NCBI GenBank assembly: GCA_964540285.1
Contig: CAZILW010000002.1
Coordinates: forward strand, 1 to 62,028
Reading direction: 5' to 3'
Length of the DNA: 62,028 nucleotides
From: an uncultured Gammaproteobacteria bacterium
Lineage (GTDB): Bacteria > Patescibacteriota > Patescibacteriia > Patescibacteriales > UBA12465
In this document: piece by piece, positions 1 through 62,028 of the stretch
How the letters are laid out: each line of letters opens with the position of its first letter
Numbering within the stretch: the stretch's first letter is position 1
Translations under genes and position numbers: made by a program
The notes under the pieces: model-generated
Databases searched by the model: none
The model's input: the letters and a program-made list of their open reading frames with translations, nothing else
What the model was told of the DNA's origin: nothing

Positions 1-58
1 CAATGGAAAGATTGAGTGAGCTGGCGAGTGTAAACGTTTCGCTGCAATGCCACAACTA

Positions 59-87
59 TTGACAAAAGTATATCTATGTGATATACT
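59..87 (+). promoter_or_regulatory. near-consensus sigma-70-type promoter
   Basis: TTGACA at 59-64, 17-bp spacer, extended -10 TGaTATACT at 79-87. It lies ~115 nt upstream of the ORF starting at 205. Confidence 0.6.
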
Positions 88-128
88 TTTTTGTTATAGA
101 TAGAACTTTAACAAAAGGGTTAGACTCG

Positions 129-173
129 GGTTAATTATTAAGTTTATTATGCTAGTAAATTTAATAATTAACC
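129..173 (+). repeat. perfect 13-bp inverted repeat in the leader of ORF 205..510
   Basis: GGTTAATTATTAA (129-141) and its exact reverse complement TTAATAATTAACC (161-173), separated by 19 nt. Confidence 0.7.
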
Positions 174-204
174 TAATTGTTTAACTAAAAATAGGAGAAA
201 CAAA

Positions 205-510
205 ATGAAAACATTCGCAGTCTTACTTGCAGGTATAATTATTTTAGTTGCATTTTTAAGAATATTTTTAATAATAATTAATCCTTTAAGAAAAAGCAGA
301 TCCTTTGGCATTCTCTCTTCTTTGTCAATGTTATTTCCCGCTGTCATTCTTTCTCTCCCTGTGTTTGTAATAGAGGATGGGACGAGATTTTTTCAGGGAA
401 AAGCAGCTTTATTTTTTTTAGTTTTAATTTCTTTGTTGGTGACCTATTATCTTTTTGATTTAAGCCTAGAGTACAGAGAATATAGAGAGTACAAAAAAAA
501 TAAAAAATAA
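205..510 (+). CDS. hypothetical small membrane protein (101 aa)
   Basis: ORF preceded by AGGAG (193-197) 7 nt before the ATG. The product is strongly hydrophobic with about three helices. A terminator follows. Confidence 0.6.
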   Translation: MKTFAVLLAGIIILVAFLRIFLIIINPLRKSRSFGILSSLSMLFPAVILSLPVFVIEDGTRFFQGKAALFFLVLISLLVTYYLFDLSLEYREYREYKKNKK

Positions 511-529
511 TATACAAAAAGATTTGACC

Positions 530-557
530 CCGCATCTAAATAGGTGCGGTTTTTTTA
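530..557 (+). terminator. intrinsic terminator
   Basis: 8-bp stem CCGCATCT/AGGTGCGG (530-549) followed by a T-run (550-557). Confidence 0.7.
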
Positions 558-657
558 TTTAATTAAATATTCTGTTAAAAATTTTTTAAAGTTTTTATTA
601 ATTGACAAATAAAAAAAACAGCAATTTTTTAATCGCCGTTTTTTATTATACTTATAT

Positions 658-1644
658 CTATTTCGTAGTAAACTTCTTAATTGGTTTTTTAATATCAGTT
701 TTGTTTTTATATTTTATAGGCATAGAACAGAAAACTAGCAAACATCCATTTCTGTCTCTAATAACCTCTTTATTCCCTTTCACAGAGCTGTCTACAAAAA
801 CCTTATCTATTGTTTGCAGTTCAGTATCACCTGTTTCTTTTAGAATGTATTTAATAGAAGGATTTTTTTTGTCAGGAAAATAACTAACCATAATTTTTTC
901 ATTTTTGAAATTTTCTTCTTCCCATTTAAACTTTTCCGAAATTAATCTTCTATTAATTGTTTTAACAAATTCTTCTGGCACTTCATTTTTAAATTCATCA
1001 ATTAATTCGTTTACTTGTTTTTCGGTCATTTTTTGTCCATCGGCAAATTTAATTTCTTTTTTATCTAGCTTGCCATTTAAAGCTTCTTTAAACATGTTTA
1101 TTTCGAATTCAGAATACTCAGAAAGTTTTGCTTTTTCTTTTTCATATTCTTTTAAATCTTTTTCTTTTTTTTCCTTTATTTTTTTAGCTGAACCTAGTAA
1201 AATGTTTTTATTTTCGAAATCATTTTCTTCGCTTTGTTCTTCTTCGTATGTCTTTATAAAATTTTCTAAATTTTCTTGATTGCTAAAACTATCTAAAAAT
1301 TTTTGATTTTCTTTCTCTGTTTGCAAGTCGTCTTGTTCCCCGTAGAAATAAGAAGTATCATCAAACTTATCAGTTTTTTTACTTATTTCTTGGTTGGAGT
1401 ATAATTCTTCATGTTTTTTTTCAAATTTTTTGTATTGTCCAGAATATGAATAGTCCTTTTCATTTATCGGATCATAATTTATTTTTTTCTTGTCCAAAAT
1501 TTCTCCATTTGGGCCATATCCCATTTTTTTTAATTCTTTTTCTCTTTCTACTTTTTTTTCTTCCTCGCTAACAACTTTATCTATTTTCCCTGTGTTTTTA
1601 TCAATTTTTAGCCCCTGGGCTTTAAAAAAATCACCAATTTTCAT
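658..1644 (-). CDS. hypothetical Lys/Glu-rich protein (328 aa)
   Basis: Longest ORF in this region, served by a consensus promoter at 1682-1710. No family recognised; low-complexity charged composition. Confidence 0.6.
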   Translation of the reverse strand: MKIGDFFKAQGLKIDKNTGKIDKVVSEEEKKVEREKELKKMGYGPNGEILDKKKINYDPINEKDYSYSGQYKKFEKKHEELYSNQEISKKTDKFDDTSYFYGEQDDLQTEKENQKFLDSFSNQENLENFIKTYEEEQSEENDFENKNILLGSAKKIKEKKEKDLKEYEKEKAKLSEYSEFEINMFKEALNGKLDKKEIKFADGQKMTEKQVNELIDEFKNEVPEEFVKTINRRLISEKFKWEEENFKNEKIMVSYFPDKKNPSIKYILKETGDTELQTIDKVFVDSSVKGNKEVIRDRNGCLLVFCSMPIKYKNKTDIKKPIKKFTTK

Positions 1645-1681
1645 AATTTTAATATTAATTATTTAAATTTTACTATTATTT

Positions 1682-1710
1682 ATTATATCAAATTTTTACA
1701 TTTTTGTCAA
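1682..1710 (-). promoter_or_regulatory. consensus sigma-70-type promoter
   Basis: On the minus strand: TTGACA (1710-1705), 17-bp spacer, TGaTATAAT with the -10 hexamer at 1687-1682. Confidence 0.65.
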
Positions 1711-1755
1711 GTATTTTATATTCTAGTATTGACTTTTTTCTTTATAAGTGATTAA

Positions 1756-2178
1756 ATGTTTAGAAGTTCTTTTAAAAAAATGTTAAACCCAAATATCCTT
1801 GTTATGAAAACTTTAAAGATTGTTTTTTGCTTTGTATTGGTTTTTGCTTTGTTTTACGGAGCCAGATTTTTATCAGCAAATACTGAGATTCTGGGAACTA
1901 TCGAGAATAAGGTGGAAAATATTTATTTTTTTTCTTCTTTTCTTTCTTTGTGGATTATTTTAAGGGCCTTATCCCTTATGACTTTTAAAAAGGTATTACT
2001 TAAGGTTTATGCGGCGCTTTCATTTTTGTTTTTTTCCTGTGGCGTGGCTATAGCTCTGTTTTCGGAGTTGGGATATTACAATGGCCCAATGGCAGGAGAT
2101 CATTTGTTTTTTATTTTGCTTATTGCCTCGGGGATTGCCTTCCTGCTTGATTATTTCAGGATGGAATCTGAGGTTTAA
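1756..2178 (+). CDS. hypothetical integral membrane protein (140 aa)
   Basis: ORF with about four hydrophobic helices; no family recognised. Confidence 0.55.
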   Translation: MFRSSFKKMLNPNILVMKTLKIVFCFVLVFALFYGARFLSANTEILGTIENKVENIYFFSSFLSLWIILRALSLMTFKKVLLKVYAALSFLFFSCGVAIALFSELGYYNGPMAGDHLFFILLIASGIAFLLDYFRMESEV

Positions 2179-2199
2179 CTTTTTATTTTTTTATCTTTT

Positions 2200-2224
2200 A
2201 ACCCGAGCGTCAGTTCGGGTTTTT
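2200..2224 (+). terminator. intrinsic terminator overlapping the 3' end of convergent truB
   Basis: Stem AACCCGA/TCGGGTT (2200-2206 and 2215-2221) followed by a T-run. Confidence 0.55.
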
Positions 2225-2938
2225 AAATAAAAAATTTTGCCAGTTTTCTGAATTTAAATTTTCTATTTTAATAGCTTTTTTTAATTTATATTTACCAATT
2301 TCAATTCTTTTTAACTCTTGAAGATGTGCCCCACATTTTAATTTTTGACCCAAATCACTGGCGATTGTTCTAATATATGTTCCGCTGGAGCAGTGAATTT
2401 TAATTTTAACATTCGGCCAATTATATTTTGTTATTTTTATATAAAATATATTTATTTTTTGTGGTTTTCTCTTTATTTCTATATTTTTTCTAGCTAGTTC
2501 GTATAATTTTTTGCCATTTATTTTTTTAGCACTATACATCGGAGGCGTTTGGCTTTTTTTTCTGCTTATTTGCTCTAATGCTTTTTTTACTTTTTCTTTA
2601 GGAATTTTTTCTCCTTGGTATTCGAACTTTATTTGACCACAGCGATCATAGGTGTCGGTTGATTTTCCTAAAAACACATCAGCCTCATATTTTTTATCAA
2701 GTTTCAAAAATTTTTCTAAATGCTTGGTTGAGCTTCTGCTTATAGCCAAAATCATTAGGCCGGAAGCAAAGGGATCTAGTGTGCCAGCATGTCCAATTTT
2801 TTTAATCTTGGTTATTTTTCTTAGTTTATTTACTATAGTGTGAGAGGTGGGACCGCTATTTTTGTTTATTAAAATAAAGCCCGATTTTTGATCGGACTCA
2901 TTATTTATTATCATCTTCTGTTTGGGTGCTTGTGTCAT
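2210..2938 (-). CDS. truB: tRNA pseudouridine(55) synthase TruB
   Basis: Motif HAGTLDPFASGLMIL with the catalytic Asp, and TruB-typical length (242 aa). Confidence 0.9.
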   Translation of the reverse strand: MTQAPKQKMIINNESDQKSGFILINKNSGPTSHTIVNKLRKITKIKKIGHAGTLDPFASGLMILAISRSSTKHLEKFLKLDKKYEADVFLGKSTDTYDRCGQIKFEYQGEKIPKEKVKKALEQISRKKSQTPPMYSAKKINGKKLYELARKNIEIKRKPQKINIFYIKITKYNWPNVKIKIHCSSGTYIRTIASDLGQKLKCGAHLQELKRIEIGKYKLKKAIKIENLNSENWQNFLFKNPN

Positions 2939-3653
2939 TTTTTTTCTGATAACTTATTTTTATGTCGTATAAAAGTTTTTTTAATTTGTATGGTTCTCTG
3001 ACGTGATATAAAATTGCCTCATAACCATCGCTTCCGGCGGTACTAATTGACAGAGTTCCGCTTTTAATTATTCTTTCTAAAAGTGATTGGCTTACCCCAA
3101 TGTCTGTTATTTGATTATAATATATTGTTTTAACAGATGTTTCTAGCCAACCTCTTTTGACAATTATTCTTTGGTCGGTAAAAACAAACTCATTTGATAT
3201 TTTTAAATAAAAAACATTATAAAATATTATAATTGGGGTTATTATTAAGAAAAAAATAGTAGCTAATATCAACCAAATACTTACAATCCACTGGCTGACC
3301 TCTTCGACGCTTATAATATTTAAATAATTGGATAAATTATTGGAAAAGTTTTTTTGCCCAAGAATATCTTCATAAGAAGATGTTTCTTGAGCGGTGTTTA
3401 TAATTTTTTTGCTCTCAGGTATAGCTATTAGCTGGGCCTGGTCTAAAAAGAAAAGACCGGCTGATATAGCTAAAAAAATAGTTAGCCACTTTAACAAAAG
3501 GGCAACTATTTGTATTTTTATATAGCGATTGCAAATAGAGAAATATTTTAATATTTTTTCTTCATCACCGAAGCTGTGTTTTAGAATGCGACTCATCATA
3601 TAAAAACATAATAACAAAATTTTTAAAAAAAATAAAATTATGTTAAAATCCAT
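2901..3653 (-). CDS. membrane protein with bacterial PH (bPH/YdbS-YdbT-like) domain
   Basis: N-terminal TM helices followed by FVFTDQRIIVKRGWLETSVKTIYYNQITDIGVSQSLLERIIKSGTLSIST, typical of bPH domains. Overlaps the truB start. Confidence 0.6.
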   Translation of the reverse strand: MDFNIILFFLKILLLCFYMMSRILKHSFGDEEKILKYFSICNRYIKIQIVALLLKWLTIFLAISAGLFFLDQAQLIAIPESKKIINTAQETSSYEDILGQKNFSNNLSNYLNIISVEEVSQWIVSIWLILATIFFLIITPIIIFYNVFYLKISNEFVFTDQRIIVKRGWLETSVKTIYYNQITDIGVSQSLLERIIKSGTLSISTAGSDGYEAILYHVREPYKLKKLLYDIKISYQKKNDTSTQTEDDNK

Positions 3654-3679
3654 TAAAATAAAAATAGTATATATAATTT

Positions 3680-5371
3680 ATGAAACAAGAAAAAAAGAAA
3701 GGCAAATATAAAATAGCTTACTTTAGCATGGAAATAGCTTTGGAAAATGATATTAAAACTTATGCTGGCGGACTTGGTATTTTGGCGGGAGATACTTTAA
3801 GGTCAGCTGCTGATTTGGGGTTGCCAATGCTGGGAGTTACTCTTTTAAATAATTTGGGATATTTTAAGCAAAAAATAGGTAAAAACGGACAAGAAGAATT
3901 AAAGTCAAACTATAATTTATCTAAATTAAAAAAGTTGCCAAATAAAGTTAAAATTAAGATTGGCAAAGATGAGGTTTCAGTTGGTGTTTGGGAATATTTA
4001 ATTGTTGGGCATGGTCAATATCCTGTGCCTGTTTATCTCTTAGACACTAATACTTCTACTAATTTACCTAAATATGCTAGTTTGACTGGTCAGCTTTATG
4101 GACCCGGAAAGGATTATCGACTGATGCAAGAAATTGTTTTGGGCAGAGCTGGGGTTAAAATTTTAAATTCTTTGGGTCATAAATATTTAAGAAAATTTCA
4201 CATTAATGAAGGTCATGGAAGTTTGGCTGCAGTTGAATTATTTCTTAATTCTAAAGAAAAAAAATCTGAAGATAGGATTAGAGATGTTAGAAGAAAATGT
4301 GTTTTTACAACACACACTCCAGTTGATGCTGGTCATGATGTTTTTCCTTTGGACTTTTTTTTAGAGTATCAAAAAGATTTTCCTTATAAATTGAAAAATT
4401 TAGTTGACAAGAAAACAGTTAACATGACAAAAATTGGTTTATTTTTTAGTAACTTTATAAATGGAGTGGCCTTAAGTCATCAAAAAGTTTCTAATAAAAT
4501 GTTTCCTGAGTATCCTATCCACGCTATTACTAATGGAGTTCACTCTGAGACCTGGACTTCTCCCGATTTTCAAAAGATATATGATAAATATATTCCTAAT
4601 TGGAGGAACTCTAATTTGTCTCTAAGAAATGTTTTTAATATTCCTTTGTCAGTTATTTGGCAGGCTCATCAAAAATCAAAAAAAAGATTAATAGACTATA
4701 TTTATAAGAAGCAAAAAACTAAATTAGATCTCAATGTTTTTACTATTGGCTTTGCTAGAAGATTTACCGGATATAAAAGGTCTAATTTGCTTTTTCAAGA
4801 CATAAAAAGACTTTTAAACATTCATCGCAATGTTGGTCAAATTCAAATAATTTATGCTGGTAAAGCCCACCCCAACGATGTTGATGGAAAAAAATTAATT
4901 AAAAATATATTAAATTTAAAAGAAGAGTATAAAAATGAAATTAAAATTATTTTCTTGGAGGGCTATGAAATGAAATTAGCCAAACTAATGATTGCTGGCG
5001 TTGATGTTTGGCTTAACACCCCCCTTCCTCCTAACGAAGCTTCTGGAACTAGTGGCATGAAAGCTGCTCATAATGGAGTTCCTCATTTTAGCACTCTCGA
5101 CGGTTGGTGGTTGGAGGGATATATTAAAGATAAGACAGGATGGGCTATTGGAGAAAAAAGAAAAAAATTTAATTCTTTTGAATTAAACAAAAAGGACGCT
5201 GAAAGCTTATATTACAATTTAGAAAATAAAATATTACCACGTTACTATGGTTTGCCTAAAAAATGGCAAGAGACAATGCAGAACACAATTGCTATTAATG
5301 CATCTTATTTTAATACTGAAAGAATGCTTCAGCAATATATTCAAGAAAATTATTTTGTTAGTGAAAATTAA
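3680..5371 (+). CDS. glgP: alpha-glucan (glycogen/maltodextrin) phosphorylase, GT35 family
   Basis: YFSMEIAL...YAGGLGILAGD at the N-terminus and the EASGTSGMKAAHNGV pyridoxal-phosphate Lys motif. Confidence 0.9.
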   Translation: MKQEKKKGKYKIAYFSMEIALENDIKTYAGGLGILAGDTLRSAADLGLPMLGVTLLNNLGYFKQKIGKNGQEELKSNYNLSKLKKLPNKVKIKIGKDEVSVGVWEYLIVGHGQYPVPVYLLDTNTSTNLPKYASLTGQLYGPGKDYRLMQEIVLGRAGVKILNSLGHKYLRKFHINEGHGSLAAVELFLNSKEKKSEDRIRDVRRKCVFTTHTPVDAGHDVFPLDFFLEYQKDFPYKLKNLVDKKTVNMTKIGLFFSNFINGVALSHQKVSNKMFPEYPIHAITNGVHSETWTSPDFQKIYDKYIPNWRNSNLSLRNVFNIPLSVIWQAHQKSKKRLIDYIYKKQKTKLDLNVFTIGFARRFTGYKRSNLLFQDIKRLLNIHRNVGQIQIIYAGKAHPNDVDGKKLIKNILNLKEEYKNEIKIIFLEGYEMKLAKLMIAGVDVWLNTPLPPNEASGTSGMKAAHNGVPHFSTLDGWWLEGYIKDKTGWAIGEKRKKFNSFELNKKDAESLYYNLENKILPRYYGLPKKWQETMQNTIAINASYFNTERMLQQYIQENYFVSEN

Positions 5372-5394
5372 AAATTACTTAATTTAAATAAAAT

Positions 5395-8121
5395 ATGGAA
5401 ACAAAAAAAAGAGAAAGAAAGTTTGATTGGCATTCGCTAGAAATAAATAGTGTTTTTAAAGAACTAAATTCTTCTGAGGCAGGGTTAGACTCTCAAGAGG
5501 TTTATAATAGACAAAAAGAATTTGGTTTAAATGCTCTTCCCACTAAAAAAGCTCCGAGTATTTTTTCTATATTTTTTCACCAATTTTTAAATCCACTTAT
5601 TTATATACTTATAGTAGCTGGAGTTATCTCTATTTTAATTGCTTTAAAAGATGAGCATCATGGTTTTACAGACGCCTTCTTTATTTTTGGAGCTATCTTT
5701 TTTAATGCCTTGGTTGGAACTTGGCAGGAAAATAAGGCAGAAAAAAGTGCTGCTGCTTTACAGAATTTTTTAAAAATTAAAGCCAGGGTTAGAAGACATG
5801 GAATAGAAAAAGATATTAGTGCTGATGATTTGGTTGTTGGTGATGTTGTTTATTTAGAATCGGGAACAAAAGTCCCAGCTGATTTAAGATTGTTTTATGC
5901 TAAAAATTTATTAATTGATGAATCTTTTTTAACTGGAGAGTCGGAGGCAGTTGAAAAAAATATTGAAAAAGTTAAAAAAACTACAGAACTTAACAAAAGA
6001 AGTAGTATGGCTTATGCTGGTTCTTCTGTTAGTGCTGGCCGCGCTTGGGGCGTTGTGGTAGAAACAGGTTTAAACACTGAGGTTGGTCAAATAGCTCATA
6101 TTATTTCTTCTTCTCAAAAAACAAAACCACCATTAATTATTAGAATGGAAAGTTTCACTAAAAAAGTTTCTTTTGTTATTTTATTTTTATGTTTATTGTT
6201 GGCTGTTATAGCAATTTTAAAAGGAATGAACTCTAAAGAAGTTTTTTTCTTGGTGGTTGCCTTGGCAGTTTCTTCTATACCAGAAGGGCTTCCAGTGGCC
6301 TTAACAGTGGCTCTTTCAGTGGCCACAACCAGAATGTCAAAGAGAAATGTTGTTGTTAGAAAATTAACAGCCGTTGAGGGCCTTGGGTCTTGTACAACAA
6401 TTGCTAGTGATAAAACTGGAACATTAACTGTCAATCAGCAAACAGCTAAATTAATTTATTTATTTTCAGGAGAAAAGATAGAAATAAGCGGACAAGGATA
6501 TAATGGTGTCGGTTCTTTGGCTAATTATGAAAACCTTAATTTAGAATCTAAGGAGGGAGTGAGTGAGCTTGTTAAAAATTCTATTTTAGCTAATGAAGGA
6601 AAACTTTGGAGATCAAAAAAAATTTGGCATAGTCAAGGAGATTCAATGGATGTGGCTTTTTTGGCAATGGCTTATAAAGCTGGATTTGATGTTAAAGAAA
6701 TTAATAATTCAGTTGAACATCTTTTGGATATTCCTTATGAATCAGAAAATAAATATTCAGCTAAAATTTATAAGGATAATGGTTCAAATTCGATTAAAGT
6801 TGCTATCAAGGGATCGGTTGATACTATTTTAAATTTTTGTTCAAAAAGAGGCTTAGAAAATCAAGAGATTAATAAAGAGGAAATAAAAAAAGAAGCCGAA
6901 AAATTAGCTTCTTCGGGTTATCGAGTTTTGGCGGTGGCTTATGGTGATTTTGATTTTAATGAAAGTGATAAAGAAAAATTTGATAATCGAAAATTAAAAA
7001 ATTTAAATTTTTTATCACTAGTTTGTTTTATTGATCCTTTAAGACATGATTCTAAAGAGGCGGTTGAAAAATGTAAAAAAGCTGGCATAAAAGTTATTAT
7101 GATCACTGGTGATCATCCAGCCACAGCTTTATTTATTTCAAAAGAATTGGGAATAGCTTATTCTGAAAAAGATGTGATTAGCGGAGCGGAGTTAGGAAGT
7201 GAAGAGACAGAAATCACTCCTCAGTTTTTGGAAAAAGTTGCCACTAAAAGTGTTTTTGCTGGAGTTTCTCCACTTCAGAAATTAAAAATAGTTAAAGCTT
7301 TAGTTAAAGAGGGTCATTTTGTAGCTGTAACTGGAGATGGTGTTAATGACGCTCCCGCACTTAAACAAGCTAATATTGGAATAGCTATGGGCTCAGGAAC
7401 AGATGTGGCCAAGGAAACATCAACCATGATTGTTTCTGATGACAACTTTTCATCGATAGTTAACGGAGTTGAAGAGGGTCGATTTGCTTATGATAATATT
7501 CGTAAAGTGGTTTATTTTTTAATTTCTAGTGGTGCGGCTGAAATATTAATATTTATTTTAGCAATTATTTTTAATCTTCCTTTGCCTTTGTTTGCGGCTC
7601 AATTATTATGGTTAAATATTGTAACTAATGGAATACAAGATATGGCTTTATCTTTTGAGGCTGGAGAAGATGGGGCCATGAAAAGACCACCACGATCCCC
7701 TAGGGAAGGAATTTTTAATAAACTAATGACTCAGCAAACAATAGTTTCCGGAGTAGCAATTGGTTTGGTCAGCTTTATTGTTTGGTGGTATTTAATTAAA
7801 ATAATGGTTTGGGAGGAGTCTCATGCTAGAAACTTTCTTTTGATGTTGATGGTTTTATTTCAAAATGTTCACGTTTTAAATTGCAGATCAGAGCTTATAT
7901 CAACCTTTAAAATTGCAATTAAAAAGAATTTAGTTGTCTTTTTTGGAATTTTAAGTGCTCAAGCTTTACACATTTTTGCACTTTATAATCCTTTTCTTCG
8001 CAAAGCTCTTCAAACCAGTCCTATTCCCTTTAAGGAGTGGTTTTATTTATTATTAATCGCTTCTTCAGTTTTGATTGTAATGGAAGTGTTTAAAATAATT
8101 AAAAGAAAAAGTAAAATTTAA
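5395..8121 (+). CDS. cation-transporting P-type ATPase (P2, Ca2+/Mg2+-type)
   Basis: DKTGTLT phosphorylation motif, TGES, TGDGVNDAPALK hinge, about 10 TM segments, 908 aa. Confidence 0.9.
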   Translation: METKKRERKFDWHSLEINSVFKELNSSEAGLDSQEVYNRQKEFGLNALPTKKAPSIFSIFFHQFLNPLIYILIVAGVISILIALKDEHHGFTDAFFIFGAIFFNALVGTWQENKAEKSAAALQNFLKIKARVRRHGIEKDISADDLVVGDVVYLESGTKVPADLRLFYAKNLLIDESFLTGESEAVEKNIEKVKKTTELNKRSSMAYAGSSVSAGRAWGVVVETGLNTEVGQIAHIISSSQKTKPPLIIRMESFTKKVSFVILFLCLLLAVIAILKGMNSKEVFFLVVALAVSSIPEGLPVALTVALSVATTRMSKRNVVVRKLTAVEGLGSCTTIASDKTGTLTVNQQTAKLIYLFSGEKIEISGQGYNGVGSLANYENLNLESKEGVSELVKNSILANEGKLWRSKKIWHSQGDSMDVAFLAMAYKAGFDVKEINNSVEHLLDIPYESENKYSAKIYKDNGSNSIKVAIKGSVDTILNFCSKRGLENQEINKEEIKKEAEKLASSGYRVLAVAYGDFDFNESDKEKFDNRKLKNLNFLSLVCFIDPLRHDSKEAVEKCKKAGIKVIMITGDHPATALFISKELGIAYSEKDVISGAELGSEETEITPQFLEKVATKSVFAGVSPLQKLKIVKALVKEGHFVAVTGDGVNDAPALKQANIGIAMGSGTDVAKETSTMIVSDDNFSSIVNGVEEGRFAYDNIRKVVYFLISSGAAEILIFILAIIFNLPLPLFAAQLLWLNIVTNGIQDMALSFEAGEDGAMKRPPRSPREGIFNKLMTQQTIVSGVAIGLVSFIVWWYLIKIMVWEESHARNFLLMLMVLFQNVHVLNCRSELISTFKIAIKKNLVVFFGILSAQALHIFALYNPFLRKALQTSPIPFKEWFYLLLIASSVLIVMEVFKIIKRKSKI

Positions 8122-8126
8122 TTTGA

Positions 8127-8621
8127 ATGAAAATTTTAAAACATAAAATGAATAATAAAAAATTTTTTTTATTTTTTATTCTTTCGTTCTTAATTTTTTT
8201 ATTTTTTTTACTTTTTATTTTTACATCTGTGGATAAGATTGAGTTTAATGACGGAGATATTGTAAAGGCAAAAATCGGAGGACAAGAAATTTTTGTTGAA
8301 TTAGCTGTTTCTTCAAGTAAACAATATTTGGGATTAAGCCATAGAGAAAGCATTCCTAAGGACTACGGAATGCTTTTTTTGTTTCCAGAAAAAGGAGTTA
8401 AAAGTTTTGTTATGAGAGACATGAATTTTAATTTAGACATTGTTTTTATTGATGAAAATAAGATAATTGAGATTTACAAAAACCTTCCTTTTGATAAAAA
8501 TAAACAAGAAATTTTATATAATTCTTCGATTGCGGTTAATCAGGTTTTAGAACTTAATGGTGGATTTTGTGATGAACATAAAATACTACCTGGAGATGAT
8601 TTTTTGCTTGACATAAAATAA
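8127..8621 (+). CDS. DUF192 domain protein
   Basis: N-terminal TM/signal segment followed by the DUF192-like pattern LGLSHRESIPKDYGMLFLFP...FVMRDMNFNLDIVFID. Confidence 0.65.
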   Translation: MKILKHKMNNKKFFLFFILSFLIFLFFLLFIFTSVDKIEFNDGDIVKAKIGGQEIFVELAVSSSKQYLGLSHRESIPKDYGMLFLFPEKGVKSFVMRDMNFNLDIVFIDENKIIEIYKNLPFDKNKQEILYNSSIAVNQVLELNGGFCDEHKILPGDDFLLDIK

Positions 8622-8628
8622 TTTTTTA

Positions 8629-8657
8629 TTGTTGTTTTATTTTTTTTATGTTATAAT
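8629..8657 (+). promoter_or_regulatory. candidate promoter with extended -10
   Basis: TTGTTG (8629-8634), 17-bp spacer, TGtTATAAT (8649-8657), upstream of ORF 8732. Confidence 0.5.
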
Positions 8658-8731
8658 TATATTAGATTTAATTTAAGTTATATAGGAATTGGTCGGTTCC
8701 TATTCTAAACAATAAATAATTTTTCAAAATT

Positions 8732-8944
8732 ATGAAAAAAGTTGCAAAGAAACCAGTGGCTAAAAAGAAAGTTGCAAAAAAGGTTGTAAAGAAAACTGTA
8801 AAAAAAGTTGTAAAGAAAGTTGCAAAGAAACCAGTGGCTAAAAAGAAAGTTGCAAAGAAAGTTGCAAAGAAAGTTGCAAAGAAAGTTGCAAAAAAACCAG
8901 TGGCTAAAAAGAAAGTTGCAAAGAAAGTTGCAAAAAAGAAATAG
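8732..8944 (+). CDS. histone H1-like lysine-rich repeat protein (70 aa)
   Basis: Almost entirely KKVA / KKPVAKKKVAKK repeats, resembling bacterial Hc1/H1-like nucleoid proteins. Own promoter and terminator. Confidence 0.7.
   Translation: MKKVAKKPVAKKKVAKKVVKKTVKKVVKKVAKKPVAKKKVAKKVAKKVAKKVAKKPVAKKKVAKKVAKKK
8741..8938 (+). repeat. coding tandem repeat (12-nt unit AAGAAAGTTGCA; ~36-nt super-unit x3)
   Basis: GTTGCAAAGAAACCAGTGGCTAAAAAGAAAGTTGCA recurs starting near 8741, 8819 and 8885, with runs of the 12-nt unit between copies. Confidence 0.85.
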
Positions 8945-8959
8945 TTTTTTTTAAAGAAC

Positions 8960-8994
8960 AGAGGCGCCTCCCGAAAAGAGCGCTTTTGTTTTTT
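8960..8994 (+). terminator. probable intrinsic terminator
   Basis: Stem AGAGGCGC/GCGCTTTT (with G-U pairs) followed by GTTTTTT. Confidence 0.45.
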
Positions 8995-9067
8995 AAAAAA
9001 AGACAATTTGATTTTGTTTATTAAAATGTCTATAATGAATTAGTTATTTTCTGACGTTAGTATTTTT

Positions 9068-12000
9068 ATGTATTTAGAAAAATTAGAATTACAAGGTTTT
9101 AAGTCTTTTGCTAATAAAAATAAATTAGTTTTTTCCGGCATGCTTAATGGGCAAAAAAGAGGAATAACTTCTGTTGTTGGTCCTAATGGTTCTGGAAAAT
9201 CTAACATTGCTGATGCTATCCGCTGGGTTTTGGGTGAGCAGAGCTCTAAGTTGCTTCGTAGTAAAAAGAGTGATGATGTTATTTTTATTGGTTCAGATAA
9301 GAAGGCTAGGCTTAATTTTGCCGAAGTTTCTTTGTTTTTAAACAATGAAGACCCTAATTTTAAATTTAGAGAAATTGACCTAAACAAAGAACAAGCACAG
9401 GAATTGGACAATTCTGATAAAAAATTAGAGTCGGATCTTTGTGATTCTTTTTTAATGTTGCCAGAAATTGTTATTACCAGAAGAGTTTTTCGTGATGGAA
9501 ACAGTGAATATCTTATTAATAATAATAAAGTTCGCCTAAGTGATGTTCAAATTTTTTTAGCTAAGGCTAATTTTGGACAGAAAACCTATAGTGTAATTGG
9601 ACAGGGAATGGTGGAGAATTTTCTAAACACTAGTCCAGCCGAAAGAAAGTCTTTTTTTGATGAAGCCACCGGAGTTAAACAATATCAAATAAAGAGAGAT
9701 ATATCCCTGGGTAAACTTGAAACAAGTCAGGAAAATTTATCTCAAGTAGAGATGCTGCTTAATGAAATTGAACCTCGTCTAAATAGTTTAACCAGACAAG
9801 TTGGCAAATTGAAAAAAAGAGAACACTTAGAGCAGGATTTAAAAGGTCATCAAATAAATTATTATGGCTCTCTGTGGCAGGAAATAAATGAAAAGCTTCA
9901 ACTTTTAAATAAAGAGATTTTTGAAAATGAAAAAAATAAAGACGAAATAAAGAAAATTTTAAGAAGTAAAAAAGAAGAGGTAGATAAAATAAATCAAGAA
10001 TCATCTCTTAACGATGAGTTTTTAAGTCTACAAGAAAGCTTATCAGCTCATAGAAATAATCTAAATAAATTAGAAAAACAAAAAGGACTTATTGATTCTT
10101 GGAATGAGTTGAGATTGCAAAATAAAGACAGTAATGAATTAGAATATTTATACAAAGAAAAAGAGGAAAATTTATTAGAGGTTAAAAAAATAGATGAAAA
10201 ATTAAATTCTTTATCAGCCGAGTTTTTAAAACAAGAAGAAATAAATGTTTTAGAAAAAAAATTAATTGAAGCTGAAATCAAGCAGTCAGAACTACAAAAA
10301 GAAGTAGTAAAAACCGAGGCTTTATTGGAATTAAAGCTTGAAAAATCAGGAAATTTTGACATATCCTTTCTTTTTTCTCGTCAAAATGATATTCAAAAAA
10401 CAATCTCTCAACTATCAGAAGAGATTAAGCTTTTGGAACTAGAAGATAAAAACAAAGAAGATAAACTGTTGATTAAATTGAATCAGGAAAAAGATGTTTT
10501 AACTAGGTTAGAGGATTTAGAGAGAGAATTGAATAAAATAAAAAAAGAGTATGACCCCAGCAATGTTAACAAGATAAATTTAGATATTAAAAACTTGTTA
10601 AATAAAATTGATGGATTTAATCTTTCATCAGATTTTGAAAAAATTATTCAAGAAATTAAAAATGATTTAAGTGATTTATTAAATTTTGTTTCTGGTCAGA
10701 AGTTTGATAACACTATTGAAAAGATTAATAAAAAAATATTTGAAATTAAAAAGGAAAAAGAGGGTCTTAACGATGATTGTAATAAGCTTAAGTTGGAAAT
10801 TCAAATTTTAAAAAATAAAAAACAACAATCAGAGACAGAGAAGGCTAAGCTGGAAAGAGAGCTTTTAGAGATAAGTAAAAAAATAGAATCAAATAGCAAG
10901 GAGCAAAGTTTAGATGATTTAAAAAAAGATAAAGAGATTGCTGCTTCTAAACTGGAAAAAGCAGTTGAAGAAGTTTCTTCTTTTAAGGTTGATTTAGAAA
11001 AAATAAAAATAGAAAAGAATGACTGGCAGGAAAAAAGGAGATTTTTAGAGTCTGAAAATAGAAAATTTAAAGATCACTTGCTTGATATTGAAAATAAAAT
11101 AAATTTGATTAAATCAAGCGATTCTAAAAATCAGGCTAGAATAGAAAACATAGAAGAAGAGCTAAGAAAAAATGCCTTTTTATCTGATTTTGAAAATATT
11201 GTTTTTGAGGAGTGGATAAAAAAAGAAAAAGATTATTTGCTTTTAGAAATTAATAAGAATAAGGACATTTTATTTGGTTTGGAGGAAAAACTAGCTAATT
11301 TTAATAAAAATCAAGAAGAAAAGAGGCAATATTTATTTAATTTACAAAAAGATGTGCACGAGCTGGAATCAAAAATGCATCATCTTTATCAAGGAATAAA
11401 TAATAAGCAGGTGGAAATGGCCAGAGAAGAGACTCGCATGGAGGATTTAGAAAATAACATTTTAAATGATAAGATTGAAAGGTCACTTATTGATTCTTAT
11501 AAGAAATCAGAAGATATAAAGATTGATTATAATTATTTAAAAGTTGAGATTTCTAAAATTAAAAATCAGTTAGAGCAAATTGGCGGAATTGATCCAGAGG
11601 TTGAAAAAGAATATTTAGAAACTAAAAAAAGATATGAATTTTTGTTTGAACAAACCGAAGATTTAAACAAAACAATTAAATCTTTAGAAAAAGTTATAGT
11701 TGAGCTTGATACTTTAATTAAGGATCGTTTTGATTATGAGTTTAAAATTATTTCTGAAAAATTTAATGAATATTTTAAAATACTTTTTAATGGAGGACAG
11801 GCAAAAATTTTTCCTATAAAAGAAGAGCCTTTAGAAATTGATAGGTCCAGTGAACAGGCAGTAGATGGTTCTGAAACTTCTACTTCTCAGTCTTCAAAAA
11901 ATTTAAAAAAGATAAAATATTTAAAAAAGTATAATGCTATTGGTTTGTCTGGAGTTGATATTTTGGCGGTTCCTCCAGGTAAAAAAATTTCCTCCGTTAG

Positions 12001-12298
12001 CATGTTGTCAGGAGGAGAGAGAGCCTTAACTGCCATTGCTTTAATTTGTGCTATTATTAGTGCCAATCCATCTCCTTTTGTAGTTTTAGATGAGGTTGAT
12101 GCGGCCCTAGATGAGGCAAACTCTGAGAGATTAGCTAGAATTTTAGACGATCTTTCAGATAAGACACAGTTTATTGCTATAACACATAATAGGGCAACCA
12201 TGAAAATAGCTAATATTTTATACGGAGTAAGCATGGGATTAGATGGCGTTAGCAAGCTTTTAAGTATAAAGTTGGATGATTATGTAGAGGATTTTTAA
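9068..12298 (+). CDS. smc: chromosome segregation protein SMC
   Basis: Walker A GPNGSGKSN, a very long coiled-coil middle section, C-terminal signature LSGGERALTAIAL and Walker B FVVLDEVDAALD. 1076 aa. Confidence 0.95.
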   Translation: MYLEKLELQGFKSFANKNKLVFSGMLNGQKRGITSVVGPNGSGKSNIADAIRWVLGEQSSKLLRSKKSDDVIFIGSDKKARLNFAEVSLFLNNEDPNFKFREIDLNKEQAQELDNSDKKLESDLCDSFLMLPEIVITRRVFRDGNSEYLINNNKVRLSDVQIFLAKANFGQKTYSVIGQGMVENFLNTSPAERKSFFDEATGVKQYQIKRDISLGKLETSQENLSQVEMLLNEIEPRLNSLTRQVGKLKKREHLEQDLKGHQINYYGSLWQEINEKLQLLNKEIFENEKNKDEIKKILRSKKEEVDKINQESSLNDEFLSLQESLSAHRNNLNKLEKQKGLIDSWNELRLQNKDSNELEYLYKEKEENLLEVKKIDEKLNSLSAEFLKQEEINVLEKKLIEAEIKQSELQKEVVKTEALLELKLEKSGNFDISFLFSRQNDIQKTISQLSEEIKLLELEDKNKEDKLLIKLNQEKDVLTRLEDLERELNKIKKEYDPSNVNKINLDIKNLLNKIDGFNLSSDFEKIIQEIKNDLSDLLNFVSGQKFDNTIEKINKKIFEIKKEKEGLNDDCNKLKLEIQILKNKKQQSETEKAKLERELLEISKKIESNSKEQSLDDLKKDKEIAASKLEKAVEEVSSFKVDLEKIKIEKNDWQEKRRFLESENRKFKDHLLDIENKINLIKSSDSKNQARIENIEEELRKNAFLSDFENIVFEEWIKKEKDYLLLEINKNKDILFGLEEKLANFNKNQEEKRQYLFNLQKDVHELESKMHHLYQGINNKQVEMAREETRMEDLENNILNDKIERSLIDSYKKSEDIKIDYNYLKVEISKIKNQLEQIGGIDPEVEKEYLETKKRYEFLFEQTEDLNKTIKSLEKVIVELDTLIKDRFDYEFKIISEKFNEYFKILFNGGQAKIFPIKEEPLEIDRSSEQAVDGSETSTSQSSKNLKKIKYLKKYNAIGLSGVDILAVPPGKKISSVSMLSGGERALTAIALICAIISANPSPFVVLDEVDAALDEANSERLARILDDLSDKTQFIAITHNRATMKIANILYGVSMGLDGVSKLLSIKLDDYVEDF

Positions 12299-12333
12299 TT
12301 ATTTTTGGTAATATATTTTTTATTTTTCTTTTA

Positions 12334-12357
12334 ACGAGGATTTATCCTCGTTTTTTT
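12334..12357 (+). terminator. intrinsic terminator after smc
   Basis: Stem ACGAGGA/TCCTCGT followed by a T-run (12351-12357). Confidence 0.7.
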
Positions 12358-12386
12358 ATAATTTCGAAATAATTAATTTAAATAAT

Positions 12387-13889
12387 ATGAAAATTTTATC
12401 AGCTGGTCTTTTAGGGCTTAAGGCGGAGTTAATAGAAATTGAATCTTGTTTGGGCGGTGGGGAGTTGGGGTTATTTTCTATTGTTGGACTGCCAGACAAG
12501 TCTATTTCGGAGGCAAAAGAGCGAGTAAGAGGCGCTATAGCTAATTTGGGTTTAAAATTTCCCAAGAGAAAGGTTGTTGTTAATTTAGCTCCAGCTGATT
12601 TCAAAAAATATGGACCCAGCTATGATTTGCCGATAGCTATTAGTGTTTTATCTAATCTTTATAATTTTAAAAAGAATATTGATAACTCTTTCTTTATAGG
12701 AGAACTTTCTTTAAATGGTGATTTGCGGCATGTTAATGGAATTTTATCAATAACCTCTTTTGCCAAAGAAATTGGAATAAAAAATATTTATTTGCCAATT
12801 GATAATTTTTTAGAAGCTAGTCTGGTTGATGGTATTAATATTTTTCCAGTAAAAAATTTGAAGGACATAATTAATTTTTTAATAAAAGGAATTGACTTAA
12901 AAAAATTTTTAATTAATAGAGATTTTAAAAAAGAGAATTTAAGCTCTTTTGATTTTAAGTATATTCGAGGTCATTTTCAAGCAAAAAGAGCTTTAGAGAT
13001 AGCTGTTTCAGGTTCTCATAATATTTTGATGTCGGGACCACCTGGCTCGGGAAAAACTATATTGGCTAAATCTGTTGTTTCTATTATGCCTCCATTAGAT
13101 AGAGAAGAGATTTTAGAAACCACTAAAATTTATAGTGTGGCTGGCAAGCTAGATAGTAAAAAAATTATTTATAGCAGGCCTTTTAGGTCTCCTCATCACA
13201 CAGCTTCACCTTCTTCTATTGTTGGCGGTGGTTCTTGGCCAAGACCAGGGGAGATATCCTTGGCTCATAGAGGAATTTTATTTTTAGATGAGTTGCCAGA
13301 ATTTTCTAGAAGCGTTTTGGAAAACTTAAGACAGCCGCTAGAAGATGGCGTTATAAATATTTCTCGTGTTTTAGGGTCTCTTTCTTTTCCAGCCAAGTTT
13401 ATGTTAATTGGGGCAATGAATCCTTGTCCTTGCGGATATTTTGGAGATAAAACAAAAAATTGCATTTGCTCTAAAAATCAATTAGATAATTATCAAAAAA
13501 GAATTTCTGGTCCAATTAAGGATAGAATTGATTTAAAAATAAATGTATCAAGGTTAAATATTAATGAGCTCTGTTCTTCTGAAGAGTCGGAAAGCTCTTT
13601 AAAAATAGGTAAAAGGATTGTTGTTGCTAGAGAAATGCAAAAAACAAGATTTTCTGGTTTAAATATTTTTTTTAATTCAGAAATTAATCATGAACAAATT
13701 GACAAGTTCTGCCATCTGGACTTTAAAGATGAGATTTTTTTAAAAAAAACTATTGAAAGTTTGGACTTGTCAACCAGAGCATATTTTAAAATTTTAAAAT
13801 TATCTCGAACATTAGCTGATTTGAGACAATCAGAAAAAATAGACAAAGATGACTTAAGCGAGGCTATTTTTTATCATTGTGGCTCGTGA
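12387..13889 (+). CDS. comM: YifB/ComM family Mg-chelatase-like AAA+ ATPase
   Basis: N-terminal Lon-protease-like ChlI domain, Walker A GPPGSGKT, Walker B ILFLDELPEF, and a CPCGY Cys cluster typical of ComM/YifB. Confidence 0.9.
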   Translation: MKILSAGLLGLKAELIEIESCLGGGELGLFSIVGLPDKSISEAKERVRGAIANLGLKFPKRKVVVNLAPADFKKYGPSYDLPIAISVLSNLYNFKKNIDNSFFIGELSLNGDLRHVNGILSITSFAKEIGIKNIYLPIDNFLEASLVDGINIFPVKNLKDIINFLIKGIDLKKFLINRDFKKENLSSFDFKYIRGHFQAKRALEIAVSGSHNILMSGPPGSGKTILAKSVVSIMPPLDREEILETTKIYSVAGKLDSKKIIYSRPFRSPHHTASPSSIVGGGSWPRPGEISLAHRGILFLDELPEFSRSVLENLRQPLEDGVINISRVLGSLSFPAKFMLIGAMNPCPCGYFGDKTKNCICSKNQLDNYQKRISGPIKDRIDLKINVSRLNINELCSSEESESSLKIGKRIVVAREMQKTRFSGLNIFFNSEINHEQIDKFCHLDFKDEIFLKKTIESLDLSTRAYFKILKLSRTLADLRQSEKIDKDDLSEAIFYHCGS

Positions 13890-13978
13890 TTTGTTTTATA
13901 AAACTAAAAAAAACAAGAACTCTTTTATTTTTTCTCTAATTTGTTATAATGTTTATAGATATAAAATAACTTTATTAT

Positions 13979-15346
13979 ATGAAAAAAAAGCTAATCTCTT
14001 TGTTTTTGATTTTTATATTTTTATTAACTGTTGGGGCTGGATGTAAAAAACCAACAATGCAAGAATCCGTTAAGCCAGTGACTCTTAACTATTGGAGAGT
14101 TTATGACGGTAGAGATGACTTTGCTGAAATTATTGCTAAATATAATGCTCAACATCCTTATGTTACGATTAATTACAGAAAACTTAGGTATGATGAATAT
14201 GAAGAGGCTCTTTTAAATGCTTTTGCTGAGGACCGCGGACCTGATATTTTTTCTATACATAATACTTGGGTTAGAAAATATGAGAGCAAATTGGAGCCAA
14301 TGCCAGCTCAGACAACAATGGTTTTTCCAGTTACTCAAGGATCTATTAAAAAAGAAGTGGTTCCAGAGTTTAGAACCTCAAGAAGTTTGACTCTTAGAGA
14401 TTTAAGGCAGGGCTTTGTTGATGTTGTTTATTCAGATGTTGTTTTGAATGATAAAATTTATGGATTGCCATTGTCAGTTGATACTTTAGCGATGTATTAT
14501 AATCAAGATTTATTTGATCAGGCCGGGATTACTGACATTCCCAGATATTGGAATCGTGATTTTCAACAAATGGTTAAAAAATTAACCAAACAGGATTTAA
14601 AAGGCAATATTTTACAATCAGGTGTTGCTTTAGGTGGGGGTAAAAATATAGAAAGATATAGTGATATTTTGGCAGTTTTGATGATGCAAAATGGAGCCAA
14701 TATGATGAGTGATGCTGGGCAGGTTCTTTTTCAGACCATTCCAAGTGCTTTTCAAGGACAGAGCTATAACCCAGGCTTAATGGCGTTAAGATTTTATACT
14801 GATTTTGCTAACCCCATTAAAGAAGTTTATTGTTGGAATAATGGTTTAGAAAACTCAGTTGATCTTTTCGCTTCTGGAAAATTAGCTATTATGTTTGGCT
14901 ATTCTTATCATTTACCAACAATCAAAACTAAAGCACCAAAACTTAATTTTTTAGTTGAACCACTGCCCCAGATTGAGGGTTCGGTATCTCCTATTAATGT
15001 AGCTAATTATTGGGTTGAATCTGTTTCTAAAAAGAGTTTATATAAGAATGAGGCTTGGGATTTTATTCAATTTATGACTAGAGCAGATAATGTTTCTACT
15101 TATTTAAAAAAGACAAAAAAGCCAACGGCTCTTAGAGCTTTAATTAGCACTCAAAGAGACGATTTGGAAATAGGGGTATTTGCTGAACAAGTTTTAACTT
15201 CTAAAAGTTGGTATAGAGGAAAGAACCCAAATTTAGCAGAAAATTTTTTAGCCGACATGATTCAGGCGGTTTTAGAAGATACTGAAAATAAGACAATTGA
15301 ATTAATGAATTTTTATGCCAATAGAATACAACAAACAGTTAATTAA
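13979..15346 (+). CDS. extracellular solute-binding lipoprotein (ABC-type sugar SBP family)
   Basis: Lipobox LTVGAGC, and SBP_bac_1-like length and motifs (LNYWRVYDG..., IPRYWN). No permease or ATPase gene is adjacent. Confidence 0.75.
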   Translation: MKKKLISLFLIFIFLLTVGAGCKKPTMQESVKPVTLNYWRVYDGRDDFAEIIAKYNAQHPYVTINYRKLRYDEYEEALLNAFAEDRGPDIFSIHNTWVRKYESKLEPMPAQTTMVFPVTQGSIKKEVVPEFRTSRSLTLRDLRQGFVDVVYSDVVLNDKIYGLPLSVDTLAMYYNQDLFDQAGITDIPRYWNRDFQQMVKKLTKQDLKGNILQSGVALGGGKNIERYSDILAVLMMQNGANMMSDAGQVLFQTIPSAFQGQSYNPGLMALRFYTDFANPIKEVYCWNNGLENSVDLFASGKLAIMFGYSYHLPTIKTKAPKLNFLVEPLPQIEGSVSPINVANYWVESVSKKSLYKNEAWDFIQFMTRADNVSTYLKKTKKPTALRALISTQRDDLEIGVFAEQVLTSKSWYRGKNPNLAENFLADMIQAVLEDTENKTIELMNFYANRIQQTVN

Positions 15347-15351
15347 ACTTT

Positions 15352-15762
15352 ATGAAAAATAAAAAAAACTTTTTACTTTTAATAGCCTCTTTTTTTACCA
15401 TCTTTTTAATGAGCCAACCAGTTTTAGCCTCGATTGTTCCTGGAGCATCTCAGCAAAGTAGTAAATATGAGAAAGGTGATTATGAATTGAATGATGTTTT
15501 GATGGTTGGAATACAAATAACTAAATTTATATTGGGAATTGTGGGATCTCTGGCTTTATTATTTTTTGTTTATGGCGGGGTTATGTTTTTGATTTCAGCT
15601 GGTAGCAGTGATAAGGTTCAGCAGGCAAAAACAATTATTGTTAATGCTGTTATAGGTTTAATTATTGTTTTTACTAGTTATATCATAATTGAATTCGCTA
15701 TGGGAGCACTAGGCGTTACCTGGAGAGGAACTTCATCTAGTATAAGTAGATTGTTTTATTAA
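15352..15762 (+). CDS. TrbC/VirB2-type (T4SS) pilin-like protein, dispersed paralog
   Basis: Signal peptide, TM1, loop SAGSSDKVQQAKTII, then TM2. Same architecture as the 20572-23930 array. Confidence 0.65.
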   Translation: MKNKKNFLLLIASFFTIFLMSQPVLASIVPGASQQSSKYEKGDYELNDVLMVGIQITKFILGIVGSLALLFFVYGGVMFLISAGSSDKVQQAKTIIVNAVIGLIIVFTSYIIIEFAMGALGVTWRGTSSSISRLFY

Positions 15763-15773
15763 AATATAAAAAA

Positions 15774-16445
15774 ATGAATTCCTTTATTAAGAAGAATATA
15801 TTTTTAGATCAAGATTCAGTTGGCGCATATATTAAAAAAAACAGACAAAAAAAGAATATTAGCTTAGAAGAAGCATCTTTAAAAACAGGAATAAAAGTTA
15901 AGTATTTAAAAGCGATAGAGGAAAGCAGTTATAGAGATTTACCTCGTGGAGCTTATGCTAAGATTTTTTTTAAAAAATATATTGATTTTTTAGATATTAG
16001 ACACAAAAACATTGTTTCTGATTTTGTAAAAGAGCATGATCGTTCTCAGAATTTTGAAAAAAATATTTTTTTTAATAAATTAGTTAGCTGGAAAAGTTTT
16101 ATTTCTCTCCCAAGGATGTTACGTAACTTTTTGATTTTTTTGGTGGTAGTAATTTATTTGTTTTATTTATTTTTTTATTTAAAAAATATTTTTGCCCCTC
16201 CTTTTTTAGAGGTTTATAATATTAATGATAGGCAGATAATAAATTCGCCGACAATTTTGGTGGAGGGTAAAACAGACCCTGAAAGCGAAATTTCTATTAA
16301 TGGTGAGTCTGTTTTAAGCAATGCTAATGGCGAGTTTTCTGAAAAGATTTATCTAAAATCTGGTATAAATTTTATTAATATATCTGCTAAAAAAAAATAC
16401 AGTCGGCAGAATTTAATAATTAAACAAATATTAGTCGAAAATTAA
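15774..16445 (+). CDS. RodZ-like HTH domain membrane protein
   Basis: N-terminal Xre-type HTH (ISLEEASLKTGIKVKYLKAIEE), a single TM helix and an extracytoplasmic C-terminal domain. Confidence 0.6.
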   Translation: MNSFIKKNIFLDQDSVGAYIKKNRQKKNISLEEASLKTGIKVKYLKAIEESSYRDLPRGAYAKIFFKKYIDFLDIRHKNIVSDFVKEHDRSQNFEKNIFFNKLVSWKSFISLPRMLRNFLIFLVVVIYLFYLFFYLKNIFAPPFLEVYNINDRQIINSPTILVEGKTDPESEISINGESVLSNANGEFSEKIYLKSGINFINISAKKKYSRQNLIIKQILVEN

Positions 16446-16454
16446 TTTATTTAT

Positions 16455-16994
16455 ATGATAAAGAATAATTTGTTAAACATAGAAGAATTAATAAATAAAC
16501 TTAATATCAGGCAAGGTTTTAAAGTCGCTGATTTGGGTTGTGGTGCTTTTGGTTATTTTACATTTCTTTTGGCTAAATTTGTTGGCAAAAGTGGCAATGT
16601 TTATGCAGTAGATATTATAAAAGACAGTTTAGAGGTTATTAAAAAAAGAGCCAAAATAGAAAATTTAAAACAAATAGAAGTTATTTGGAGCGATTTAGAG
16701 GTTGTGGGCGGGGCCAGTATTGAATCTAATTCTTTAGACGCTGTTATATTAATTAATGTTTTGCATCAGTCGGATAAAAAAATAAATATTTTAAAAGAGT
16801 GTATGAGGCTTTTAAAGAAGGGGGGAAAACTTTTGCTGGTTGAATGGAACGAAAAGGATTCACCTTTTATTTTATCTTCTGTTCAAAAAGTTTCACGAGA
16901 AGAGCTTGGTCGTTTATGTTCTTTTCTGGGAATAAAAATAGAGAACGAATTTGAGGCTGGTGAGTATCATTACGGAATGCTTTTGGTTAAATAA
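16455..16994 (+). CDS. class I SAM-dependent methyltransferase
   Basis: Motif I VADLGCGAFGY and post-I VYAVDI. Confidence 0.8.
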   Translation: MIKNNLLNIEELINKLNIRQGFKVADLGCGAFGYFTFLLAKFVGKSGNVYAVDIIKDSLEVIKKRAKIENLKQIEVIWSDLEVVGGASIESNSLDAVILINVLHQSDKKINILKECMRLLKKGGKLLLVEWNEKDSPFILSSVQKVSREELGRLCSFLGIKIENEFEAGEYHYGMLLVK

Positions 16995-17035
16995 AGTTTA
17001 TGTTTATTTTATCCCTGTTATTGTAAAATAGCAGG

Positions 17036-17395
17036 GTGGATAAGAAAAAAAATTTAGGTAAATTGGGAGAATTAATAGCTTTTTATTATTTGGAAAAAAG
17101 AAGCTATATTATTTTAGAAAAAAATTGGAAATTTAAGCATTTAGAAGTCGATATAATAGCTTCCTTTAAAGGGGAGCTAGTTTTTTTTGAAATAAAAACT
17201 AATCTTAATTTTTTGTTTCCACCGGAAGAAAACCTTAAGCGCAAACAAGTGAAAAATTTAAAAAAAGCCATGCAGTGTTATTGTCGGCTTAATTTTTTTG
17301 ATGTTGAAAATTGTCGTTTAGACTTGATTGTTATTAATTTAAATAACCACCTAAAGTTAAAAAAAATGTTTCACTATAAAAACATAATTTTTTAA
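17036..17395 (+). CDS. yraN: YraN family (UPF0102) endonuclease-like protein
   Basis: GELIAFYYLEKRSYIILEKNWK...EVDIIA...VFFEIKT pattern. GTG start. Confidence 0.75.
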   Translation: MDKKKNLGKLGELIAFYYLEKRSYIILEKNWKFKHLEVDIIASFKGELVFFEIKTNLNFLFPPEENLKRKQVKNLKKAMQCYCRLNFFDVENCRLDLIVINLNNHLKLKKMFHYKNIIF

Positions 17396-18132
17396 AAAGA
17401 TTTTTTTGATATTCTTTTTTTAAGTTTAATTAAATTGCCTATAAATTTGAAAGAGTCCTTTAAAAGTTTTATTTTGCTTTTTCTTTTTTCATATCTATTT
17501 TCTGACCAGTTAACCGGTATTTCTTTTATTTTTAGATTATTTCTCTTGGAAAAAATTAAAATTTCAGTATCAAAAAACCAATTATTATCTATGACCATTT
17601 CGGATATTTTGTTAAAACTGCTTTTTTTAATAGCTTTAAAACCACATTGTAGATCTGAAAAATTATGATTTAAAATAAGCTTAGATATAAATATGTACAT
17701 GCTTGAACTTAAATCTTTTATCCAGGATCGTTCTCTTTGTGACAGTGGAAGGCGACGAGAGCCAATTATTAGGTCGTAATTATTTTTTATTTCAAACATT
17801 AGGTCATTAATATTATCAAGAGATACAGCTAAATCAATATCCATATAAATAATATAGTCAGCCAAACTTTGGTTGATAGCTTCTTTAATCGCCCTTCCCT
17901 TGCCCCTGTCTTTTATTAGCAAGCTTATTATTTTTTCTTGTCTTGAGCTTATTTCTTTGGCTATTTCAGCTGAAGAATCGCTTGAACCATTTACAGCAAT
18001 TATTATTTGCCAGTCAAATTGGTAATTTTGAGAATATAAAAAAGACAAGAGTTTTAAAATATTTTTTTCTAAAAGTTGTTGTTCATTGTAAACTGGAATG
18101 ATAAAATCAATTTTCATATTTTTTTTGAGCAA
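17392..18132 (-). CDS. family 2 glycosyltransferase (polyprenyl-phosphate glycosyltransferase-like)
   Basis: IIPVYNE near the N-terminus and a DxD-like YMDIDL, giving a GT-A fold signature. 246 aa. Confidence 0.85.
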   Translation of the reverse strand: MLKKNMKIDFIIPVYNEQQLLEKNILKLLSFLYSQNYQFDWQIIIAVNGSSDSSAEIAKEISSRQEKIISLLIKDRGKGRAIKEAINQSLADYIIYMDIDLAVSLDNINDLMFEIKNNYDLIIGSRRLPLSQRERSWIKDLSSSMYIFISKLILNHNFSDLQCGFKAIKKSSFNKISEMVIDNNWFFDTEILIFSKRNNLKIKEIPVNWSENRYEKRKSKIKLLKDSFKFIGNLIKLKKRISKKSF

Positions 18133-18856
18133 CTACATATAAGCTCAGTCCAAAGGGAATTTTTATTCCCATTTTTATAAATTTATTTTCAAGATTTAAA
18201 ATTAAAAAAAGCATTTGATTAATTATTTTTGGTAATTTTTTGATTTCACTTTTATGTTTTAATTCTTTGTTTTTATTTCTTTGATAAATTTTTTTTAAAA
18301 TTCTAAGTAGAGCAATTAAAGGAAAAAGAAAGGAGTTCCAATAAATTATTTTTTTTATTCTAAAATTGCTTTTTTCTAATAATTTTTTAATTTCTTTTTT
18401 TTCATATCGACGATAATGCTCCATAGCCAAGTCATGCTCTCCAAATAATATTTTTTTAGATGGAACACTTAAAAAAAGATAAGCATCTTTGTTTAATAAA
18501 TTATTTATTTTTTGCAAGGCTTCAAAATCTTTTTCTATGTGCTCTAAAACATCAAAAAGACAAATAGCTCCATATTTTTTTTCAGTTTTAAAATCTTCTA
18601 GGCTAGAGTTAATTATTGTTCCATTTTTATTTTCTTTTATTGCTTGATTGTTTTTTTCAATTCCAGTGTAGTTACCGTGTTTTAAAATGGCGTCTTGTTG
18701 ATACCCGGTCCCACAGCCTATTTCTAAAATTTCTACTATCTCCCCTTTTTGATTTTTGTTTTTTAAATATTTAGACAATAAATAATCAATAAAATTTTTT
18801 CTAGCTTTATGCCAAAAATAGTCTGTTTTTATTTTTTTGTGGTCTTTATAATCCAT
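18107..18856 (-). CDS. class I SAM-dependent methyltransferase
   Basis: ILEIGCGTGY motif I and LFDVLEHI motif. Overlaps both neighbouring genes. Confidence 0.8.
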   Translation of the reverse strand: MDYKDHKKIKTDYFWHKARKNFIDYLLSKYLKNKNQKGEIVEILEIGCGTGYQQDAILKHGNYTGIEKNNQAIKENKNGTIINSSLEDFKTEKKYGAICLFDVLEHIEKDFEALQKINNLLNKDAYLFLSVPSKKILFGEHDLAMEHYRRYEKKEIKKLLEKSNFRIKKIIYWNSFLFPLIALLRILKKIYQRNKNKELKHKSEIKKLPKIINQMLFLILNLENKFIKMGIKIPFGLSLYVVAQKKYEN

Positions 18857-20480
18857 TTTTTTTAAAATAAATTAGAGCTATATCGTCTTCGTATATTTTT
18901 TCGAAATTGTTTTCTAAAAAATATATTAACTCGTTCTTGTTGTTTTTTGTTGGTTTGGCTATCTTTTTGTCTAACCATTTGGTTTTTTTGATTTTTGGTT
19001 TTTCAATAATAAATAACTCTAATTGGTATTCTTTTATTTTTTCTCTGATAATTTGCTCGTCTTTAAAGAAAAGAAGATATTCTTCTAGATAGCTGTGATT
19101 ATTTATTTTGACTTGTGGAAGCCGCCCATCAATAAAAATCTTTTTTTCTGGCCATTGATGAATTAGGTATCCTCCCCAACCATAGGAATTAAAAATTCTA
19201 GCATTATTTATTTCTGTTTGTCCTTTTAAAAACTCTAATGCCTGGCAAGGATATTCTTTACAATAGTAGGTAAAAGGATCTTTTATTATTTTAATATTAA
19301 TAGATAAGAGCAAAAAAACAAATAAAAATAGAAGACTAAAATAAAGCTTAATAAAAGTGTCAGTTATAGTTTTTTCTATTTTTAGATTTTTAATTATTTC
19401 TTTAATTTCGTCATATATAAAAACAGACAAAAAGGGCAGAGAGCTTATAAAAAGCAACGGAAAATGCCTTCTGGATTTTATAGCCATGGCTATAAAAAGA
19501 AAAATTAAAAAAAACTGCCAAAGAGAGTTTATTTCTTTTTTATTTTTATACATTAAAAAAGAAACTAGCAGAGAGGCGATTATAATTCCTATATATAATA
19601 TTTGCCAATAAAGAAAGGGCTCTTGGTATTGAGGAAGCCACTCTCCTATTATTTTAAGATAAGCATTATTTTTATAAGAAGATAAAAAATCAAAAAGTTC
19701 CAATCCGTAAGGATTAATTAGGGTAAAAAGTGAAGAAGTAAAAGCAAAGTATAAAAACATTTTTAATTCTCTTGCTTTTAATTTTTTATTAAAATTAAAA
19801 AAAGAGCTAATCTTGTTTACAAAGAAGTATTTACTTTTTAAATTAAAAATAATTAATTCAGCTATTTTTATTGCTAAATAAAAGTAAAGTATAAAAACGC
19901 CCAGCAAAAAGCCTCCGTGCATGTTTGCCCAGAGCCCAATTATTATAGGCAGTGGTATTAGTTTTTTCCAGGATTTTTTATTATTTTTAAGAGATTCATT
20001 TTCGAATTTGTAAATAATAATTAATTCTAATAACAGAAATAAGACTGTTAATTGTTGCACTCTGACTCCTAGGCTTGGCTGACAAGCGATTAATCCAAGA
20101 AGAAGAATTGGCAAAATAATAATTATTGATTTTTTTTCAAGGGTAAAATTTTTAACAATGAAGTGGTGAGCAGTTCCCAGGATTAAACAAAAAATTAAAG
20201 CGAATAAAGCGCTTAAGAAAAAATAAGAAGAATTGTTATAAATTAAAAAAATAACTGCATCTGACATCCACTCATGATTTACCCAGGTGTTATTCTCTTC
20301 TAAAACATAATTATAGTGATTTATTCTGTTTATTTGCTTGGTTTTAACAACTTCTTCTCCCACTTTCAAGTGCCAACCAAAATCTGGATCTAGGTAGCCC
20401 AATGAATTTTTTAGTAGTAATAAAAAAAATAGCAAATAAAAGGCTATAATAAATATTTGTTTAAAATTAGGTTTTTTCAT
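18846..20480 (-). CDS. large polytopic membrane protein, possible lipid-linked glycosyltransferase (GT-C-like)
   Basis: More than 10 hydrophobic segments plus a soluble C-terminal domain. Translationally coupled with the methyltransferase and GT2 genes. The family is not recognised with certainty. Confidence 0.5.
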   Translation of the reverse strand: MKKPNFKQIFIIAFYLLFFLLLLKNSLGYLDPDFGWHLKVGEEVVKTKQINRINHYNYVLEENNTWVNHEWMSDAVIFLIYNNSSYFFLSALFALIFCLILGTAHHFIVKNFTLEKKSIIIILPILLLGLIACQPSLGVRVQQLTVLFLLLELIIIYKFENESLKNNKKSWKKLIPLPIIIGLWANMHGGFLLGVFILYFYLAIKIAELIIFNLKSKYFFVNKISSFFNFNKKLKARELKMFLYFAFTSSLFTLINPYGLELFDFLSSYKNNAYLKIIGEWLPQYQEPFLYWQILYIGIIIASLLVSFLMYKNKKEINSLWQFFLIFLFIAMAIKSRRHFPLLFISSLPFLSVFIYDEIKEIIKNLKIEKTITDTFIKLYFSLLFLFVFLLLSINIKIIKDPFTYYCKEYPCQALEFLKGQTEINNARIFNSYGWGGYLIHQWPEKKIFIDGRLPQVKINNHSYLEEYLLFFKDEQIIREKIKEYQLELFIIEKPKIKKTKWLDKKIAKPTKNNKNELIYFLENNFEKIYEDDIALIYFKKNGL

Positions 20481-20571
20481 ATCTCTTGTTTAGTATAGCA
20501 AATATTGTTATTTTTTGAAATATATGTTATTATTTTATTGTAAAAATTAAAAACTAGAAAGGTGGTGACTT

Positions 20572-20964
20572 ATGAGAAAAAAAATTATTAGTTTATTATT
20601 AGTTTCTTTATTTGTTTTCCCAATCATTTCTTTGGCTTTGACTAACAACGCTCAAGCATCTAATGACGTTTTTGGTTTAAATTACGTTAAAAATGGCGAC
20701 GAGGGTATAGCTTTAGGTCAAAAAGATCCAAGAGAAATGGCCGCTCAAATTATAAATACAGTTTTAACTTTACTTGGTATCGTAGCTGTAGTTATAGTAT
20801 TGTTAGGAGGTTTCAAATGGATGACTGCTGCTGGTAACGAAGATAAAATTGGTGAAGCTAAAAAATTATTAGGAGCCGGAGTTGTCGGTTTAGTAATCAT
20901 TTTAGCTGCTTGGGGAATCACAACCTTCGTTTTAAATACTTTAATGGACGCGACAAACAACTAG
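20572..20964 (+). CDS. TrbC/VirB2-type pilin-like protein, array copy 1
   Basis: Strong SD AAAGGTGGTGA, signal peptide, TM1, loop WMTAAGNEDKIGEAKKLL, TM2. Confidence 0.7.
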   Translation: MRKKIISLLLVSLFVFPIISLALTNNAQASNDVFGLNYVKNGDEGIALGQKDPREMAAQIINTVLTLLGIVAVVIVLLGGFKWMTAAGNEDKIGEAKKLLGAGVVGLVIILAAWGITTFVLNTLMDATNN

Positions 20965-21087
20965 AATATTTTATTTTAGTTTCTAAACTCGAATTTAGAA
21001 ATTGGCGCCCTATTTTATATAGGCGCCATGCTTTCTGAAATAATTAATTGTTTCAGAAAGCGTGGTGGATTTAGATATTTATTGATT

Positions 21088-21504
21088 ATGAAAAAAATAT
21101 TAGCAATTGTTTTTCTTTTAGCTTCATTTTTTTTGGCTAATTTTTCTTTGGCTACAAATAGTTGGGGACTAGACGATGTTGTAAATAACAAGCCAAAACT
21201 TAAAGAAGCTTTTAGCACTGAAGAGGTTAATAAGGGTAAGCCAGGCTATGAATATATTTTTGCTAGATCGGGTGTTTTAATTGGCTCAATACTTTCTTTT
21301 ATAGCTGTTGTTTTTATGATTTTGATAATTTATTCTGGAATACTGTGGATGACAGCCAGAGGAAATGAACAACAAGTTGAAAAGGCTAAAAATTTAATAA
21401 TTCAAGCTATTATTGGCTTGATTATTGTATTATCGGCTTATGTCATAACTAGTTTTATAGGAAGCGTTTTTAATGGAAGTAACTCAATAGTTTCTTCTGA
21501 GTAG
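21088..21504 (+). CDS. TrbC/VirB2-type pilin-like protein, array copy 2
   Basis: Start moved to the Met giving signal peptide MKKILAIVFLLASFF. Core motif WMTARGNEQQVEKAKNLI flanked by two TM helices. Confidence 0.7.
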   Translation: MKKILAIVFLLASFFLANFSLATNSWGLDDVVNNKPKLKEAFSTEEVNKGKPGYEYIFARSGVLIGSILSFIAVVFMILIIYSGILWMTARGNEQQVEKAKNLIIQAIIGLIIVLSAYVITSFIGSVFNGSNSIVSSE

Positions 21505-21520
21505 TAAAATTAATATATTT

Positions 21521-22243
21521 ATGAAAAAAATACTTTTATTATTCTTATTAACATTTTTTTTTACGATACCTTTTGTTTCTTTCGCTGGGGGTGATTATGG
21601 ACTAACTAAGACTATCGCTAAGGGAAATTTACCTTTGGTTTTTAATGAAGATAAAAGTGATATAGTAGCAAGTGTTGGTGGTGTTGTTGGCATAATACTT
21701 TCTTTTGTCGGACTGCTATTTTTAATTTTAATAGTCTACTCTGGAATAATGTGGATGACTGCTTCTGGTAATGATCAGCAGATTGATAAGTCTAAAAAAA
21801 CTATGATTTGGGCGGTTATTGGAATTGTTTGCATATTTGCATCCTTTGCTGCTGTTCAGTTTATAGGCGAGCAATCTACTAAGCCTGTTTTTGTTGATGA
21901 AACAAACAGTCCCAGCGTAGATGATAATCAATCAGCAAACAATGAGCAAGCCGAACAATTAACTCTTTCTGAGGCTGAGCAAATATATTTAAGTCAGTGT
22001 ATTAAAAATGGAGATTATGTGGAGGCTAATTCTTGGTCTAATGAGTGGAGTGGTTTTAGTGATGATGGAAATATGAATTGGGGTGGAGGGCAGTTTGTTC
22101 AATTTTCTCAAGAACTGTGTTTGTGTTTTATGGGAAAATCTGATGGAAGAAATTGTAAATTGATATTGTGTGAGCATGATTCTGAAATTGACAAACTTTC
22201 AGGCGGAAGCGGCTTTGATTGTGTTAGGCTGTATGGACAATAA
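21521..22243 (+). CDS. TrbC/VirB2-type pilin-like protein with Cys-rich C-terminal extension, array copy 3
   Basis: Core motif WMTASGNDQQIDKSKKTM and two TM helices, followed by a ~110-aa tail with 7 Cys. Confidence 0.7.
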   Translation: MKKILLLFLLTFFFTIPFVSFAGGDYGLTKTIAKGNLPLVFNEDKSDIVASVGGVVGIILSFVGLLFLILIVYSGIMWMTASGNDQQIDKSKKTMIWAVIGIVCIFASFAAVQFIGEQSTKPVFVDETNSPSVDDNQSANNEQAEQLTLSEAEQIYLSQCIKNGDYVEANSWSNEWSGFSDDGNMNWGGGQFVQFSQELCLCFMGKSDGRNCKLILCEHDSEIDKLSGGSGFDCVRLYGQ

Positions 22244-22253
22244 TTTTAATTTT

Positions 22254-22640
22254 ATGAGAAAGATTAGTAAATATATAGTTATTTTTTGTCTAGCCCTTTT
22301 GTTTTTTCCGGGACATGTTTTTTCTTTTGACTTTTCAGCTGATTCCGGTTTAAATTCAGCTGCCAAAAAAACAGGTCATTCCGATTTGAAAATATTTAAA
22401 GATAGTAGTTCAATAGAGTCTTCAGTTGGCTTAATTATACAAACTATAATTTCTTTTATTGGGGTTGTTTTTGTGATTTTACTTGTTTATGGTGGAATTT
22501 TGTGGATGACAGCCAAAGGAAATGATCAACAAGTTGATAAAGCTAAAAAAATAATAGTAGAGTCAATTATTGGTTTGTTTGTTGTGGTTAGTGCTTATGC
22601 TATAAGTATTTTAGTCATTAGCGCTTTTAATTTTCAATAA
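22254..22640 (+). CDS. TrbC/VirB2-type pilin-like protein, array copy 4
   Basis: Start moved to MRKISKYIVIF (signal peptide). Core motif WMTAKGNDQQVDKAKKII. Confidence 0.7.
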   Translation: MRKISKYIVIFCLALLFFPGHVFSFDFSADSGLNSAAKKTGHSDLKIFKDSSSIESSVGLIIQTIISFIGVVFVILLVYGGILWMTAKGNDQQVDKAKKIIVESIIGLFVVVSAYAISILVISAFNFQ

Positions 22641-22650
22641 ATATTTTTTT

Positions 22651-23061
22651 ATGGTTTTTTTTAAAAAAAATAAAATATTTTTTTTATCTTTGTTTCTGTC
22701 CTTGTTTTTATTACCCAGCATTTCTTTTGCTTTTGGCAATTTAAGCGATTCTTTTTCTTCTGGTAGAACAAAGTATTCGGCTCAGAAAATGGGTTTTAAA
22801 TCATATGACAGCGTTCAAACACCAGAAACTGTTGTGGGGGTAATTATTTCGACAATTTTAGGCTTTCTGGGAGTTATTTTTGGTATTTTAATTATTTATG
22901 GAGGGTTTTTATGGATGACTGCTGGTGGAAATGACCAAGAAGTAGATAAGGCCAAAAATATAATTAAAAACGCGGCAATTGGTCTTTTGGTTGTTTTGCT
23001 TTCTTATAGTTTGAGTTGGTTAGTCTTAAATATTTTTGTAAGCTCTGGACCAGAAATTTAA
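22651..23061 (+). CDS. TrbC/VirB2-type pilin-like protein, array copy 5
   Basis: Signal peptide; core motif WMTAGGNDQEVDKAKNII between two TM helices. Confidence 0.7.
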   Translation: MVFFKKNKIFFLSLFLSLFLLPSISFAFGNLSDSFSSGRTKYSAQKMGFKSYDSVQTPETVVGVIISTILGFLGVIFGILIIYGGFLWMTAGGNDQEVDKAKNIIKNAAIGLLVVLLSYSLSWLVLNIFVSSGPEI

Positions 23062-23083
23062 AATTAAAATTTAAATAATAACT

Positions 23084-23476
23084 ATGTTAAAAAAAACTGT
23101 TAAACAATTCTCTTTTATTTTAATTCTAACAGCCATGCTGACCTTACCTTTTTTAGCTTTGGCACAAATAAGCAATTCTAAAATAACTGATCGATTAAAA
23201 AATACAGGAACTTCAGCTGGTTTTTCTTCTGCTGATGAAACAACATTGGCCACAATTATTGGAAGGGTTGTTAATACCGCTCTGTCTTTTTTAGGTATAA
23301 TTTTTATAATACTTATTATTTTGGGTGGTTATCAATGGATGACTGCTGGCGGAAATGAAGATCAAGTCACTCAGGCTAAGGGTCGAATAAAAAATGCGAT
23401 TATTGGTTTAATTGTTGTAATTTCTGCTTGGTCAATTTGGTTACTTATTGATAATTATATTTTAAGAAAGTTATAA
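23084..23476 (+). CDS. TrbC/VirB2-type pilin-like protein, array copy 6
   Basis: Signal peptide; core motif WMTAGGNEDQVTQAKGRI between two TM helices. Confidence 0.7.
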   Translation: MLKKTVKQFSFILILTAMLTLPFLALAQISNSKITDRLKNTGTSAGFSSADETTLATIIGRVVNTALSFLGIIFIILIILGGYQWMTAGGNEDQVTQAKGRIKNAIIGLIVVISAWSIWLLIDNYILRKL

Positions 23477-23486
23477 TTTTGTTTTT

Positions 23487-23930
23487 ATGAAAAAATTTTT
23501 ATTAAAGCTTTTATTTGTTTTTTGTTTCTTTTCTTTTTTATTTCCTTTAAACATTAGCGCACAACAAAACGCTGAAGAAAGTGAGCAGTATATTGGAGGC
23601 ATGAAAAGAAAGATGGACAACCAGACAACAGCCTTTTTTGGAGAGTCTGGTTATTCTGGGGCTAGAGCAGATACAATATTGGGGACTATAATTAAAACTG
23701 TTTTATCTTTATTGGGTATAGTTTTTTTAGTTTTAATGATTTTTAGTGGTTATCAATGGATGACTGCTGGTGGAAATGAAGATCAAGTCACTCAGGCTAA
23801 AAGTCGAATAAAAAATGCGGTTATTGGGGTTATAATTGTTGTTATGGCCTATGCGATTACAGCTTTTGTTTTCAAGAATTTATCTGGAGGGTCAAGTCAA
23901 ATACAAACGACAGACCCTCAAAATCCTTAA
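23487..23930 (+). CDS. TrbC/VirB2-type pilin-like protein, array copy 7
   Basis: Signal peptide; core motif WMTAGGNEDQVTQAKSRI between two TM helices. Confidence 0.7.
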   Translation: MKKFLLKLLFVFCFFSFLFPLNISAQQNAEESEQYIGGMKRKMDNQTTAFFGESGYSGARADTILGTIIKTVLSLLGIVFLVLMIFSGYQWMTAGGNEDQVTQAKSRIKNAVIGVIIVVMAYAITAFVFKNLSGGSSQIQTTDPQNP

Positions 23931-23948
23931 AATTTTTTTATAAAAAAT

Positions 23949-23977
23949 AAAAGCGCTTTTTTAGGGCGCTTTTTTTG
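23949..23977. terminator. bidirectional intrinsic terminator between convergent genes
   Basis: Stem AAAAGCGC/GCGCTTTT with A-run and T-run flanks. Confidence 0.7.
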
Positions 23978-23985
23978 TTTTTTGT

Positions 23986-24705
23986 TTAGCGAGAACCAAC
24001 TACTATATAGTAGCCGACTTTTTCACCATCAAACTCATAATGATTGGTTAGGCTTAAATTAAAGTTTTTTGAGTTTGAAGCCTGAGTTCCATCATTTGAT
24101 GAGGCGATGTAGCTATAATCACCAGGGAGTAGGTTAACGTTAGTTTTTCCATTTCTTCTTACAAAAACAGCTTTTTCTTGACCGGTAAGTCTGTTTTTAA
24201 CAACAACTTGAATATCCTTATATCGGTATTCGTTGGAAATAACTACCTTTACCCCTGCTCCACTTGAGGCGGAGAATTGTGAGCCAAGATTGTCAGCATA
24301 CTTTTCAGTAAAATAAGCGTTTGCGTCTGCTTGTCTTACAGTGGCATAAGCACTTGCTCCTTTGTTTATGTTTGAGGTTTTTCCGGAAAAATTGCCACCG
24401 TGACCTTCAATTTGAACATTGGCACCAGCGATTCTTCTGTGATTAGATTGTTCCTCTTTTTCTGGTTTTTCGCTTCTCAAGGCCTGAGAAACAAGTCTGT
24501 CATACCTTTGATTGATGCTTTTTGTTTCCTTTTTTACAAATTTCTCTTTTTTGCTGGGACTGCTTATTTCATCAGCTCTCTCGTTAAGCATTTCAAGTTC
24601 TGCTTGACGGGATTCGTTAAGATTTTTTACAATCTCAAGGCTGTTTTGTGCAAATACTGACATTGACACAAAAATGGCTGCTAAAAAAATGATTGCTGTT
24701 TTCAT
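23986..24705 (-). CDS. hypothetical secreted protein (239 aa)
   Basis: Signal peptide MKTAIIFLAAIFVSMSVFA, a charged helical N-terminal half and a beta-rich C-terminal half. No family recognised. Confidence 0.6.
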   Translation of the reverse strand: MKTAIIFLAAIFVSMSVFAQNSLEIVKNLNESRQAELEMLNERADEISSPSKKEKFVKKETKSINQRYDRLVSQALRSEKPEKEEQSNHRRIAGANVQIEGHGGNFSGKTSNINKGASAYATVRQADANAYFTEKYADNLGSQFSASSGAGVKVVISNEYRYKDIQVVVKNRLTGQEKAVFVRRNGKTNVNLLPGDYSYIASSNDGTQASNSKNFNLSLTNHYEFDGEKVGYYIVVGSR

Positions 24706-24737
24706 GGTGATTTGTTTTTTTAGTTTAACATTAATTA

Positions 24738-24777
24738 ATATCTAGAAAACTCTTAATAATAAGAATCTTTTAGATAT
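24738..24777 (-). repeat. imperfect 18-bp inverted repeat (long hairpin) in the 5' UTR of 23986..24705
   Basis: ATATCTAGAAAACTCTTA (24738-24755) versus TAAGAATCTTTTAGATAT (24760-24777), 15 of 18 complementary. AT pairs in the flanks extend it. Confidence 0.5.
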
Positions 24778-24821
24778 TAACTAAGTTAAAGCTTTTTTAA
24801 GGAACTATATTCTAACAGATT

Positions 24822-24850
24822 ATTATATCATATTTAAAAATATTTGTCAA
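24822..24850 (-). promoter_or_regulatory. consensus sigma-70-type promoter
   Basis: On the minus strand: TTGACA (24850-24845), 17-bp spacer, TGaTATAAT with the -10 hexamer at 24827-24822. Confidence 0.65.
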
Positions 24851-24898
24851 GACCTGTGATTTTTCTTGTTTTGAGTTTATTTTTTCGTTATATTTTTT

Positions 24899-24931
24899 AA
24901 AATAAAAATGAGGCCTTTAATTTTGGCCCCA
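24899..24931 (-). terminator. probable terminator of ppsA
   Basis: Stem TGAGGCC/GGCCCCA (one mismatch), followed on the minus strand by TTTTTATTTT. Confidence 0.45.
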
Positions 24932-24959
24932 TTTTTTTTATTTGAATTGTTTAGATGTT

Positions 24960-27368
24960 TTAGAATAAGCCGAGAAATCTAGCTTTGGATTTTAATGATT
25001 TTTCCTTAGCATTAACAGCCATGGTTGTTTTGATAATTGAGTCTGGAATTAAGGATATACTGTCTATTCCACACTCAACTAAGAATTCAGCAAACTCAGG
25101 AAAATCACTCGGGGCTTGTCCACAAATGCCAACCTTAGTCTTGGTTTTTTTAGCCACTGAGATTAATTGTCTGATTAATTCTTTTACAGCTTCATTTTTT
25201 TCGTTGGAAACTCCAGCCACCTCCAATGTTCCACCAGAGTCACGATCTATTCCTAATGTTAATTGAGTCAGGTCGTTTGATCCGATTGAAAAACCATCAA
25301 AAATTTTAGCGAATTTTTCAGCCAAAATAATATTAGCCGGAATTTCGGCCATAACATAAACCTCTAGCCCATTTTTTCCTCTCTTTAGACCGTTTTCTTC
25401 CATTATTTTTAGAACTCTTTGACCCTCTTCAACTGTTCGACAGAAAGGAATCATTATTTTTACATTGGTTAAACCAAACTCATCTCTAACTTTTTTCAGA
25501 GCCTGACATTCTAATTTAAAGGCTGGTAAAAATTCTTTTGAGTAATAACGACTAGCCCCCCTCCAACCAATCATTGGATTTGATTCAATTGGTTCATAAT
25601 CTTTTCCACCTATTAAGTTGGCGTATTCATTGGTTTTAAAGTCTGATAAGCGAACAATAACATCTTTTGGATAAAAACCAGCGGCAAGCATTGCTACTCC
25701 TTCTGCTAGTTTGTCAACGAAAAATTTACTTTTATTGCTATATCCTTCGGTTATTTTATCTATTGTATTTTTTAATTTTTTGTCTTTTAGACTTTTGTAA
25801 TTAATTAAAGCCAAAGGATGAGCTTTGATAAAGTTGTTGATAATAAATTCTAGTCTGGCTAAACCAACCCCGTCATTTGGAATGAAAGAATTCATAAAAG
25901 CGGTGTCTGGCTCGGCAATATTCATCATGATTTTAGTTTTTGGTTTGGCCATTTTTCCAATATCAGTTTTCTCTATTTTAAAAGGAAGTTTTCCTTGATA
26001 AACGAAGCCAACTTCACCTTCAGCACAGCTAACTGTTACGGTCTCTCCTCCTTTTAATTTTTTACTGGCATCATTGGTCCCAACAACACAAGGTATTCCC
26101 ATTTCTCTGGAAATGATAGCTGCGTGACAGGTTCTACCTCCTTTGTCTGTGACAATAGCTGAGGCAATTTTCATAATCGGCTCCCAGTCAGGATCAGTCA
26201 TATCAGTTACTAACACTTGTCCAGGTTTAAATTTTTTAATATCTTTAACGCTCATTATTCTGTTTACAACCCCTGACCCAATTTTACTTCCAACACTTTG
26301 CCCCTGGCTTATTATTTTACCTCTTTTTGAGAGTTTGTACCTCTCTAAAATATTGAGATTTTTAGCACTTTCAACTGTTTCTGGTCTAGCCTGAATAATA
26401 TATAATTTTTTGTCTTGTCCGTCATATGCCCATTCAATGTCCATTGGTTTGCCGTAGTGTTTTTCAATGGCCATTCCCCACTCGGCCAATTTAATAACCT
26501 GTTCATCAGTAATTGATTGTTTGGCCTGATCTTTAGGGCTAACAGGTACGTCCTTTACTGGTTTACTGTGATCTTTGCTATAAACCATTTTAATAGCCTT
26601 TTTTCCAATAGTGCGATAAATTATTTTTTTTGTTGGTTTAAAAACAAAAAACTGGTCTGGGTTTACCTTTCCTTGAACTATATTTTCTCCTAAGCCATAA
26701 ATAGAGTGCACTAACACAGCATCTCTAAAACCAGATTCAGTATCAATAGTGAACATAACCCCCGAAGATCCCAAGTCAGAACGAGACATTTTTTGCACTC
26801 CAACAGACAGAGCAATATTAAAGTGATCAAAGCCTTTATCTGTTCTATAGGAAATAGCACGGTTAGTAAATAAAGAAGCTATACATTTTCGAACAGCAAT
26901 TAACAAATCTTCTGGATTGCTAATATTTAAATAAGTTTCTTGTTGACCAGCAAAAGATGCGTCTGGTAAGTCCTCAGCAGTAGCTGAAGACCTAACCGCT
27001 ACATCAACGTTTTCTTTTTTATAAAAATTGGAAAGTTTTTTGTAAGCTTGAGTTATTTCCTGCTCTAAGTCTTTTGGAAGCTCAGTTTTTAAAATTTCTT
27101 GTCGAACCTTTTCGCCACGAACCATTAAGTTTTTTACATTATGAGTGTTTAAATCTTTTAAAATTTCTCTAATTCTGTCCTTTAAACCACTTCTTTCCAT
27201 AAAATAGTTGTAAGCAGCAGATGTCGTAGCAAAACCAAAAGGAACATTAATCCCTTGGCCAGAAAGTTTTTGGTACATCTCTCCCAGGGAAGCATTTTTA
27301 CCGCCAACAGTTGGCACGTCTTTAATCCTTAGTTCATCAAAAAATTTGATAAAAGTTTTTTTAGCCAT
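24960..27368 (-). CDS. ppsA: phosphoenolpyruvate synthase (pyruvate, water dikinase)
   Basis: Phospho-His swivel motif GGRTCHAAIISREMGIPCVVG, N-terminal ATP-grasp and C-terminal PEP-utilising TIM domain. 802 aa. Confidence 0.95.
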   Translation of the reverse strand: MAKKTFIKFFDELRIKDVPTVGGKNASLGEMYQKLSGQGINVPFGFATTSAAYNYFMERSGLKDRIREILKDLNTHNVKNLMVRGEKVRQEILKTELPKDLEQEITQAYKKLSNFYKKENVDVAVRSSATAEDLPDASFAGQQETYLNISNPEDLLIAVRKCIASLFTNRAISYRTDKGFDHFNIALSVGVQKMSRSDLGSSGVMFTIDTESGFRDAVLVHSIYGLGENIVQGKVNPDQFFVFKPTKKIIYRTIGKKAIKMVYSKDHSKPVKDVPVSPKDQAKQSITDEQVIKLAEWGMAIEKHYGKPMDIEWAYDGQDKKLYIIQARPETVESAKNLNILERYKLSKRGKIISQGQSVGSKIGSGVVNRIMSVKDIKKFKPGQVLVTDMTDPDWEPIMKIASAIVTDKGGRTCHAAIISREMGIPCVVGTNDASKKLKGGETVTVSCAEGEVGFVYQGKLPFKIEKTDIGKMAKPKTKIMMNIAEPDTAFMNSFIPNDGVGLARLEFIINNFIKAHPLALINYKSLKDKKLKNTIDKITEGYSNKSKFFVDKLAEGVAMLAAGFYPKDVIVRLSDFKTNEYANLIGGKDYEPIESNPMIGWRGASRYYSKEFLPAFKLECQALKKVRDEFGLTNVKIMIPFCRTVEEGQRVLKIMEENGLKRGKNGLEVYVMAEIPANIILAEKFAKIFDGFSIGSNDLTQLTLGIDRDSGGTLEVAGVSNEKNEAVKELIRQLISVAKKTKTKVGICGQAPSDFPEFAEFLVECGIDSISLIPDSIIKTTMAVNAKEKSLKSKARFLGLF

Positions 27369-27452
27369 AAAATTTTTAAATCAATTATTTTTTTATTTTT
27401 ATATCATTTATTATAACATATTTTATTTTGAAACAAAACTTTTTAAAAGCTC

Positions 27453-27481
27453 TTGAAATTATCTTTTGTTTATATTAATAT
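27453..27481 (+). promoter_or_regulatory. candidate promoter for tRNA-Leu
   Basis: TTGAAA (27453-27458), 17-bp spacer, TAATAT (27476-27481), 13 nt before the tRNA 5' end. Confidence 0.5.
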
Positions 27482-27494
27482 GTCTATATATTTT

Positions 27495-27576
27495 GCGGGC
27501 GTGGCGAAATTGGTATACGCACTTGCCTTAGGAGCAAGCGGAGCAATCCATGAGAGTTCGAGTCTCTCCGCCCGCA
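27495..27576 (+). tRNA. tRNA-Leu(UAG), type II; CCA not encoded
   Basis: Hand-folded. Acceptor GCGGGCG/CGCCCGC; anticodon arm CTTGC-CTTAGGA-GCAAG; long variable arm; T-arm GAGAG-TTCGAGT-CTCTC. Confidence 0.9.
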
Positions 27577-27625
27577 CTTTACTGAATTTTTTGCTTTTTT
27601 GTTTTGCTTTTTTAGATAGTTATAG

Positions 27626-28471
27626 ATGATTAATTTTTTACATAGCTTTGAGCCAAATCCTGTTTTGGTAAGTTTCGGTTTAATTAAAATTCATTGGTAT
27701 GGATTTTTTATTGTTTTGGCTATAATTTTGGCTTTATCGGTTTCTTTTTTTCTGGCTAATAAATATAGGATAAATAAAGACGATCTTTTTGACCTGTCTT
27801 TTTATTTAATAATTTTTGGAATAGTTGGAGCTAGGATTTATGATGTTTTTTTAGAATGGAGATATTATTTGGAAAATCCTTTGGATGTTTTTAAGGTTTG
27901 GCAAGGAGGGTTGGCTATTCATGGTGGAATTTTGGCCGGAATTTTAGTTTTGTGTTTTTTTGTAAAAAAGAAAAAAATAAGAGGTTTGTCCGGAAATAAT
28001 TTTTGGGATGATTTTTTTTCTTTATCTTTTATTATTGTTCCTGGTTTGGCCTTGGCCCAATCAGTTGGTAGATGGGGTAATTACTTTAATCAAGAGCTTT
28101 TTGGCAGTCCAACAAACCTGCCCTGGGGAATACCAATAAATATTTTAAACAGACCAGTTGAATATATATTTAATGATTTTTTTCACCCTACTTTTTTGTA
28201 TGAGTCTATCGGTTCTCTTTTTATATTTGCTTTATTGATTTCATTTCATTTTTATTTTTTAAGAAAAGATAAAGTAAGCTTTCAGCTAAAGTTTTTTGTA
28301 AGTGCTAGTTATTTGATTCTATATTCTATTTTACGCTTTTTTTTAGAGTTCATTAGAATTGATTTTGCGCCAATGTTTTTAGGGCTAAGATTTCCACAGA
28401 TTATGAGCGTGCTTATTGTTTTGTTTTGTATTTTTTTGATTTTTAATTTTAATTATAAAAAAATAATATAA
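27626..28471 (+). CDS. lgt: prolipoprotein diacylglyceryl transferase
   Basis: Motifs GLAIHGGILAG and GRWGNYFNQELFG; polytopic. Confidence 0.9.
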   Translation: MINFLHSFEPNPVLVSFGLIKIHWYGFFIVLAIILALSVSFFLANKYRINKDDLFDLSFYLIIFGIVGARIYDVFLEWRYYLENPLDVFKVWQGGLAIHGGILAGILVLCFFVKKKKIRGLSGNNFWDDFFSLSFIIVPGLALAQSVGRWGNYFNQELFGSPTNLPWGIPINILNRPVEYIFNDFFHPTFLYESIGSLFIFALLISFHFYFLRKDKVSFQLKFFVSASYLILYSILRFFLEFIRIDFAPMFLGLRFPQIMSVLIVLFCIFLIFNFNYKKII

Positions 28472-28477
28472 AAAAAT

Positions 28478-29674
28478 ATGTATAGATTTCATTTGTTTGG
28501 TAGGTTTTCTAATTTGAAAATTAAAAAAAGTTTATTGGTTTTATATTTAGCTGGATTTACCCTGGCTATTTCAACTGCTTTTCCGGCTTATATAAACTCT
28601 AGTTTTATTGAAAATTTTGTTAATGCTAGAAATGTTGGTTTGTTTTTTGTAGCTGCCAATATTGCCACTTTTTTTGCCATGCTTTTTTTCCCGGCTATAA
28701 TTAGAAAGCTTAGCAATCTTTTGTCGGCAAAACTGGTGATGCTTTTAAATATTATTTCTTTAATGATTCTCATGATGGACCCCTCGCCTTTCTGGTTGTT
28801 TGTTTTTTTTGTTGGTATGTGGACAGCCTCTAATCTTTTATGGATAAACATGGATTTGTTTGTGGAGAGCTTCACGGATAACTCTAGTACGGGGAAAACC
28901 AGGGCTGTTTATTTCACTTTTATGAATCTCGGGTGGATTTTTTCTCCAATGTTAGCCTCTAGACTGGTTATTGGAAATGATCATTATAATTTGGTTTATT
29001 TAGCCTCAGCTGTTTTGCTTTTATTTTTTTACTTTGTGATTGTTTTTAATGAAAAAAGAGTTAGTAAAATAGTCGCTTACGATAAGGTTAATATTTGGAA
29101 AACAATAATTGATTTTTGGAAAAACCCTAGCTTAAAAGGTATTTATTTTTCTTCTTTTTTCTTAAATTTATTTTTTAATTCAGCTGTTGTTTTTATTCCG
29201 ATTTATTTACATAATGTTATTGGTTTTGATTGGTCTGTTTTGGGTTTGATGTTTTCATTTATGCTTATCCCCTTTGTTTTGTTTGAAATTCCGGCCGGCA
29301 TTATAGCTGATAAATATTTGGGAGAAAAAGAAATGATGTTTGCTGGTATGTCAATATTGTTAATTTCTTTACTTTTATTCTTTTTTGTCAGCTCTACTTC
29401 GGCTTTTGTTTGGGGGGCGATTTTGTTTTTTAGTCGAATCGGAGCCGCTTTAATTGAAGCAATGAGAGAGTCAAGGTTTTTTAAGATTGTTGATGCTGAA
29501 AATGTTAGTCATATAAATTTTTTAAGAACATCTTATCCTTTAGGTTATTTGCTTGGCTCTGGTCTTGGGGTTTTGATTTTGAGCTTTTATGAAGTTCAAT
29601 ATTTGTTTTTATTTTTAGCAGTTTTGTTTTTGTTTAGTTTTTATTTTGTCTATATTATCAAAGACAGTAAATAA
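28478..29674 (+). CDS. MFS transporter
   Basis: About 12 TM segments in a 6+6 arrangement; 398 aa. Confidence 0.75.
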   Translation: MYRFHLFGRFSNLKIKKSLLVLYLAGFTLAISTAFPAYINSSFIENFVNARNVGLFFVAANIATFFAMLFFPAIIRKLSNLLSAKLVMLLNIISLMILMMDPSPFWLFVFFVGMWTASNLLWINMDLFVESFTDNSSTGKTRAVYFTFMNLGWIFSPMLASRLVIGNDHYNLVYLASAVLLLFFYFVIVFNEKRVSKIVAYDKVNIWKTIIDFWKNPSLKGIYFSSFFLNLFFNSAVVFIPIYLHNVIGFDWSVLGLMFSFMLIPFVLFEIPAGIIADKYLGEKEMMFAGMSILLISLLLFFFVSSTSAFVWGAILFFSRIGAALIEAMRESRFFKIVDAENVSHINFLRTSYPLGYLLGSGLGVLILSFYEVQYLFLFLAVLFLFSFYFVYIIKDSK

Positions 29675-29685
29675 TTTTTTTCTGA

Positions 29686-30042
29686 TTAAAAAAAAAGGAG
29701 AATTCTCCTCTTTTTTTTGTTGGAACATTTCCATTTCCTGATATCTTGTCCTGGAAAAACTTCGCTTTTTCTTTTTGCCAAAAAATGAGCCAAAATAACA
29801 CTAATCTTATGTCTCTCTTTGTTTTTTTCCGTGTAGAAAAAGAACGACTCGTTCTGAAGTATTTCTACCTCTAGACCCATCTCTTCTTTTACCTCTCTTT
29901 CGGCCGTTTCTTTGATGTTAAATTCATAATTTTCCACTCTTCCACCGCAAAATTTCCAAAAATCATCTTCGCCGTGCTTGTTTAATAAAACCTTACCGTC
30001 TTCCACTATAACCGGCCCAGAAGCAATAATAATTTTTAACAT
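29686..30042 (-). CDS. NUDIX hydrolase
   Basis: Nudix box GGRVENYEFNIKETAEREVKEEMGLEV. Confidence 0.8.
   Translation of the reverse strand: MLKIIIASGPVIVEDGKVLLNKHGEDDFWKFCGGRVENYEFNIKETAEREVKEEMGLEVEILQNESFFFYTEKNKERHKISVILAHFLAKRKSEVFPGQDIRKWKCSNKKKRRILLFF
29688..29718. terminator. bidirectional terminator
   Basis: Palindrome AGGAGAATTCTCCT (29696-29709) flanked by an A-run and a T-run. The last codons of the NUDIX ORF run through it. Confidence 0.65.
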
Positions 30043-30205
30043 ATGCTTACTTTATTATTTTTTAAAAAGATGTTGTTAGGTTTATTATACTTAAAAAATC
30101 TTTTTTTGAAAAGTTTTTCCACAGTCACAATTTGACAAAAAATTTTTTTTGAAATATTCTTTTAAAGTATGAAAAATTGCAAAGTGCAAAAAATTAATAT
30201 TACCT

Positions 30206-30367
30206 GGTTTAGCCACATTTATATTATGGCCTGCTTTTTATTTTTATATAGAGGTCGGTTTAATTTTGCCTTTGTTGGTCCAAACTACAGAAATATGAAT
30301 AGAATTTAAGAAAAAAACAAAAACAAAGATAAGGTTAAGCCGATTGTCAAAAGCAATCGGTTTTTTT
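30206..30367 (+). promoter_or_regulatory. structured leader/sRNA-like element, copy 1 (long stem alternative to an intrinsic terminator)
   Basis: Conserved box GGTTTAGCCACATT (30206-30219). 21-bp stem 30255-30275 / 30323-30343. Terminator CCGATTG (30340-30346) / CAATCGG (30354-30360) plus T7 (30361-30367). The stem and terminator share 30340-30343. Possible -10 TAATAT at 30195-30200. Confidence 0.6.
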
Positions 30368-30419
30368 ATAAATTTATTTAATATGAGCATACAAAAAAAA
30401 TGTATAATTTATTCTTTAT

Positions 30420-30552
30420 GGTTTAGCCACATTATTATGTTGTTAATCTTTTTTTATGTAAATCGGCTTAGTTTTGCCTTTGTGAGGTTATAGGAAAAAA
30501 CAAAACACAAAGATAAAGCCAAGCCGATTGACAACAAGCAATCGGTTTTTTT
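30420..30552 (+). promoter_or_regulatory. structured leader/sRNA-like element, copy 2
   Basis: Same box (30420-30433). Stem 30463-30483 / 30507-30527. Terminator 30524-30530 / 30539-30545 plus T7 (30546-30552). TATAAT at 30403-30408. Ends 34 nt before the ATG at 30586. Confidence 0.6.
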
Positions 30553-30585
30553 GTTCTTTAAGTCTAATTAAAAAATAATTGAATC

Positions 30586-31923
30586 ATGAACAGAAATTTT
30601 ATTGAGTTGGCTGAACGTATTAGTTTGGCCTATCAGCAAGGAGGAAAAGTTGAGCTCGCTAATTTCTTAAAGCTTGAGCTAGCACTAAATGAAAGTGAGG
30701 CTGAAAAAATAGCCGAAAATTTTCAATTTCAAAAAGTGGATTGGGAAGAATTAAAAAATCTTTCTTCCGATGATTGGTTAAAATTTCAAAGTAAGAAGAG
30801 CACCAGTCATTTTAAAGATCTGGGCTTGGAGTTAAAAAGTTTTGACAAGAAAGACTCTTCCGGTGTTTGGCCAAAAAACAAATTGGCCTGGGAACTTATT
30901 AGAAAAACTAATCCAGAGGCAGAGTTTAATTTTAAAATTCCAGAAGATAGTGTTCATGAAATGGGCAAAAATAGAATCTTTTTTGAACAGGCCGGATTTA
31001 AAGGTGCGTTTAGTAAATTAATTACTATTGCTCTTGATTTGCCTGGATCTAACGGTTTGCCGCCTTCGATTAGTCATAAAGCAAAGATTTTGCTTGATAG
31101 ATTGGGCGATGTTGGCAGAGACTTGGCCATAACTCTTCTTAAGCAGGAAATAATATTTCCTCCAGAATTGATTCTTAAGAGCTTGATAAATTCTGTTTAT
31201 CGCGGCTTGCAAGGAGAGACAGTTATTATAACTGGTGCTTTTTGTCCTGATTATGAGTATCGAGTAACTGGCAGAAAAGATATTCCCTATGAATACACTT
31301 TTAAGGGTGTTGGTGGCGATATAGGATTGGTTGCTAAGCAGTTTGTAAGAATGACCCCAGCTTTAGTTGATTTCTTCAAAAGACACAAAATTCCATTTAA
31401 AATAGTTTATGGAATTGGTGATTTTGAAGCTAATGACGATTCTATTCTTAAAAGAGTGGGTCTTAGTCGAGATGAATTTATTTATCGATGTCAAAATTCA
31501 AATCAAAAATTTGTAAATTTGATGAGAAGCATGGATATTGATGTTGAGGTTCGTCTTTGCCAAGAAGAGTGGGCCAATGGTCGATGGAAAGAAAGCGTTG
31601 GTTTTTTTCAAGAGCAGTTTAATTCTGGTAATTTCTTGGAAATCAGAAAAAACACCGGCAAAAATCCTGAAAGGGAGCTTGATTTTATCGCTGAAGCTTC
31701 CAGTAATTTTTACTCTACTTGGTATAATAAGAAACTGAGTAATGAGGAATTAAAAAAAATAATAATTTCTCAGGCAACCGAGTATGCTTCTTTTGGAAAG
31801 ATTATAAAAGAAGATTTTGGAAGTAATCCCGTGATTCAATTGGCTGGAGATAGGCCAAAAATACAAATTTTTGGAAGTGCTGTTTCTAGTCATCCAGTGC
31901 TATGTGCTAAAAGAACTTATTAA
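30586..31923 (+). CDS. hypothetical protein (445 aa), no family recognised
   Basis: Long ORF with no TM or signal sequence. Locally distinctive motifs are ITGAFCPDYEY and YGIGDFEANDD. Confidence 0.6.
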   Translation: MNRNFIELAERISLAYQQGGKVELANFLKLELALNESEAEKIAENFQFQKVDWEELKNLSSDDWLKFQSKKSTSHFKDLGLELKSFDKKDSSGVWPKNKLAWELIRKTNPEAEFNFKIPEDSVHEMGKNRIFFEQAGFKGAFSKLITIALDLPGSNGLPPSISHKAKILLDRLGDVGRDLAITLLKQEIIFPPELILKSLINSVYRGLQGETVIITGAFCPDYEYRVTGRKDIPYEYTFKGVGGDIGLVAKQFVRMTPALVDFFKRHKIPFKIVYGIGDFEANDDSILKRVGLSRDEFIYRCQNSNQKFVNLMRSMDIDVEVRLCQEEWANGRWKESVGFFQEQFNSGNFLEIRKNTGKNPERELDFIAEASSNFYSTWYNKKLSNEELKKIIISQATEYASFGKIIKEDFGSNPVIQLAGDRPKIQIFGSAVSSHPVLCAKRTY

Positions 31924-31942
31924 GCACTAACATTTCTTTTTT

Positions 31943-31966
31943 AGGGGGCCTAAAAACCCCCTTTTT
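31943..31966 (+). terminator. intrinsic terminator
   Basis: Stem AGGGGG/CCCCCT followed by a T-run. Confidence 0.7.
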
Positions 31967-32008
31967 AAAAAAATAACAAATTTATATAAATTAATAATTA
32001 ATAAAAAT

Positions 32009-32353
32009 ATGTATTATTCAAAAAAACAAGCTCAGAAATTTAAAATTCCAGGAGGAACTTCTGGTTATTTGTATCCAAACCATCCAAAGGGGGAGCAAAG
32101 TATAGCCCTCGTTAGCGCTAAGGGTAGATACCCAGACAGAGGTTGGTCTATTAATTCAAAATGTACAGAAACTATTTTTGTTTTGAGTGGAAATTTAAAA
32201 ATTAATGTTGATGGAAAAATATTTTATCTTAAAAGAGACGACTTAATTATGATTTTGCCTGGACAAAAATATAAAATTAGAGGCAAGGCCAAAACTCTTG
32301 ATCTTATCACTCCTTTTTGGGAGAAAGAACAAAATAAAATAATTATAGAATAA
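32009..32353 (+). CDS. cupin domain protein
   Basis: Small beta-barrel-like sequence, 114 aa, resembling single-domain cupins (ETIFVLSGNLKINVDGK...LPGQKYKIRG). Confidence 0.6.
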   Translation: MYYSKKQAQKFKIPGGTSGYLYPNHPKGEQSIALVSAKGRYPDRGWSINSKCTETIFVLSGNLKINVDGKIFYLKRDDLIMILPGQKYKIRGKAKTLDLITPFWEKEQNKIIIE

Positions 32354-32355
32354 AT

Positions 32356-33465
32356 ATGAACAAATTAATTTATGCTAATACAAAAAATAGTGATCTTTTG
32401 TATTTATTAAAGATGAACATTCCGGATCCATTTTTTTTCTTAGAAAATGACAAGGGCTCTTTTGTTTTTTTGGATTCTAGAGAGTTTGGTGTTTTTCAGG
32501 AAAAAAATAAAAACACAGAAATATCAGCTATTTTACTTGATCCGATTATTTCTAAATTACAAGCAAGCGGAAATTATTCTTTACCTAATTTAGCTAAAGA
32601 AATAATTTCTAATTATAGCAACTCTTCAAAGTTATTAGTCCCAGACAATTTTCCTCTAAATGTTTTTAATTCCTTGAAAGAGAGTAATTTTGATATTTCT
32701 GTTGATAGTGATTTATTTCCAGCCAGAAAAATAAAAGGCAGTTTAGAAATTGATTTTATAAAAGATAATTTAGATAAAACTAAAAAAGTCTTTTCTTTGA
32801 TTGAAAATATTTTAAAAGAAGCAATGATAAAAGATGATTTTTTGTATCATAAAGATGGTTTTTTAAGTAGTGAGCTGATAAAAGATATGGTCTCTAATTC
32901 TTTATTTAAGGATAAAATGTTTAATTTTGAGGGAATAATCATTTCTTCTGGGCCTCAGAGCTCAATGCCTCATCATCCTGGTTCAGGCAAAATTTTGGCT
33001 AATCAGCCAATAATTTGTGATATTTTTCCTCGCAGTTTGGAGAATAATTATTTTGCTGACATGACTAGAACTTATGTTAAAGGCAGGGCTAGTAATGAGC
33101 TAAAAAATATTTTTAACGGTGTTTTAAGTGTTCAAGAAAAAATGATTTCCAAAATTAAACCCGGAGAAAGTGGTAAGCATTTTTATGACTTAACTTGTAA
33201 AGAATTTAATAATTTGGGGTTTTTTTCTTCCAGTGAAGAGGGTTTTATTCATGGGCTTGGTCATGGACTTGGTTTGGACGTTCATGAGGGACCTTATCTT
33301 AATAAATTAGGAGAAGAAGTTTTATATCCGGGCAATATTGTTACTATTGAGCCAGGTTTGTATTATAAAAAAACTGGCGGAATTAGAATTGAAGATGTGG
33401 TGGTGATAACAGGCAGTGGCTGTGAAAATCTTACAAATTATCACAAGATGTTAGAAATAAAGTAA
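32356..33465 (+). CDS. M24 family metallopeptidase (Xaa-Pro aminopeptidase-like)
   Basis: HGLGHGLGLDVHEGP and GGIRIEDVVVIT metal-ligand motifs. Confidence 0.85.
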   Translation: MNKLIYANTKNSDLLYLLKMNIPDPFFFLENDKGSFVFLDSREFGVFQEKNKNTEISAILLDPIISKLQASGNYSLPNLAKEIISNYSNSSKLLVPDNFPLNVFNSLKESNFDISVDSDLFPARKIKGSLEIDFIKDNLDKTKKVFSLIENILKEAMIKDDFLYHKDGFLSSELIKDMVSNSLFKDKMFNFEGIIISSGPQSSMPHHPGSGKILANQPIICDIFPRSLENNYFADMTRTYVKGRASNELKNIFNGVLSVQEKMISKIKPGESGKHFYDLTCKEFNNLGFFSSSEEGFIHGLGHGLGLDVHEGPYLNKLGEEVLYPGNIVTIEPGLYYKKTGGIRIEDVVVITGSGCENLTNYHKMLEIK

Positions 33466-33467
33466 AC

Positions 33468-33503
33468 AAAAAAACAGACCAAGATAAGTTGGTCTGTTTT
33501 TTT
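33468..33503. terminator. bidirectional terminator
   Basis: 9-bp stem ACAGACCAA/TTGGTCTGT flanked by an A-run and a T-run, between convergent genes. Confidence 0.75.
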
Positions 33504-33519
33504 GTTGTATAAATTTATT

Positions 33520-33807
33520 TTATTGATTGTTTTGACAGCCGCAAGTTGATTTTCTTTGCTCTTGCTTTTTACCTGTATCTCCCATGCAAGTTCCAGCTCC
33601 TTTTTGAGCACAGTTACATACACCGCCATTAGCTGCGCAACCACAAGTTCCGTTTTCGGCAAAGTATGAGCAAGACGTTCTTTTGTCGTCTAGTTTTTGC
33701 TCAGCTTCATTGGCCGAAACATTGTTAGCACTTGAATTGGCGAAAAATATTAAACCAGCTACGAAAAGGGCCAAAGATGCACCACTCAAAGCTATAATTT
33801 TTTTCAT
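33520..33807 (-). CDS. small secreted or anchored Cys-rich protein (95 aa)
   Basis: N-terminal hydrophobic signal/anchor. The C-terminal 50 aa carry 8 Cys, including three CxC motifs (CGC, CNC, CGC). Last gene of the ECF sigma operon. Confidence 0.6.
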   Translation of the reverse strand: MKKIIALSGASLALFVAGLIFFANSSANNVSANEAEQKLDDKRTSCSYFAENGTCGCAANGGVCNCAQKGAGTCMGDTGKKQEQRKSTCGCQNNQ

Positions 33808-33871
33808 AATTTTTTAAAATGATTAATTATTAAAAGCGCTTTCTACTTATTATACGTCTCTGATTTTTGTT

Positions 33872-34663
33872 TTATTTCATTTTTTCAGCTTTACATGAGT
33901 TATCTTGAGAACAGGTATTATTATCGAAGCAAGCAGAGCAAGAGCCTTCCATTTTGGCGCAATGAGGACAGCCACATTTCCACGGCCTTATTTCTTTTAT
34001 AATAAATTCATTTTTTTCAGAATTTATTTTTATTTCACCTATTATTTTTATTTTATCATTATTTACTAACAGCTCTTTTCCAATAAAATCATTATTTGGT
34101 GAGATTAAAATCCATTCTATTTCTGAAAAGTCTTTTAAAATAAATTGATTGTTTTTAATCTCTAGCGTTCCGGCCAGCAGTCCTTTTTCTGGATTTTCCC
34201 AAGAAGAACGAATATAATTTGCTTTGCGGTATAGTTTATTGGAAGATAAAGATGTCTCTGTTTTCTGACTCATTCCAGACAGATAAAAACCGCTAGCTAA
34301 AATAACAACAATAATCGTTCCTATAATACTTTGGTATATAAAGGGATAGGCATATGTTCCGTCGGCTTTTTTTGTTTTAATGAGGGTTAAAATTAAGAAA
34401 ACTAGAACCCCTAAGAGCCAAAAATAAGGAAAGGCTTTTAGAAAGAAGGCGCCCGGACTTGATCCTAGAAAATGATAAATATCCCAATCGCCATGTTTAA
34501 TTATTAAAAACATAACAGACAAAGACAGTCCAGCGAAAAGTAAAAAAATTGATGTTAAAATCCAAAAAATTATTTTTTTAAAAACAAAAAATGAACGACT
34601 CAGCGGTTTAAGTTTTTCCTTTTCTATTTTTTTAATTATTTTATTTTCTAAATTATTTAACAT
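33872..34663 (-). CDS. membrane protein with Cys-rich extracytoplasmic C-terminus (possible anti-sigma/sensor partner)
   Basis: Three TM helices and C-terminal CGCPHCAKMEGSCSACFDNNTCSQDNSC. An 11-nt overlap with the upstream sigma factor gene suggests translational coupling. Confidence 0.55.
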   Translation of the reverse strand: MLNNLENKIIKKIEKEKLKPLSRSFFVFKKIIFWILTSIFLLFAGLSLSVMFLIIKHGDWDIYHFLGSSPGAFFLKAFPYFWLLGVLVFLILTLIKTKKADGTYAYPFIYQSIIGTIIVVILASGFYLSGMSQKTETSLSSNKLYRKANYIRSSWENPEKGLLAGTLEIKNNQFILKDFSEIEWILISPNNDFIGKELLVNNDKIKIIGEIKINSEKNEFIIKEIRPWKCGCPHCAKMEGSCSACFDNNTCSQDNSCKAEKMK

Positions 34664-35219
34664 ATTTTTGATATTTATCTTTAAATTGTTTTTTTGCTCT
34701 GTCTATTTGGGTGCAGACCGTCCCAATTGGTTTTTTTAAAATGTCGGAAATTTCTTTATAATCCTTATACTCAAAGAACCTTAATACCAAAATTTCACGA
34801 TAATCTTCTTTTAATTCTTTTAATGTTTTTAATACTTTTTCTTTTTCTAGTTTTATGTCCAATTCTTCGCTCAAATTAGTCTCTTCGTCTGGTATTTCTA
34901 GTTCCGGCAAAAGTGGTAAATTGTTTCTTTTTTGGCGTCTGATTTCGTCTATGGCTTCATTGTGAACTATGCGATAAGCCCAGGAAGAAAATTTGAGCTT
35001 TGGGTCAAAATTGTTTAAATTTTTATAGATTTTAATAAAAGAATTTTGAATAACATCTTCAATTTCATCATTTCTAAAACCAGCAAATCTTTTTAGGTAA
35101 TAAAAAAATTTCTCCTTGTATCTAATGACAAGAAGAGAAAAATAGTCAATATTTTTTAAAGACAGCTCGAGTAATTTTTCGTCACTGTATTTTGATATTT
35201 TTGAATTGTCGATATTCAT
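34653..35219 (-). CDS. ECF-type RNA polymerase sigma-70 family factor
   Basis: Region 2 (IEDVIQNSFIKIYKNLNNFD...FSSWAYRIVHNEAIDEIRR) and region 4 (REILVLRFFEYKDYKEISDILKKPIGTVCTQIDRAK). Confidence 0.85.
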   Translation of the reverse strand: MNIDNSKISKYSDEKLLELSLKNIDYFSLLVIRYKEKFFYYLKRFAGFRNDEIEDVIQNSFIKIYKNLNNFDPKLKFSSWAYRIVHNEAIDEIRRQKRNNLPLLPELEIPDEETNLSEELDIKLEKEKVLKTLKELKEDYREILVLRFFEYKDYKEISDILKKPIGTVCTQIDRAKKQFKDKYQKYVK

Positions 35220-35345
35220 GTATTATTAGTAATACGAAAATAAAGAAGCCTTTATTTCATGCTTTTAATATTATAGCTTTTGATGGGTAGAAAGGAAAGT
35301 AGCTCATATAAAAAAACCCAAAGTAGTTTGGGTTATTTTTGTTAG

Positions 35346-35430
35346 CGGAGAGATAGGGATTTGAACCCTAGAGAGCTTGCGCCCAAACGGTGTTCGAGAC
35401 CGTCGCCTTAAACCACTCGGCCATCTCTCC
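35346..35430 (-). tRNA. tRNA-Ser(CGA), type II; CCA not encoded
   Basis: Hand-folded on the minus strand. Acceptor GGAGAGA/TCTCTCC; anticodon arm ACGGT-CTCGAAC-ACCGT; long variable arm; T-arm TAGGG-TTCAAAT-CCCTA. Confidence 0.9.
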
Positions 35431-35432
35431 TT

Positions 35433-36146
35433 TTATTTCTTTAAAATATTAATTTCTTCTTTGTTTAAATTTTCCCATTGACCTTCTTTCAGATTACCTA
35501 ATTTTATACCAGCAAACTCAATTCTTTTTAATTTTTCTACTCTTAAATTAAAAAAACCAAACATTCTTCTAATTTGTCTTTTTTTTCCTTCGGCCAAAGT
35601 TATTTCAAAAAGTTGCTCATTTATTATTGTTATTTTTTTGGCCTTAGCCAATGTTTTTTCGCCTATGTTTATACCCTTAACAAAATCGTTTTTTAATTTA
35701 TTTAAAAAGATTTTATTTTTTAATTGTTCGTCATTATTTATTTTTACTAAATATATTTTATTGTGTTCAAATTTTGGATGGCTTAGTCTGTAATTCAAAT
35801 CACCATCGTTGGTTAAAATTAATAATCCAGAGCTGTCTCTATCTAAGCGCCCGATAGATACTATTTTCTCTCTTATATTGATTAGAGAAAAGATATTTTT
35901 TTCTCCTTTAAAACTTCTATTAGTACAAACATAAGCAACCGGCTTGTTTAGCTTTATATATACTTTTTGACTGTGAACAATTTTTTGGCCATTTACTTTT
36001 ATTTCATCATTCTTAGAAACTTTTTCTCCTAATTGAGCTATATGATTATTTATTGAAACCAGACCCAGTCTTATTAATTCCTCTGCTTTGCGACGAGAAT
36101 AGTTGCTGTTTTCGGCTATTACTTTTGTTAAATTTTCTTTATTCAT
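35433..36146 (-). CDS. RsuA/RluB-family pseudouridine synthase with S4 domain
   Basis: N-terminal S4 RNA-binding domain and catalytic motif GRLDRDSSGLLILTNDG. Confidence 0.9.
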   Translation of the reverse strand: MNKENLTKVIAENSNYSRRKAEELIRLGLVSINNHIAQLGEKVSKNDEIKVNGQKIVHSQKVYIKLNKPVAYVCTNRSFKGEKNIFSLINIREKIVSIGRLDRDSSGLLILTNDGDLNYRLSHPKFEHNKIYLVKINNDEQLKNKIFLNKLKNDFVKGINIGEKTLAKAKKITIINEQLFEITLAEGKKRQIRRMFGFFNLRVEKLKRIEFAGIKLGNLKEGQWENLNKEEINILKK

Positions 36147-37527
36147 ATTTTTTTACTTTCTGTCTTAGTTGATATATAGCCAATATACTTAAAATTATCC
36201 AAAAAATAACTGATAAATCGTTTTTAAAATAAGGCACATCAAAGATTCCATGAATTACAATGATTAGAAGAGAAGAAAATATTCCTAAAAATAAATATTT
36301 TTCTTTATTGTTTTTTTCTTTAATAACTGTTCTGAGAGATAAAAATAAAGATTTAAAAATTAAAAACATAAATATTATTGCTCCGATTAATCCTATTTCT
36401 GTCCAAAAATTTAAGAAAATATTATGAGGGTATAAATAAATTTCAAGTGGCTGCCATCTTTCAGCTCGATATTTATCGTCAAAGATTACTATTTTTCTGT
36501 CAAAATCTGGATCGGCATCTTTGTTGAAGAATAGGCCATCCTGGTGATATTTTTCAATTTTATTTTGATAATTAGCTAGTCCTGCCCCCCATAAAAAATT
36601 ACCATCATTTAGCATTTTCATTGTTTCTTGCCAGCCAACTAGCCTTATTTGATAAGACAGGCTAGAGGATAATTTCAAATTTAACCAATCTTTTTTGTAA
36701 AAATAAAATGATGGCAATAGGATTAAAGTTAAAATTAAAAGATAGGCTTTATATTTCTTTTTAATTAAAATAAATATTGTAATTAGTAAAGATAATGATA
36801 TGGCCAGTAGCACTCCCTTTGATTTCGAAAAATATATTGCTAAAAAACTAGAAATTATAGATATAAATATAATAAGCTGTTTTAAAAAAGAATTTAAACT
36901 ACCCCTTTCTTTAATTTTATAAATAAAAAGCCCGATACTTGCTGGAATAATTGGCCCTAGATATAGCGCAACAGCATTGGGATAGCCAAAAAAAGAAACA
37001 ACTCGGCGATTTTCAGGATTAGCCCAAAAATCATTAAAAATAAATTGACCGGTAATTTTTTGCCAAATAGCTGCTAAAGAAACAGCTAAGGCAGACAGAG
37101 ATAGGGCATAAAATATTTTTTTAATATCCTTTTCACTCCTAAAAATATTTACAATTACAATAAACAAAAATATTGGCTCCAGGAAATAAGCCTTAAATAT
37201 GCCAAGAGCCGAATTACTGAGACCTCCAACAAATATAGCTATAAAAGAAATACATAATATCAATATTATTTCCCAAGAAAACGGATAGGGCGTTTTTTGG
37301 TTTTTGTCTTTTTTTATATTTTTAAATAGCTCTTTTCTTTTATTAAAAATAAGAAAGGTAAAGACTATTAAAATCATTATTTCTAAAAGTGTTGTTGGAA
37401 TTGAAAAAATATTAAATCTAATTAAATAGCTGGGAAGGGCAAATATTAAAACAAGCACAGCCATTTTGAGATTTAAACGGCTTAAAAAAACAAATAATAT
37501 AAAGTATAGCAGTATCAAGAAGTTCAT
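36139..37527 (-). CDS. O-antigen ligase (Wzy_C)-like polytopic membrane protein
   Basis: About 12 TM segments and the SFFGYPNAVALYL motif typical of O-antigen ligase family proteins. Confidence 0.7.
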   Translation of the reverse strand: MNFLILLYFILFVFLSRLNLKMAVLVLIFALPSYLIRFNIFSIPTTLLEIMILIVFTFLIFNKRKELFKNIKKDKNQKTPYPFSWEIILILCISFIAIFVGGLSNSALGIFKAYFLEPIFLFIVIVNIFRSEKDIKKIFYALSLSALAVSLAAIWQKITGQFIFNDFWANPENRRVVSFFGYPNAVALYLGPIIPASIGLFIYKIKERGSLNSFLKQLIIFISIISSFLAIYFSKSKGVLLAISLSLLITIFILIKKKYKAYLLILTLILLPSFYFYKKDWLNLKLSSSLSYQIRLVGWQETMKMLNDGNFLWGAGLANYQNKIEKYHQDGLFFNKDADPDFDRKIVIFDDKYRAERWQPLEIYLYPHNIFLNFWTEIGLIGAIIFMFLIFKSLFLSLRTVIKEKNNKEKYLFLGIFSSLLIIVIHGIFDVPYFKNDLSVIFWIILSILAIYQLRQKVKKYE

Positions 37528-37557
37528 ATATCGAAATTATAACATTTTGTTTTTGAG

Positions 37558-37586
37558 TTGACAATTTTTTTTAAATATTATATAGT
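37558..37586 (+). promoter_or_regulatory. near-consensus sigma-70-type promoter
   Basis: TTGACA (37558-37563), 17-bp spacer, TATAGT (37581-37586). The TTG of the tracked ORF start is the -35 box. Confidence 0.6.
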
Positions 37587-37629
37587 TTTTGGTCGTACTT
37601 TAAAATTGTTTAACCTTAAAAAAAGTAAA

Positions 37630-38205
37630 ATGGCAGTACAAATTTCAACCACTGATCTTTTTAATCTATTTAAATTCATGGAGGAAGCTAATCTTCCCAT
37701 TGAAAAAGTAATAGATTTTGTTAAGAAAGAGGCTCAAAAAGAGGCCGCAAGGAATGGTGAAAACTTTACCCTGGAGATTGATTATGAAAAGAATATTTCC
37801 GAAATGATTGCTGACGGAAAATATTCTCGCTTTGAAGACGAAATTGCTGAGCAGAGCAATCTTTTGCCGATTGGTTTATATGGTTGTGTTATTGGGTTAG
37901 AAGCAAAATTGTTTCATTTTGATTTTCCCATTTGTAGCGAAGATGTTATTTTGGAAATGGAGAAGAATGGATATCGCCCAGCTACTTTGGCCGAGCTTTT
38001 GTCCCTTGGGAAGAGAAATTTGGATACTTGGACGGAGAAGGCTCACATTATCGCTCTTGGCTCTTTTTGGTTTAATGAATTTGAAGAAAAAAGATTAGCC
38101 TGTATTGACGTTGAGCAAAATCAGGTCATTCTTGATGCCGACACCGATTACGATGGTTGTGAGTGGGACAAAACTTGTCGTTTTTTGGCTATAAAAACAA
38201 GCTAA
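37630..38205 (+). CDS. hypothetical acidic cytoplasmic protein (191 aa)
   Basis: Start moved to the ATG at 37630, downstream of the promoter. Has its own terminator. No family recognised. Confidence 0.55.
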   Translation: MAVQISTTDLFNLFKFMEEANLPIEKVIDFVKKEAQKEAARNGENFTLEIDYEKNISEMIADGKYSRFEDEIAEQSNLLPIGLYGCVIGLEAKLFHFDFPICSEDVILEMEKNGYRPATLAELLSLGKRNLDTWTEKAHIIALGSFWFNEFEEKRLACIDVEQNQVILDADTDYDGCEWDKTCRFLAIKTS

Positions 38206-38227
38206 ATTTACGACTTGTAAAAATTCA

Positions 38228-38254
38228 CCCTCGGATTATTTCGAGGGTTTTTTT
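38228..38254 (+). terminator. intrinsic terminator
   Basis: Stem CCCTCG/CGAGGG followed by T7. Confidence 0.75.
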
Positions 38255-38365
38255 ATTTTTAATTATATTAATTATGTGTTAGAATATAAATATAATCATT
38301 TCTTATTGTTACCTTTTTTAGCGATGTTCGTTGTATAAGTTAGAATAATTAATTATTTGTTTCTT

Positions 38366-38941
38366 ATGAGCTCGCAAGAAGAATTAAATTTAATAAAAAA
38401 TTGTCAAAATGGCAATCTAAGTTCGTTTTCCGATCTTTACGATTCTTATTTAGATAAAATTTATCGTTTTATTTATTATCGTGTTAGCCACAAAGAAATA
38501 GCTGAAGATTTAAGCAGTCAAACATTTTTAAAAGCTTTAAAAGCTATTGATTCAGCTGATTTTTCGGAAAAAAATTTTTCTGCCTGGCTATATAGAATAG
38601 CTTATAATTTAGTCATTGACTATTATAGGTCTGACAAAAAAGAAATGTCCTTGGAGAAAGTTCTTGACTTGTCTACAAAAAACAATTTAACAGAGGAGGT
38701 TGATAAAAAAAGAAAGATTGAGCTTATTAAAGGAGCTATGAAATTTTTAAGTCAAAAACAAAAAGACGTTTTAATTATGAGAGTTTGGGATGAACTTTCT
38801 TATAAAGAGATTTCTGAGATAAGTGGAGATAGTGAAGAAAACTGTAAGGTTATTTTTTCTAGAGCAGTTTTAAAACTAAAACAAAATTTACCAGTTGATT
38901 ATTTTATTTTATTATTAATTTTAAATATATTAAAAAATTAA
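38366..38941 (+). CDS. ECF-type RNA polymerase sigma-70 family factor
   Basis: Region 2 (AEDLSSQTFLKALKAIDS...FSAWLYRIAYNLVIDYYR) and region 4 (QKDVLIMRVWDELSYKEISEISGDSEENCKVIFSRAVLKLK). An alternative TTG start lies at 38357. Confidence 0.85.
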   Translation: MSSQEELNLIKNCQNGNLSSFSDLYDSYLDKIYRFIYYRVSHKEIAEDLSSQTFLKALKAIDSADFSEKNFSAWLYRIAYNLVIDYYRSDKKEMSLEKVLDLSTKNNLTEEVDKKRKIELIKGAMKFLSQKQKDVLIMRVWDELSYKEISEISGDSEENCKVIFSRAVLKLKQNLPVDYFILLLILNILKN

Positions 38942-38977
38942 TTATCACTCAATTTTTTAATTGGTGGTTCTAAGAAT

Positions 38978-40618
38978 ATGAATGATGAAAAAAAAATAAA
39001 AAAAATTTTGAACGATTTGTATAAAATTGATTCAGAATTTAAAAAACATGAGAAAAAAATAACTAAGATAATTAAAGAGCTTTTACTTTTACAACCGGAT
39101 ATAAAACCGGATAGTAAATTTGTAGAAGACTTAAAAAGTATGTTACAAACAGAGGAAAAAAAGATTGATAAGAAAAAAAAGGATAAAGAAAAAAATATTT
39201 CAAAAAACTATTTTACTTCTTTTAGTTTTTTATTTGATCTTTCTCGGTCATTTGTGATTGTTTCTGTTTTACTTCTTTTAGTCGTTAGCATTTCTTTTGT
39301 TAAAATTCAAAAAAATTCTTCTAGATTTGTTAGGGAAAACAATTCTAGACTTGATTTTTTAAATGGGCTTCAAGATTCTGTAATTGTTAAAAAGGGAAAA
39401 TATAGCTTTGGTAATCTTTACTCACAATCTACTGGTTCAGAGTCGACTATGCTTAGTTCTAAAGTTGACGGAAGAGCTTATGGTTTGGGATCTGGCAATG
39501 TTTCTATGAGTGCTGAAGCTCAAGAAGCTAGTTTTGTCACTGCTGATGACTTGAGTATAATGCCTATGCCTGTTAAATATAATTATATATATACAGGCGG
39601 AGATTTTGAAATGTTTAGAAACGAAGAAGAGGTTTACAAAAGAGTTCCTTTGGATATTTCTAAACAATTTGGTGGCAATTTTTCTAGCTCTGGATTATTA
39701 ATTGATACTAATAAGTTTAATAATGCCGGAGTTTCTAGTTTTAGTTTAATAGAAGATCGTGACTTTGGCTATAATATTTCTTTTTATCTTGAAGATGGCA
39801 GTGTTTCTTTATATAAAAATTGGAAAAAATGGCCTCGAATTGAAGAGCTTTGTGGGGGTTGGGAAAATTATGAGTGCATAGAAAGTCATCGACTTTCCTT
39901 TGATCAAATTTTGTCTAATGATGAAACCTTGTCTATTGCTGATAATTTTTTGAATGAGTATGGCGTTGATTTGAGTTCTTATGCTCCTGGAGAGGTTCAA
40001 AATGACTGGTTAAGAGATTATGCTGCCGCAGAAGACAAAAGTACTTATTATGTGCCAGAATCTATTAGCGTTGTTTATCCTTTAAAAATTGACAACAAGA
40101 CAGTTTATGAAGAGCATGGCAATAAATCTGGAATTGTTGTTGAGGTTGATATGAAAGAAAAAAAAGTATCTGGTTTATATAGCATGTTTTATCAAAACTA
40201 TGAAAGTTCAGTTTACGAAACTGAAGGTGATAAAGAAAAAATAATGGAACTGGTCTATAATGGAGGATCTTATCCTTACTATGATTATTTTGTTGAGGGT
40301 GAGTACGAAACGGTTGATATTGAATTAGGCTCTCCAAGTTTAGAGTTAGTAAAAATTTGGAATTATGACCAGACAAAAATGACTAGTCAGGAGCTATACG
40401 TTCCAGCTTATGTTTTTCCTGTAATTTCTCAATCTAAACATAGTTATTTTTATCGTAAAAATGTTGTTATTCCAGCAGTTAAAGATTTTTTTAATCGATA
40501 TAATTTTCCTGGACAACCAAGAATTTTACCAGCAGTTTCTTCTGAGTCGGTTGATTTAGACAGTTCAGTTTCTTCTGGTGGGTCTAGTGGTTTTACTGGT
40601 AGTTTGTTAGTAGAATAA
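38978..40618 (+). CDS. membrane-anchored protein with large extracytoplasmic domain (possible anti-sigma partner)
   Basis: Charged cytoplasmic N-terminus of ~85 aa, a single TM helix and a ~430-aa outer domain. Lies immediately downstream of the ECF sigma gene. No family recognised. Confidence 0.5.
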   Translation: MNDEKKIKKILNDLYKIDSEFKKHEKKITKIIKELLLLQPDIKPDSKFVEDLKSMLQTEEKKIDKKKKDKEKNISKNYFTSFSFLFDLSRSFVIVSVLLLLVVSISFVKIQKNSSRFVRENNSRLDFLNGLQDSVIVKKGKYSFGNLYSQSTGSESTMLSSKVDGRAYGLGSGNVSMSAEAQEASFVTADDLSIMPMPVKYNYIYTGGDFEMFRNEEEVYKRVPLDISKQFGGNFSSSGLLIDTNKFNNAGVSSFSLIEDRDFGYNISFYLEDGSVSLYKNWKKWPRIEELCGGWENYECIESHRLSFDQILSNDETLSIADNFLNEYGVDLSSYAPGEVQNDWLRDYAAAEDKSTYYVPESISVVYPLKIDNKTVYEEHGNKSGIVVEVDMKEKKVSGLYSMFYQNYESSVYETEGDKEKIMELVYNGGSYPYYDYFVEGEYETVDIELGSPSLELVKIWNYDQTKMTSQELYVPAYVFPVISQSKHSYFYRKNVVIPAVKDFFNRYNFPGQPRILPAVSSESVDLDSSVSSGGSSGFTGSLLVE

Positions 40619-40627
40619 TCTTGTATT

Positions 40628-40665
40628 AAAAAAAAGAAGTCTCTTTATAGAGACTTCTTTTTTTA
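40628..40665. terminator. bidirectional terminator
   Basis: 9-bp stem GAAGTCTCT/AGAGACTTC flanked by an A-run and a T-run, between convergent genes. Confidence 0.8.
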
Positions 40666-40671
40666 TTTGGA

Positions 40672-41229
40672 TTAAGCTCTTTCTACGTATTCTCCAGTTT
40701 CAGTATTTATTCTAATTACATCTCCTTCATTTATAAATAACGGTACCGTTATCATGGCTCCAGTTTCTATCTCTATTTGTTTATTAACATTTCCACTTGA
40801 GTTTCCTTTTACCCCCGGAGGAGCGCTAACAACTTTAAACTCCATTTTAATTGGCAAGTTTATTGCTACAGGATTGTCATTAAAATACAAAACATCTACA
40901 TTTGTTTCTTCTTTTAGGTATTTTTCTTGCTCTCCAATATCTTCTAGTGATAAAGAAAATTGTTCAAAATTATTATTATCCATAAAATAAGCATTGTCTT
41001 GGTCCTTGTATAAAAAGTTAGCCTTTTTTGTTTCAGTTCGAGCTTCGTCTACCTTGTCGTTTCCTTGATAAGTTTTTTCTAAAACATTTCCATTGATAAG
41101 GTTTTTCATTTTTACTTTTAAAACAGCTCCGCCTCTTCCCATCTTGTGGTGATCAGTTTTGATAACTACAAATGGTTCGCTGTTTATTTCCAAAACTTTC
41201 CCCATTTTTATTTCACTAAGACTTAACAT
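40672..41229 (-). CDS. efp: elongation factor P
   Basis: 185 aa with N-terminal ...GKVLEINSEPFVVIKTDHHKMGRGGAVLKVKMKNL... KOW-like domain and OB domains. Confidence 0.95.
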   Translation of the reverse strand: MLSLSEIKMGKVLEINSEPFVVIKTDHHKMGRGGAVLKVKMKNLINGNVLEKTYQGNDKVDEARTETKKANFLYKDQDNAYFMDNNNFEQFSLSLEDIGEQEKYLKEETNVDVLYFNDNPVAINLPIKMEFKVVSAPPGVKGNSSGNVNKQIEIETGAMITVPLFINEGDVIRINTETGEYVERA

Positions 41230-41245
41230 AATTTTCTAGTTAATT

Positions 41246-41461
41246 TTATTTGTGTGTAAATCCAAGTAAAGCCATTTTTCTAGCTCTTTTTATGGCAACT
41301 GTTAATTTTCTTTGATGCCAAGAGCAAACACCTGTTCTTTTTTTGCCAATAATTTTCATGTAGTAGTTGACAAAATTATACAAATTTTTAGCGTCTTTGT
41401 AGTCAGGTTCAAGATTGTTGGTACAAAAGTGACATTCTTTTGTTTTCTTTTGATTTTTCAT
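41246..41461 (-). CDS. rpsR: 30S ribosomal protein S18
   Basis: 71 aa with C..C...DYKD and RKLTVAIKRARKMALL motifs, in rpsF-ssb-rpsR synteny. Confidence 0.9.
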   Translation of the reverse strand: MKNQKKTKECHFCTNNLEPDYKDAKNLYNFVNYYMKIIGKKRTGVCSWHQRKLTVAIKRARKMALLGFTHK

Positions 41462-41484
41462 ATTTCTTTATAAATTATTTTTTA

Positions 41485-41916
41485 TTAGAATGGAATATCT
41501 TCTATTTTAATTTCATCTTCATCTTCGCTTTCTGGAATAATTATTTCATCATTATTTCCACCAGGCATTGAAGTTTGTCCACCAGCCTTAGGGCTTAAAA
41601 TGATCATGTTTTCAGCAACAATTTCAGTAGTTTTTCTCTTGGCTCCATCTTGGGCTGTCCAGTCCCTGGTTTGTAGTCTTCCCTCGATATACACCTTTGT
41701 TCCTTTGCTTAAATATTGTCCACAAATTTCTCCTAGTTTTCTCCAGGCGATTATATTGTGAAATTCAGCCTTGCTTTGTTGTTGACCATTTTGATCGGTC
41801 CAATTTAAGTTAGTGGCAATTGAAAATGATGTTACTGTTTGCCCAGAGTTAGTGTTTCTAATTTCAGGGTCTCTGGTTAAATTTCCAATTAACATGACTT
41901 TGTTTAAAGAATACAT
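41485..41916 (-). CDS. ssb: single-stranded DNA-binding protein
   Basis: OB fold beginning NKVMLIGNLTRDPEIR, and an acidic tail ending DIPF. Confidence 0.95.
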   Translation of the reverse strand: MYSLNKVMLIGNLTRDPEIRNTNSGQTVTSFSIATNLNWTDQNGQQQSKAEFHNIIAWRKLGEICGQYLSKGTKVYIEGRLQTRDWTAQDGAKRKTTEIVAENMIILSPKAGGQTSMPGGNNDEIIIPESEDEDEIKIEDIPF

Positions 41917-41967
41917 ATTTTTTTATTTTTCTTATTTTGTAATAAGAAAAAATAATTAATTTTTAAA

Positions 41968-42477
41968 CTACAGCAAGTTATCGATATTTAAAACATCATC
42001 TAATTTTTCATCTAGATTTTTTAAATCTATCTTTTTTTCCTCCTCCTTTTTCTTAGAAACCTTTTTTGTCTCTTTTTTGGCCTCTTCCTTTTCTTTTAAT
42101 TCCTCGCTTTTCTTGCTGTCAATTTTTTCTTTGATTTTTTTATCTTTTTTAATTTGTTCTTCGCTTTTAATGTCCTTTTTGACAATTAAAAATCTAACAA
42201 CCTCTTTGTCTAGTCTTAATGTGTCATTTAATTTGGCGATTAAAGTCCTTTCTAGATCAAATTCATAAAGGCCGTAATAACCATAATATTCATGGTTAAT
42301 TGGGTAAGCAAATTTTTTCTTTCCCCAGTAATTTTCTAAGCTGATTTTTCCGTCATGAGAAGTAATTAAATCTCCGACCTTTTTGAAAACTTTTTGAGCC
42401 TCATCATCAGTGAATTTGTTTGGCATAATAAACAAAATCTCATAGTGAATTAGCCCAGATGGTTTTGTTTTTGACAT
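41968..42477 (-). CDS. rpsF: 30S ribosomal protein S6 with long Lys/Glu-rich C-terminal extension
   Basis: S6-like YEILFIM...GKISLENYWGKKKFAYPI core. Start placed at the ATG at 42477. A ~70-aa KE-rich tail follows. Confidence 0.85.
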   Translation of the reverse strand: MSKTKPSGLIHYEILFIMPNKFTDDEAQKVFKKVGDLITSHDGKISLENYWGKKKFAYPINHEYYGYYGLYEFDLERTLIAKLNDTLRLDKEVVRFLIVKKDIKSEEQIKKDKKIKEKIDSKKSEELKEKEEAKKETKKVSKKKEEEKKIDLKNLDEKLDDVLNIDNLL

Positions 42478-42563
42478 AGTCAATCTTAGCAAAATGTTTC
42501 TAAATTTAACTTATTTTAAAGCTAAAAAATAGTTAACATTTTTATTATTATTTTTTAAATTTA

Positions 42564-42678
42564 AATAAAAAAACCCAAAGTATTCAAAGAAAATGGGTTT
42601 CTATAGAATACCTTTAATTCTACTCTTCTGGTAGAATTGACCTTTAAAATAAAGGACGTGGGAAAGGTTATTTAATTT
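42564..42678 (-). ncRNA. candidate ~110-nt leader/sRNA upstream of rpsF, ending in an intrinsic terminator
   Basis: Lies downstream of the promoter at 42685-42713. Internal hairpins are AATTCTAC/GTAGAATT and CCTTT/AAAGG. The terminator is AAACCCA...TGGGTTT (42600-42571) plus a T-run on the minus strand. Confidence 0.45.
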
Positions 42679-42684
42679 GGTAAT

Positions 42685-42713
42685 AATATAGCACAGTGTT
42701 TTTAAAAAATCAA
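42685..42713 (-). promoter_or_regulatory. near-consensus promoter with extended -10
   Basis: On the minus strand: TTGATT (42713-42708), 17-bp spacer, TGcTATATT with the -10 hexamer at 42690-42685. Confidence 0.6.
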
Positions 42714-42781
42714 GCCTTTTGCCTTTCTTTACTGTTTTTTTCTTTTAATGCTATAATTGTTTTATAATAATAAATAAACCA

Positions 42782-43960
42782 ATGAAAAAATATTTTTTTG
42801 TGCTTGGCTCGAACCCCGAATTATCTTTAGCTGAGCTTTTATCCTTATTTCCTAATAACAACTGGCAAAGAATTGACTCTGTTGTTTTTTCCGATTTTTC
42901 TGAAGAGCTAAATTGCATCAATTTGATGGATTTTTTAGGGGGAACAATTAAAATTGGCGAATATTTAAGTGATTTTAGCTTGGCCAATCGCCACGCTCTG
43001 TCTGAATTTACCAAAAAAGAAATAATCAAAATTGCCCAGAAAAACAATGTTAGTGGTAAGTTTAATTTCGGTTTTTCTTTTTATGGAAGTAGAAAGCTTC
43101 CGGGAGATTTTTTTAAACTAGCCTTGGCTGTAAAAAAAGATTTAAAAAAATTTGATATTTCTAGCCGAATTGTAACCTCTCGAGAACAGATTCTGTCCAG
43201 TGTGGTGGTTGAGCAAAACGGATTGGTTAATAATGGTTTGGAGTTGTGTTTTTTTGTAGATAAAAATAAGGTTTTTATTGGAAAAACTTTAACAGTTCAG
43301 CCTTTTAAAGATTTGTCCAAGAGAGATTTTGGTCGTCCCAACAGAGATGATCACTCTGGCATGATCCCGCCGAAATTAGCTCAAATTATGATAAATTTAG
43401 CTAGGGGCGATGATGTCGATTTTAAAGAAAAGAAAATTTTAGATCCTTTTTGTGGTTCAGGAACAATTTTAATGGAGGCTTATCTTATGAGTTTTAGAAA
43501 TATAATAGGTTCTGATCTGTCTGAAAAAGCAATATCTGATAGTCTTAAAAATATTAATTGGATTATAGAGTTTAATGAAGGAAAAACAATAACAAATTGT
43601 GGCAAAAATATTGATATTTTTCAATCAGATGTATTGGATTTGGATAAAAATTTAGATAAAAATTTTATTGATTATATTGTTTGCGAACCATATCTTGGCC
43701 CACAAAGAGGTTTTAAGGATTTTGATCAAGTGGTGAGCGAATTAAATCTTTTATATTCTCGAGCGCTAGATGTTTTTTATAAAATTTTAAAAGAAAAAGG
43801 GAAGATAGTTATGATATGGCCCCAGTTTAGAGCTGGTAATAAAACTTGGAAATTGAATCCTAATATTTTAAAATTTAAATATTTAAGAAAAAGAGGTGAG
43901 CTGGTTTATGGTAGAGATGATCAAAAAGTTTGGCGAGAGATAGTTATCTTGACAAAATAA
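42782..43960 (+). CDS. RNA methyltransferase, UPF0020/Trm11-RlmL-like
   Basis: SAM motif ILDPFCGSGTILMEA, motif IV-like CEPYLGP and an N-terminal THUMP-like region. Confidence 0.7.
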   Translation: MKKYFFVLGSNPELSLAELLSLFPNNNWQRIDSVVFSDFSEELNCINLMDFLGGTIKIGEYLSDFSLANRHALSEFTKKEIIKIAQKNNVSGKFNFGFSFYGSRKLPGDFFKLALAVKKDLKKFDISSRIVTSREQILSSVVVEQNGLVNNGLELCFFVDKNKVFIGKTLTVQPFKDLSKRDFGRPNRDDHSGMIPPKLAQIMINLARGDDVDFKEKKILDPFCGSGTILMEAYLMSFRNIIGSDLSEKAISDSLKNINWIIEFNEGKTITNCGKNIDIFQSDVLDLDKNLDKNFIDYIVCEPYLGPQRGFKDFDQVVSELNLLYSRALDVFYKILKEKGKIVMIWPQFRAGNKTWKLNPNILKFKYLRKRGELVYGRDDQKVWREIVILTK

Positions 43961-43963
43961 AGC

Positions 43964-43992
43964 TTGACAAAATAATTTAAATATGCTATAAT
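43964..43992 (+). promoter_or_regulatory. consensus sigma-70-type promoter
   Basis: TTGACA (43964-43969), 17-bp spacer, TGcTATAAT with the -10 hexamer at 43987-43992. CTTGACAAAATAA is directly duplicated at 43948 and 43963. Confidence 0.65.
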
Positions 43993-44043
43993 ACAGAGCT
44001 GAACATTAAAATTTTTTATTAATTAAAAATAGGAGAAATTATT

Positions 44044-44601
44044 ATGAAGAACGAAATTCTTACCATCTGGCAAAAAATTTATTATGAATGGTTTGGTATG
44101 GAAATAGATATTTCCGACTTTCAAATCCCAGAAAATTACAACCCTGAAAAACACTTTTTAGTGTTAGTCGCTAAGGATATCACCATAAATACCGTTGTTA
44201 AGGCTATGAAAAAAAGATTCAATGTATATTTATATACAGAAGATCTTAATTCCGATGTTACTAAAAATGATCGTAGTTCAGAAGGCGGGCATTATCTTGT
44301 TCTTTTTAACAAAAACGTTGAAGCCGACGAAGAGTTTAAAAACATGTCGACCAATGATCTTGCTAAAAAAGGACATAAAGGCATTATACTGCTTGAGAGG
44401 TTATTATTGGAGGTCTTGTATTATAGCGAAACCAAAGAACATTTAGACATCAACAATTGGACACTATGTTCCGGTTCGCGTAATTCTGGTGGCGATGTTC
44501 CTCACGTCAATTGGTGCTCTGGCAACGTTAAGCTCTTTGTCAATTGGTACGACTCTGACTATTTCTACGTTGGTTTGCGTTCCCGAGTAGTAGTTTCTTA
44601 A
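44044..44601 (+). CDS. hypothetical protein (185 aa)
   Basis: SD AGGAGA 8 nt upstream, with its own promoter and terminator. No family recognised. Confidence 0.55.
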   Translation: MKNEILTIWQKIYYEWFGMEIDISDFQIPENYNPEKHFLVLVAKDITINTVVKAMKKRFNVYLYTEDLNSDVTKNDRSSEGGHYLVLFNKNVEADEEFKNMSTNDLAKKGHKGIILLERLLLEVLYYSETKEHLDINNWTLCSGSRNSGGDVPHVNWCSGNVKLFVNWYDSDYFYVGLRSRVVVS

Positions 44602-44624
44602 CTCTTGAACCTCTTTAAACTCTT

Positions 44625-44655
44625 AACCCTTGTCTTTACAGATGAGGGTTTTTTA
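44625..44655 (+). terminator. intrinsic terminator
   Basis: Stem AACCCT/AGGGTT followed by a T-run. Confidence 0.65.
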
Positions 44656-44684
44656 TTTACTAAAAAATATATAAATAGTATAAT
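44656..44684 (+). promoter_or_regulatory. candidate promoter for tRNA-Pro
   Basis: TTTACT (44656-44661), 17-bp spacer, TATAAT (44679-44684), 18 nt before the tRNA. Confidence 0.45.
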
Positions 44685-44702
44685 TGAAAAAGAAATTTTT
44701 TG

Positions 44703-44773
44703 CGGAGTGTAGTATAATGGTAGTACGCGTGCATGGGGTGCATGTAGCCCCGGTTCGATTCCGGGCATTCCGA
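44703..44773 (+). tRNA. tRNA-Pro(GGG); CCA not encoded
   Basis: Hand-folded. Acceptor CGGAGTG/CATTCCG (one G-U); anticodon arm CGTGC-ATGGGGT-GCATG with G37; 4-nt variable loop; T-arm CCCGG-TTCGATT-CCGGG. 71 nt. Confidence 0.8.
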
Positions 44774-44776
44774 CAT

Positions 44777-45283
44777 ATGAAAAAACTGGTTGTAGTTAAT
44801 GACAAAATGCAAAAAAATTACCAATATTATTTAACTGAGCCAATTGGTAAAAATTTTGCTTTAGAATTTAAACCAGAATTGACGCCTCAAGAAATGTTGG
44901 AGCTGGGAGTTTTTGGGGGTAAGTATATGACCGATTGTCAAAAAGAATTTCCGTCTTCTTGGTTTAAAAAAGCTAAATTATCTTCAGAGAAATACGACTA
45001 TAAACTTAATTATTTTAAAGTTAGAGCTAGTCAATCTTTAAGGGTTTGGCAGGAAAAAGGTTGGATTTATGAAGATGATCCGCGCGGCTGGTTTCAGTGG
45101 TACTGTCGGTATTATATGGGTAGAAGACTAGAGCAAGAAGACCAGAGACAAATAAGGAGATGGAAGGCTATCAGAAGGCATGTTATAGCTATTATAAATA
45201 ATTGTCGCAAAGGAGATTTAAATTGTCGCGTTCGTCAAAGACAGGCAGTTATGCATTGGGCCTATGATAGTCGTAAATTTTAA
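44777..45283 (+). CDS. conserved hypothetical protein (168 aa)
   Basis: Start moved to the first ATG after the tRNA. Trp/Arg-rich motif RGWFQWYCRYYMGRR...QIRRWKAI. I suspect a DUF family but cannot name it reliably. Confidence 0.55.
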   Translation: MKKLVVVNDKMQKNYQYYLTEPIGKNFALEFKPELTPQEMLELGVFGGKYMTDCQKEFPSSWFKKAKLSSEKYDYKLNYFKVRASQSLRVWQEKGWIYEDDPRGWFQWYCRYYMGRRLEQEDQRQIRRWKAIRRHVIAIINNCRKGDLNCRVRQRQAVMHWAYDSRKF

Positions 45284-45304
45284 TTAATTTTTTTAAATAA
45301 TTTT

Positions 45305-47152
45305 ATGTGTGGAATTGTTTCTTATATTGGACCAAAAAAGGCTTACCCAATTTTAATAAAAGGTTTAAAGCGCCTAGAATATCGTGGCTATGATAGTGCT
45401 GGCGTGGCTATTATTAGTGGTGGTTTAAATGTTTACAAGACAAAAGGAAGGGTTGGAGATTTGGAGAATAAAATTTTACAAGAAAAAAAAGATGTGAGTG
45501 GAAATATTGGCATTGCTCACACTCGTTGGGCAACACACGGTGAGCCAAATGACGTTAATGCTCATCCTCACTCTTCTGGGTCTAAAGACTTGGCCATTAT
45601 TCATAATGGAATTATTGAAAATTATAATTCACTGAAAGAAGAATTAATTGCTCGTGGTTATAAATTTGAAAGCGAAACTGATACAGAGGTTTTGGTTCAT
45701 TTGATAGATGATATTAAAAAAAACGAAAAAGTAGAAACGGCTGAGGCTGTCCGTTTGGCTTTAAACAATATAATCGGAGCCTATGCTATTGTTGTTTTAG
45801 ATAAAAACAAACCACAAGTTTTGGTGGCTGCCAGAAAGGGCAGCCCTTTGGTTGTCGGAGTCGGTGAAGATAAAGGAGAATTTTTTCTAGCTAGTGATGC
45901 CACCCCAATAGTTGAATACACCAAAAACGTTGTTTATCTGAAAGATAATGAAATGGCCATCATTGAAAATTCTGAACTTAATATAAAAACAATTCACAAT
46001 ATTTCTAAAACTCCTTTTATTGAAAAATTAGAACTTAATCTAGACCAGATTGAAAAGGGTGGCTTTCCTCATTTTATGATTAAAGAAATCAATGAGCAAC
46101 CTAAATCGATTTTTGATTCTATTCGTGGTCGTATAAATTTGAAAGACGTTTCAGTTGAAATGAGAACTATTCAGGATTATGAAGAAAAATTAAAAACAAT
46201 TAAAAGATTAATAATTATTGGTTGCGGAACTAGTTGGCATGCTGGGCTTGTTGGTCGTTATCTTTTTGAAGAAATTGCCAAACTGCCAGTTGATGTTGAA
46301 TATGCCTCAGAATTCAGATATCGTAATCCAATTATATATTCTGATGATTTAGTTATTGCCATTTCTCAAAGTGGCGAAACAGCCGATACTTTAGCTGCTA
46401 TGGAGCTAGCCAAAGAAAAGGGGGCTACTGTTTTTGGTTTGTGTAATGTTATTGGTTCTTCTATCCCACGTCTTAGCCACGCTGGAGCTTATACTCATGC
46501 TGGACCAGAAATTGGAGTAGCCTCAACCAAAGCTTTCACTTCTCAAATTTCTGTTTTAGTTTTAATGGCGCTAGCCGTAGCTCAGATTCGAGGTGTAATT
46601 AGTAAAGATAAAATGAATTTGCTTTTGAGTGAATTAGAAAATATCCCAAAATTAGTTGAAAAAGTTTTAAAAACAAATGATCAGGTTTATAAAATTGCAG
46701 AGAAATATAAAGACTCCAGTAATTGTTTGTTTTTAGGCAGAGGTATAAATTTTCCAGTAGCTTTAGAAGGCGCTTTAAAATTAAAAGAAATTTCTTATAT
46801 TCACGCCGAAGGTTATCCGGCCGCTGAGATGAAACATGGCCCGATAGCTTTAATTGATGAGAATATGCCAGTGGTAGTTGTTGCTCCGCGTGATAATATT
46901 TATGAAAAAATAATTAGTAATATTTGCGAAATTAAAGCCCGCAAAGGAAAAATTATAGCCATTGTCAGTGAGGGCGATATTAAAATCAAAGAATTAGCTG
47001 ATTATGTAATTGAAATTCCGATTACCGAAGAAATTCTTAGCCCACTTTTAAGCACCATCCCCCTTCAACTTTTAGCTTATCATATCGCAGTTATGCGTGG
47101 TTGCAATGTTGATCAACCTCGTAATCTAGCTAAATCAGTTACAGTTGAATAA
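45305..47152 (+). CDS. glmS: glutamine--fructose-6-phosphate aminotransferase
   Basis: N-terminal MCGIV nucleophile Cys, two SIS domains and a C-terminal ...KSVTVE. Confidence 0.95.
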   Translation: MCGIVSYIGPKKAYPILIKGLKRLEYRGYDSAGVAIISGGLNVYKTKGRVGDLENKILQEKKDVSGNIGIAHTRWATHGEPNDVNAHPHSSGSKDLAIIHNGIIENYNSLKEELIARGYKFESETDTEVLVHLIDDIKKNEKVETAEAVRLALNNIIGAYAIVVLDKNKPQVLVAARKGSPLVVGVGEDKGEFFLASDATPIVEYTKNVVYLKDNEMAIIENSELNIKTIHNISKTPFIEKLELNLDQIEKGGFPHFMIKEINEQPKSIFDSIRGRINLKDVSVEMRTIQDYEEKLKTIKRLIIIGCGTSWHAGLVGRYLFEEIAKLPVDVEYASEFRYRNPIIYSDDLVIAISQSGETADTLAAMELAKEKGATVFGLCNVIGSSIPRLSHAGAYTHAGPEIGVASTKAFTSQISVLVLMALAVAQIRGVISKDKMNLLLSELENIPKLVEKVLKTNDQVYKIAEKYKDSSNCLFLGRGINFPVALEGALKLKEISYIHAEGYPAAEMKHGPIALIDENMPVVVVAPRDNIYEKIISNICEIKARKGKIIAIVSEGDIKIKELADYVIEIPITEEILSPLLSTIPLQLLAYHIAVMRGCNVDQPRNLAKSVTVE

Positions 47153-47169
47153 TTTAATTTAAAATTTTT

Positions 47170-47871
47170 ATGAGATTAAATAGATTTTATTTAGAAAATT
47201 TTTCTAATGATCAGAAAATAGAAATGAGAGATTGTGCAACTTCTCATCAGATTAAAAATGTTTTAAAAATGAGAGTTGGTGAGCAGGTTTCTTTTTTTAA
47301 TCAAGAGATAGAATCGATATATAAAATAGAAGAAATTTCTAAAAAAGTAATAATTTTTGTTTGGCAAGAAAATATACAAAATAATTTTAAACCGAAAAGA
47401 GAAATAATTCTTTTTCAATCTTTAATTAAAAAAGATAAAATGGAGTGGGTTGTTCAAAAGGCGACCGAGCTGGGTGTAAATAGGATTGTTCCGGTTATTT
47501 CCAGAAGAAGTGAAAAAAAAGATATTAATTTAGAACGTTTAAATAAAATCATCATTGAAGCAGTTGAGCAGTGTGGTCGTTTAGATTTACCATCGATCTC
47601 TGAGCCGATAGTTTTTGCTAATATTTGGAGCGAATCTCAGGGCTTGGTTTTGTTGGGCGATGGTTCGGGAGATGATATTGTTGAAGTTATTAGAAAAAAT
47701 GAAGAAAATTATAAAAAAATTAGTATTATAATTGGGCCAGAAGGAGGTTTTGAAAAAAGTGAAATAAATTTAGCTAAAAAAAATAAGGCCGAAATTGTTC
47801 GCCTTAATAATTATATGTTGAGAAGTGAAACAGCCTCGTTAAGTTTTTTATCAATTATTTCAAATTTTTGA
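47170..47871 (+). CDS. rsmE: 16S rRNA (uracil1498-N3)-methyltransferase RsmE
   Basis: MRLNRFY start, PUA-like N-terminus and SPOUT C-terminus with IIIGPEGGF...LRSETA. Confidence 0.85.
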   Translation: MRLNRFYLENFSNDQKIEMRDCATSHQIKNVLKMRVGEQVSFFNQEIESIYKIEEISKKVIIFVWQENIQNNFKPKREIILFQSLIKKDKMEWVVQKATELGVNRIVPVISRRSEKKDINLERLNKIIIEAVEQCGRLDLPSISEPIVFANIWSESQGLVLLGDGSGDDIVEVIRKNEENYKKISIIIGPEGGFEKSEINLAKKNKAEIVRLNNYMLRSETASLSFLSIISNF

Positions 47872-47877
47872 TTTTAT

Positions 47878-48095
47878 ATAAGAAAACCTCGCTCTACTTT
47901 ATCAAGATTTTGGCAAACTCGATTAAGAGTCTCCGTTTACACGGAGTCGCTTGAAAATTACAAAAACAGAATAAACCATTTTTTAAATTTTTAAACAAAT
48001 TTGCCTCAACTTTTTATGCTTGAGACCACGGACTCAAACAGGAAAAAGCCTAAAATTGGTGTTCCAAAACTTGATAAAAAGCAAGGTTTTCTTAT
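47878..48095. other. 218-nt element closed by a ~30-bp imperfect long-range helix: candidate structured ncRNA (6S-like?) or MITE-like repeat
   Basis: Paired blocks are ATAAGAAAACCT (47878-47889) with AGGTTTTCTTAT (48084-48095), TTTATCAAG (47898-47906) with CTTGATAAA (48070-48078), and TTTTGG (47908-47913) with CCAAAA (48064-48069). Internal hairpins are CTCCG/CGGAG and CTCAA/TTGAG. Confidence 0.5.
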
Positions 48096-48137
48096 TGATA
48101 TTATAACAAATTTTTTTCTTTAAATCAATTTTCATGT

Positions 48138-48156
48138 TATAGTTAAATTAACTATA
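48138..48156. promoter_or_regulatory. perfect 19-bp palindrome, candidate operator upstream of the pilin gene
   Basis: TATAGTTAA-A-TTAACTATA, 27 nt upstream of the ATG at 48183. Confidence 0.5.
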
Positions 48157-48182
48157 AATTATTAATCATAAATCCAGAAATT

Positions 48183-49571
48183 ATGTTAAATTCAACAAAA
48201 AAAGCTTTTACCCTCATCGAACTCCTAGTAGTAATAGCCATTATTGGTATACTTGCGACTTTGGCTGTTGTCGCCCTACAACAGGCTCGCTCTCGAGCTC
48301 GTGATAGTAAAAGAATGGCTGATATTAAGCAGGTTCAAACTGCTTTAGAATTATTTTTTAATGAAAATAATAGATATCCCACCATCGATGAGTGGGAAAG
48401 TGGAACTATCTTTTCTAGTTCTACAGGTGAAATATTTATGCACTCTATCCCCTCGGCTCCTTATCCAGCTGATGGTATTTGTGACTCCGATCAAAATACT
48501 TTTTATTATCAAGTTGATGAAAATAATTCTGCTTATTCTATTTCTTTTTGTCTAGGTGGTAATATTTCTGGTTTATCTGAAGGGTTAAAATGTGCTACTC
48601 CCGGAGGAATAATTGATTATGATTGTTCGGCTGAGATTATTGAAGAGGATCCCCCTGTTTATGCTTTAATATATTCAGCTAGTACCGGGGGAACTATTAC
48701 GGGAAACATTAATCAAAATATTAATCAAGGAGAAAATGGATTAGAGGTTATTGCCCTGGCTAACATTGGTTATTCTTTTTCTCAGTGGTCTGACGGGTTG
48801 ACCACTGCCTCTAGAATAGATTTGAATGTTCAATCAAATATAGAAGTAACAGCTCAGTTTACAGCGAATACTTATACTCTAACTTTTAATCCTCAGTCAG
48901 GAACAGTTAGTCCTGTTAGTAAATCAGTTGTATATAATCAAGAGGTAGGAACACTTCCTGCTCCAACTAGAAGTGGTTATACTTTTTTAGAATGGAACAG
49001 TCAATCAGATGGAAGCGGTACAACTTATGCATCAAGCACTGTTTATAGTCTTGGCGATAATTCTACTATCTATGCTGTGTGGTGGGAAAATTTACAGATA
49101 GGAGATCTTTACGGTGGCGGCAAGGTTGCTTATATTTTAAAACAAGGAGATTCTGGATTTGAAGAGGGTCGACAAAAAGGTCTTATAATTAGTTTAACCA
49201 ATTTGCCCTCATCTACTTCTTATATAAGTTGGGGTTGTTCAAATGTTGCCATTAATACTGAGACTGCGCTTGGGTTTGGAAAATATAACACTGAATTAAT
49301 ATTATCGCTTTGTCCAACCGCACCATCTGCTAGTTTTTGTAATTCATATTCTGTAGATGGCTATGACGATTGGTATTTGCCTAGTAAAGATGAGCTTTAT
49401 AAAGCTTACTTGGCTAGAAATACTCTCGGAGGTCTTAATTATTATCATTGGTCATCTTCAAGTTTTAACAATCAAGAAGCTTGGAGGGTTTATTATCATA
49501 TTAGCAGCGGTGGTCTTAGTACTGTTAATAAAGTGGGTAATTTTTATATGAGATGTTTTAGATCTTTTTAA
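48183..49571 (+). CDS. type IV pilin-like protein fused to Listeria-Bacteroides repeat and DUF1566-like domains
   Basis: Prepilin motif KKAFTLIELLVVIAIIGILA. Repeats GYSFSQWSDG... and GYTFLEWNSQSDGSGTTY...YAVW. C-terminal GYDDWYLPSKDELYKAY...YWSSS, which is DUF1566/Lcl-C-like. Confidence 0.8.
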   Translation: MLNSTKKAFTLIELLVVIAIIGILATLAVVALQQARSRARDSKRMADIKQVQTALELFFNENNRYPTIDEWESGTIFSSSTGEIFMHSIPSAPYPADGICDSDQNTFYYQVDENNSAYSISFCLGGNISGLSEGLKCATPGGIIDYDCSAEIIEEDPPVYALIYSASTGGTITGNINQNINQGENGLEVIALANIGYSFSQWSDGLTTASRIDLNVQSNIEVTAQFTANTYTLTFNPQSGTVSPVSKSVVYNQEVGTLPAPTRSGYTFLEWNSQSDGSGTTYASSTVYSLGDNSTIYAVWWENLQIGDLYGGGKVAYILKQGDSGFEEGRQKGLIISLTNLPSSTSYISWGCSNVAINTETALGFGKYNTELILSLCPTAPSASFCNSYSVDGYDDWYLPSKDELYKAYLARNTLGGLNYYHWSSSSFNNQEAWRVYYHISSGGLSTVNKVGNFYMRCFRSF

Positions 49572-49666
49572 TTTAATAATTTTATATATTGCTAAAATGT
49601 TAATATTAAATTATAATAAAACTAAGCCAAGAGATTGGACTTTTTGTTGTTGATTTTTATTAACTT

Positions 49667-51145
49667 ATGATAGATTTTGATTTTAAAGAAAAAATTAAAG
49701 ATGAATTAAGCGAAGAGGACAGATTAGTTCTTGAGTCTTCTGATTCAGACATAAAACCAAAAAAAAGAAATTTAGGTTTAAAAATTTTTGCCTTTGTTTT
49801 TGCTTTTTTATTAATTTTTACAGCCACCACTTTAATTTCCGGCGATAGCTCGGAATCATGGATTGGAAAGATTCCTTTTATTGGTAGAATAGCCGGTCTG
49901 GTAGAAAGTTCTGAAAAACAACTAAGAGGCGAGGACAAGGATAGAATTAATATTCTTCTTTTGGGAATGGGTGGTAAAAAACATGAAGGTGGTTATTTAA
50001 CCGATACTATTATTTTGGCTAGCTTGAAGCCGTCAACAAAACAGGTCGCCCTTCTTTCTATTCCGCGAGATTTAAATATTGCTGTTGAGGGAATGGGTTG
50101 GCAAAAAATAAATTCGATTAATGCTTTTGCTGAAAGAAAAAAAGAAGGGAGCGGCGGAGAAGCAATCTCTCAGGCTTTAAGCGATGTTTTAAATATCCCG
50201 ATTCATTATTATGTTAGGGTTGATTTTGAAGGCTTTGTTAATATAGTTGATATTGTTGGAGGGGTTGAAGTTGAGGTTGAAAATACTTTAGAAGATTTTC
50301 GTTATCCGATAGCTGGTCAAGAAAATAATGAAAATTATTATGCTCGTTTTGAACATTTGTATATTAAAAAGGGTTTACAGAAGATGGATGGATCATTAGC
50401 ACTTAAATATGCTAGGTCTAGGTATGCTAGCGGTGTTGAGGGTTCTGATTTTGCTAGAGCTAGGAGACAGCAAAAAATAATTCAAGCAGTTAAGGATGAA
50501 CTTTTAAAAAAAGAAAATCTTTTTAAGCCTAGCGTTATTTCTGGATTGTTGAATGAGTTTAATGAAAGCTTGAGCTTTAATCTTAAAATTTGGGAGGGTA
50601 TTAAGCTATGGCAAATGTTTAAGGATGTAAACAGTGAAAGTATTAATAATTATGTTCTAGATGACGGACCTAGTGGATTGTTAGTGGCTGGAAGAAGTGA
50701 GGCGGGTGCATATATTTTATCCCCTAGAAGCGGAGATTTTACAGAAATAAGATATTTAATTGATGGATTTTTCCCCAAGGACGAGCAAGTAAAGGCCATG
50801 AATTCAGAAAGTTTTCAAACAGCGAAATTGGAAATAAAAAATGGAACCTGGATTAATGGACTGGCTAGTCAGACGGCGATAGATTTGGAAAAGAAAAATT
50901 TTAATATTTTAAAAATAAGTAATTGTAGTCGTAGAGATTTTATAAAAACTGTCATTTATGATTTAACTTATGGAGGCAAGAACGAAGCTTTAAAGTATTT
51001 GAAAGACTTGCTTCAAGCAGATGTTTATTTTGATTTACCGTTATGGTTGGCTGAAGATATTAAAAACGAAGTTAAGGAAGAAGGAGAAGAGGTCCCAGAT
51101 TTTTTAATTATTTTAGGAGAGAATGCTGCTAAAATTGGCTTTTAA
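49667..51145 (+). CDS. LytR-CpsA-Psr (LCP) family protein
   Basis: TM anchor, INILLLGMGG...LTDTIILASL...IPRDL and SRYAS...DFARARRQQKI motifs, and a LytR_C-like C-terminus. Confidence 0.85.
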   Translation: MIDFDFKEKIKDELSEEDRLVLESSDSDIKPKKRNLGLKIFAFVFAFLLIFTATTLISGDSSESWIGKIPFIGRIAGLVESSEKQLRGEDKDRINILLLGMGGKKHEGGYLTDTIILASLKPSTKQVALLSIPRDLNIAVEGMGWQKINSINAFAERKKEGSGGEAISQALSDVLNIPIHYYVRVDFEGFVNIVDIVGGVEVEVENTLEDFRYPIAGQENNENYYARFEHLYIKKGLQKMDGSLALKYARSRYASGVEGSDFARARRQQKIIQAVKDELLKKENLFKPSVISGLLNEFNESLSFNLKIWEGIKLWQMFKDVNSESINNYVLDDGPSGLLVAGRSEAGAYILSPRSGDFTEIRYLIDGFFPKDEQVKAMNSESFQTAKLEIKNGTWINGLASQTAIDLEKKNFNILKISNCSRRDFIKTVIYDLTYGGKNEALKYLKDLLQADVYFDLPLWLAEDIKNEVKEEGEEVPDFLIILGENAAKIGF

Positions 51146-51154
51146 TTTTTGTTT

Positions 51155-52561
51155 ATGATTGATAAAAAAATGCCCCTAGTGGCTATAATAGGTAGAACTA
51201 ATGTTGGCAAATCAACTCTTTTTAATCGCTTAGTTGAAAAAAATCAGGCCTTAGTTTCGCCAATCGAAAATACTACTCGTGATTTTAATATTAATCAAAT
51301 TAATTGGCGTGGTTTTGATTTTCAAATTTTAGACACTGCCGGTGTAATAGACTCTTCTTCTCTAAAAAGAAAGATGGAAATAAGTAAAGATGGTGTTGAA
51401 AGAATAGAACAAAAAGTTCAAAAACAGGTTTATGATTTAATCAAACAGGCTGATCTACTTGTTTTTTTAGTTGACAATAAGTCTGGGCTTTTGGCTGAAG
51501 ATAGAAATATTGCCAGCTTTTTAAAAAAAAGAAATTATCAACACAAAACACTATTGGTTAGCAATAAGGTTGATAATTTCAAACAAAGAGCTGACGTTTC
51601 TGAGTTTAATAAGCTGTCTTTAAAAGAACCTTTGTCTGTTTCTGCTTTAACTGGTTCTGGTACGGGTGACTTATTGGATTTTGTAGTTGATTATTTGAAA
51701 ATAAAAAACAAAAACAAAGAGGCTGTTGTAGACAATAAAAAAGATTTAGAAAAAATAAATTTGTGTATTATCGGTAAACCTAATGTTGGCAAATCGTCTT
51801 TATTAAACTCTCTTTTGGGTTATGAAAGGGTTATTGTTAGTGAAATTCCACATACCACGAGAGAACCTCAAAATACAGAGATTGTTTATCAAGATAAAAT
51901 TATCAATATTATAGACACCGCCGGTATAAGTAAAAAGGGCACAAAATCTGATGGATTGGAAAAATATGGGATTATAAAATCATTAAAAACATTAAGAGAG
52001 GCTGATATTATTCTGTTGGTTGTAGATATTAATGATGAAATAACTAAGCAGGACGCCAAAATAGTAGAGCAGATAGTTAATGAAGGAAAAAGCTTTATAG
52101 TAATAGCTAATAAGTGGGACTTGATTGAGGATAGAAACACTAAATATTGGACCAGAAAAATTAATGGTCATTTTCCGTTTATAATTTGGGCACCAATTCT
52201 TTTTGTTTCAGCTCTTAAAGGAGAAAAAACAAATAAAGTTTTTGATTTGGTTTTAAAGATTGATCAATCTCGGAAAACTAAAATAAGCGATACTGTTTTG
52301 GCTGGTTTTTTAAACAAGATGATTAAAAAACATAAACCGACCAGGGGAAGGGGCGTTAGACATCCTAGGGTTTATAGCCTTAGACAAAGCTGGATAAATC
52401 CGCCCAAATTTGAGGTTAGGATAGGTTCACAAGAGGATTTGCATGATTCTTATTTGAGATTTTTAGAAAATAGATTGCGAGAGGATTTTGATTTTTTTGG
52501 AACACCAATAAAAGTTTCTGTTAAAAAAAATAAAAGAGTTCATGGAAAAGCTAATAATTAG
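51155..52561 (+). CDS. der: ribosome-associated GTPase Der (EngA)
   Basis: Two GTPase domains (GRTNVGKST and GKPNVGKSS; DTAG twice; NKVD/NKWD) plus a KH-like C-terminus. Start uncertain (TTG at 51149, ATG at 51155 or 51170). Confidence 0.93.
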   Translation: MIDKKMPLVAIIGRTNVGKSTLFNRLVEKNQALVSPIENTTRDFNINQINWRGFDFQILDTAGVIDSSSLKRKMEISKDGVERIEQKVQKQVYDLIKQADLLVFLVDNKSGLLAEDRNIASFLKKRNYQHKTLLVSNKVDNFKQRADVSEFNKLSLKEPLSVSALTGSGTGDLLDFVVDYLKIKNKNKEAVVDNKKDLEKINLCIIGKPNVGKSSLLNSLLGYERVIVSEIPHTTREPQNTEIVYQDKIINIIDTAGISKKGTKSDGLEKYGIIKSLKTLREADIILLVVDINDEITKQDAKIVEQIVNEGKSFIVIANKWDLIEDRNTKYWTRKINGHFPFIIWAPILFVSALKGEKTNKVFDLVLKIDQSRKTKISDTVLAGFLNKMIKKHKPTRGRGVRHPRVYSLRQSWINPPKFEVRIGSQEDLHDSYLRFLENRLREDFDFFGTPIKVSVKKNKRVHGKANN

Positions 52562-52635
52562 CTTGCTTAATATTGGTTTTTTTGCTATTATCTTTTTACT
52601 TATTTATTAAATATTTATAATTAATTATTTTGTTT

Positions 52636-53484
52636 ATGGATAAAGAAAACAAAAAAGAAGAAAAAAACGAAAAGAAAACATCTCATGATCAACATGAGTC
52701 TAAACACGAAAACAAGAAGGACTCTTGTTGTGGTGGTTTGTGTTCTTGTGGAGGGTTTTTTAAAAAAAACAGAGCACTAATTTCTTTGGTGGCAGCTATA
52801 ATTTTAGTAGTTGTTGGTTTTATCGTTTTTAAACCAGGAGAAAAAAGAGATGTTTTAACTTTAGATGAAGCTAAAATTAAGGCAGAAAAATTTATCAATG
52901 ATAATTTTGCTGATCCTAATTATCCAATAGTTATTGTAAGCATTGAAGAGGCAGAAGAAAAAGGTTTATATAAATTGAGAGTTGATGTTGGAGATGGTGA
53001 AATTATTGATTCTTATATCAGTGATGATGGTAAAAAATTTTTTCCTCAAGCTTTTAATATAGCCGAATTAGAGAGTGAAAACTCTAATCAGTCATCTGGC
53101 TCTGAGGTTTCAAGCTCTAGTCTTTCAGATGAAAGATTCAATGAGGGGGCTGATTTTGATTCAGAGAAAAAGGTTGTGATTTATTTCTTTTGGGGGGATG
53201 GATGTCCTCATTGCTCTAATCAAAAAACAGCTATGTCAGCTTGGTTAGATAAATATTCAGATGTTGAAATTAAAACTTATGAGACTTGGGCTAATATCGA
53301 AAACAGAGATCTGTTAGAGTCATTAGCAGAGGCTTATGGCACAACCGTTCAAGGAGTTCCAATGACCTTTATTGGTGATGAATATTGGGTTGGTTATGCT
53401 GATTCTTTGGGTTCTGAAATGACAGCTAAAATTGATTCATGTTTAACTAAAACATGCGAAAATCCAGGAAAAAGATTAAAATAG
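52636..53484 (+). CDS. membrane-anchored thioredoxin-fold protein (CPHC) with His/Cys-rich N-terminal tail
   Basis: FFWGDGCPHCSNQK active-site motif in the C-terminal domain, a single TM helix, and an N-terminal HDQHESKHENKKDSCCGGLCSCGG. Confidence 0.7.
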   Translation: MDKENKKEEKNEKKTSHDQHESKHENKKDSCCGGLCSCGGFFKKNRALISLVAAIILVVVGFIVFKPGEKRDVLTLDEAKIKAEKFINDNFADPNYPIVIVSIEEAEEKGLYKLRVDVGDGEIIDSYISDDGKKFFPQAFNIAELESENSNQSSGSEVSSSSLSDERFNEGADFDSEKKVVIYFFWGDGCPHCSNQKTAMSAWLDKYSDVEIKTYETWANIENRDLLESLAEAYGTTVQGVPMTFIGDEYWVGYADSLGSEMTAKIDSCLTKTCENPGKRLK

Positions 53485-53503
53485 TAAGGTTATTTTCAAT
53501 AAT

Positions 53504-53532
53504 AAAAACAGCCGAATCCTCGGCTGTTTTTA
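53504..53532. terminator. bidirectional terminator
   Basis: Stem ACAGCCGA/TCGGCTGT flanked by an A-run and a T-run, between convergent genes. Confidence 0.75.
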
Positions 53533-53544
53533 TTTGTTAGAAAA

Positions 53545-54489
53545 CTAAGATGAAAGTTGTATGATGATTTGACCGCTAATAAAAATTAAATAAACAAGAA
53601 TAAGGGCATATCCCTCTTTTCTGCTTAAGAGTTGATTTGTTCGATAAAATATATATAGCAATATAAATAAAGATATAGTAGAAAGCATTAAAAAAAAGTA
53701 GGATATATCTATTTCAATTTTTATAGGACTGATAAAGCTTAGCACTCCTAACATTAAAATATTTCCGAGAGATGAGCCTATTAAATTGCTAAATGATAAC
53801 TCTTCTACGTTTCTTTTAAATGATCTTATAGCTATTATTAGTTCTGGTAAATTAGTTCCGATTGAATACAACAAAAGCCCAACTATAAAAGGTGAGATAT
53901 TGTAGCCTTCTAAGACAAATAGAGTTGTTTTAACTATTAAGTCAGAAATTATTATTAATAAGACGATTCCTATTAATATAAAAAAAATGTGCCTAGTTAT
54001 TTCTTTTACGTTTACTATTTCAATTTTTGGAATATCTAAACTTTTATTTTTGTTATATAAAACATATATCATGGCGGCATAAGATAGTATCAGTATAGCA
54101 CCGTCTAATTCATTTAATCCACCTTTAAAGGCAAGTATTAAGGGAATAAAAAGGGTTATTAGGGTTAATAAAAATGGCCAGGAGTTTTTTTCTGTTTTTA
54201 TTTTTCTATTTAAAACAGAGCTAAATCCCAATATTAGAGCAAACATAACTATAACTCCACCAATTAAATTCCCAAAAGACATTTCTGACACTCCGACTAA
54301 GGCTGAATTTATACCTATAACCATTTCTGGAGCACTGGTCATGACTCCTAGAATTATTCCCAAAATAAAAATTTTTATTTTTAACTTTTCTCCAGTTTTT
54401 CTTAAATTTAAAACTATTAAATCAGCTGATTTGCTAAGCAGAAAAAATAATAATATTAAAAAGAGTATAGCCAATATTTTTATAGTCAT
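53545..54489 (-). CDS. Ca2+/cation antiporter (CaCA, YrbG-like) family protein
   Basis: Two alpha-repeat motifs (GNLIGGVIVMFALILG and SNLIGSSLGNILMLGV) and about 10 TM segments. Confidence 0.8.
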   Translation of the reverse strand: MTIKILAILFLILLFFLLSKSADLIVLNLRKTGEKLKIKIFILGIILGVMTSAPEMVIGINSALVGVSEMSFGNLIGGVIVMFALILGFSSVLNRKIKTEKNSWPFLLTLITLFIPLILAFKGGLNELDGAILILSYAAMIYVLYNKNKSLDIPKIEIVNVKEITRHIFFILIGIVLLIIISDLIVKTTLFVLEGYNISPFIVGLLLYSIGTNLPELIIAIRSFKRNVEELSFSNLIGSSLGNILMLGVLSFISPIKIEIDISYFFLMLSTISLFILLYIFYRTNQLLSRKEGYALILVYLIFISGQIIIQLSS

Positions 54490-54543
54490 ATTTTTGTGTT
54501 TAATTCTTTTTTAGATTATAGCAGATTATAGTTTTAAGTCTAT

Positions 54544-54580
54544 AAAAAAATCAACCTAAAGCAGTTTAGGTTGATTTTTT
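54544..54580. terminator. terminator after tRNA-Ala (bidirectional shape)
   Basis: 11-bp stem ATCAACCTAAA/TTTAGGTTGAT flanked by an A-run and a T-run. Confidence 0.7.
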
Positions 54581-54583
54581 CAG

Positions 54584-54657
54584 TGGACCTTAAGGGACTC
54601 GAACCCTTGACCCCCTGCTTGCAAAGCAGGTGCTCTAGCCAACTGAGCTAAAGGCCC
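54584..54657 (-). tRNA. tRNA-Ala(UGC); CCA not encoded
   Basis: Hand-folded on the minus strand: GGGCCTTTAGCTCAGTTGGCTAGAGCACCTGCTTTGCAAGCAGGGGGTCAAGGGTTCGAGTCCCTTAAGGTCCA. It has the G3:U70 identity pair. Confidence 0.92.
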
Positions 54658-54724
54658 ATTAAGTTGATAATAGATTTATTATCAACTAGCTTATAATAAA
54701 CAATAATTTTTATCAAGTCAATAC

Positions 54725-54973
54725 TTAAATTCTACCCCTGGTTAAGGGAGATACAATAAAACCAATAAATCCATTTATCATCCCAGTCATTGTTAAGAGG
54801 CCAATAAAAATAATTATAAGACCGACAAGTTTATAACCCATTCTAGAGCCACCTTCTGCTCCTAAGTTTTTTTCAAACCAATTAATCCTTCCAAAATTTT
54901 TTAAAAGCCATTCTGTATACATAACTATTAACGTTCCTAAAATGACTAAAATTAAACCGCCAATTATTTTCAT
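54725..54973 (-). CDS. small membrane protein (82 aa)
   Basis: Three hydrophobic helices; no family recognised. Confidence 0.5.
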   Translation of the reverse strand: MKIIGGLILVILGTLIVMYTEWLLKNFGRINWFEKNLGAEGGSRMGYKLVGLIIIFIGLLTMTGMINGFIGFIVSPLTRGRI

Positions 54974-55005
54974 ATTTTTTTAATAATTAATATTTATTAA
55001 TTTTT

Positions 55006-56352
55006 TTATTGTATATAATTTAATGGATTTTGCTTAACACCATTTGATATTACTTCAAAATGGATATGAGGTCCAGTTGACCAACCAGTAGATCCCATAT
55101 CAGCTATTATATCCCCCCTATTAACACTGTCTCCAGCCTTAACGTGTAATTTGGAAGCGTGAGCGTAAAGTGTTTTTAGTCCACCCCCATGATTAATGAC
55201 CACATTATAGCCGTAACCAGTATTCCAACCAGATCTTTCAACTGTACCACTTTCGGCCGCATACAAGGGTGTGCCTGTTTTGTTGGCTATGTCTAATCCG
55301 TTATGCTTCCAGGAGTAATATTGAGTTATTCGATGACCGACCGTGGGCCATAACAACTTTCCGCCACTATAGCTCGTACTAGGTGTTGTTGGTACTGATT
55401 GGGCTATTGAGGTTCCGGTATAAGTTGGCCTACTAACAGGAACTGGAACTACTATTTTTTTGCCACCAGGAATAAATATTTTTTGATTTAATTTTAAAAT
55501 TTCGTCAGTGTCTAAATTATTAGCTATTATTATAGAATCAGAAGACACATCATATTTTTTGGATATACTGCTAATGGTTTCGTTTTTAGCGATAATATGC
55601 ATTAATCCAGTTTGAGGTAATATTTTAAGAGTGTTTCCTGGTCTAATTAATGATCTCGAGGTTAGATTGTTTTCCCATAAAATAGTTTCAACACTAACTC
55701 CGAAATCTTGAGCGATACTGCTGATAGTGTCTCCACTTTGAACAACATATTCTACAACCTCTTTTCTAGCATCTCTGGCTTTGGGGGTTTGAGCTATAGC
55801 TGGTCTATTTAAAGAGTCACTAACTAAAATATTATTTTCTTCATTTTGTGAATTTAATAAAACTTGTTGATGATTTTTTATTAAATCTTTTTGTTCTATA
55901 TATTTAGACTGAACGATTATTGAAGGCCTCTCTTCATAACCACTTTCAACTATTAATTCTTCTGGCGCAGCTACTGAGAAGTCACTGGTAATTGTTTGAG
56001 CTAGAGCTGTTTTGTAAACTCTTTTTTCAAAAGGGGTTTTATTTTTAGACAAACCATTAAATGTTAGAATAAGTCCAATTATTATTAATATAAATATTGG
56101 ATAGTTTTTTTTGAAAATATAAAAATGGGAATTGTTTTTTTTGTTTATTTCTTTTATTTTTTTATAAATTAATATATACTTGTAGTATATATTAATTATT
56201 ATTTTAAAGAAAAAGAAACCCAGAATTAATTTCAGAGGTTTGAAAATAAAATAATTTAAGATAAAAACTAATATTTTTTTTATTAAAAATAAGGCTTTTA
56301 TCAACAATATCAGTATTTCTGCTAATAGTTTTTTAACTCTAATTTTAATCAT
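55006..56352 (-). CDS. LysM-domain M23 family metallopeptidase
   Basis: Two LysM repeats (YVVQSGDTISSIAQDFGVS..., HIIAKNETISSISKKYDVS...) and M23 motifs GLDIA... and GSTGWSTGPHIHFEV. N-terminal TM region. Confidence 0.88.
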   Translation of the reverse strand: MIKIRVKKLLAEILILLIKALFLIKKILVFILNYFIFKPLKLILGFFFFKIIINIYYKYILIYKKIKEINKKNNSHFYIFKKNYPIFILIIIGLILTFNGLSKNKTPFEKRVYKTALAQTITSDFSVAAPEELIVESGYEERPSIIVQSKYIEQKDLIKNHQQVLLNSQNEENNILVSDSLNRPAIAQTPKARDARKEVVEYVVQSGDTISSIAQDFGVSVETILWENNLTSRSLIRPGNTLKILPQTGLMHIIAKNETISSISKKYDVSSDSIIIANNLDTDEILKLNQKIFIPGGKKIVVPVPVSRPTYTGTSIAQSVPTTPSTSYSGGKLLWPTVGHRITQYYSWKHNGLDIANKTGTPLYAAESGTVERSGWNTGYGYNVVINHGGGLKTLYAHASKLHVKAGDSVNRGDIIADMGSTGWSTGPHIHFEVISNGVKQNPLNYIQ

Positions 56353-56417
56353 AAATTACTATAAAATGTTATCATTTTACTAGTTTTTAGTCAATTTAAG
56401 TTAATAATATAAATTTT

Positions 56418-57161
56418 ATGTATAAAATAGTGCTAGTTCGTCATGGAGAAAGTGAATGGAACAAAAAGGGCTTGTTTACTGGCTGGACTGATGTTAACTT
56501 AACCCCAATGGGTATAAAGCAGGCTAAAGAAGCAGGAAAAATTTTAAAATCTAAAAAGTATAGTTTTGATTTGTGCTTTACTTCATTGCTTAAGAGGGCT
56601 AATAAAACTTTAAATATTGTTTTAGAGGAGATGGACTTATTGTGGTTGCCAGTTTTTAAAACTTGGCGATTAAATGAAAGGCATTATGGTAATTTGCAAG
56701 GTTTAAATAAAATACAGATGGCTAGAAAATTTGGAGAAGAACAGGTTTTTATTTGGCGTAGATCTTATGATATTCGCCCTCCAGAAATTAAAAAAAGTAA
56801 TAAATATAATCAACTGAAAGACCCTCGATATAATTTTTTAGAAAAACCAATTTTATCAGAGTCACTTAAAGATGTTGTGGCTCGTGTTATTCCTTTTTGG
56901 GATAAAGATATTATTCCAGCGTTAAAATCTGGTAAAAAAATAATTATAGCTGCTAGCGGTAATAGTATTAGGGCTATAATAAAACATATAGACATTGTTT
57001 CAGAGGAAGAAATTTCAAATATCAATATTCCAGTTGCCATCCCGCTTGTTTATGAATTAAACAAAAACTTTAAAAAAATTAAATCTTATTATTTGGGCGA
57101 TCCAAAAAAAATTAAGAGCTTAATAAATATTTCAAAAAATCAGGGCAGTATTAAAAAATAA
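56418..57161 (+). CDS. gpmA: 2,3-bisphosphoglycerate-dependent phosphoglycerate mutase
   Basis: LVRHGESEWNKKGLFTGW catalytic His motif and RLNERHYG. Confidence 0.95.
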   Translation: MYKIVLVRHGESEWNKKGLFTGWTDVNLTPMGIKQAKEAGKILKSKKYSFDLCFTSLLKRANKTLNIVLEEMDLLWLPVFKTWRLNERHYGNLQGLNKIQMARKFGEEQVFIWRRSYDIRPPEIKKSNKYNQLKDPRYNFLEKPILSESLKDVVARVIPFWDKDIIPALKSGKKIIIAASGNSIRAIIKHIDIVSEEEISNINIPVAIPLVYELNKNFKKIKSYYLGDPKKIKSLINISKNQGSIKK

Positions 57162-57166
57162 TTTAT

Positions 57167-58081
57167 ATGCAAAAAATAATAAATTTAGATCAAGCTGTAA
57201 TTAATGCTTTAGAATTTCTATCTAAAGAAAAATTACCAAAATTAAATTTAAAAAACTTTTCTTTTCCTTTGGTCGTTGGAAGTGGTAATGCTTACAATAC
57301 TGCTCAAATTATTTTTTCTAAACAAAAAGCTATTATTGCTGATGAAAGTAATTTCAGGGAAATAATTTCGCGCTATAAAGATTTAATTAATAAAAAAATA
57401 ATCAAAGAGGTTATAGTTATTTCAGCTTCTGGTGAAAAAGATTCTGTTTGGGAAATAGAGCTTGCTAAAAAAAACAAATTAAAAGTTATTTTGCTTACCT
57501 GTTCTCCTGATTCAACGGCCGCTAAATTAGCTGATCAAATTTTTGTTTATCCTAAAATTGCTGAACCTTATACTTACAATGTTTCCACTTATTTGGGTAT
57601 GATTTTATCTTTTACTGGAGAAAAACCGGAAAACATTTTAAATTTTTTAAAGAAAACAAAATTAACAAAAAATATTTCTAATTTTAAATCTTATTCCTTT
57701 GTTTTGCCAGACGAATTCTTAAACATTTGTCCAATGTTAGACATCAAAAAGAGTGAACTTTTTGGTCCGTTAGTTTCAATCAGAGCTTTTAGTTTTGGGC
57801 ATGCTCGTCATGCTAAGTTTGTGATTAGAGATAAAAATGAATTAGTGATGACTTTAGGCGCTGATAAAAATGAATATTTTGGAATGCCAACTAGCAGAAT
57901 TCAAATCAACTTGCCTCAAAATTATAATTTTGGTTTAATACTTTCTGTAACTTATTATTTAATAGGAAAAATTCAAGAAATAAAACCAGCTTATTTTAAA
58001 AAACATATCAAAAATTATTGCAATGATTACGGCCCAAGGGCTTATGGAAAAAAAGAGAAATTTGATATTATTGTTAAATAA
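57167..58081 (+). CDS. SIS-domain-like protein (putative sugar-phosphate binding/isomerase)
   Basis: VVGSGNAY... and VISASGEKDSVWEIELAKKNKLKVILLT resemble a SIS fold. Weak by-eye call. Confidence 0.45.
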   Translation: MQKIINLDQAVINALEFLSKEKLPKLNLKNFSFPLVVGSGNAYNTAQIIFSKQKAIIADESNFREIISRYKDLINKKIIKEVIVISASGEKDSVWEIELAKKNKLKVILLTCSPDSTAAKLADQIFVYPKIAEPYTYNVSTYLGMILSFTGEKPENILNFLKKTKLTKNISNFKSYSFVLPDEFLNICPMLDIKKSELFGPLVSIRAFSFGHARHAKFVIRDKNELVMTLGADKNEYFGMPTSRIQINLPQNYNFGLILSVTYYLIGKIQEIKPAYFKKHIKNYCNDYGPRAYGKKEKFDIIVK

Positions 58082-58107
58082 ATAAAATTAAAATTAATTA
58101 AATAAAT

Positions 58108-58827
58108 ATGTCAGGACATTCCAAGTGGGCAACAATCAAAAGGGCAAAGGCCGTAACCGATGCTAAAAGAGGTGCAATTTTTACAAAATTAGGCAATGCT
58201 ATAACTATCGCTGCCAGAGAAAAAGGGGGAGATGTTGATGCTAATCCTAGCCTAAGAGTGGCTATTGAAAAAGCTCGTTCAGCTAATATGCCAAAAGACA
58301 ACATAGAAAGAGCTATAAAAAAAGGCACAGGGGAGCTAGCTGGCGATGCAGTTGAAGAATTGTATTACGAAGCTGTTCTTCCTGGAAATATTCAAATAGT
58401 TATCAAATGTTTAACCGACAATAAAAATCGTAGTGCCGCTACAGTTCGACATGCCTTGTCTAAGGCCGGAGGAAGCTTGGGGGCTGTTATGTGGAATTTT
58501 GAACAAAAAGGACTTATTTCTGTTTCGAAAGAAAGTTTAGATGCTAAAAATATTAATTTAGAAGAGTTAGAATTAGAACTAATTGAAAAAAATGTTGATG
58601 ATATTAAAATAGAGTCTGAAGGCTTGATTATTTATACTAAAGTGGAAGACCTTCAGTCCGTAAAATCTTTTATAGAGGAAAAAGATTTAAAAATAGAGTC
58701 AGCTGAAATTGAATATGTTGCCAAAGACAGGCTTAAAGTATCAGAAGAGGAAGATGTTAAATTAAGCAATTTTTTAGAAAATTTAGAAGATTTAGAGGAT
58801 GTGAATGATTATTATTTAAATATTTAA
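58108..58827 (+). CDS. yebC: YebC/PmpR family DNA-binding transcriptional regulator
   Basis: MSGHSKWATIKRAKAVTDAKRG N-terminus. Confidence 0.95.
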   Translation: MSGHSKWATIKRAKAVTDAKRGAIFTKLGNAITIAAREKGGDVDANPSLRVAIEKARSANMPKDNIERAIKKGTGELAGDAVEELYYEAVLPGNIQIVIKCLTDNKNRSAATVRHALSKAGGSLGAVMWNFEQKGLISVSKESLDAKNINLEELELELIEKNVDDIKIESEGLIIYTKVEDLQSVKSFIEEKDLKIESAEIEYVAKDRLKVSEEEDVKLSNFLENLEDLEDVNDYYLNI

Positions 58828-58832
58828 AAAAG

Positions 58833-58852
58833 TTATCCACAGCCTTTCCACA
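58833..58852 (+). promoter_or_regulatory. two adjacent DnaA-box-like 9-mers
   Basis: TTATCCACA (58833-58841, exact consensus) and CTTTCCACA (58844-58852, 8 of 9), in direct orientation. Confidence 0.35.
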
Positions 58853-58886
58853 TAAACTTCAAAAAAAATCAAGATTATACCAACCT

Positions 58887-58913
58887 CCCCCTTTATTTAA
58901 GGGGGTTTTGTTT
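58887..58913 (+). terminator. intrinsic terminator after yebC
   Basis: Stem CCCCCTT/AAGGGGG followed by TTTTGTTT. Confidence 0.75.
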
Positions 58914-58917
58914 ATGT

Positions 58918-58946
58918 TTGCTCCATTTGTTATTTTTTGCTATAAT
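58918..58946 (+). promoter_or_regulatory. nrdR-nrdD operon promoter
   Basis: TTGCTC (58918-58923), 17-bp spacer, TGcTATAAT with the -10 hexamer at 58941-58946. Confidence 0.6.
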
Positions 58947-58951
58947 TTGTT

Positions 58952-58967
58952 TTACAAGATATAGTGG
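58952..58967. promoter_or_regulatory. NrdR box 1 (degenerate)
   Basis: The reverse complement CCACTATATCTTGTAA matches about 12 of 16 positions of the NrdR-box consensus acaCwAtATaTwGtgt. It lies immediately downstream of the -10. Confidence 0.55.
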
Positions 58968-58984
58968 TTATAAATAATTTTACT

Positions 58985-59000
58985 ACACTATATATTGTGT
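58985..59000. promoter_or_regulatory. NrdR box 2 (perfect)
   Basis: ACACTATATATTGTGT matches all 16 positions of the NrdR-box consensus. Its centre is ~33 bp from box 1. Confidence 0.8.
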
Positions 59001-59013
59001 TTAACTATAATAG

Positions 59014-59478
59014 ATGAAATGTCCTGTTTGTCACTTTGAAGATACAAAAGTTATTGATTCCAGGATGTCTGGTGATGGTTTTTTAATAAGGAGAAGAAGA
59101 GAGTGCTTAAAATGCGGCTTTAGGTTTTCAACTCACGAGGAAATGGAGATTTTGGACCTAACAGTAATTAAAAAAGATGAACGAAAAGAGTCTTATGATC
59201 GCGAAAAAATAGTAATTGGACTGAGAAAGGCTTTAGAAAAAAGAAATTGTGATGAAGAGAAGTTTAAAAAATTGGTTTATTGTATTGAAAGAGATTTACA
59301 GGTCTTAAATAGGGACGAGGTTAGTTCTGTTGAAATAGGAGAAATAGTTATGAGAAATTTAAAAAAAATAGATAAAGTTGCCTATATTAGATATGCTTCT
59401 GTTTATCAGTCTTTTGATGGATTGGAAGAATTTAGTGAAGAGTTAGAAAAACTATTAAAAAGCAAAAAAAATAAATAA
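59014..59478 (+). CDS. nrdR: transcriptional repressor NrdR
   Basis: MKCPVCHFEDTKVIDSR zinc ribbon plus an ATP-cone. Confidence 0.95.
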   Translation: MKCPVCHFEDTKVIDSRMSGDGFLIRRRRECLKCGFRFSTHEEMEILDLTVIKKDERKESYDREKIVIGLRKALEKRNCDEEKFKKLVYCIERDLQVLNRDEVSSVEIGEIVMRNLKKIDKVAYIRYASVYQSFDGLEEFSEELEKLLKSKKNK

Positions 59479-59548
59479 AATTTATCATAGTCTATTTTAA
59501 AAAGTTTTATTATTATCTAAAATTTTTTAAAATAGCTTATAAAATTAC

Positions 59549-61615
59549 ATGCCTAGTCAAAATGTAAGCCAAATTCGCAAAAGGTCAGGCGAAATTTCTG
59601 AGTTTAAACAGGAAAAAATTGTGGAGGCTGTTTTAAAGGCCATGAAATCGGCTGATGAAGAAAATTTAGCTTTAGCTGAGGAGATAAGTGCCAAGGTTGT
59701 TTCTAAGGTTGCTAAAAAATTTCATCACAATTCTATTCCGGCAGTAGAGGAGATTCAAGATCTGGTTGAAGAAACTTTAATTGAGCAAAAACTTATTAAA
59801 ACTGCCAAGGCTTATATTCTTTACAGAGACCAAAGAAGACAAGTTAGAGAAATTAAAGAAAGCACAGAAGAAAAATTAATGGAAGACTATTTGGGCAGAT
59901 CTGATTGGAGATTAAAGGAGAATAGTAATATGAGTTTCTCAGTTCAAGGTTTAAATAATTACATTGCTTCCTCTGTTTCGGCTAAATATTGGTTAAATAA
60001 ACTTTATCCAGAGGTGATTAGAAAGGCTCATGTTGACGGTGATTTTCATATTCATGATTTAGGATTGCTTGCTCCATATTGTTGTGGTTGGGATTTAAAA
60101 GACTTATTATTGAAGGGTTTCGGCGGTGTTTCAACTAAAATTCAAAGTAAACCACCTAAACATTTTAGAAGTGCCTTAGGTCAGGTTGTTAATTTCTTTT
60201 ATACTATGCAGGGTGAGGCAGCCGGAGCTCAGGCTTTTGCTAACTTTGATACTTACTTGGCTCCTTTTATTCGATATGACGATCTTTCATATAAAGAAAT
60301 AAAACAGGCCTTACAAGAGTTTGTTTTTAATGTTAATGTTCCAACTCGTGTTGGTTTTCAAACTCCTTTTACAAACATAACCTTAGACGTTACTCCATCT
60401 AATCTTTTAGGAAAAGAAAACGTTATTATTGGCGGGAAATTAATGGAAGAAACTTATGCAGATTTTCAAACTGAAATGGATTTATTTAATAAAGCTTTTG
60501 CGGAGGTTATGATTGAGGGTGATGCTTCTGGTAGGGTTTTTGCCTTTCCTATTCCAACCTATAATGTTGATAAAGATTTTGACTGGAATAGAGAGTCTTT
60601 GAAACCGATGTGGGAAATGACTTCAAAATATGGAATTCCTTATTTTTCTAACTTTGTGAATTCTGACATGAATCGTGACGATGCTCGTAGTATGTGTTGT
60701 CGCTTAAGACTTGATAATCGAGAGTTGAGAAAAAGAGGTGGTGGTTTGTTTGGAGCTAATCCTTTAACTGGAAGTTTGGGAGTTGTGACTATAAATTTAG
60801 CTCGGCTTGGATATTTGGCAAAAGATGAAAAAGATTTTAAAGATAAGCTTAAGAAATTAATGGACTTGGCCAAAGATAGTTTAGTTATTAAAAGAAAAGT
60901 TATTGAAAAATTTACTGAAGATGGCCTTTATCCTTATTCTAAATTTTATTTAGCCGATATTAATGAAAGATTTGGTTCTTACTGGAAAAATCATTTTAAT
61001 ACAATCGGTCTAAATGGTATGAATGAAGCTGTTTTAAATCTTTTACAATCAGATTTAACCAGCGTTAAAGGTCATAAGTTTGCTCTCGAAATAATGGACT
61101 TTATGAGAGAAATTATTGCAGGCTATCAAGAGGAGTCTGGCGATCTTTATAATCTTGAAGCAACTCCTGGTGAGGGATGCACTTATCGTTTTGCCAAAAA
61201 AGATAAAGAAGTTTATCCTGAGATAGTTTGTGCTAATAATCAAGCTGTTAACGAAAGAGGGGCGGATCCTTATTATACAAATTCTACTCATTTGCCGGTT
61301 GGTTTTACCGATGATATTTTTACAGCTCTTGAATTACAGGATGAATTGCAAACAAAATATACTGGAGGAACGGTTTTACATGGGTTTTTAGGAGAAAGAA
61401 TTAATGATATAGAGTTAACTAAAAAATTAGTTAAAACAATAGTTGAAAATTATAAATTACCTTATTTCACGGTAACTCCTACATTTTCAGTTTGCCCTAT
61501 TCATGGTTATCTATCAGGAGAGCATAAATATTGCCCTAAATGTGACGAAGAAAGAGGTCAGGTTGTTTTTGTTCATAATCAAAGTGAGAAAAGTGATAGC
61601 TCTCATAACTCTTAA
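59549..61615 (+). CDS. nrdD: anaerobic ribonucleoside-triphosphate reductase (class III) catalytic body, lacking the glycyl-radical segment
   Basis: N-terminal ATP-cone, class III core (e.g. NFVNSDM..RSMCCRLRL) and C-terminal Zn site CPIHG...CPKC. It ends at TAA before any RVxG[YW] motif. Confidence 0.9.
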   Translation: MPSQNVSQIRKRSGEISEFKQEKIVEAVLKAMKSADEENLALAEEISAKVVSKVAKKFHHNSIPAVEEIQDLVEETLIEQKLIKTAKAYILYRDQRRQVREIKESTEEKLMEDYLGRSDWRLKENSNMSFSVQGLNNYIASSVSAKYWLNKLYPEVIRKAHVDGDFHIHDLGLLAPYCCGWDLKDLLLKGFGGVSTKIQSKPPKHFRSALGQVVNFFYTMQGEAAGAQAFANFDTYLAPFIRYDDLSYKEIKQALQEFVFNVNVPTRVGFQTPFTNITLDVTPSNLLGKENVIIGGKLMEETYADFQTEMDLFNKAFAEVMIEGDASGRVFAFPIPTYNVDKDFDWNRESLKPMWEMTSKYGIPYFSNFVNSDMNRDDARSMCCRLRLDNRELRKRGGGLFGANPLTGSLGVVTINLARLGYLAKDEKDFKDKLKKLMDLAKDSLVIKRKVIEKFTEDGLYPYSKFYLADINERFGSYWKNHFNTIGLNGMNEAVLNLLQSDLTSVKGHKFALEIMDFMREIIAGYQEESGDLYNLEATPGEGCTYRFAKKDKEVYPEIVCANNQAVNERGADPYYTNSTHLPVGFTDDIFTALELQDELQTKYTGGTVLHGFLGERINDIELTKKLVKTIVENYKLPYFTVTPTFSVCPIHGYLSGEHKYCPKCDEERGQVVFVHNQSEKSDSSHNS

Positions 61616-61651
61616 TTTTTATTATTTATTATTAATTATAAAAGCAGTATT

Positions 61652-61849
61652 ATGAAAAATCTTAATACTGCCAAAACAAAGAATATGAGCCCAATTGAAA
61701 CAAACAAAAGAACAGAGTGTATCGTTTACAGTAGAGTAGTTGGTTGGTTAACCCCAACAGTAAATTATAACAAAGGAAAGTTTGCTGAATATTGTGACAG
61801 AAAAACATACAAGGTTAACTCGGATAAAGTCGATAGTCTTAAAAATTAA
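61652..61849 (+). CDS. nrdD: NrdD C-terminal glycyl-radical domain encoded as a separate in-frame ORF
   Basis: VYSRVVGWLTPTVNYNKGKFAEYCDRK aligns by eye with the canonical NrdD C-terminus (RRVCGYLG....FNAGKQEEVKRR in E. coli). Same frame as 59549..61615, with a single TAA between them. Confidence 0.7.
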   Translation: MKNLNTAKTKNMSPIETNKRTECIVYSRVVGWLTPTVNYNKGKFAEYCDRKTYKVNSDKVDSLKN

Positions 61850-61860
61850 TTTTTTTAAAA

Positions 61861-62028
61861 ATGATTATTGGTGGTTTAGAGAAGCTTAGTTTAATTGACT
61901 TTCCTGGTCATTTGGCCGCAATTGTTTTTACCAAGTCTTGTAATTTTCGTTGTCATTTCTGTTATAACCCCATGCTCGTTTTCGCCGAAGGCGAGAGCGA
62001 ATTAAAAAATATAGATGAAGGTCCTTCT
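61861..62028 (+). CDS. nrdG: anaerobic ribonucleotide reductase activating protein (radical SAM), 5' partial at window end
   Basis: MIIGGLEKLSLIDFPGHLAAIVFTKSCNFRCHFCYNP, with the CxxxCxxC cluster. The ORF runs off the window and is not in the supplied track. Confidence 0.85.
   Translation, partial: MIIGGLEKLSLIDFPGHLAAIVFTKSCNFRCHFCYNPMLVFAEGESELKNIDEGPS

What the first reader, a model, noticed from the sequence alone, without database searches (positions are those of the whole stretch)
20572..23930. Seven tandem TrbC/VirB2-type pilin-like paralogs with no T4SS machinery in 62 kb
Seven consecutive same-strand genes of 128-240 aa share one architecture. Each has a cleavable-looking signal peptide, a variable ~30-60-aa region, TM helix 1, a nearly invariant loop W-M-T-A-x-G-N-[DE]-x-[QE]-[VI]-x-x-[AS]-K, and TM helix 2. 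The loop variants are WMTAAGNEDKIGEAK, WMTARGNEQQVEKAK, WMTASGNDQQIDKSK, WMTAKGNDQQVDKAK, WMTAGGNDQEVDKAK, and WMTAGGNEDQVTQAK twice.

This is the topology of conjugative/T4SS pilins (TrbC/VirB2). No VirB4, VirB6, VirD4, relaxase or other T4SS component is visible anywhere in the window. Intergenic gaps are 9-123 nt, the first copy has the strongest SD in the window, and one terminator follows the last copy, so the array looks like a single operon.

The hypervariable mature N-terminal regions contrast with the fixed core. That suggests diversification of a surface-exposed part, for example antigenic or host-range variation in an epibiotic lifestyle, or heteropolymer assembly.
Basis: partly seen in the sequence, partly recalled or inferred. 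Interest (0 to 1): 0.75.

Follow-up and report, generated by a model that had tools for sequence, protein, structure and literature searches.

The report
Patescibacterial VirB2-like pilin gene array
This is a seven-gene operon of VirB2-like secretion-system pilins in a Falkowbacteria (Patescibacteria) chromosome; such arrays were already described in 2023-2025, and this one looks like a fixed set of one major and six minor subunits rather than a variation cassette.

Summary
Seven same-strand genes at 20572-23930 share one plan: signal peptide, 30-40 aa N-region, helix, WMTAxGN loop, helix. All pass Pfam PF18895 (T4SS_pilin).

A profile of gene 1 aligns with true VirB2/TrbC pilins (hhalign E 7.8e-6). 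No VirB4, VirB6, VirD4 or relaxase is in the 62 kb. None lies within 10 kb of 79 related arrays either.

This is a known kind. Quinonero-Coronel et al. 2025 list 441 such arrays. Wang et al. 2023 found six tandem PF18895 genes essential in Southlakia. In a related Falkowbacteria genome, VirB4 and TrsD lie about 200 genes from the pilin genes.

The diversification reading fails. Each paralog has a same-position ortholog across many species. The array is identical in eight metagenome contigs. dN/dS stays below 0.5.

Gene 1 stands apart and is probably the major subunit:
- 98% amino-acid identity to orthologs, with low dS.
- Strong codon bias.
- A conserved promoter-like region and Shine-Dalgarno site.
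- A covarying three-hairpin RNA element after its stop codon.

Possibly new side observations are a conserved sugar-binding lipoprotein gene linked to the array and GT-C glycosyltransferase neighbours. Interest is modest.

The parts
20505..20571 (+). Promoter-like site (TTGTTA, 17 nt spacer, TG-TATTAT) and 5'UTR ending in the Shine-Dalgarno sequence AAAGGTGGTGA (20558-20568) upstream of gene 1
   Evidence: The promoter scan found this site, but the scan as a whole is not above chance. The 75 nt upstream of the start codon are almost invariant in 5 species, and the motif AAAACTAGAAAGGTGGTGA is invariant in 15 or more species.
20572..20964 (+). P1, 130 aa, putative major VirB2-like pilin
   Evidence: PF18895 at 41.1 bits. 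Orthologs in L011 and L038 are 98% identical, with dS 0.15-0.24 against about 1 for neighbouring genes. The C-ending fraction at NNY codons is 0.52, the highest in the window. hhalign against VirB2/TrbC gives E 7.8e-6. The AF2 model is a helical hairpin.
20980..21063 (+). Intercistronic RNA element of three hairpins: H1 20980-21001, H2 21004-27, H3 21028-63
   Evidence: RNAalifold on 13 species predicts 32 pairs, 11 of them with compensatory changes. 98.6% of cells are paired against 42-52% when the partners are slid, the covariation score is 0.446 against 0.05-0.14, and 0 of 500 shuffles reach it. The single-sequence fold has z = -6.9. No Rfam family matches.
21088..21504 (+). P2, 138 aa, VirB2-like minor pilin paralog
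   Evidence: PF18895 at 38.3 bits. A positional ortholog is present in related arrays.
21521..22243 (+). P3, 240 aa, pilin core plus a 118-aa Cys-rich C-terminal extension predicted to face outside
   Evidence: PF18895 at 28.4 bits. The extension occurs only in the closest relatives L011, L038, L013 and L012. The extension has no significant PDB match.
22254..22640 (+). P4, 128 aa, minor pilin paralog
   Evidence: PF18895 at 36.4 bits; start codon at 22254.
22651..23061 (+). P5, 136 aa, minor pilin paralog
   Evidence: PF18895 at 38.6 bits.
23084..23476 (+). P6, 130 aa, minor pilin paralog
   Evidence: PF18895 at 52.1 bits and TrbC at 17 bits, the latter below threshold. Its core is 84% identical at nucleotide level to the core of P7.
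23487..23930 (+). P7, 147 aa, minor pilin paralog; its C-terminal tail varies between strains
   Evidence: PF18895 at 42.9 bits. Strain L009 carries a different, Cys-rich tail beginning after position 23890.
23949..23983 (+). Terminator-like hairpin followed by a T-run at the end of the operon
15352..15762 (+). P0, the eighth, solo PF18895 paralog (loop FLISAGSSDKVQQAK)
   Evidence: PF18895 at 40.8 bits. It is conserved directly after the solute-binding protein gene in related loci.
13979..15346 (+). Sugar-type solute-binding lipoprotein (SBP_bac_1), a conserved genomic partner of the pilin genes
   Evidence: Pfam SBP_bac_1 at 96.5 bits. It has a lipobox and matches sugar-binding SBPs in the PDB. 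A PF18895 gene follows it in 37 of 42 loci, and in the more distant lineages it heads the array.
18846..20480 (-). 544-aa polytopic membrane protein transcribed divergently from P1; distant GT-C (PMT_2-like) glycosyltransferase, not VirB6. This is context and its role in the system is unproven.
   Evidence: It lies next to the array in 28 of the species loci, most with a gap of about 90-150 nt. hhalign gives 96% probability and E 1.8e-9 to a PMT_2-hitting neighbouring family. It has no direct Pfam, NCBIfam or PDB hit.

Best explanation
**What it is.** The region is a chromosomal operon of a Candidatus Falkowbacteria bacterium (Patescibacteria, GTDB class ABY1). It encodes seven non-redundant VirB2-like pilin subunits of the Patescibacteria type IV secretion system.

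**Shown steps.**
- The family assignment and the homology to VirB2.
- The operon layout.
- The age and fixed order of the paralogs.
- The special status of gene 1.
- The presence of VirB4 and TrsD elsewhere in related genomes.

**Inferred steps.** Each protein is exported by Sec and its signal peptide is cut. The protein then sits in the membrane as a helical hairpin, with both ends outside and the WMTAxGN..AK loop inside. A VirB4/TrsD/VirB6-type machine (MPF-FATA-like), encoded far away on the chromosome, extracts the subunits and assembles them into an extracellular fibre or wall-spanning conduit. In the one tested relative, this structure is required for growth on a host cell.

**Subunit roles.** P1 is the abundant structural subunit. 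It has its own conserved promoter and Shine-Dalgarno site, strong codon bias and near-frozen sequence. The three-hairpin RNA after its stop codon probably limits or tunes expression of P2-P7. P2-P7 are low-copy specialised subunits (initiation, tip or adaptor roles). Their outward-facing N-regions, and in P3 a Cys-rich C-terminal domain, carry lineage-specific surfaces.
For: **Family.**
- All seven genes pass the PF18895 cut-off.
- NCBI's annotation pipeline (PGAP) names close homologs 'pilin', and some orthologs about 70% identical also hit PF04956.
- hhalign of the P1 family against MPF-T VirB2/TrbC gives E 7.8e-6 and aligns DPxxM...G..WM.
- The AF2 model is a helical hairpin behind a signal helix.

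**Lineage.** The best genome matches are Falkowbacteria MAGs.

**Machinery elsewhere.**
- HGW-Falkowbacteria-1 (L012, a syntenic 7+1 array), RIFOXYA2_FULL_47_19 (L052), CG1_02_41_21 (L019) and GW2011_GWA2_38_13 (L089) are listed as VirB4-positive.
- In Falkowbacteria GW2011_GWF2_38_1205 the VirB2 genes are #589-595, and VirB4 and TrsD are #789-790.

**Function precedent.** The six tandem PF18895 genes SEML1_0014-0019 are each essential in Southlakia epibionticum Tn-seq.

**Fixed, non-redundant set.**
- Each window paralog best-matches the paralog in the same position in about 20 species. P1 scores 66-98% and the others 45-81%, against 23-40% between paralogs within the window.
- 75 of 79 related loci carry 5 or more tandem copies.

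**P1 as the major subunit.**
- dN is 0.01 and dS 0.15-0.24, against dS of about 1 in the flanking genes.
- The codon-bias measure is 0.52, against 0.03-0.20 for P2-P7 and 0.31-0.36 for EF-P, S6 and SSB.
- The upstream region and Shine-Dalgarno site are conserved.
- P1 is duplicated together with its promoter in L015 and L037.
- A covarying three-hairpin element follows it.
- P3-P7 have no Shine-Dalgarno site.
Against: - No T4SS ATPase or channel gene is in the window or within 10 kb of any of the 79 related arrays. The link to a T4SS in this lineage therefore rests on homology and on co-occurrence in genomes, not on gene neighbourhood.
- The rest of this organism's genome could not be read.
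- The structure search gave only non-specific helical-hairpin matches, the best at E 1.3. A sequence search of the PDB found nothing.
- The canonical TrbC model PF04956 is below threshold for all seven genes.
- No pilus made of PF18895 proteins has been seen in any of the papers read here.
- The major/minor division is inferred from sequence signals only.
- Essentiality of each Southlakia gene by Tn-seq could partly reflect polar effects.
Confidence: 0.62

Rival explanations
1. The array is a repertoire for antigenic or host-range variation. The paralogs would be alternative surface subunits, diversifying so that the epibiont can evade or match different host strains.
For: - The exposed N-regions of P2-P7 evolve faster than the cores. 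Identity is 38-75% against 79-90% in comparisons with L011 and L038, and dN/dS is 0.23-0.47 against 0.05-0.17.
- One strain (L009) carries a different C-terminal tail on P7 and a different allele of the adjacent secreted protein.
- The same idea is raised in the literature.
Against: - Positional orthologs are conserved across about 20 species, with no turnover among close relatives.
- The whole array is 100% identical at nucleotide level in eight contigs from several metagenomes, with 1-2 SNPs in two more.
- dN/dS is below 0.5 in every region tested.
- No silent cassettes, invertible elements or long repeats were seen; all copies sit in one co-directional operon.
- The most exposed-looking subunit, P1, is the most conserved gene in the neighbourhood.
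- Each of the six Southlakia copies is essential, so they are not interchangeable.
Confidence: 0.13
2. In this lineage the PF18895 proteins do not work with a T4SS. They would be small bitopic envelope proteins acting with the linked sugar-binding lipoprotein and GT-C glycosyltransferases, for example as a membrane scaffold for nutrient capture or envelope glycan assembly.
For: - None of the 79 arrays has a VirB4-like ATPase within 10 kb.
- A sugar-type solute-binding lipoprotein gene is followed by a PF18895 gene in 37 of 42 loci, and it heads the array in distant lineages.
- GT-C-like genes flank the arrays: the 544-aa protein in 28 of the species loci and DUF2079 in about 10-11.
- The fold search is non-specific.
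- A solo PF18895 gene in Southlakia (SEML1_0024) is non-essential.
Against: - Profile-level homology to VirB2/TrbC includes the DP..M and WM motifs.
- In Saccharimonadia, and in 1135 assemblies overall, the same family lies beside virB4.
- Falkowbacteria relatives do encode VirB4, TrsD and VirB3 elsewhere in the genome.
- Conserved synteny with housekeeping genes such as PPDK and MFS shows that neighbourhood in these small genomes need not reflect function.
Confidence: 0.15
3. The copies are redundant duplicates kept for gene dosage of a single pilin.
For: In L015 and L037 the P1 gene is duplicated together with its promoter. The cores of P6 and P7 are 84% identical at nucleotide level.
Against: The paralogs share only 23-40% identity. 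Each is held under purifying selection as a separate orthologous group. Only P1 carries the signals of high expression.
Confidence: 0.05

Closest known systems
Patescibacteria 'VirB2 arrays' (PF18895/PF04956), as catalogued by Quinonero-Coronel et al. 2025 (PMC12102498)
   Same: Tandem or near-tandem sets of 2-11 pilin genes with about 25% mean identity within an array. They are chromosomal, have no relaxase, and are often not next to virB4. The phylum is the same.
   Different: That survey reports arrays as most abundant in Microgenomatia and Saccharimonadia. For one Falkowbacteria genome it lists only 4 pilin genes. In the ABY1 relatives retrieved here, arrays of 5-12 are the rule. In the parts of that paper searched here, the solute-binding protein link does not appear, and no passage found describes positional orthology, a major subunit or the intercistronic RNA.
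Southlakia epibionticum ML1 T4SS pilin series SEML1_0014-0019 (Wang et al. 2023, PMC10633639)
   Same: Six tandem PF18895 genes of 104-186 aa on one strand, plus one solo PF18895 gene elsewhere. The tandem genes are essential for epibiotic growth.
   Different: In Southlakia the array lies directly beside the VirB6-like, VirB4 and PrgI genes. Here it is embedded among housekeeping genes, with a solute-binding lipoprotein and GT-C genes nearby.
VirB2/TrbC pilins of MPF-T systems (Agrobacterium VirB2, Pfam PF04956)
   Same: Long signal peptide, two hydrophobic helices joined by a short loop, and the shared motifs DPxxM before helix 1 and WM at its end. hhalign gives E 7.8e-6.
   Different: - The PF04956 score is below threshold.
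- The loop is about 7 residues longer.
- The mature N-terminus carries about 25 extra residues.
- There are seven paralogs instead of one gene.
- The host is presumably a monoderm (from the literature).
- Cyclisation is unknown.
Mbov_0395 family pilin-like conjugal transfer protein of Mycoplasma ICEs (NCBIfam NF045849)
   Same: It is the best NCBIfam match for all seven genes, at 24-41 bits and covering nearly the whole 80-position model. It is a two-helix protein of a monoderm, MPF-FATA-type system.
   Different: Only P3 reaches the cut-off of 40 bits. The Mycoplasma proteins are single-copy and belong to a mobile element.
Multi-copy virB2 in Bartonella and Anaplasma phagocytophilum (as cited in PMC12102498)
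   Same: Several VirB2 paralogs occur in one genome.
   Different: Those are diderm pathogens, and their copies are thought to serve immune evasion. Here the copies are old, ordered and invariant within the species.

Membership tests
Pfam PF18895 T4SS_pilin | Score at or above the gathering cut-off of 26.6 bits | tested here: met
   The seven genes score 41.1, 38.3, 28.4, 36.4, 38.6, 52.1 and 42.9 bits. The eighth copy scores 40.8 bits.
Pfam PF04956 TrbC/VirB2 pilin | Score at or above the gathering cut-off of 27.9 bits | tested here: not met
   The best score is 17.0 bits, for P6; the others score 14 bits or less, or do not hit. Some orthologs about 70% identical to P1 carry a precomputed PF04956 hit.
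TrbC/VirB2 superfamily (remote homology) | Profile-profile similarity to bona fide VirB2/TrbC covering helix 1, the loop and helix 2 | tested here: met
   hhalign of A5 against A10 (7 annotated MPF-T VirB2/TrbC proteins from plasmids) gives 83.9% probability and E 7.8e-6 over 58 columns.
TrbC/VirB2 superfamily | Signal peptide followed by a two-helix hairpin | tested here: met
   Shown by the sequence features and by the AF2 model, which has helices 2-22, 53-85 and 90-127 at mean pLDDT 77. No signal-peptide predictor was available.
TrbC/VirB2 superfamily | Structural match to solved conjugative pilins | tested here: inconclusive
   Foldseek against the PDB gave no hit with E at or below 0.001. 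The best matches are generic helical hairpins.
T4SS pilin (functional sense) | A VirB4-family ATPase and a VirB6-like channel encoded in the same genome | not testable with these tools
   Neither is in the 62 kb. The rest of this genome is not available. Relatives are VirB4-positive according to PMC12102498 Tables S1 and S3.
T4SS pilin (functional sense) | Polymerises into an extracellular pilus | not testable with these tools
   This needs microscopy or biochemistry. The papers read here speak only of a 'potential to elaborate conjugative pili'.
Patescibacteria VirB2 array (PMC12102498) | Two or more PF18895/PF04956 genes in tandem or separated by one non-pilin gene, in a Patescibacteria genome | tested here: met
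   Seven genes in tandem. The closest genomes are Falkowbacteria and other Patescibacteria MAGs.
NCBIfam NF045849 Mbov_0395 pilin-like conjugal transfer protein | Score at or above the cut-off of 40 bits | tested here: not met
   Six of the seven genes score 23.8-38.3 bits. Only P3 reaches 40.7 bits.
VirB6/TrbL (for the neighbouring 544-aa membrane protein) | Similarity to VirB6, TrbL or PrgH | tested here: not met
   It has no Pfam or NCBIfam hit. It is instead related to a PMT_2-like GT-C family (hhalign E 1.8e-9).

The most novel reading that the evidence does not exclude
The ABY1-type array may be an obligate heteropolymer with a fixed parts list: one major pilin, five to six ordered minor pilins, and a linked sugar-binding lipoprotein. 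The lipoprotein would act as a host-glycan receptor or cargo-capture partner of the fibre. Stoichiometry would be set by a previously undescribed three-hairpin intercistronic RNA switch after the major pilin gene. On this reading the T4SS fibre of these epibionts is a nutrient- or host-sensing device, not a conjugative pilus.
Probability: 0.15. Interest if true: 0.65.

Novelty: new member of a known kind. Interest (0 to 1): 0.3.

Why it matters
The T4SS and its pilin series are among the few genes shown to be essential for the epibiotic life of Patescibacteria. What the system transports, and why it needs six or seven different pilins, is unknown.

This window adds no new kind of system. The comparative data do narrow the question:
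- The paralogs form a conserved, ordered set with one dominant subunit. This points to a built heteropolymer rather than surface variation.
- It suggests which gene to tag or image first (P1).
- It flags a sugar-binding lipoprotein and a structured RNA as candidates for partner and regulator.

Tried and rejected
- **Sequence search of the PDB** with a profile of the paralogs found no hits even at E 10.
- **Foldseek of the P1 model against the PDB** gave only generic helical hairpins, so the fold cannot decide membership.
- **VirB4-like proteins near related arrays.** Clustering all ORFs of 350 aa or more in 79 loci, plus a Walker-A scan, found only SMC, Mg-chelatase-like, UvrA-like, IF-2, Der and one FtsK-like protein (L083). 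No VirB4 was found.
- **The rest of this genome** could not be reached. The window's species is not among the genome representatives (best match 81%). The contigs that carry the exact proteins are 9.6 kb or shorter. I had no Patescibacteria VirB4 sequence to use as a query, so presence in relatives was taken from PMC12102498 Tables S1 and S3.
- **The 544-aa neighbour as VirB6** is rejected. It has no family hits and is related to a PMT_2-like GT-C family. It is not related to the DUF2079 family found beside other arrays.
- **The C-terminal domain of P3** has only an insignificant cyanovirin-like match, E 0.15.
- **The first search for related loci attempt**, using all eight paralogs, failed because no stretch was conserved enough.
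- **Internal promoters.** The promoter scan is not above chance in this AT-rich DNA (19 found against 16.5 expected), so none is claimed.
- **Small ORFs of 60-110 aa** outside the genes showed nothing T4SS-like on inspection.

Full report
**1. The observation**

Seven + strand ORFs fill 20572-23930. With the most plausible start codons they encode 130, 138, 240, 128, 136, 130 and 147 aa, separated by gaps of 123, 16, 10, 10, 22 and 10 nt. A six-frame motif search finds W-M-T-A-x-G-N once in each of the seven genes and nowhere else in the window. The alignment shows the shared plan: a signal-peptide-like N-terminus, 30-40 poorly alignable residues, helix 1, the loop, and helix 2. Paralogs share 23-40% identity. 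The description is therefore accurate.

Three additions follow.
- An eighth paralog with a degenerate loop (FLISAGSSDKVQQAK) lies at 15352-15762.
- The Shine-Dalgarno sequence of gene 1 is AAAGGTGGTGA at 20558-20568, and genes 3-7 have none.
- A terminator-like hairpin with a T-run lies at 23949-23983.

**2. Family**

All seven proteins, and the eighth, pass the gathering threshold of Pfam PF18895 'T4SS_pilin' (28-52 bits against 26.6). The classical TrbC/VirB2 model PF04956 reaches 17 bits at most, against a cut-off of 27.9. The best NCBIfam model is the Mycoplasma ICE 'pilin-like conjugal transfer protein' NF045849, mostly just under its cut-off.

To test the link to true VirB2, I took seven annotated VirB2/TrbC proteins from MPF-T plasmids. 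I compared their profile with a 55-sequence profile of the gene 1 family. hhalign gives 84% probability and E 7.8e-6 over 58 columns, aligning DPxxM before helix 1 and WM at its end.

An AlphaFold2 model of P1 (mean pLDDT 77) shows a signal helix, a low-confidence stretch at 23-52 and two long helices. Foldseek against the PDB returns only generic helical hairpins. A sequence profile search of the PDB returns nothing. The fold is therefore compatible with VirB2 but not diagnostic. NCBI's annotation pipeline (PGAP) already names close homologs 'pilin'.

**3. Whose genome, and where is the machinery?**

The window has about 30% G+C and is ordinary chromosome. It carries SMC, a P-type ATPase, PEP synthase/PPDK, Lgt, EF-P, SSB, S6, GlmS, Der, and NrdD with NrdR, plus four tRNAs. 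No ORF of 110 aa or more hits VirB4, VirB6, VirD4, relaxase or PrgI models (the same calls). The small ORFs add nothing on inspection.

The nearest genomes are Candidatus Falkowbacteria MAGs. L011 and L038 are about 80% identical for P6, and HGW-Falkowbacteria-1 (L012) is 62% identical. The many 'uncultured Gammaproteobacteria' record titles in that list are probably mislabels.

In the 79 related loci, each spanning up to 10 kb on either side, I found no VirB4-like ATPase at all.

The literature settles what the window cannot. Table S1 of Quinonero-Coronel et al. 2025 scores four genomes as VirB4-positive, and all four carry arrays homologous to this one (L012, L052, L019, L089): HGW-Falkowbacteria-1, RIFOXYA2_FULL_47_19, CG1_02_41_21 and GW2011_GWA2_38_13. 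Their Table S3 shows, for Falkowbacteria GW2011_GWF2_38_1205, VirB2 genes #589-591 and #595 flagged 'VirB4 proximity: No'. VirB4 is #789, TrsD #790 and a VirB3-like gene #392. In this lineage, then, T4SS genes are scattered, and a 62-kb window without them is expected.

**4. Already known**

The same paper reports 441 arrays of 2-11 pilin genes in 383 assemblies, with a mean within-array identity of 25%. It proposes adaptation to different host strains. Wang et al. [quoted passage not shown] Their tables list six tandem PF18895 genes (SEML1_0014-0019), all scored essential, and a solo non-essential copy, SEML1_0024. A 2025 review repeats this.

**5. Variation or fixed set?**

An HMM built from the window paralogs finds 5 or more tandem copies in 75 of the 79 loci, with a median of 7.

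Best-hit analysis shows colinearity. Window paralog k matches the paralog at position k in about 20 species. P1 is 98% identical in L011 and L038, 84-93% in L012 and L013, and 66-71% further out. P2-P7 are 45-81% identical to their positional orthologs. P3, with its 118-aa Cys-rich tail, exists only in the four closest species.

By region, the N-terminal stretch of P1 is 94% identical to its orthologs in L011 and L038. In P2-P7 the N-region is 38-75% identical, against 79-90% for the core. Pairwise dN/dS is 0.05-0.07 for the P1 N-region, 0.23-0.47 for the other N-regions and 0.05-0.17 for the cores. It never approaches 1.

Within the species, eight contigs from ENA, JGI and Logan assemblies are 100% identical to the window across the array, and two more differ by 1-2 SNPs. 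The only strain difference found begins at the last 12 codons of P7 and runs into the neighbouring secreted-protein gene.

These results argue against an actively diversifying repertoire. They favour an old set of specialised, non-interchangeable subunits, which also fits the essentiality of each copy in Southlakia.

**6. Gene 1 is different**

Five lines of evidence set P1 apart.
- Against L011 and L038, P1 has dS of 0.15-0.24 where the flanking genes have 0.7-1.5.
- Its use of C-ending codons at NNY positions is 0.52. This compares with 0.03-0.20 in P2-P7 and 0.31-0.36 in EF-P, S6 and SSB, a standard sign of very high expression.
- The 75 nt upstream, which hold an extended -10-like element and the Shine-Dalgarno site, are nearly invariant in five species. 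The end of the 5'UTR is invariant in 15 or more.
- In L015 and L037 the gene is duplicated together with this upstream region.
- The P1-P2 spacer folds into three hairpins. Across 13 species 98.6% of cells pair, against 42-52% when the partners are slid. Eleven of 32 pairs show compensatory changes, and the covariation score exceeds all 500 shuffles.

In the single-sequence fold, an extended third hairpin competes with the second and covers the GGUGG that precedes P2. No Rfam family matches.

I read this as one major subunit followed by an attenuating or stabilising RNA element, then six low-expression subunits. This is inference from sequence alone.

**7. Neighbourhood**

The 455-aa gene at 13979-15346 is a sugar-type solute-binding lipoprotein. 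Its stop codon is 5 nt before the solo paralog P0. In 37 of 42 loci with an ortholog, a PF18895 gene follows it. In the more distant ABY1 lineages, this pair directly heads the array. In the window's lineage about 5 kb seems to have been inserted between P0 and P1. No ABC permease is nearby. I found no mention of this link in the papers searched.

The 544-aa membrane protein transcribed divergently from P1 is a distant GT-C glycosyltransferase, not VirB6. A DUF2079 GT-C-like gene follows arrays in other lineages. Whether these neighbours modify or partner the pilins is open.

**8. Verdict**

The finding is real and correctly typed, but it is an instance of a described feature of Patescibacteria. 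The apparent oddity, no T4SS nearby, is normal for this class. The diversification idea is not supported. Heteropolymer assembly with one major subunit is the best reading, at a confidence of about 0.6.

Interest is modest at 0.3. The side observations could merit a short follow-up: conserved order, the major-pilin signals, the RNA element and the sugar-binding lipoprotein link.

Noticed in passing
window 20980-21063: A conserved three-hairpin RNA element lies between the first and second pilin genes. It shows strong covariation in 13 species and matches no Rfam family. An alternative pairing covers the GGUGG that precedes gene 2, so it may act as a switch.
   Followed up: partly
window 13979-15762; L043, L056, L074 and other related loci: An orphan sugar-type solute-binding lipoprotein gene is followed directly by a PF18895 pilin-like gene in 37 of 42 related loci. 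In distant ABY1 lineages this pair heads the pilin array. No ABC permease or ATPase is nearby.
   Followed up: partly
window 17392-20480 (- strand): An operon of a GT2 (GtrB-like) gene, a methyltransferase and a 544-aa distant GT-C glycosyltransferase is transcribed divergently from the pilin operon. The GT-C gene is adjacent to the array in 28 related loci, and DUF2079 GT-C-like genes flank arrays in other lineages. Pilin or envelope glycosylation is possible.
   Followed up: partly
window 20572-20964: Synonymous divergence of the first pilin gene is 5-8 times lower than in the flanking genes, and the C-ending fraction at its NNY codons is above that of the ribosomal protein S6, EF-P and SSB genes in the window.
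   Followed up: yes
window 23890-24705; L009 1176-1544: A strain-level breakpoint was found. One metagenome contig matches the window (2 mismatches in 1175 nt) up to 23890. After that point P7 has a different, Cys-rich C-terminal tail, and the convergent secreted 239-aa protein is a different allele. That protein is only 44% identical between the window and L011, which makes it the fastest-evolving gene in the neighbourhood.
   Followed up: partly
window 21887-22240: The third pilin carries a 118-aa C-terminal extension with 7 cysteines that is predicted to face outside. It is present only in the four closest species and has no significant structural relative.
   Followed up: partly
window 48183-49571: A 462-aa type IV pilin-like protein has a prepilin N-methylation motif fused to Listeria-Bacteroides repeats and an Lcl C-terminal domain. 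It is likely a type IV pilus adhesin pilin, unrelated to the PF18895 genes.
   Followed up: no
window 8732-8944: A 70-aa ORF consists almost entirely of KKVAKK-type lysine/alanine repeats, resembling a histone H1-like or nucleoid protein.
   Followed up: no
L015 7119-8501; L037: In some related species the major pilin gene is tandemly duplicated, two or three times, together with its promoter and 5'UTR.
   Followed up: no
L083 2205-4727: In one related locus an FtsK/SpoIIIE-type ATPase gene directly follows the pilin array. It was the only translocase-like ATPase found next to any of the 79 arrays.
   Followed up: no
loci: Many Patescibacteria MAG records are titled 'uncultured Gammaproteobacteria bacterium'. 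This looks like a taxonomic mislabel in the source records.
   Followed up: no

Follow-up and report, generated by a model that had tools for sequence, protein, structure and literature searches.

The window analysed here is a 62-kb stretch of DNA, and the region of interest is the 540-nt gap upstream of the gene that starts at position 30586. This gene opens a conserved three-gene operon:

30586..31923, + strand: first gene of the operon, encoding a protein of 445 aa, described here by its predicted fold
32009-32353, + strand: cupin, part of the conserved operon (32009..33465)
32356-33465, + strand: M24 peptidase-like protein, part of the same conserved operon

Sequence searches with the 445-aa protein against Pfam, NCBIfam and the PDB returned nothing. 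Its predicted fold appears to resemble the catalytic domains of class-I aminoacyl-tRNA synthetases and cyclodipeptide synthases, which we regard as a weak but consistent hint. The protein also carries the motif GAFCPDYxY, whose Cys is invariant.

The gap contains two paralogous units in series, which align with each other at 81% column identity. The features of the gap are the following:

30132..30160, + strand: promoter-like site P1 (TTGACA, 17 nt, TATTCT), a consensus match that is kept in the 95% relative
30169..30309, + strand: leader ORF 1, 46 aa, MKNCKVQKINITWFSHIYIMACFLFLYRGRFNFAFVGPNYRNMNRI
30205..30219, + strand: W13-F-S-H16-I codons of leader 1 (TGG TTT AGC CAC ATT), corresponding to the 14-nt box
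30252..30274, + strand: antiterminator 1, 5' strand, within leader ORF 1 (from duplex energy, covariation and RNAalifold on nascent RNAs)
30325..30346, + strand: antiterminator 1, 3' strand (from duplex energy and covariation)
30340..30367, + strand: terminator 1, CCGATTG 30340-30346 / CAATCGG 30354-30360, T7 30361-30367
30383..30493, + strand: leader ORF 2, 36 aa, MSIQKKCIIYSLWFSHIIMLLIFFYVNRLSFAFVRL
30460..30484, + strand: antiterminator 2, 5' strand, within leader ORF 2, with 7 nt from its end to the stop codon
30507..30530, + strand: antiterminator 2, 3' strand, which includes all of the terminator 2 5' arm
30521..30552, + strand: terminator 2, CCGATTG 30524-30530 / CAATCGG 30539-30545, T7 30546-30552
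30553..30559, + strand: GTTCTTT motif, directly after the last terminator and kept across lineages

A sequence-only reading had described the two copies as a duplicated terminator/antiterminator element, each with an identical 14-nt box, a long stem, a terminator hairpin and a T run. We found all of these features in the places where it had put them, but the extent given to the units was too small: unit 1 begins at the promoter-like site (30132-30160). The long inverted repeats span 30255-30276/30322-30343 and 30457-30484/30506-30533. Two terminator-like sites are present on the + strand, each made of CCGATTG/CAATCGG followed by T7, compared with 0.3 expected from shuffled sequences. The proposed terminator/antiterminator logic is borne out, as the 3' strand of each long stem includes the entire 5' arm of its terminator. 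In unit 1 the strand is shared through its final 7-8 nt (30340-30346/7), which form the 5' arm of terminator 1. The antiterminator duplexes have energies of -19.4 kcal/mol in unit 1 (z = -4.6) and -24.9 in unit 2 (z = -5.9); none of 200 shuffles matched either of them. Unit 2 as a whole has a z-score of -3.2.

The two changes between the copies that had been cited in favour of selection on pairing, A-T to G-C and U-G to C-G, are real on direct reading of the sequence. The stems differ further by a U-G to U-A change and by one pair whose counterpart in copy 2 is an A x C mismatch, neither of which was part of the first description. Owing to its G-U pairs, the structure is specific for the + strand. 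Pairing of the 14-nt box with the 3' strand of the stem was considered as a fourth segment (9/9 pairs in copy 1, by eye), and was dropped because it is lost in copy 2 and in the 95% relative.

Relatives' loci were gathered by means of a protein anchor, the homolog of the 445-aa gene. The resulting family sample comprises 27 species-representative genomes together with metagenome loci that include upstream sequence, 36 units in all, and falls into about 16 lineages that are mutually not alignable. A matching unit lies directly 5' of the 445-aa homolog in 27/27 genomes and likewise in these metagenome loci, so the element does occur upstream of orthologs, a check that the first description had called for. 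The relatives' units repeat the same order, a promoter-like site, a short near-leaderless ORF, an antiterminator overlapping a terminator and then the gene, while their primary sequence differs by lineage. In all lineages examined the unit has one orientation and one place, immediately 5' of this operon, and the short ORFs always adjoin the same three genes (445-aa enzyme, cupin, M24 peptidase). The taxonomic spread covers Moraniibacteriota, Parcubacteria, Komeilibacteria, Andersenbacteria and Peribacteria/Peregrinibacteria. The GTTCTTT motif follows the terminator in 22/36 units (0.018 expected per window). A second tandem arrangement was observed in another lineage (L040/L064), where the duplication arose independently. 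A covariance model built from the family recovers just the two copies of the gap across the 62 kb of the window, with scores of 87 and 74 bits; the next match scores 19 bits.

The 14-nt box, GGTTTAGCCACATT, has exact matches in the window at 30206 and 30420 only. It is indeed identical in both units, but it does not represent a separate RNA motif: it corresponds to the conserved W-F-S-H-I codons of the leader ORFs, W13 and H16 of leader ORF 2 being located at 30419-30421 and 30428-30430. The mini-ORFs reported from 30226 and 30437 are likewise real and in frame, but their boundaries were wrong, since they are the 3' parts of the 46- and 36-aa frames. For leader ORF 2 the ORF list gives the frame from TTG 30344; the start at ATG 30383 was read from the sequence and is common to the relatives. 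Leader ORF 1 is kept in frame in a relative (L015, 39 aa), and leader ORF 2 is kept in a relative with an in-frame 3-nt insertion. The 3-nt indel seen earlier between the two copies agrees with this, as indels between close copies are multiples of 3.

The -10 hexamer of P1 ends 8 nt upstream of ATG 30169, and the transcript is therefore probably leaderless or nearly so. A scan of the family units placed a promoter-like site ending 6-13 nt upstream of the leader start codon in 18 units, and the start codons across the family are ATG or GTG. A Shine-Dalgarno sequence precedes just 2 of the 48 long ORFs in the window, which makes its absence from a leader uninformative. The promoter scan found no good promoter for unit 2. 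Lacking both a good promoter and a Shine-Dalgarno sequence, unit 2 would need Shine-Dalgarno-independent internal initiation for its translation, and this is plausible only because the genome hardly uses Shine-Dalgarno sequences.

The fixed position of the unit and the promoter data bear on the idea that the two units are independent genes for small RNAs, or loci resembling type I toxin-antitoxin systems, which lie upstream of 30586 by chance. Toxin loci are mobile and patchy, whereas the unit stays with one operon. In the window there is no further copy, and we saw no conserved antisense promoter or terminator. The sharing of a strand between terminator and antiterminator would be needless in a stand-alone gene. 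These points make independent loci very improbable, even though a good intrinsic terminator ends each unit, the peptides are short, hydrophobic and basic, the unit is tandemly duplicated, and terminated attenuator RNAs act in trans elsewhere (S. meliloti rnTrpL, PMC6614838). The earlier suggestion of two small RNAs, each with its own -10 hexamer, is weak for the same reasons, namely the missing promoter of unit 2 and the tie to one operon.

The RNA structure was analysed across the family. The terminator hairpin is present in 36/36 units, and in both units of the window and nearly all relatives the terminator 5' arm lies entirely within the antiterminator 3' strand. In folds of nascent RNAs the terminator 5' arm was paired upstream in 79% of cases versus 51% for shuffles; owing to this high chance background the measure was replaced by z-scores of the duplex energy. 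Compared with shuffles, the antiterminator duplex has a mean z of -3.15, with 23/36 units below -2, and in 16 units none of 200 shuffles equalled the native duplex. The covariation that had been called for as a check on selection for RNA pairing is present in both helices. In group 1 the antiterminator is 91.7% paired with 4 pairs changed on both sides, a score reached by 0/500 shuffles, and the terminator is 95.9% paired with 5 pairs changed on both sides. The columns of the shared strand covary with both partners. The two helices of group 2 are 95% and 92% paired. With full-length RNAs as input RNAalifold predicted the terminator; with RNAs truncated ahead of the terminator 3' arm it predicted the antiterminator. 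The Andersenbacteria-type group has an interrupted T-run behind the hairpin.

The leader frame is open in 36/36 units; of the remaining two frames, one has stops in 33/36 and the other in 27/36. The leader ORF contains the 5' strand of the antiterminator. Substitutions in the leaders were set against those that the same two genomes show in the neighbouring gene. Counted by codon position (1/2/3), the differences amount to 6/6/9 and 3/9/6 in the leaders versus 11/13/110 in the gene. Synonymous/non-synonymous changed codons number 4/14 and 1/13 in the leaders versus 100/24, and the leader peptides change at about 7 times the rate of the neighbouring enzyme. Judged from these sequence comparisons, the leader peptide evolves almost neutrally, without protein-like selection. 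The only residues that recur are Trp, His and Cys. Trp is present in 15/16 lineages (4.3 expected) and His in 16/16 (8.1 expected); Cys shows a 3.3-fold enrichment, and Asp and Glu are under-represented. Across the family we found no regulatory codon repeated in tandem; a leader usually has a single Trp codon and one or two His codons. In the two units of the gap the conserved Trp/His(/Cys) codons are located 32-47 nt upstream of the antiterminator strand. In one group of relatives (L010) the Trp codon is just 9 nt away from it. The distance from Trp to the stop codon varies between lineages from 11 to 33 codons.

Nucleotides at the C-terminal end of the leaders are kept between relatives but read in different frames; GGAAGTTAATGG, for instance, encodes G-S-stop in one and W-K-L-M in the other. 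The "FAFV core" that the sequence-only reading had taken for a shared peptide motif is located on the antiterminator 5' strand. Since relatives read this strand in different frames, its conservation is at the level of RNA rather than peptide. The same reading had suggested attenuation by a Phe-rich leader. An attenuator whose leader ORF passes through the 5' strand of the stem stands, but the role of Phe does not: it is only 1.35-fold enriched across the lineages, and attenuation at Phe codons was rejected because Phe is not a recurrent residue.

These data can also be used to judge whether the ORFs are true small-protein genes, encoding RiPP-like precursor or scaffold peptides or a small membrane subunit, with a leaky terminator to set the peptide-to-enzyme ratio. 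The constant company of the same three enzymes would fit such genes, as would the enrichment of Trp, His and Cys with depletion of Asp and Glu, and the tandem copies in two lineages, duplications being typical of precursor genes. The fast change of the peptide relative to the enzyme, the flat differences over the codon positions, the mostly non-synonymous changes and the frame differences over conserved C-terminal nucleotides all speak against selection on a protein. A leaky terminator, moreover, needs no antiterminator strand in the coding region, yet this strand covaries. We therefore judge small-protein genes to be decidedly unlikely. A RiPP precursor in particular was rejected, as there is no purifying selection on the peptide and only the Trp/His/Cys positions recur.

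Known RNA families were searched with Rfam. At gathering scores the whole window and 16 relative loci gave only tRNAs or nothing, and the intergenic region had no match; the sequence-only reading, which recognised no named riboswitch, T-box or r-protein leader, is thus confirmed at this threshold. When the limit was relaxed to E <= 10, the window region showed no T-box (RF00230) or riboswitch, and all matches remained below their gathering scores. The sole named cis-regulatory match of this kind was Phe_leader (RF01859), which scored 25.4 and 21.0 bits where the gathering score is 55. The sub-threshold matches to microRNAs and to Phe_leader are explained by a U-rich/A-rich hairpin followed by a terminator. 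Nothing relevant on attenuators or leader peptides of the Candidate Phyla Radiation turned up in the literature searched, and the family described here has no counterpart in Rfam or in that literature.

An attenuator that works without a ribosome, in which a small molecule, a protein or a tRNA binds the 5' leader RNA and picks the structure while the ORF stays untranslated, in the manner of riboswitches, T-boxes or protein-dependent attenuators, would share the covarying terminator/antiterminator pair, and it would sit well with a peptide sequence that is almost unconstrained. In group 2, moreover, the Trp-His codons lie within a small hairpin, ATGCCA-N8-TGGCAT. Such a switch would leave the frame unexplained, which is open in all 36 units with the other frames mostly closed and with indels by 3, as well as the end of the ORF, which falls at the antiterminator 5' strand or shortly beyond it. 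Apart from the Trp/His/Cys codons, neither structure nor sequence is conserved across lineages from the start codon to the antiterminator, and no Rfam family, T-box included, matches. A ribosome-independent switch is unlikely on this evidence.

Based on the features of the gap and the family comparison, we propose that the gap contains two ribosome-mediated (leader-peptide) transcription attenuators in series, which control the operon of the 445-aa gene, the cupin and the M24 peptidase. We assign this reading a probability of roughly 75%. The units form a new, previously undescribed family with a known mechanism. We infer the transcription start, the translation of the ORFs, the ribosome stall site, termination, the sensed signal and the direction of the response as follows. 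Transcription would start from P1, and leader ORF 1 would be translated from a leaderless or near-leaderless mRNA. In each unit the final codons of the leader make up the 5' strand of the antiterminator, and the 3' strand of the antiterminator doubles as the 5' arm of the terminator. A ribosome that reaches the stop codon would occupy the antiterminator 5' strand while the polymerase makes the terminator. With this strand occupied, the terminator would form and transcription would end at about 30367 or 30552. If the ribosome were held at the Trp/His(/Cys) codons, or were absent, the antiterminator would form first and the polymerase would read on. To reach gene 30586 the polymerase would have to pass both units, and the response should sharpen. 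Our preferred guess for the signal is that, in an auxotroph, charged tRNAs for rare amino acids run short, which would switch on the peptidase-containing operon. The upkeep of the frame, the indels by 3 and the start codon at the promoter lend indirect support to the predicted translation of the leaders.

The proposed attenuation was modelled by equilibrium folding with the ribosome as a mask. For unit 2 the terminator probability was 0.07 for the free RNA, 0.95 with the ribosome at the stop codon and 0.02 with the ribosome at His16; the folding thus behaved as predicted for this unit, and it did so for a few relatives. Unit 1 showed no clean switching (0.44/0.45/0.29). Relative to the end of the antiterminator 5' strand, most units have their stop codon somewhere from 10 nt upstream to 16 nt downstream. 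Unit 1 is among the exceptions, with its stop codon 33 nt beyond the strand. Many GC-rich relatives favour the terminator at equilibrium under any mask, and kinetic control must therefore be assumed.

The proposed mechanism is similar to that of the classical attenuators trpL, hisL, pheL and pheM-pheST of E. coli (PMC1183508), which serve amino-acid operons and genes for aminoacyl-tRNA synthetases and have in common with it a leader ORF and an antiterminator that shares a strand with an intrinsic terminator, and in which the position of the ribosome selects the structure. In the case of pheST there is a further parallel in the regulated gene, which here has a predicted aminoacyl-tRNA synthetase-like fold. 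There is no sequence or Rfam relationship to these systems, however. The units described here have neither a codon run nor an obvious "1:2" pause hairpin; they consist of three segments, lie on a (near-)leaderless mRNA and have a longer leader (23-46 aa). In mycobacteria, leaderless polycysteine short ORFs unmask a ribosome-binding site and so control translation (bioRxiv 10.1101/834739). Both systems place a leaderless short ORF in the first cistron as a ribosome-dependent sensor, and Cys is enriched in our family too, but the mycobacterial ORFs carry a polycysteine tract, whereas here single Trp, His and Cys codons are combined with an intrinsic terminator as output. The leaders bmrB-bmrCD of B. 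subtilis (PMC4191407) and msrDL-msrD (PMC10314930) control resistance transporters or ABC-F factors and are triggered by ribosome-targeting drugs. They resemble the present units in a fairly long leader ORF without an amino-acid codon run and in stalling that blocks the terminator; their peptides are unrelated, and nothing here indicates a drug. Tandem riboswitches and T-boxes (PMC12452182) also place two full units before one gene, with a steeper response expected, but their sensors are aptamers instead of leader ORFs.

The single conserved Trp, finally, is reminiscent of another E. coli leader. TnaC of the tnaCAB operon acts at its stop codon, with a fixed spacing from Trp to stop, and works through Rho. 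Its key residue is a single conserved Trp as well, in the context K-W-F-N-I compared with L/T-W-F-S-H-I here. An arrest of the TnaC type that depends on spacing was rejected, given the variable Trp-to-stop distance. A further difference from TnaC is the intrinsic terminator of the units. That the leader is a TnaC-like, metabolite-sensing arrest peptide whose nascent Trp/His/Cys core acts within the ribosome, instead of a simple sensor of starvation, or that the peptide is a substrate of the operon's enzymes, seems fairly unlikely to us. In the first case the sensed compound would be a substrate or product of the pathway of the three operon genes, one that occurs across the Candidate Phyla Radiation. 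If either were true, a new sensor would be linked to a new metabolism related to aminoacyl-tRNAs or dipeptides in reduced bacteria.

Patescibacteria (Candidate Phyla Radiation) are not growable alone and have few recognisable regulators. To our knowledge, hardly any cis-regulatory RNA or control by leader peptides has been described in these organisms. The well-covarying RNA switch found here provides a basis for a new Rfam-type family. If translated as proposed, its leaders would extend leaderless sensory short ORFs of the mycobacterial type, with an intrinsic terminator as output, to bacteria very distant from mycobacteria. Such units have been duplicated in tandem on more than one occasion in evolution. 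The Trp/His/Cys codons offer a testable handle on the signal of the operon. Since the unit is conserved across classes and always precedes the same three genes, it marks this operon as tightly regulated and probably important.

The region between a NUDIX gene and a 445-aa gene without a Pfam family contains two tandem units, each made up of a leader ORF, an antiterminator and a terminator. The features of the window used below are:

27495–27576, 35346–35430, 44703–44773 and 54584–54657: four tRNA genes (Rfam, gathering score)
29686–30042, minus strand: NUDIX gene, left border of the region
30169–30309, plus strand: leader ORF 1 (unit 1)
30255–30276/30322–30343: long inverted repeat, copy 1
30383–30493, plus strand: leader ORF 2 (unit 2)
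30457–30484/30506–30533: long inverted repeat, copy 2
30586–31923, plus strand: 445-aa gene, right border of the region

The two units align with 81% column identity, and the exact box GGTTTAGCCACATT occurs in the window only at 30206 and 30420. A terminator scan of the plus strand yielded two terminator-like sites, both CCGATTG/CAATCGG followed by T7 (0.3 expected in shuffles). The ORF pairs with the strand whose end forms the terminator 5' arm, with duplex energies of -19.4 kcal/mol (unit 1) and -24.9 kcal/mol (unit 2); in both units the whole 5' arm is covered and none of 200 shuffles was as good. Folding of unit 2 beats 200 out of 200 shuffles (z = -3.2), while that of unit 1 taken alone is unremarkable (z = -1.25). 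Alignment, inverted-repeat, terminator and duplex computations thus confirm the tandem paralogous units with long stems and T7 terminators described in the sequence-only reading. A covariance model, proposed there for the two copies and built here from the family, finds these two copies as its only matches in the 62-kb window and also detects units of two lineages outside its seed (group 1, the units alignable with those of the window). Promoters were assigned as consensus matches only. A TTGACA-17-TATTCT site ends 8 nt upstream of the ATG at 30169, and the promoter scan gave no good promoter for unit 2, which makes it probable that both units act one after the other on a single transcript.

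Homologs of the 445-aa protein are few: a large protein collection contained only 24, all from Patescibacteria. A relative with 95% identity has kept both units, and remoter homologs (~40% identity) have one unit each, with a short ORF beginning well upstream of the stem. The units are therefore larger than first reported: the mini-ORFs are indeed open in frame, but their boundaries had to be moved, since both extend to upstream start codons (ATG 30169, 46 aa; ATG 30383, 36 aa). Protein-anchored scans of species-representative genomes and of metagenomes resulted in 27 and 24 loci, respectively. Apart from two very distant homologs (28% identity), the same arrangement lies directly upstream of the homolog at every genome locus and at all metagenome loci that extend far enough upstream: first a promoter-like site, then a short ORF of 23–46 aa (in many cases exactly 36), a helix joining the ORF end to a downstream strand, a terminator reusing that strand, and the gene. 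The shared strand is wholly different in sequence among lineages (CCGATTG, CCGGTCT, CTGACC, CCCAGC, GCTCCCGG, GCCCCCCT) and is matched in each lineage by both partner strands. The 16 lineages referred to here are our own grouping of mutually unalignable sequences.

Two loci of relatives, L040 (1569–1745) and L064 (1506–1680), have another complete unit in front of the first, with its own leader ORF (MVNIIQTATYLWLSPRR... and ...TATYLWHSLRR..., respectively), antiterminator and terminator. This tandem duplication has its own sequence and is independent of that in the window. The contigs of L001 and L004, two short-read assemblies of the 95% relative, end 64 nt upstream of the gene and are broken inside unit 2. 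The tandem repeat probably confused the assembly, so that metagenome contigs may under-represent such units.

The pairing itself is conserved. Duplex z-scores average -3.15 and lie below -2 in 23 of 36 units. In group 1, pairing reaches 91.7% in the outer antiterminator helix, where four pairs are changed on both sides, and 95.9% in the terminator, with five such pairs. The covariation score of either helix was reached by none of 500 shuffles, and slid controls collapse. Columns shared by the two helices covary with both partners; for example, a C/U column faces G/A in the antiterminator as well as G/A in the terminator. In group 2, the second alignable set, pairing amounts to 95% and 92%. RNAalifold, unaided, folded full-length RNAs into the terminator; when the RNAs were truncated upstream of the terminator 3' arm, it predicted the antiterminator. 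In the Andersenbacteria-type group the T-run of the terminator is degenerate.

The leader frame is open in all 36 units, whereas stops interrupt one of the remaining frames in 33 units and the other in 27, and indels between close copies are multiples of three. A comparison of the window with the 95% relative shows 6/6/9 and 3/9/6 differences at codon positions 1/2/3 of the two leaders, mostly non-synonymous, against 11/13/110 in the adjacent 445-aa gene (100 changed codons synonymous, 24 non-synonymous). The leader peptide is barely constrained. Of the 16 lineage representatives, 15 have Trp (4.3 expected) and all have His (8.1 expected), the two being usually adjacent or a few residues apart; Cys is enriched 3.3-fold and Met 3-fold, and acidic residues are five-fold depleted. 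Phe is only 1.35-fold enriched, which does not bear out a Phe-rich leader. The supposed 14-nt box is not a separate element and corresponds to the codons W-F-S-H-I. Similarly, the "FAFV core" is conserved as RNA and not as peptide, because the reading frame through this antiterminator strand, GGAAGTTAATGG, differs among related genomes. The Trp/His codons of the window lie 32–47 nt upstream of the antiterminator strand, and the conserved His of the relatives roughly 16–60 nt upstream by our reading of the loci. Such a pattern would be expected of a regulatory leader ORF, in which translation and a few codons would matter and the remainder would be free. A peptide that is free apart from a few recurrent codons is unlike a functional small protein, a toxin or a RiPP precursor.

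A Shine-Dalgarno (SD) sequence is indeed not visible, as noted before; this is uninformative, since among the window's ORFs of at least 150 aa only 2 of 48 have an SD-like 4-mer at -20 to -4. Translation initiation in this organism is therefore largely SD-independent. Several relatives (L010, L012 and L014) do have GGAGG upstream of the homologous gene. In group 2 leaders (L025 ~1780–1805, L033, L035) the codons M-P ... W-H form a hairpin, ATGCCA-N8-TGGCAT, at the conserved Trp-His position, which could be a pause hairpin or a mere by-product of the conserved codons.

Further sequences were observed between the last terminator and the gene:

Window 30553–30559 and, for example, L014 2863–2869, L036 ~1973, L040 ~1954: GTTCTTT-like motif
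L028 ~1850–1915, L032 1932–1969, L022, L026, L029, L034, L041: Peribacteria-type hairpin and motif
L012 2926–2945, L018 1772–1790: perfect TTGACA

In 22 of 36 units (0.018 expected per window) the GTTCTTT-like motif, GT[TA]C[TCG]TT and often then nCAC/ACA, occurs 0–20 nt downstream of the last terminator hairpin, and it is kept across lineages where all else diverged; in the window lineage it is not present after the unit 1 terminator. Peribacteria-type loci have an added conserved hairpin and motif (GGCAGCRTGYCG ... CTGCCCGACCKACG ... AGGAAAGG), not found in the window, which could add another level of regulation or sequester the ribosome-binding site. The TTGACA directly follows the terminator T-run and may belong to an additional operon promoter located past the attenuator in these genomes.

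Genes for a cupin and for an M24 protein (prolidase/aminopeptidase-type) come after the 445-aa gene in every lineage checked, the order of the two being sometimes reversed. Sequence searches of Pfam, NCBIfam and the PDB with the 445-aa protein gave no match. A Foldseek search with its AlphaFold model (mean pLDDT 83.6) gave weak but consistent matches (best E = 4e-4, query-normalised TM-score ~0.3) to the catalytic domains of TyrRS, TrpRS and MetRS, and also to MshC, an isonitrile synthase and many cyclodipeptide synthases. We take this weak fold assignment to point to nothing more specific than a class-I aminoacyl-tRNA synthetase-like nucleotide-binding fold in the predicted model. The small, Patescibacteria-restricted family has the invariant motifs GAFCPDYxY and GDRPK. 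The invariant Cys follows just past the first strand (E213–219) of the model's high-confidence core, and its place may correspond to that of the catalytic Ser of cyclodipeptide synthases.

In our interpretation, each unit would act as a three-segment ribosome-dependent attenuator. An equilibrium calculation for unit 2 puts the terminator probability at 0.07 for free RNA; masking ~30 nt around the stop codon raises it to 0.95, and placing the mask at His16 gives 0.02. In the same calculation unit 1 is ambiguous (0.44/0.45/0.29); its stop codon lies 33 nt past the antiterminator strand, because the loop has a 17-nt insertion compared to the 95% relative. Where the terminator of a relative is GC-rich, it is invariably the favoured structure at equilibrium; co-transcriptional (kinetic) control, as usual for attenuators, must therefore be assumed.

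Leader-peptide attenuation is a classical mechanism (PMC1183508), and trpL, hisL, pheL and pheM belong to the mechanism class proposed for the window units. Mycobacteria have leaderless sensory short ORFs, which differ from the window units by a translational output and a polycysteine tract (10.1101/834739), and bmrCD and msrD have long leader ORFs responsive to ribosome stalling (PMC4191407, PMC10314930). The single key Trp and the local W-F resemble TnaC; a TnaC-type reading failed the spacing test. In agreement with the sequence-only reading, no Rfam family matches the element in the window or the relative loci (at gathering score the whole window yields nothing beyond the four tRNA genes), and the searched literature described neither leader peptides nor attenuators in these phyla. 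For these reasons we class the element as a new family and a variant within a known mechanism class.

As for the signal, ligand-dependent nascent-peptide arrest is an alternative. We prefer scarcity of charged tRNAs, since no amino acids are rarer in these proteomes than Trp, Cys, His and Met, and the operon has a peptidase; the units would then report this scarcity in an auxotroph.

Follow-up and report, generated by a model that had tools for sequence, protein, structure and literature searches.

Our analysis indicates that the nrdD gene of the 62,028-nucleotide stretch of DNA examined here (the window) is very probably a naturally and anciently split gene, which would encode an obligate two-subunit class III ribonucleotide reductase (RNR), its radical being borne by a small peptide that is translated separately. 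The split of the gene, its conservation, the selection on both parts, the independent start signals and the operon context were directly observed. To our knowledge, the radical glycine of class III RNR, the archetype of the glycyl-radical enzymes, lies in all described cases within a catalytic chain of ~600-750 residues. A search of open-access full text and bioRxiv gave no account of a class III RNR in split form.

The nrd operon and the two parts of nrdD

A terminator-like hairpin (58887-58905) ends the gene upstream of the operon, and a promoter-like site, TTTACA-16-AATAAT (58951..58978, on the + strand like all the genes and motifs given below), was identified just 3' of the hairpin by a consensus scan (10/12 matches). 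This site might be the promoter of the nrd operon, for which it is weak evidence by itself. Fourteen nt before nrdR there is an NrdR box, ACACTATATATTGTGT (58985..59000), which matches perfectly ACACWATATATWGTGT, the pattern that we take to be the NrdR-box consensus, and which is the sole match in the window even with 3 mismatches allowed. We infer that it is a putative NrdR-binding operator.

These three elements all precede nrdR, and the gene order is nrdR, nrdD body, peptide, nrdG. nrdR (59014..59478) encodes the transcriptional repressor of nrd genes, of 154 aa (Pfam Zn_ribbon_NrdR 3.5e-19, ATP-cone 7.4e-18). The nrdD body ORF (59549..61615, 688 aa) ends with a TAA stop at 61613-61615, and a small ORF, the glycyl-radical peptide gene (61652..61849), follows in the same frame, with one stop and 12 sense codons between the two, as an earlier note on this DNA had described. 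The peptide has 65 aa when counted from the first ATG (61652) and 54 aa from a second, conserved ATG (61685). The spacer up to the conserved start (61616..61684) is non-coding and includes the non-conserved first ATG. No terminator was found between the body and the peptide gene. Only the first 56 codons of nrdG, encoding the radical-SAM activase, lie in the window (61861..62028; TIGR02495 NrdG2, 6.5e-14 on the 56-residue fragment). The gene is complete (240 aa, with Radical_SAM and Fer4_12 domains) at the same position in L001-L003, L005, L007 and L009, the six identical loci that reach far enough. TAA is used in 38 out of the 48 long ORFs of the window. It is thus an ordinary stop in this genome, and no alternative genetic code is involved.

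The body is a clear NrdD. It scored 1042 bits against the NCBIfam equivalog NF006126 (cutoff 548; profile positions 3-652 of 684), 512.8 bits against TIGR02487 (cutoff 326), and E = 8e-185 against Pfam NRDD (PF13597). Its ATP-cone occupies residues 8-97 (Pfam), and its finger loop reads SMCCRLRL at residues 381-388. The MCCR motif in it, read from the sequence (M382-R385, 60692..60703), is invariant in 63 aligned bodies and is of the double-cysteine type, to which T. maritima NrdD also belongs, in accord with the division of NrdD finger loops into MGCR and MCCR classes (PMC9669993).

The zinc ribbon, CPIH-x9-CPKC (61493..61543), lies wholly on the body and aligns to the ribbons of the NrdD enzymes of T. 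maritima and P. copri; the former binds Zn via a Cys/His/Cys/Cys motif (PMC4493059). The corresponding residues, C649, H652, C662 and C665, are invariant in 63 aligned Patescibacteria-type bodies. When two Anaerolineae rows were added, C665 became only nearly invariant, as the Anaerolineae bodies read CPYDH. The body therefore carries all four putative zinc ligands, as in T. maritima. A zinc site shared between the two parts, completed by an invariant Cys of the peptide, was considered and rejected, since four ligands are already on the body and neither T. maritima nor P. copri NrdD has this Cys.

Beyond the CxxC knuckle (CPKC in most) the body has only a C-terminal tail, RGQVVFVHNQSEKSDSSHNS (61553..61612), which is poorly conserved. 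The tail is 9-26 aa long in the 120 best homologues and shows ~22% identity among relatives, versus 93% for the zinc-ribbon segment. No RVxG motif is present on the body, which ends at position 531 of the 562 of the Pfam profile; the motif is on the next ORF, where it reads YSRVVGW, with the codon of G31 at nt 61742-61744. The textbook motif is RVxGY, whereas here it is RVVGW, with Trp after the glycine in this clade.

The Pfam NRDD profile is shared out neatly between the two ORFs: residues 124-669 of the body cover positions 1-531, and residues 20-53 of the peptide cover positions 530-562 (E 2.5e-5). About 50 non-profile codons thus separate adjacent profile positions at the break. This bears out the earlier statement that nrdD ends past its zinc ribbon and that the radical motif is on the next ORF. 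The break had also been placed between the catalytic body and the whole glycyl-radical domain, which needs correction: it falls within the classical glycyl-radical domain, past the zinc ribbon, which the body retains, and ahead of the glycine loop. At E <= 0.01 a Pfam scan of the peptide gave PF13597 NRDD only, and no Gly_radical (PFL-type) domain.

A 'healed' sequence, in which the zinc ribbon is fused directly to the peptide core, aligned continuously to residues 551-644 of T. maritima NrdD and 663-738 of P. copri NrdD, while a PDB search with the peptide alone gave no match. AlphaFold modelling of the concatenated body and peptide of the window gave a pLDDT of 34 from the single sequence, and a mean pLDDT of 65 (peptide 21-30, finger loop <50) with 62 database bodies added.

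Start site and selection of the peptide gene

The evolutionarily conserved start of the peptide is the second ATG, at nt 61685, which gives a product of 54 aa beginning with MSPIETN. The first ATG is common only to the nearest relatives and is lost in one of the loci (L014). The initiation context AAGAAT-ATG (61679..61687) is conserved: upstream of the MSPI ATG, T is found at -1 in 80/80 loci, A at -2 in 72/80, and A at -5 and -6 in 72-74 of 80. Among the genes of the window, a Shine-Dalgarno sequence is present in 3/55 and T at -1 in 38/55. This indicates that the MSPI start sits in the normal start context of this Shine-Dalgarno-less genome. The Anaerolineae copies of the peptide gene have a clear Shine-Dalgarno sequence, aaaaGGAGaaaaaATG, and nrdG overlaps the peptide stop there.

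All 35 homologues of the peptide found with a word index are stand-alone proteins of 41-65 aa, and 144 of the 150 best peptide representatives begin with Met and have lengths of 46-131 aa. Alignment of 36 homologues revealed 14 invariant positions. Over the 35 codons of the core, pS was 0.78 and pN 0.12, with a median dN/dS of 0.08 and saturated synonymous sites. The peptide core is therefore under strong purifying selection.

The split in related genomes

The exact pair of 688 and 65 aa was found on 17 independently assembled contigs from NCBI, ENA, JGI and Logan, which come from independent samples and were made with different assemblers. The junction was identical in the 10 loci inspected from these contigs, which include MEGAHIT-style and SPAdes-style names, JGI and Logan contigs, and an NCBI MAG. 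A sequencing or assembly artefact at 61613-61615, which had been listed as one explanation, has in its favour only the general possibility of error in an AT-rich, homopolymer-like region, and it is vanishingly improbable given the same junction in various projects and assemblers.

None of the best 120 body homologues (74-91% identity) has the RVxG radical motif (120/120 without it). Relatives of the peptide are encoded in 386 species genomes, and among the best 80 loci all of the scorable ones are split (79/79). The split is also present in Anaerolineae, so that its carriers amount to hundreds of species in at least two phyla. In nearly all cellular loci examined, body, peptide and nrdG share an operon. 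A fused NrdD relative of the CxxH type was found in locus L239, where the connector from the last zinc ligand to the glycine loop is 3 residues long; in T. maritima NrdD, ~12 residues lead from the final zinc Cys to the glycine.

A recent nonsense mutation, by which nrdD would be decaying into a pseudogene, had been proposed as well, and the stop does interrupt what is a single ORF in textbook organisms. However, a split common to so many species, a dN/dS of ~0.08 in the peptide core with its saturated synonymous sites, a body which has retained every catalytic motif and whose score is almost twice the equivalog cutoff, the conserved start context, and the intact nrdR, NrdR box and nrdG make such decay highly improbable. 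In the comparison of orthologs which the earlier note had called for, the number of stops and the spacer vary, and the split itself is present in all 79 scorable loci. Among the explanations considered at the time, this evidence favours a genuinely two-piece enzyme with a detachable radical part.

The frame offsets between body and peptide are distributed 35/20/24 over the three frames (79 scorable loci). The distance from the body stop to the conserved peptide start ranges from 18 to 184 nt and contains 1-8 stops in the body's frame, and TAA, TAG and TGA are all found as stops at the split junctions. Both ORFs are in frame with a single stop in only 9 of the 80 related loci. The nearest relative, L011, has a frame of +2, and it differs from L012 by a single-base indel in the spacer. 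In locus L251 an unrelated DJ-1/PfpI gene lies between the body and peptide genes, and in locus L252 a cellular peptide gene is unlinked, with no body within 4.5 kb. Since frame, spacer length and stop number vary freely, the single in-frame TAA of the window, on which emphasis had been laid before, is a coincidence of this lineage.

These data also bear on programmed readthrough, or ribosomal bypass or frameshift, which would fuse the ORFs into one canonical NrdD of ~766 aa; the readthrough product of this lineage would span '...SHNS-X-FLLFIINYKSSIMKN...'. The layout here, with both ORFs in frame and one TAA and 12 sense codons between them, would fit such a mechanism, and the RNA of the junction has a better fold than its shuffled controls (z = -3.4). 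But most of the related loci lack this layout, their ORFs being offset by +1 or +2, separated by 2-8 stops, or both, the nearest relative being at +2 and single-base indels occurring in the spacer. The spacer ranges widely in length, and the start context is its sole conserved element. Nor is there conservation of the junction structure (mean z -0.76; AUG paired to the stop region in 19/80 loci), and a whole gene separates the pieces in L251. As the mechanism that makes this enzyme, readthrough is very unlikely, although a trace of readthrough product in this particular lineage, given its in-frame single TAA, would be compatible with the sequence taken alone. A translational-coupling stem, in which the body stop region is paired with the peptide AUG as it is here, was also considered and dropped, as it is not general across the 80 relatives.

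It might further be supposed that the intervening ~150 nt are a removable element, such as a small intron, an intein-like insert or a mobile element, and that the mature product is fused. Phage T4 nrdD carries a group I intron, inteins occur in some bodies (P0064 has intein Pfam domains), and an insert of ~1 kb is present in the body of one phage copy. Against this, no Rfam match, group I/II introns included, was obtained at the junction (58800-62028, E <= 10), and no intein Pfam domain was detected in either ORF. No known self-splicing intron or split intein is as short as this segment, the spacer is unconserved in sequence and length, there are no terminal repeats, and the peptide has its own conserved start. 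We regard a removable element as extremely improbable.

Proposed two-subunit enzyme and comparison with known systems

In the two-subunit enzyme that we propose, a single NrdR-controlled operon would express nrdR, the body, the peptide and nrdG. The body (688 aa) would provide the ATP-cone, the barrel with its MCCR finger loop and the complete Cys/His/Cys/Cys zinc ribbon, and the ~54-aa peptide, translated from the MSPI ATG at 61685, would provide the radical loop ECIVYSRVVGW...NKGK together with the short C-terminal segment of intact enzymes. NrdG would take the hydrogen atom of G31 while the peptide is free or while it is docked. The radical loop would then enter the barrel beside the finger-loop cysteines, and catalysis would proceed thereafter as in intact NrdD. 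Non-covalent assembly, activation by NrdG and exchangeability of the peptide are what we only infer here from the genes.

Oxygen cleaves glycyl-radical proteins at the radical glycine. An oxygen hit would cost the split enzyme its ~54-residue peptide only, rather than an enzyme of ~700 residues, and a fresh peptide could re-arm the body. The glycyl-radical domain of the intact P. copri enzyme shows high mobility and exits the barrel as a unit (PMC11226230), which makes the split physically plausible.

The closest known system is the canonical single-chain NrdD of the T. maritima / N. bacilliformis MCCR subclass (4COI, 4U3E; P. copri 8P23). The split enzyme shares with it the NF006126 and PF13597 profiles, the ATP-cone, the MCCR loop, the Cys/His/Cys/Cys zinc ribbon, the radical loop sequence, the downstream NxGK motif, the adjacent NrdG and the control by NrdR. 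It differs in that the chain is interrupted in the connector which leads from the last zinc ligand to the glycine loop, that the body has gained the unconserved tail of 9-26 residues and the peptide a conserved MSPIxT leader, and that Trp is the aromatic residue following the glycine in this clade.

A catalytic subunit of RNR in pieces has precedents in other classes. Phage Aeh1 NrdA is split by a homing-endonuclease gene, while no homing endonuclease is present in the spacer here. In the class II RNR of Pseudomonas aeruginosa, NrdJa and NrdJb are encoded by two adjacent ORFs and are reported to depend on non-covalent assembly (Crona et al. 2015, PMC4520616). The present case is similar to NrdJa/NrdJb in having two adjacent ORFs which jointly cover one profile and are both conserved. 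Unlike the present case, these two systems are of another RNR class with other radical chemistry, and in neither has the radical-bearing residue been moved to a peptide of ~50 residues.

The other comparison is with the spare parts of pyruvate formate-lyase (PFL). GrcA, of ~14 kDa, is homologous to the PFL C-terminus and backs up intact PFL only after oxygen cleavage. Like GrcA/YfiD of E. coli and Y06I of phage T4, the NrdD peptide is a small separate protein with only the radical glycine loop, presumably armed by the cognate radical-SAM activase and then docked into the large protein. It differs from GrcA in being only ~6 kDa and homologous to NrdD. The analogy with GrcA/YfiD drawn in the earlier note is therefore apt for how the peptide might work and does not extend to family membership, as the peptide matches NRDD only. 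Moreover, as the body lacks a radical loop, the peptide would be an obligate subunit and the primary radical carrier, not a spare. Spare parts have been validated only for PFL according to the reviews (PMC13450708, 2026; PMC8683613), and Y06I of phage T4 is a phage-encoded one (PMC8683613). Phage-encoded copies exist for the NrdD peptide too.

Relatives of the peptide are encoded on 371 viral contigs. Among the best 80 of these loci, 77 showed no NrdD body within 10 kb of the peptide gene and 78 showed no nrdG. One phage copy has a ~1-kb insert in its NrdD body. A protein encoded near the phage peptide gene in L212 and assigned to the PHROG 'radical SAM domain protein' was considered as a phage activase and was not counted, since it had no Pfam or NCBIfam support.

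The phage genes bear on another alternative, in which the small ORF would be a GrcA-like spare for an intact NrdD encoded elsewhere and the truncated body would be inactive or otherwise employed. That most phage peptide genes have no body within 10 kb, and that the cellular peptide gene of L252 has none within 4.5 kb, would fit such a role, and as only 62 kb of this genome are visible, a second, intact RNR could lie elsewhere. But the body is highly conserved with all its catalytic motifs and is co-operonic with the peptide and nrdG nearly everywhere, a body without a radical source would not stay under such constraint, and 0/120 of the closest body homologues are intact. A spare part for another NrdD is hence very unlikely, and the obligate two-subunit enzyme remains our preferred reading.

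Peptide genes without a nearby body in phages suggest, within this reading, an exchangeable radical cartridge. We tentatively propose, as a serious possibility, that the ~50-residue peptide is freely exchangeable and consumable, that it would be armed by NrdG, plugged into a long-lived body and replaced after oxygen damage, and that phages of these hosts may carry it alone as an auxiliary gene which keeps up or boosts anaerobic dNTP synthesis of the host. If this is true, a glycyl-radical enzyme other than PFL would for the first time be seen to have a spare-part or two-component architecture, and the peptide would be a minimal natural substrate for a glycyl-radical activase. A natural split would answer a question asked explicitly in the reviews, namely whether spare parts exist beyond PFL (PMC13450708, PMC8683613). 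A minimal, separable substrate would help to study how NrdG reaches a glycine which is buried in the intact enzyme. The split would also suggest how Patescibacteria, with their tiny genomes, and Anaerolineae, both exposed to oxygen, keep down what oxygen damage to an essential enzyme costs them, and with the peptide gene a new type would join the auxiliary genes of phages.

Annotation pipelines name the body 'ribonucleoside triphosphate reductase' and the peptide either 'hypothetical protein' or a 50-aa 'reductase'. A family-wide RNR study used a length filter of 400-1100 aa (PMC9531940); filters such as this discard the peptides, so that the split is easily missed.

Position of the cut in NrdD

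The right-hand end of the window (30% GC) contains four genes on the forward strand: nrdR (59014-59478), a 688-aa nrdD ORF (59549-61615), a 65-aa ORF (61652-61849) in the same frame as nrdD, and nrdG, which starts at 61861. The nrdD ORF ends with a TAA at 61613-61615. All three stop codons are used in the window, TAA being the commonest (38 of 48 long ORFs). The earlier note had described a class III ribonucleotide reductase (RNR) divided by this stop into a catalytic body and a small glycyl-radical peptide. The description is accurate, because the Pfam NRDD profile (562 positions) is shared out exactly between the first ORF (1-531) and the second (530-562), and because an artificial join of the zinc ribbon and the peptide core aligned without a break to residues 551-644 of T. 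maritima NrdD and 663-738 of P. copri NrdD. About 50 codons outside the profile, the stop among them, lie between the two parts. The cut site is the short connector from the last zinc ligand to the glycine loop, and the ribbon (C649, H652, C662, and C665) remains on the body side. Such a Cys/His/Cys/Cys ribbon is of the Zn-binding type of T. maritima (PMC4493059).

Analysis of the region 5′ of nrdR revealed the terminator of the upstream gene, then a promoter-like site, and directly past it a 16-nt element, ACACTATATATTGTGT (58985-59000), 14 nt upstream of nrdR. This element perfectly matches the NrdR-box pattern used for the scan. No terminator-like sites were found between the body, peptide, and nrdG genes. 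Judged by these signals, the nrd operon looks regulated and uninterrupted. A possible degenerate second copy of the NrdR box is located about 30 nt further upstream (58955-58970).

Conservation of the split and start of the peptide gene

Seventeen contigs from separate samples and assemblers encode the exact 65-aa protein, which refutes a sequencing or assembly error as the origin of the stop. Those of the 17 that are long enough have the identical 688-aa body before it and a 240-aa nrdG product after it. In L001, an NCBI MAG contig with identical nrd genes, an extra 413-aa gene without a Pfam match (1182-2423) lies between a SIS-domain gene and yebC; its absence at 58082-58107 of the window is a strain-level indel.

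A recent nonsense mutation or decay was another of the proposed explanations, and the distribution of the split refutes it. A word-index search with the peptide gave 35 homologues, each of 41-65 aa. The body search gave 8000 candidates, of which the best 120 (74-91% identity, named Patescibacteria and Falkowbacteria) were inspected. All of these 120 end 9-26 residues past the CxxC knuckle of the zinc ribbon (mostly CPKC), and none has an RVxG motif. When one genome per species was scanned, a peptide relative was found to be encoded in 386 genomes; 79 of the best 80 of these loci could be scored, and all 79 were split. Two split-type bodies, P0064 (1,079 aa) and P0066 (1,049 aa), exceed the usual length by about 350-400 aa; LAGLIDADG and intein-splicing Pfam domains are recorded for P0064 and none for P0066. 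Many of the related loci (L011-L090) are MAG records titled "uncultured Gammaproteobacteria bacterium", with single ones titled Actinomycetota or Planctomycetota, though their NrdD is 75-90% identical to Patescibacteria/Falkowbacteria copies. These titles are probably submission-level mislabels, and the taxon names in them are therefore untrustworthy.

Across the best 80 loci the two ORFs stand in no fixed relation to each other. The frame offset of the peptide relative to the body is 0 in 35 loci, +1 in 20, and +2 in 24; the spacer from the body to the conserved peptide start ranges from 18 to 184 nt; one to eight stops stand in the body's frame before the peptide; and TAA, TAG, and TGA each occur. 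The in-frame, single-stop layout, with which programmed readthrough could be reconciled, was found in only nine of the 80, the window included. The nearest relative, L011, whose peptide is 94% identical, has an offset of +2, and a single-base indel separates its spacer from that of L012. Readthrough as the mechanism is thereby refuted, and the in-frame TAA of the window is a lineage coincidence. The comparison with orthologs suggested in the earlier note showed a split that is conserved in relatives, and an in-frame stop and spacer that are not.

Both pieces are kept by selection and are separately initiated. Synonymous sites of the 35-codon peptide core are near saturation (pS 0.78) and pN is 0.12, with a median dN/dS of 0.08 over 912 unsaturated pairs. 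Identity among relatives is about 22% in the body tail and 93% in the neighbouring zinc ribbon. The peptide of most relatives starts with MSPI, which in the window corresponds to the second ATG (61685); the first (61652) is common only to the closest relatives and is gone in one of them (L014). Bases 5′ of the MSPI ATG are randomised across loci save the final six (consensus AAAAAT). Among these six, T stands at −1 in all 80 loci, A at −2 in 72, and A at −5 and at −6 in 72-74. A Shine-Dalgarno-like motif precedes the MSPI ATG in only 6 of 81. Gene starts throughout the window are similar: an A/T-rich context, T at −1 in 38 of 55, and a Shine-Dalgarno in 3 of 55. This suggests a non-SD mode of initiation in the organism. 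Since the context of the peptide start is that of the ordinary genes, the peptide gene has a well-preserved native initiation site.

The junction RNA (61595-61700) has a predicted MFE of −17.6 kcal/mol, compared with −8.9 for shuffled sequences (z = −3.4). The upstream AUG is buried in a hairpin (61644-61671), an outer stem joins the stop region of the body (61602-61613) to that of the conserved AUG (61679-61689), and the relative L013 has a compensatory G-C to A-U change within the hairpin. A strong fold is not general, the mean z across 80 relatives being −0.76.

Relatives in other lineages and in phages

The 65-aa ORF, searched exhaustively with HMMER against 1.84 billion cluster representatives, had 407 matches (E ≤ 1e-3). 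The best 150 of these are all 46-131 aa long, 144 start with Met, and their radical motifs are RVVGY, RIVGY, RVVGW, and RVVGF. Two stand-alone proteins, P0282 (96 aa) and P0285 (131 aa), carry their own CxxC...CxxC zinc ribbon together with the glycine loop, which implies that another, independent split has occurred on the 5′ side of the ribbon and left the whole glycyl-radical domain separate. A profile built from 59 such peptides matched 4,564 clusters (90% identity); every one of the best 120 is 45-85 aa long. Several of these 120 bear the name Anaerolinea, Pelolinea, Anaerolineae, or Chloroflexota, and one is the RefSeq protein WP_322506788.1 (Anaerolinea sp.).

The split of body, peptide, and nrdG was thus found in a second phylum, in six Anaerolineae/Chloroflexota-type loci of 45-59% GC. 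Four of them (L091-L094, Anaerolineae, 45-55% GC) have the layout of the window: bodies of 676-693 aa without a radical loop, a gap of 22-34 nt with a genuine Shine-Dalgarno inside, and a 52-57-aa peptide whose stop codon is overlapped by nrdG. The frame offset varies among these as well. The order nrdR, body, peptide, nrdG recurs in L250 and L253 (59% GC). Bodies of this type differ from that of the window in their second zinc knuckle (CPYDH/CPYEH). In L251 a DJ-1/PfpI-family gene (3812-4393) separates body and peptide, and in L252 an 85-aa peptide gene (4501-4758) is flanked by a tRNA synthetase gene and a PTPS-related gene and has no NrdD body in the surrounding 4.5 kb.

A peptide relative is also encoded on 371 IMG/VR viral contigs. 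The best 80 were taken with 10-kb flanks (1.12 Mb in total; handles L175-L249 denote the same contigs as L095-L174) and searched by tblastn with two NrdD-body and two NrdG queries, which a very distant T4-type NrdD could slip through. A body was found in only three loci (one split, one fused, one with an insert) and nrdG in only two; no body was found within 10 kb in the other 77 and no nrdG in the other 78, although contigs may be fragments. The same search found neither gene in any of the 26 viral contigs covered end to end. The insert, of about 1 kb, interrupts the body in L206 (6379-7361); nrdG and then the peptide gene come after this body. The closest fused relative found is on the viral contig L239 (55% identical, junction CPKCNSDCEVYSRVVGY). 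At face value, the majority of the phage copies would be orphan radical peptides, a parallel to Y06I of T4, which is the phage equivalent of GrcA/YfiD for pyruvate formate-lyase (PFL) (PMC8683613). One such gene, in L212, lies in a replication module with a phage helicase, primase/polymerase, and HNH endonuclease. A 308-aa ORF (6412-7335) 2.6 kb upstream of it gave a match to phrog_9298, "radical SAM domain protein" (E 1.7e-84), but none to Pfam or NCBIfam.

Proposed mechanism and known systems

Two conserved genes with independent starts share an operon with the activase, the body has the complete zinc site, and the peptide has the radical loop. These findings support the two-piece enzyme that the earlier note had placed first, and body and peptide very probably form a functional two-subunit enzyme. 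NrdG makes the glycyl radical, the glycine that bears it is located in the barrel beside the finger-loop cysteine, and oxygen cuts glycyl-radical proteins at the glycine. NrdG would arm the peptide in its free or its docked state, and the peptide would plug non-covalently into the body; a damaged peptide could be replaced at a cost of about 54 residues, compared with about 700. The entire glycyl-radical domain of intact P. copri NrdD is very mobile and able to leave the barrel (PMC11226230). The orphan phage genes and unlinked cellular copies are as expected should the peptide be a module that is autonomous and exchangeable. The stronger reading, an exchangeable cartridge exploited by phages, is offered tentatively and may well go too far.

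Apart from the missing covalent radical loop, the body is in all its features a genuine NrdD of the MCCR/T. maritima subclass. The peptide resembles GrcA/YfiD, the autonomous spare part for PFL, in its working. It differs in family, only the NRDD profile being matched, and in being obligate, since the body lacks such a loop. Among split RNRs, the nearest precedent is the class II NrdJa/NrdJb pair (PMC4520616). According to a June 2026 review, spare parts have been identified for formate lyases alone among glycyl-radical enzymes, and the existence of others is undetermined (PMC13450708), and a 2021 paper agrees (PMC8683613). No mention of a split class III RNR was found in the open-access part of the literature, RNR phylogeny papers included; one of these studies discarded sequences shorter than 400 aa (PMC9531940). 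The split class III enzyme is on these grounds apparently undescribed so far, a rating that could change beyond open-access full text.

Among the best 120 body homologues, 40 have at least two Cys in the last eight residues (CQC, CSC, CC, CSTC), resembling the redox-shuttle Cys pairs at the C-termini of class I and class II RNRs. The pair has been lost in the lineage of the window (61553-61612), which ends in SHNS as against NCQC in the nearest relatives (L011-L013). A C-terminal Cys pair is present in 5 of 35 peptides. The zinc site is complete without C23 of the 65-aa ORF (61718-61720), which stands eight residues before the radical glycine (C..YSR..G). The NrdD proteins of T. maritima and P. 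copri lack a Cys at this position; 133 of 142 diverse stand-alone peptides have one, and so does the fused L239.
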